Source of the DNA: Saccostrea echinata
Taxonomy: Eukaryota
Assembly (NCBI RefSeq): GCF_033153115.1
Contig: NW_026889778.1
Location: forward strand, 13,640,001-13,704,000
Length of the DNA stretch: 64,000 nucleotides
Reading direction: 5' to 3'
Every line of letters begins with the position of its first letter. Position 1 is the first letter of the stretch. Shown piece by piece: positions 1 through 64,000 of this stretch. Below the pieces are notes generated by a model that had not been told where the DNA came from, ran no database searches, and saw only the letters and a list, made by a program, of their open reading frames with translations. Made by a program: the position numbers and the translations under genes.

Positions 1-49638: not shown

Positions 49639-49888
49639 GGCCATCTTGAAAATTTGTTTGCTTGCCCTCTCCCGACTCAGGATAAATATATTGGGTCGGT
49701 AGGTAGGGGAAATTTTTTTTATTCAAAAACACTTGCAAATATGATAATAAAATAGTTATTTATGAGATGAAAAAACTTAGAAATGAATAAAAAAAATGAT
49801 TTCTGGAGGTTGAAAAAAAGTTTTGAGTTGTGGCATTTTTAGTCCGTCGGTCGGAAGAGGGCAAACAAATATTTTTTTAAAGATGGCT
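49639..49888. mobile_element. PIF/Harbinger-like MITE (TTA TSD)
   Basis: TTA|GGCCATCTTGAAAATTTGTTTG..CCCTCT.CCGAC ... GTCGGAAGAGGGCAAACAAAT..AAGATGGCT|TTA. Confidence 0.65.
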
Positions 49889-50061
49889 TTATTTTGTAAG
49901 TTTTTTTGTTCATTCATTTTTCATATTATACTATGTGTACAGGTAAATGATTGGTTTTAATGATATTTGTTTAATAAGCATCTACAATTTAATTGTGCTG
50001 GAAATCACTTACTAATTAGTTTAATTTACTTATGCTACTCATTTGGGAGGGGGGGGGGGGG

Positions 50062-50495
50062 TCGGATGCTGGATCTGACCTACATTTTCCAGACGAGTGA
50101 CCAGGTTAAAGGTTTTTGAGCAGGTCCATTCCCAAGTAACTATAAGCCCTATCAGGAATAAACTTGCATGGATAATGCATCTAGGGATGGACACTACCAA
50201 ACTTGCTTCGGATGCTGGAACTGACCTACATTTTCCAGATGAGTGACCAGGTTAACGATTTTGAGCAGGTCCATTCTCAAGTTACTATAAGCCCTACCTG
50301 GACCAGACTTGCATGGATGATGAATCTAGGGATGGACACTATCAGACTTGCTTCGGATTCTGGATCTGAACTACATTTTTCAGATGAGTGACAAGATTTA
50401 AGTTTTTTGAGCAAGTCCATTCCCAAGTAACTATAAGCCCTACCTGGACCAAACTTGCATGGATGTTGCATCTAGGGATGGACACTACCATACAT
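50062..50495. repeat. Three tandem ~145-bp units
   Basis: tcggatgctgga.ctgacctacattttccaga..ctagggatggacacta recurs at ~50062, 50207 and 50352. Confidence 0.9.
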
Positions 50496-51028
50496 GCTTT
50501 TGCAATGCATAAGCATTACATTTAGCGTTACTGAAAGCCTGGGATTAAAATTATATGGTGTCTAAGCATTGTAATCTTAAAATTTTAACACTGTAATGCA
50601 CAATAATTATCTTATGCAGAGAGAAATTCTTTAAAGATTGTATTTTCCAAGCAGGGCAGAGATTGTTTCTCCAAAAATAATGAAGTATAATGTCACCATA
50701 AAAACTTTGCAATAATATATCATAATGCTTACGAGCTTTATAAATAAGTAAACAATCATGATAAACATGTCACGATTCTAAAAGATTAATTGGAACTTAA
50801 TGAAACTTAATGATATTATATGATACTTGTGTATAATGATAAGTGTAAACGCATTACGAAATTGATATACAAATGCATACGAAAAATCAGAATTAATCTA
50901 CTTTTATTTATTAATTTGTTGATTATAATATATGATTTCTTTATCATATATCGGTTTTTCTATTTACATCCTTATTGGAAAATATTGCTTTAGCTATGTA
51001 TACATGAGAAATCTCTGAAAACAATTAA

Positions 51029-51346
51029 GGTCAGACGATACGTTCCTCAAATATGTGTTTTTGAAATATCTTTGTATTGTGTGGAAAATATTCAAAATTT
51101 TAATTACCTTCTGATTTCTAAACTGGTTTCTAATTGTCTTTAAAAAATTGAAACACTTAAAAATGTGTTATTGGCTAATTAAATTTTTTCAAAGGGATTT
51201 TATAGGAAACAACGTCCTCCTGTATCTTGCACAAATGCCTGGTAAGGTACCTCAATATTTTGCGAGTAAACATATTAAAGTAGCAATACTTCAAAGACGA
51301 AATCTTAGAAAAAATTATATATTATTGAGGAACGTATCGTCTGTCC
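51029..51346. mobile_element. TTAA-TSD Kolobok-like MITE
   Basis: TTAA|GGTCAGACGATACGTTCCTCAA ... TTGAGGAACGTATCGTCTGTCC|TTAA. Confidence 0.85.
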
Positions 51347-51519
51347 TTAACAAGCAGCATTTACACACTGTCATCTTATTCTTCTCTTTCTAATCTTTAC
51401 TCGAGAATCCACATTTCCTTCCTCGGATTGCAGTGTCTAGTATATATATATAATAAAGGGTAAGAGACTCGATTTGCATTGAATTTGTTTTTAATACTTT
51501 ATCACCCAGACATTATCTC

Positions 51520-51559
<40 letters not shown>

Positions 51560-51570
51560 GAGAATACATT

Positions 51571-52640
51571 TAAGAAATAAATAACAAGTTTAAAAACTTC
51601 TCTGGGAAATGAAGTGGGTCGGTCACGTGATCAAATCCTTTGAAGGCCGAAGGCCTTCTCAGAAGATTTGATCACGTATCGACCCACTTCATTTCCCAAA
51701 GAAATTTTTAAGCTTGTTATTTATTACTTATATTTGAGACGGACAATCGAATATAAATATTGCAGTAACTGTTCGTCGTAGATTTTGACAAATTACGCAA
51801 GGTGTAAATCGGCTTGAAAAGCGGTTACGCTTCAAATTCATCTGGCAAAGGATTTTGTTTTGAAGGGAATATTCTGTGAAAGGCTACTTGTGATCAATTA
51901 TAGTGAGCATACTGGTGTCTGGGAACTATTGAATTCATGAGAACCCATATTCGATGTTAAAAAAACACAAGAAACACGTCCGATGTTTAAATGTTGGAGT
52001 AATTTCGGTCGGAAAGGAATGGATGGAAACGGACCAGTTAACTTGAAATCAAGTATAAAATTGGATCAGAAATATAATATCTACGATTTCAGTTAGGCAT
52101 ATTTATTATGATGTTGACACGGAAATACTGGCGACAGCTTGCATTGTTAAGACAACGATCTCGATGATGAAGGTGTGTCTACCGAACTTCCGAAGTGCAG
52201 TGTTTGTCAGCTGTTTGTTGCGTGATTGCATTACATTGATATTTTCCAACAGATTTTCAAATTTATTGTGAGTAAAGTTTAATGAAAAAAAATTATAGCA
52301 TTCAGAGGTCTACAAGAAAAATAAGGGTAAACGTTGAGACTATGCAGCTCAGACATGAAACTTATAACACGTAGTTTTCTATTCTTTATGTAAAATCGAT
52401 CAAGAACTGTGTTAAATACTCGTTTACATTGTTAATAAAATGATTATTATTTTACTTGCGTATTTTGTACATTTTATACATGAAAAACATGCAATATTGC
52501 TAAGTAGAGTATGTCTTTTTATGTGGATATTACTGCGCTGTGTGATTACGTAATGACCTATGACCTTTGAAAAACTTCATACAGGTATGAAGATATTTGC
52601 TCTCTGTATGTTTATATAAGAAAGAGATACCACAAATGTA
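51571..52640 (+). mobile_element. Long-hairpin element, family D, inserted in repeat unit 1
   Basis: Hairpin at 51571-51730 capped by GGCCGAAGGCC. The host motif agaatacatttgattttgac is split between 51570 and ~52644. Confidence 0.7.
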
Positions 52641-53027
52641 TATATTTGATTTTGACTTTTTGCATAAATCAAGAACAAACATTCTTATTTAAAATAAAGT
52701 GGAAGTTCCAATAGTTAATTTCTTGTTTTAGACTTTCTAGAAATAATGCCATTTCCACATCATATAATATCACGTTCACATTCAAATTCAATATTTCTAT
52801 TCAAAGAGAGCAGAAAATAGACATATAGACAAACGGACAAGAGGATTCCCAAGGTATGTAGTGGTACTGCAAATCTTGATTTCTTTCAAGTGAATTTTTA
52901 AGCCTTATAATTGCTGCAATGAGATTATGTTACGAACTCGACACATAAATTTTCATATCAGTTTCAAAACAACCTTGCACCAATTTTGGTGAATTGTTTA
53001 GCAGTGTACGTATATAATGTTCCTTAA

Positions 53028-53512
53028 GGTCAAGATCTAGTAATTGAGTTTAGACTGTTTTTTTTTATGCGATCCATTATGACGTCATACTCAATTTAAA
53101 CTTACTTTTTCCCGTATTTTACGGCTGTAATAGAATTTGTAGAAAATGCAGCATTTTCATGGAATTCAATTTGAAATCATGTCAAAAGTAACCCCGATAC
53201 CTACATTCAATTTAATATCATTTTAAAGTAAAGGTCAAGAAGATAAGAAAAATCATTTTCTGAGAGACTGTGGGCAATACTGATACATTTCCTTTTTCCA
53301 AGATGAAAAAAAAACTCCGAAATTTATACCAGACTTTCTTCATTTTATATTGAAAATGACTGCTTAAAAAATGTTTTTTCGTTGAGTTTACCTAAAAATT
53401 ATTCCCCGATACATCTTATTTTAGTAAGCTGTATTTGTAAAGGAGTAATAAAAGAACTCGTTTCTAAAATTTGAGAAATCTGTAGGCACCTTTCATTTAC
53501 TAGATCTTGACC
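53028..53512. mobile_element. TTAA-TSD Kolobok-like MITE, with the empty site visible in sister repeat units
   Basis: TTAA|GGTCAAGATCTAGTAA ... TTACTAGATCTTGACC|TTAA; other units read cccTTAAgc. Confidence 0.88.
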
Positions 53513-54626
53513 TTAAACAGGTTTGTGAGTTATTCAAAGATTTAATGATACTCGATCACGCACAGTATAAGAAGTATCAAGAAATTTAAAAAAATGTGTT
53601 TAGTCAGTTTCTGTTAAATATCTCATAAAGATTACTCGGTCTTTAAATAAATGAATAGATATGAACAGTTGTAGAATGTTATTGAAACTTGCGTTTTATC
53701 AATTTCCAGTCGATGATAAGAGTTCGGTAAACAAACTGAGTTATTTAGTAATAAGCTAGTGGATCAGAACAGCAGAAGGCATGCTACGGCAGTTTTTTTA
53801 ATCACCATATGACGATCCAGTCGCTACATTAAGACTGTTTTTGTGACACAGAAAACATGTCATTATGAACTGACATTTTTTTTTAAAAAATAATTATCTG
53901 ATCATTGTCAAAATTATGAGGTTTTCAAGGAGTAATCTTATAACAAATATACATGTAAATGTCCGCGTCTTTACAGACACTATAATTCATTGTTTGTTTT
54001 GTCATTGTTATTTAGTTCACTACTTCATCGTTTCCGCCTGCCCTTTTAATAATTAAATATATACTTTTTTACAGATATTTTCAATTTAAAACATTGGGTA
54101 AGGAATGATTTTTAAAATTTTTCNNNNNNNNNNNNNNNNNNNNNNNNNNNNNNNNNNNNNNNNNNNNNNNNNNNNNNNNNNNNNNNNNNNNNNNNNNNNN
54201 NNNNNNNNNNNNNNNNNNNNNNNNNNNNNNNNNNNNNNNNNNNNNNNNNNNNNNNNNNNNNNNNNNNNNNNNNNNNNNNNNNNNNNNNNNNNNNNNNNNN
54301 NNNNNNTTTTGATATTAATCCTCTGCTTACAAATGCATATAGAACACTTAATTTTTTTAGAATTTACATAATTTTATTCTTCCCTTTTTTAATCACGACT
54401 CGAGAATCTACACTTCCTTCTTTAGACTGCATTGTGTAGCGAATAAATAATATAAAGGGCAGGTATCCATTTGCATTGAATTTATTTTTCAATATTGTAT
54501 TACCCAGACATTATATCGCCCAAAGAAGCTGAGAATCCATTTGATTTTGACTCTTTTGAGTAAATCAAGAACAATAAAGTTTATTTTCAATAAATTGGAA
54601 GTCCCAATAGTTTATTTCCTTATGAT

Positions 54627-55273
54627 GAAACATATGGAGATAACGAACAGTATTCAAGCTCGAAAGTCCATTAAACAATACAAAATAGGAGCAGAGCAAA
54701 CACGGACCTTCAAACATCAGAGGTGGGATCAGGTGCCATGGAGGAGTTAGCATTCCCTGCCGACCGGTCACACCCGCCGTGTGCTCCTTGTTATGATCGG
54801 AAAATAACGGAAAAATCAGTCTACAATTCAGTGTGTAAATAATGGCCCAGCAATAAGTACATGTATGAAAAACGTCAGTTAGCATTTGACTCAATTTGCT
54901 GACAAGGTCATTGTATCGACCATAGAACTTACGAAATGATGACACGAGACAGCTGATATTCTTGTTTCATCAACTTATTTGTCAATAATTTACCTCGTTT
55001 TAGAAATTGTACATATGAAGAGCATGCTCTTGAGTATCAAATCAACTGAGAGATATATACCCCGTATGCAGGTGATGAAGGTATATTGCATAAGTAAGGG
55101 AAGTTGACGATTGAAAAGTTAAAGTCATCACGTTTATCATAAAGCTGGGTTGTTAGATTACCATTAACGTCTTTTTCAAGTAAAATATCCAAATATGAAA
55201 CAAATGTGTCAGACTCTGTGGTATCTTTTATCTCAAGTTCACCAGGATATATCGTATCGACATAAGAATGAAA
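54627..55273 (-). mobile_element. 5'-truncated Penelope-like RT retroelement fragment
   Basis: The - strand reads LYDKRDDFNFSIVNFPYLCNIPSSPAYGVYISQLI*YSRACSS..FLKRGKLLTNKL, then SFRKFYGRYNDLV. Absent from sister repeat units. Confidence 0.75.
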
Positions 55274-56359
55274 CTTATCTGAAACTACCTAGAAGATACG
55301 CTATTTTCATATCATATAATAGCACATTGACATTAAAATCCCAATTCTGTTTTCAAAGAGAGCAGAAAATGGACATATAGACAAATTGACAACAGGATTC
55401 TCAAGGAATGTAGAGGTTCTGCAAATCTTGATTTCTTTCAACTGATTTTTACGCCTTATAATTGCTGCAGTATGTTAATGTTACGACCTCTACACATAAG
55501 TTTTCATACCAGTATCAAAACCATCGTGCACCAATATTGGTAAATTTGATTTGCAGTACAGAGTACGTATAAAACTTCCCTTAAGCTGGTGTGTAAGTTA
55601 TTCAAAGATTTCATGAAACTATACCTCGATTATGCACAGTAATAGTAAAAGGTTTTTAAAAGAAATTGAATTTGGTCAGTTCTGTTAAATAAGCTATTAA
55701 TAAAGATTACGTATTTCAAACAGTAAATAATTACCATAAATAAGTGTGATATAAAAAGTATTAGAATTTCTTATTAAACCTTGCAATTTATCTATTTCAA
55801 GTCGATAATTAGGGTTCGGTATTAATTAAATAATAATAAAAATAGAGAATACTCAATTTTCAGCATTTAAGCAATATTTTTTCTTCCCTTTTTAAATCAC
55901 GACTCAACAATCCACACTTCCTTCTTTAGACTGCATTATGTAGCGAATAAATAATATAAAGGGCAGGTATCCATTTGCATGGAATGTATTTTTTAATTCT
56001 TTTTCACTAAGACATTGTCTCACACAAGGAAACTAAGAAAACAATACATTTGATTTTGATCTTTTGCTAAAAATCAGGAAGACTAACTCTAATTTACAAT
56101 AAATTGGAAGTCCCAATAGTTTATTTTCTTGTCTGAAACTAAATAGACGACACGCTATTTTTGTATCACATAATAGCACGTTTGCATTCAAATCCTAATG
56201 GTCTATTCAAAGAGAGCAGGAAATAGACATATAGACAGATTGACAACAGGAATCCCAAGATATGAAGAGGTCAGCAAATCTTGATTTCTTTCAACTGAAT
56301 TTTTACGCCTTATAATTGCTGCAGCGTGGTTAAGTTACGAACTCTACACATATGTTTAA

Positions 56360-59358
56360 GAAAGCACAAAACACCCACCACCAAAAATTTCCTGTCGTTT
56401 AATTTTCGCTATTTTTGTATATTTTATACATGACTATATATACAATACGTATGCACATTTTGGACAAAAGCGTTCGAGTCGTATTTGGACAGGAAGTTCC
56501 AAAAGTTGGTTGTTCACACGGAGAAGAAATTTCAATCGGCTAGCTATAAAATCCTTGATTTTCAAAAAAGTCCAGCTAGTCTGGCTGTCAAATTTCATTG
56601 ACTCATTCATTTAACCATTAGCCACACAAATACAGTATTTTTGTAGAGGTATACATCGGTGACACATATTATGAAGAACTTAAACTGAAAAAATATGGTT
56701 CATTTAAGCCTTGAAAATGCATGTTTTTCAATTTAAATAATTTTTAATGAAAAAAACCTATCATTTAATTTTGGAAATAATGGGTTTTTTTTTCATGTAA
56801 CTGGTTACAATAGTAATCTTGGTACTTTTTTGTAATTTTTTTAAACTAGCCGTTTTGAAATTATAACGACCCCCCTCCTTTTTTTTCCTTATGTCACGTT
56901 TCTCAAGCGTCTTTCAGACTGGAACGAAAACATTGTTAGATCTACAAATACACATGAAAACTTCCAAGCTAGAAAATATCTTTTGCTTTAAACAAAATTA
57001 TTTACATTATATATCACAGTTCTTTAAACTTTTCAGTTCATTGAAATGCATATTTATTGACATTTTTTTATCCCTCCTTTTTTTTTTGGACGCAGTCATT
57101 AGAGCTTGATGAAATAAAGGTTGCCTTTCAGATATACATTTAATCTTTTAAATCCCTGAAGTACCAATTAGTTCATTCATTCATGCAGATTAAAATTCTG
57201 ACAACTAGAATAAGAATTAAACTATCAGCCACTAGAACAAAAGTAAAACTTATCTATATTTATAAATTAATAAATTTTGCAAATAAACTCCGAAACGGCT
57301 GTACCAGAGTTCTTACTTACTCCTCTATAAATACACTAGATACAAGATGATGTCCGTAAGCTATATTCAGATTTCGCTCGCATAGTAGGTATCGTACATT
57401 AAATTAAAAGTCTACTTTAAATTTCTATAAACAGTCATGAAATACCAAAAACGTGAGTACGGTGGTGGTTCCGGTTGGCGGATCTAAGTTACTGGCAATT
57501 TTTAATGAAACTGACAACAAGCAATCGTTTATTTATTTCATAAAATGTCATCACTGAAGTATTCAATCAAAACTTGATTTAAATAACATAAAAGATATAA
57601 GTTGTGATAACCGATTATAAAGGGAAATGTGCAAATTATTTTCGTCATTCACCGATCTTAATATTGTCAGAAGCTTCTAGAACATCATATAGCATCGAGC
57701 CCGATGTTAAAATCGATTATATAACTGCATGAGCATAGTCATTGAAATAATGGCAAATCATTGATAACACTATAAGTTGTGAATATATTTATGTATCGAA
57801 AGACTATTAGTATGTTTTCCTAATAAATTTATCGGTAAAATTTCTATATATTCCTCAATGACAGCATCGTGGCAACGAACCAAAGTACAATTTGTACTTC
57901 GTAAAAACTTGCTTACATGAAAAGAGAAAATTAATGAATAAGGTATTGTTCAAATACAGTTAAAGCTGTTAAAATTTTGTGCCTTTATCAACACATTTCA
58001 GTTTTTTTCTGAATACAAATACTCAGTCTATTCATATGGCGTTAAACAGCTGTTAAAAGCTAATGTAAAAAAAAAGGACAAAGAAAATTCAATTTATCAG
58101 AAAATATATGTATATTCGCTGCTTTTATCATTGACGGAAATGAAATAAGAGCACCTGAAGTACAATATCTATAACATAGTATAACAGGTTTCACAATAAA
58201 CGTCAATAAATGAAATTGTTATTTTTCAAGTTTTTACAAAAGGGGGGGGGGGTTAGAGACGTACATCTTCTTCTGCTCTAAGATTAAATGCAGCTGGATT
58301 TTGAACAAAGTATTTCTTCCTACTATTAAGCTAGCCTGTAGGCTGTCGGTAGAAACTACAATATATATTATTGAAATTTTTCTGTCGGTAGTGGTATAAA
58401 TTCAATTCCCCGCGCTTGCGCGGGATTTCATCTAGTTCTCTTAGAATTTTATGTCCACTTGTCCAATATGTAGTCAATACACATGGTTGACATGCATTTA
58501 ATTTTATACCTGCATTAGCATTCAACTTACATTGAATTTTAACCTTATTTTTTCATTAAAAGTGAATGCACAATGTTGAAAATTTAACTTTCTATGATGT
58601 AAACAGACTGGAAGATGAAATACATTGTTTCTTATTTATTTCAAACCAGAGAGGGGTCTTAAAGGAACCCCCTCCCACTTGTATGGATCCTTCTGTTGCT
58701 TCTATATTTAAAATGGAAATTTCGCATTCGTCTACATTAACTTCAATTTATCAAACTGTAAATTCTCCATCTATGTTTAAATTATTCATTGTAAATGTGT
58801 CTTCATAACTGTATGGCAAACAGGAGGAAATAACTCAACTAGGGGAGGGGAAAGATCTCCAACATTTTAAGAGTTGTTCCTCTGTGATTAGTGAACTTTT
58901 TTGGAAACGGGTTGTAAAACATTATTTTTCTTAAAAGGAGAATAAAACAGTATTGATATGGCTAATTCTTAATTTTAAGATAGACCCGTGATCTGGTAAT
59001 TGAGAATGTTACATCGCAAACTGTAACAAAAGACAGCAGTCAATGTATCATAAAAAAGATAAAGCTTATATTGATCACGGATACGAGTTCAAAGTTGGAG
59101 AACTTTAAAACATAATCTTTCCTTTCTTCCCTTTTTATGGAGGGAGGGGCGGGTCTAAATCAAAAGCACAAATAATCAAGGATACGATTTGGTATTTCTA
59201 AAGAAACAACATCAAGCCCCTAATCCCATTTTCTTTAAATTACGTCGGGATCGATTCGCTCGTCATTTTGACGCTTTATTATAAACGTCAAATTTGACGT
59301 CAAGTTAAACGTTTAATTGAAATCGCAAGAGTTGTCTTCCCCAGTGTGTTGTACGTCT
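56360..59358. mobile_element. ~3-kb insertion at TTAA (degenerate Kolobok-like ends) containing a Helitron
   Basis: The host unit acacata.gttt..ataccagtatc is split at TTAA (56356-56359 and 59359-59362); weak TIR gaaagcacaaaacac / gtgttgtacgtct. Confidence 0.6.
57253..58435 (+). mobile_element. Non-autonomous Helitron
   Basis: A|TCTATATTTATAAATT ... CCCCGCGCTTGCGCGGG-ATTTCAT-CTAG|T. Confidence 0.9.
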
Positions 59359-59496
59359 TTAAATACCAGTATCGAAACCATCGTGCACCAATATCGCTTA
59401 ATTTGTTTAGCAGTGTACGTATAAAACGTCCCATAAGCAGGTGTGTAAATTATTCAGAGATTTTTTGAAACGATACCTCGATCACGCACAGTAATA

Positions 59497-59694
59497 CTGT
59501 AGATCACCAAATTTTCGCGACACCTTATTTTCAAGTCATATGTATTTGGCGAAACAAAATTTTCACGAATACTGGGTATTGTTGTATATAATCTATACTA
59601 ACAAAAATTTACGTGAAAATGAAATTCCCACGGGCAGTCCGTCTCGCGTAATAAAGCGAAAATAATGTACTCGCGAATAAAAAGTGATTTACAG
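59497..59694. mobile_element. TA-TSD MITE (Tc1/mariner-like)
   Basis: TA|CTGTAGATCAC..TTTTCGCGA ... TCGCGAATAAAAAGTGATTTACAG|TA; absent from other units. Confidence 0.75.
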
Positions 59695-61392
59695 TAGTAA
59701 AAGGTTTTAAGAAAGAAAATGTATATGACCAATTTTGTTTAATAAGCCATAAAATTTATGTTTATAAATCAAAACATAATGATCATAAATAAATGTAATG
59801 TGAACAGTATTAGAATTTCTTACTAAACATTGAAATTTATCTATTTCCAGTCGATAATAAGCGTTCGGTATTTATTTAATCATAATAAAAATAGAAAATA
59901 CTCAACATTCAGCATTTACATAATTTTATGCTTCTCTTTTTAATCTTGACTCGAGAATCCACACTTCTTTCTTAAGACTGCATTGTGTAGCGAATAAATA
60001 ATATAAAGGGCAGGTATCCATTTTTATTGAATGTTTTTTTTTTCATTCTTAATCACCAAGACATTGTCTGACAAAAGGAAACTAAGAATACATTTGATTT
60101 TGACTCTTTTTATATGAAACAAGACTACTAACGCTTATTTGTAATAAATTGGAAGTCCCAATAGTTTATTTCCTAACCTGAAACTAAATAGACGATATGC
60201 TATTTTTATATCATATATTAGCAGGTTCACATTCAAATCCAATATGTCTATTGAAAGAAAACAGAAAATAGACATACAGACGAATTGACAACAGGATTCT
60301 CAAGGAATGTAGAGGTTCTGCAAATCTTGATTTCTTTCAACTGATTTTTACGCCTTATAATTGCTGCAGTATGTTAATGTTACGAACTCTACACATAAGT
60401 TTTCATATCAGTATCAAACAATCGTTCACCAATATTGGTAAATTTGATTAGCAGTGTACGTATAAAACTTCCCTTAAGCTGGTGTGTAAGTTATTCAAAG
60501 ATTTCATGAAACTATACTTCGATCACGCAAAGTAAAAGTAAAAGTTTAATGAAGGAAAATGTATTCGTTCAGTTCTGTTTAATAAGCCATAAAAATTACG
60601 TTTTTCAATCAATGGATAATGATCATAAATAAGTCTTATATGAACTGTATTAGACTTTCTTATTAAACATTGCAATTTATCTATTTCCAGTCGATAATTA
60701 GGGTTTGGTATCACTTTAATAATAATAAAAATAAAGGATACTCAATTTTCAGCATTTACATAATTTCATTCTTCTCCTTTAAGACTTGACTTGATCATAT
60801 TTCCTTCTTAAGCGAATAAATAATATAAAGGGCAGGAAACAGAGAATGCATTACATTTTGAAGTATTTGCATAAATCAAGAACAATAACGCTTATTTTCA
60901 ATAAATTGGAAGTCCCAATAGTTTATTTCCTTATATTAAACTACCTAAAAGATACGAGCACGTTCACAATCAAATCCAATTGTCTATTGAAAGAGGGCAG
61001 AAAATAGACATATAGACAAATTACCAAGAGGGTTCTCAAGGTATGTAGAGGTACTACAAATCTTGATTTTTATTCAAATAATTTTTAAAGCCTCATAATT
61101 GCTGCAGTGAGGTAACGTTACGAACTCTATACATACGTTTTCATAATCTTGCACCAATATTGGTAAATTTGTTTAGCAGTGTACGTATAAAACGTCCCTT
61201 AAGCAGATGTGTTAAGTATTTCGAAGATGTAATGAAACTATACCTCGATCACACACAGTTATACAAAAAGTTTCAAGAAAGAAAATGTATTTGGCTAGTT
61301 CTGTTAAATACGCCATAAATATTACAGAGTATTTCAATCAATAAATAATGATCATAAATAACGAGTTATAAACAGTTGTAGAATGTCTTAAT

Positions 61393-61827
61393 AGAGAAAT
61401 ACCGACATCTTACGAACGAACGTAACTCGCCCTAACTTCCCGTATCTCGGTAGTTTTCCCGGGACCAGTTATTGAACCTGGTTAAAATTAATAAATCGGA
61501 AACATTAAGTATATGTGTATAATAGAACGGGCAGTATTTTAATCACTTTTTAAATGATACTTTCTCCTGTCTAATTTTCTGTAATCGCTTACAATGTATT
61601 TAAAAGCGGACAAATAGAAGAAAATATACCAAAATACCTATGACGGGTTAGGAAACACATTTGACATGCGTCAGTGGTTATACGTATATATACTAGTGTG
61701 CGCTGTGTTCATTTGGGGAAAGTTACGTGAAATCTAAACTCATACCCTGTATGAATCCATGCAAAGGCAACAAGTTACTAGGTGATGCGCTTATATAGTG
61801 TCTTATTTAAAAGTGTACATATGTGTT

Positions 61828-61874
<47 letters not shown>

Positions 61875-62536
61875 ACAATGGACAATAATTGTTGTAATGA
61901 ATTATATAATGTAAAATTGTCTAATGTTTCAGAAATCAACTATTAAAAATTAGAAAATAGTCTGCACTTCTCCGGAAAAAGAAATATTTTTAAAGTGGTC
62001 ACGCGTAGATGTTTGTGTACTTGGGGAGGGAGGGGGGGGGGTCGAAGCTCAATTAATTTTCATTTTCATTATATTTAAGTAAAAACATGGAATACTACGA
62101 TCCATATACTACAATCCTTAAAAAAGTGGAATGGGGTAATGCATGCATATGCAATAATTTTTTTTTTCCATATCGTATCTAGTAAAAGAAAAAGTACCTT
62201 CATAAAGAAAGAAGGGTAGGTTTTTTCTTTATGTGAAATATCACTTCAAAGAAATAAACGAGCATTCATATGATAGACAGTATCTTCTTGGATGATGTAT
62301 TATATTGCAGTCTTATCTTTTATTCTCATTTTCATTTTCATTTTACATGTGTATTTTCCTTTTCTGAACCCCTTTGCTTGTTTAAATGTCCATTGAAATG
62401 TATTGTAGCGTCATGGTAGCGACTACGACAGGAATCTTGCGGGGATTTTATCTTTTGAAATCGCAAAAAACATTGAAGAATTCAATAATGCAAATGTGAA
62501 TACAATGAACGATCCTTAAGATGTCGGTATTTCTCT
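61393..62536. mobile_element. TIR element with apparent 2-bp AT TSD (possibly ISL2EU/PHIS-type)
   Basis: AT|AGAGAAATACCGACATCTTA ... TAAGATGTCGGTATTTCTCT|AT; interrupts repeat unit 5. Confidence 0.75.
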
Positions 62537-63323
62537 ATTGTAACCTGTGTTTTATCAATTTCCATTCGATGATAAGGGTTTGGTAAACAGAGGTAGTCAG
62601 TAGTCAGAGGTAGTCAGTAATAGACTTGTGGATCCAGAACAGCAGAAGGCAATGTGACGATCCAGTCGATACACAAATGCTGTTTTTGTGACACAGAAAA
62701 CATGTCATTATGAACTGACATTTTTTTTTGGAAAAAATAATTTTCTGATCATGTCAAAATAATGAAATTTGCAAAAAGCAGTCTTTAAACAATGTCTGCG
62801 TCTATACAGACCCCTAAAATTCATTGTCTGTTTTGTCAGTGTTATTTCATTACATGTATTTCATAGTGTCTACCAGCCCATTTAATAACATTTTTACTTA
62901 AAAATGTTTTTCAAGGTTTACCAATTTAAAAATATGAGGGGAAAAATTGATTTTTTTAAACATAAGTTTATGTGTATATTAAATAGTTGGCTTGATATAT
63001 TAAAGGATTTTGGCGCTGAGAAATCATGCGCTAATTTATAAATACCGTTAATAAATCATGAATAAATACCGTATATGGTGTGGACGTGTGTTGCGCTAAT
63101 TCATTACTAGGCTAACCACTGAATCCCACTAATTGCTCTAAATTTTGAATACGGCAATTTATGTTTAAGTACAGTATATATAGCTGCGCCTCGGGAAGTA
63201 GTTGTTGTCTTGGGGTACAATAAATTAACTTGCTATTGTCCTCATAAAACTATATAGGTGTATAATGTTTCATGGAATATATACTTTTAAATATTTCATT
63301 TTCAGCTCAGAACATTCAAAATA

Positions 63324-64000
63324 ATGGATCTTCAGAGAAGTGCCCAAAAAGATATACGGTGTGAACACTGTGAGACTGCTGTGATACAGAGGCACTGTGA
63401 ATTATGTCATGTTAACTTATGCATAGCTTGTATAGGAAAACATGTTTCTGATGACTACGACAAACATAAAGTCGTTCCATTCAAAGAACAGAAATCAACC
63501 TTGATCTTTCCAAAGTGTATAACGCATCGAACCAAAAAGTGTTATTTACAGTGCTGGAAATGCAACATTCCCGTTTGTTCATTATGTCCGGCTACCAAAA
63601 AACACAAAAAGCACACTTTCTTTCCCCTTTCAGAAGTTTATAATCAGAAGAAAAAATTCATTTCAAACGAAAAGAAAGAATTACAAGATCTATCCCCAAC
63701 ATATAAAGCAATAGTGAATGACGTAGAAAAGCAGATTTCCAATTTAGATGGTGATTATGGGAAGCTTGCAGATTTAGTGACAAATCATGGAAATGAATGG
63801 CACAGAGAAATTGACAGAGTTACAAAGAAAATGAAAAATGAATTTTATGAGATGAAAAGCAAACACCGGTGCCTTCTAAAAAATATTTGGATAAAATCAA
63901 ACAGATACAGTCTCGTATTGATCGAAAGCTGTGTACTCTGAAGAAAACTGAAGAATCGAATGATGTGTCCAAGACCTTGCAATATACACCTGAAATCAAA
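63324..64000 (+). CDS. TRIM-like B-box protein paralog 2, 3'-partial, with a 1-bp frameshift (possible pseudogene or sequencing error)
   Basis: Aligns closely with 46572 onward (e.g. LCIACIGKHVSDDYDKHKVVPFK). Acceptor ttttcag ends at 63305. Adding one A to the A6 run at 63878-63883 restores KKYLDKIKQIQSRIDRKL...TLQYTPEIK, which is open to the window end. Confidence 0.85.

What the first reader, a model, noticed from the sequence alone, without database searches (positions are those of the whole stretch)
51353..63305. Five-fold tandem array of a TRIM-like promoter and non-coding first exon; only two copies keep the splice donor
Seen in sequence: the ~845-bp unit carries a block homologous to the upstream exon of TRIM-like gene 1 (41573-41772). 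Both read GGAAGT ... GATACGC.ATT ... AATAGCAC ... TTCAAA(A)GAG.GCAGAAAAT ... AAG|GTATGT. GGAAGT-to-donor spacing is 153-154 bp in units 1 and 4, versus 151 bp in gene 1 after removing its 41-bp MITE plus TSD. The donor is intact GT in unit 1 (52854) and unit 5 (61041) but lost in units 2, 3 and 4 (GA at 55406, AT at 56260, GA at 60305). The two intact units are exactly those followed by the unique intron-like sequence (53730-54123, matching 62580-62960). Inference: this is an amplified promoter/TSS cassette, not an anonymous satellite. Internal copies may act as multiplied enhancers or splice-dead start sites while the proximal copy drives gene 2.
Basis: partly seen in the sequence, partly recalled or inferred. 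Interest (0 to 1): 0.8.

Follow-up and report, generated by a model that had tools for sequence, protein, structure and literature searches.

The report
Old fivefold-copied oyster gene start
The front end of one oyster immune-type gene (its likely promoter, first non-coding exon and the start of its intron) was copied five times in a row long ago; the three middle copies have lost their splice signal and look like decaying leftovers, though one short sequence is unusually well kept.

Summary
The array is real: five copies of an ~840-bp unit at 51346-62580, 75-86% identical, broken by six independent insertions, and found nowhere else in the genome. The unit is the 5' end of a B-box/NHL gene, not a satellite. 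A profile built from the five units alone scores gene 1's upstream block and a third, orphan copy of it above 1708 of 1708 control windows. 31 of 34 paralogs have a splice acceptor just before the ATG, against 32% at random positions. Donor states are as reported, but the contrast is weaker than claimed. Units 2 and 4 share one dead donor inside a 103-nt identical (conversion-like) tract, and the pattern has about 5% probability under neutral drift. The GGAAGT spacing argument is out of register. Gene 2 carries a 1-bp frameshift. No spliced read was seen (inconclusive), so promoter versus internal exon is inferred. Best reading: an old local promoter/first-exon duplication, with unit 5 working and units 2-4 relics. 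A 29-bp kappaB-like palindrome invariant in units 2-5 (p=0.003) keeps a multiplied-enhancer role open.

The parts
41392..41772 (+). Gene 1 upstream block (likely promoter and non-coding exon), donor AAG|GTATGT at 41767; ~41-bp palindromic dispersed element at about 41604-41644
46572..48335 (+). Gene 1 single coding exon, 587 aa, B-box + NHL, no RING found; acceptor candidates at 46549 and 46558
51346..53729 (+). Unit 1; insertions at about 51526-52624 and 53033-53510; core 52693-52721; intact donor 52854
53730..54123 (+). Unique intron block after unit 1, homologous to 62580-62960; ends at the N stretch
54308..55808 (+). Unit 2; core 54589-54617; high-copy repeat inserted at about 54625-55273 between core and exon body; dead donor GA at 55406
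55384..55486 (+). 103-nt tract identical between unit 2 and unit 4 (about 60283-60385), spanning the dead donor; coordinates approximate
   Evidence: 0 of 2000 permutations reach it
55809..59858 (+). Unit 3; core 56098-56126; dead donor AT at 56260; insertions at about 56358-59352 and 59497-59695
59859..60698 (+). Unit 4, the only uninterrupted copy (840 bp); core 60143-60171; dead donor GA at 60305
60699..62580 (+). Unit 5; core 60900-60928; no ATG between core and donor; intact donor 61041, the last strong donor before gene 2; inverted-repeat element at about 61394-62535
62580..63310 (+). Rest of gene 2's 5'UTR intron: unique block 62580-62960, dispersed repeat about 62969-63179, acceptor candidates at 63305 and 63310
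63324..64000 (+). Gene 2 coding exon (continues to window position 64981), 63% identical to gene 1; 1-bp deletion at about 63875-63880; no other stop in 551 codons

Best explanation
The unit is the 5' end of gene 2: promoter, short non-coding first exon, splice donor and the first ~400 bp of the 5'UTR intron. A first, longer duplication gave unit 1 (which carries more of the intron and may be the stump of a whole-gene copy). Later tandem duplications of the shorter unit gave units 2-4, with some conversion between copies. Unit 5 kept driving gene 2, splicing from 61040 to the acceptor at 63305 or 63310. Units 2-4 were redundant, collected transposon insertions and lost their donors, so any transcript starting in them would read through many upstream ATGs (12 from the unit 4 core to the unit 5 donor) and make no protein. 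Gene 2 stayed intact long after the array formed and was frameshifted recently. Shown: array, local uniqueness, homology to gene 1's block, donor states, frameshift. Inferred: TSS position, splicing, order of events, lack of function of the inner copies.
For: Both halves of the unit match only this locus (6 matches each, all in the window). A units-only profile scores gene 1's block 11.6 bits and an orphan copy 40 kb downstream 18.8 bits, above all 1708 control windows. 31 of 34 paralogs have YAG 5-20 nt before the ATG vs 32% background, so an upstream non-coding exon is a family trait. Only 5 sites in 51300-63310 match the donor consensus at 8 of 9 or better; two are the unit 1 and unit 5 donors, and 61041 is the last before gene 2; 41767 is likewise the last of 2 before gene 1. 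The top DNA paralog of gene 2 has 13 identical nt around a donor 1.7 kb upstream of its ATG. Each insertion is private to one unit. Gene 2 has 0 internal stops in 551 codons where 7.5 are expected after unit 5's branch length of neutral drift (0 of 1000 simulations stop-free), and dN/dS is 0.43-0.57.
Against: No spliced junction or start site was seen; the joint table showed 15 rows and hid 111. Homology to the other 33 paralog upstream regions is undetectable, and the one paralog match is only 0.0 bits, reached by 22 of 1708 controls, with a pattern chosen after seeing it. The 29-bp core is invariant in units 2-5 (p=0.003) and 26 of 29 in all five (p=0.07), which pure decay does not predict. 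All three inner donors lost with both outer ones kept has about 5% probability under neutrality. The junction between units 1 and 2 lies in N.
Confidence: 0.58

Rival explanations
1. Same origin, but the inner copies are kept as multiplied enhancers: each contributes the 29-bp palindromic kappaB-like core to the unit 5 promoter, and donor loss removed competing start exons.
For: Core identical in units 2-5 against 69% invariant columns overall (p=0.003); its GGAA..TCC centre aligns with gene 1 and the orphan copy; all inner donors dead, both outer intact (about 5% under neutrality); none of the 18 non-satellite direct repeats found in 9 of 34 paralog upstream regions carries a strong donor, so this layout is not routine in the family.
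Against: Conversion tracts exist in this array and can homogenise a block without selection; p=0.07 with all five units; a 650-bp repeat landed 7 bp from unit 2's core; gene 2 is now frameshifted; the kappaB reading is a recalled consensus, not a binding test.
Confidence: 0.2
2. The unit holds an internal 5'UTR exon (~105 nt, acceptor to donor) rather than the promoter; the true start lies upstream of unit 1, and the duplicated exons were silenced by donor loss.
For: A TAG preceded by a pyrimidine-rich stretch lies about 105 nt before the donor in units 1-4 (alignment); the TATA-like word has no start-site evidence; donor loss after exon duplication is a simple route to skipping.
Against: That AG is TAA in unit 5, the copy nearest the gene, and its position is not fixed in gene 1; conservation with gene 1 extends about 190 nt upstream of the donor, beyond what an acceptor needs; gene 1 ends only 3 kb upstream of unit 1.
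Confidence: 0.13
3. An anonymous local satellite or decayed transposon whose resemblance to gene 1's upstream block and to a donor is chance.
For: Raw pairwise scores to gene 1 are marginal (shuffles reached them in 0-107 of 200); a 28-33-bp stretch around the core resembles two other genomic repeats (L055, L059); satellites are common upstream of these genes.
Against: No dispersed copies; no match to the high-copy repeat profile or to Rfam; two separate homologous blocks beat 1708 of 1708 controls; the unit runs on into gene 2's unique intron.
Confidence: 0.05

Closest known systems
Variable-first-exon clusters (UGT1, GCNT2, protocadherin; PMC1885805, passages read)
   Same: Tandem homologous first exons upstream of a shared downstream exon, a conserved motif at a fixed place before each, and some copies decayed to pseudo-exons or relics.
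   Different: Here the exons are non-coding, so copies cannot change the protein; 3 of 5 lack a donor; the shared coding exon is frameshifted; no copy is shown to be used.
rDNA spacer promoters (PMC12326227, passages read)
   Same: Promoter duplications upstream of the main promoter, proposed to act like enhancers or to occlude the main promoter by read-through.
   Different: Those are RNA polymerase I promoters kept across many species; this is a single-locus polymerase II case with 14-25% divergence, insertions and no shown activity.
Expanded oyster B-box/NHL ('TRIM2/3/71-like') gene family
   Same: Genes 1 and 2 are typical members: ~550-aa single coding exon, B-box + NHL, acceptor just before the ATG; at least 150 members in this genome, 2831 relatives at E<=1e-50 among 7999 scored, the listed ones nearly all from oysters. 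TRIM genes are prominent among oyster disease-resistance transcripts (PMC6971885, passages).
   Different: No comparable donor-bearing 5'-end repeat was found in 34 paralog upstream regions. No RING domain, so these are not canonical TRIM proteins.

Membership tests
Variable-first-exon cluster | Tandem array of homologous first exons upstream of a common exon | tested here: met
   Five homologous units upstream of gene 2's acceptor; first-exon status itself is inferred
Variable-first-exon cluster | Each exon has its own active promoter | not testable with these tools
   Only contigs were available; they cannot show start sites
Variable-first-exon cluster | Each exon has a donor and is spliced to the common exon | tested here: not met
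   Donor dead in 3 of 5; splicing of units 1 and 5 not observed (inconclusive)
Variable-first-exon cluster | Variable exons encode variable protein parts | tested here: not met
   No ATG between core and donor in unit 5, one in unit 1; the ATG lies in the downstream exon
Satellite DNA / dispersed transposon | Many dispersed or highly homogeneous copies | tested here: not met
   6 matches per half-unit, all in the window (the search skips very common words); 75-86% identity
TRIM (RING, B-box, coiled coil) | RING domain | tested here: not met
   Pfam finds only zf-B_box and NHL in gene 1 and zf-B_box in gene 2's first part
TRIM (RING, B-box, coiled coil) | B-box | tested here: met
   PF00643 above cutoff in both genes
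TRIM (RING, B-box, coiled coil) | Coiled coil | not tested
   No coiled-coil prediction was run
NF-kappaB (kappaB) element | Match to the consensus and binding by Rel proteins | tested here: inconclusive
   The core's reverse strand fits a recalled 9-bp kappaB-type consensus; binding not testable here; the near-identical 15-mer also occurs inside a high-copy repeat

The most novel reading that the evidence does not exclude
A natural 'splice-dead promoter array': an oyster immune gene multiplied its own promoter five times, the inner copies lost their donors so they cannot compete as start exons, and selection or conversion kept one palindromic kappaB-like site in every copy, so that the array tunes inducibility by copy number or occludes the last promoter by read-through, like a polymerase II version of rDNA spacer promoters.
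Probability: 0.18. Interest if true: 0.6.

Novelty: new member of a known kind. Interest (0 to 1): 0.3.

Why it matters
As a relic, it is a clean record of how oyster B-box/NHL genes turn over their 5' ends by local duplication, insertion and conversion; an orphan copy of gene 1's upstream block 40 kb away shows the same process. It also marks the unannotated-looking first exon of this subfamily. If the inner copies work as enhancers, it would be a compact natural test of whether duplicated promoters become enhancers by losing their splice donor. The frameshift in gene 2 limits present-day biological weight.

Tried and rejected
RNA evidence: no listed holder is on record as RNA. Four contig sets were laid on 44001-64000; none of the 15 joints shown (111 hidden) joins 61040 or 52853 to gene 2, the longest listed gene 2 contigs begin at 63431 and 63532, past the acceptor, and gene 1's donor lay outside the stretch. 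Low or zero cover over units 3-5 is no evidence either way. A paralog (L046) seemed to share the core 15-mer with a donor 160 nt downstream; rejected, since the 15-mer occurs 346 times (control 10) and 16 of 20 sampled copies are one dispersed repeat whose profile does not match the unit. L063 matched the unit profile near the core but has no family gene within the 30 kb fetched. A first conservation test gave p=0.001 for the core but counted gapped columns as variable; the corrected value for five units is 0.07. The composite exon-donor pattern occurs 47 times genome-wide (control 21) and was chosen after seeing the match, so it is only weak support. Rfam: 0 hits. The bacterial promoter scan is irrelevant to this organism. 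Earlier findings: none. Six paper searches found no description of this array; supplements were not examined.
Full report
Setting. The window is G000:C29:13640001-13704000 of a 923-Mb genome. Gene 1 (46572-48335) encodes 587 aa with B-box and NHL domains and no RING. Its listed relatives are almost all oyster proteins, and at least 150 family members lie in this genome (150 scored of 971 candidates). Gene 2 starts at 63324, runs to window position 64981 and is 63% identical to gene 1.

The array. Self-comparison and a profile search give five copies of an ~840-bp unit between 51346 and 62580, 75-86% identical. Only unit 4 is uninterrupted. Six insertions, each private to one unit and several with inverted ends, make up more than half of the span. 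Two different 300-bp parts of the unit each gave 6 matches in the genome, all inside the window, so it is not a dispersed element; that search skips very common words. Rfam gave no hit. Unit 1 is the most divergent copy, and units 2-4 group together with 100% bootstrap support.

Is it the gene's 5' end? Raw pairwise scores against gene 1's upstream region are marginal and the full-unit profile gives E=0.047. A search with gene 1's block found a third copy about 40 kb downstream, which the unit profile hits at E=0.00068. In an anchored test a profile of the five units alone scored gene 1's block 11.6 bits and the orphan 18.8 bits; the best of 1708 control windows scored 5.5. Independently, 31 of 34 fetched paralogs have YAG 5-20 nt before the ATG against 32% of random positions, so the family has an intron just before the start codon and needs an upstream non-coding exon. 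The unit 5 donor is the last of five strong donor-like sites before gene 2, and 41767 is the last of two before gene 1 (consensus recalled). The top DNA paralog of gene 2 shares 13 nt around a donor, but its profile score is reached by 22 of 1708 controls, and the other paralogs show no detectable homology. The start site is not located. An internal-exon reading remains possible because units 1-4 have an acceptor-like TAG about 105 nt before the donor.

The alignments put the unit's GGAAGTCCC against gene 1's GGAAAATCC, not against the GGAAGT 9 bp further on, so the spacing agreement is not evidence. Each gene has two candidate acceptors, and the one 13 nt before the ATG matches the closest paralogs.

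The donor pattern. GT in units 1 and 5, GA in 2 and 4, AT in 3. Units 2 and 4 are identical over 103 nt across the dead donor although only 86% identical overall (0 of 2000 permutations), which points to conversion or a shared late origin: two mutations, not three. On the fitted tree, neutral change keeps both outer donors 62% of the time, kills all three inner ones 7.6% of the time, and gives the full pattern 4.7% of the time. That is suggestive but post hoc. Units 1 and 5 share the longer intron block because unit 1 came from a longer duplication. Its homology stops at the N stretch. About 130 bp of unique intron would remain before an acceptor, so unit 1 may be the stump of a whole-gene copy. 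The orphan copy of gene 1's block, which has lost its donor and has no family gene in the following 115 kb, is a local precedent.

The core. A 29-bp near-palindrome is identical in units 2-5 (p=0.003) and has 26 of 29 invariant columns in all five (p=0.07). Its centre resembles a kappaB site (recalled consensus). An apparent match in a paralog proved to be a high-copy repeat. Selection and conversion cannot be told apart with one genome.

Gene 2. It has a 1-bp deletion at about 63875-63880 relative to two paralogs. Contigs from runs X2 and X3, two studies, cross the site without a gap; one X1 contig has a single gap at an unlisted place (RNA status is a guess). P0121, a 315-aa protein labelled Saccostrea echinata by its source, is 100% identical to the part after the shift. 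There are no other stops in 551 codons, where 7.5 are expected after unit 5's branch length of drift, and dN/dS to paralogs is 0.43-0.57. So the array stood in front of a working gene for most of its history.

Comparison. The layout resembles variable-first-exon clusters (PMC1885805, passages) but fails two defining features: the exons are non-coding and most lack donors. It resembles rDNA spacer promoters only by analogy (PMC12326227, passages). A B-box orthogroup appears in a table of a paper on bivalve gene-family expansions (PMC8382680, passage), and TRIM genes are prominent among oyster disease-resistance transcripts (PMC6971885, passages). Six searches found no description of this array; other papers were seen as listings only and supplements were not examined. 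Nine of 34 paralog upstream regions hold non-satellite direct repeats, none with a strong donor.

Verdict. A real, old, local amplification of a gene's 5' end. I put about 0.85 on the donor being a true 5'UTR donor, about 0.75 on the unit holding the promoter, and 0.58 on the full relic model. It is a new member of a known kind, interest 0.3.

Noticed in passing
G000:C29:13743731-13745200 (window-extended 103731-105200): Orphan copy (about 68%) of gene 1's upstream block and intron start, lacking the small palindromic insertion, with the donor deleted and no B-box/NHL coding sequence in the next 115 kb.
   Followed up: partly
window 63875-63880: 1-bp deletion frameshifts gene 2; the only lesion in 551 codons; crossed without a gap by contigs of two studies.
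   Followed up: partly
window 48222-48478: Gene 1's reading frame runs about 35 codons past the family's usual end into an inverted-repeat sequence, giving 587 aa instead of about 553.
   Followed up: no
window 41604-41644: ~41-bp palindromic mini-element with many dispersed copies, inserted in gene 1's likely first exon.
   Followed up: partly
window 54625-55273 and 28290-28930; L053-L072: High-copy dispersed repeat of at least 1.2 kb; it carries a 15-mer nearly identical to the unit's core and a strong donor about 157 nt downstream, the same layout as the unit, but without alignable flanks.
   Followed up: yes
L055 and L059, about 594-625: A 28-33-bp stretch of two related repeat copies resembles the unit's core; no flanking similarity.
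   Followed up: partly
window 54449-54470, 55953-55975, 60000-60022, about 51457-51470: A TATA-like word followed directly by a second donor-like site in units 1-4; the donor-like site is missing in unit 5.
   Followed up: no
window 54124-54306: The N stretch lies exactly at the unit 1 / unit 2 junction, so the breakpoint of the first duplication is not visible.
   Followed up: no
window 34185-35162 (-): Intact single-exon Sulfotransferase_2 open frame.
   Followed up: no
window 36721-37052 and 41017-41365; 50062-50499: An 89% direct duplicate upstream of gene 1, and a three-copy ~146-bp tandem repeat.
   Followed up: no
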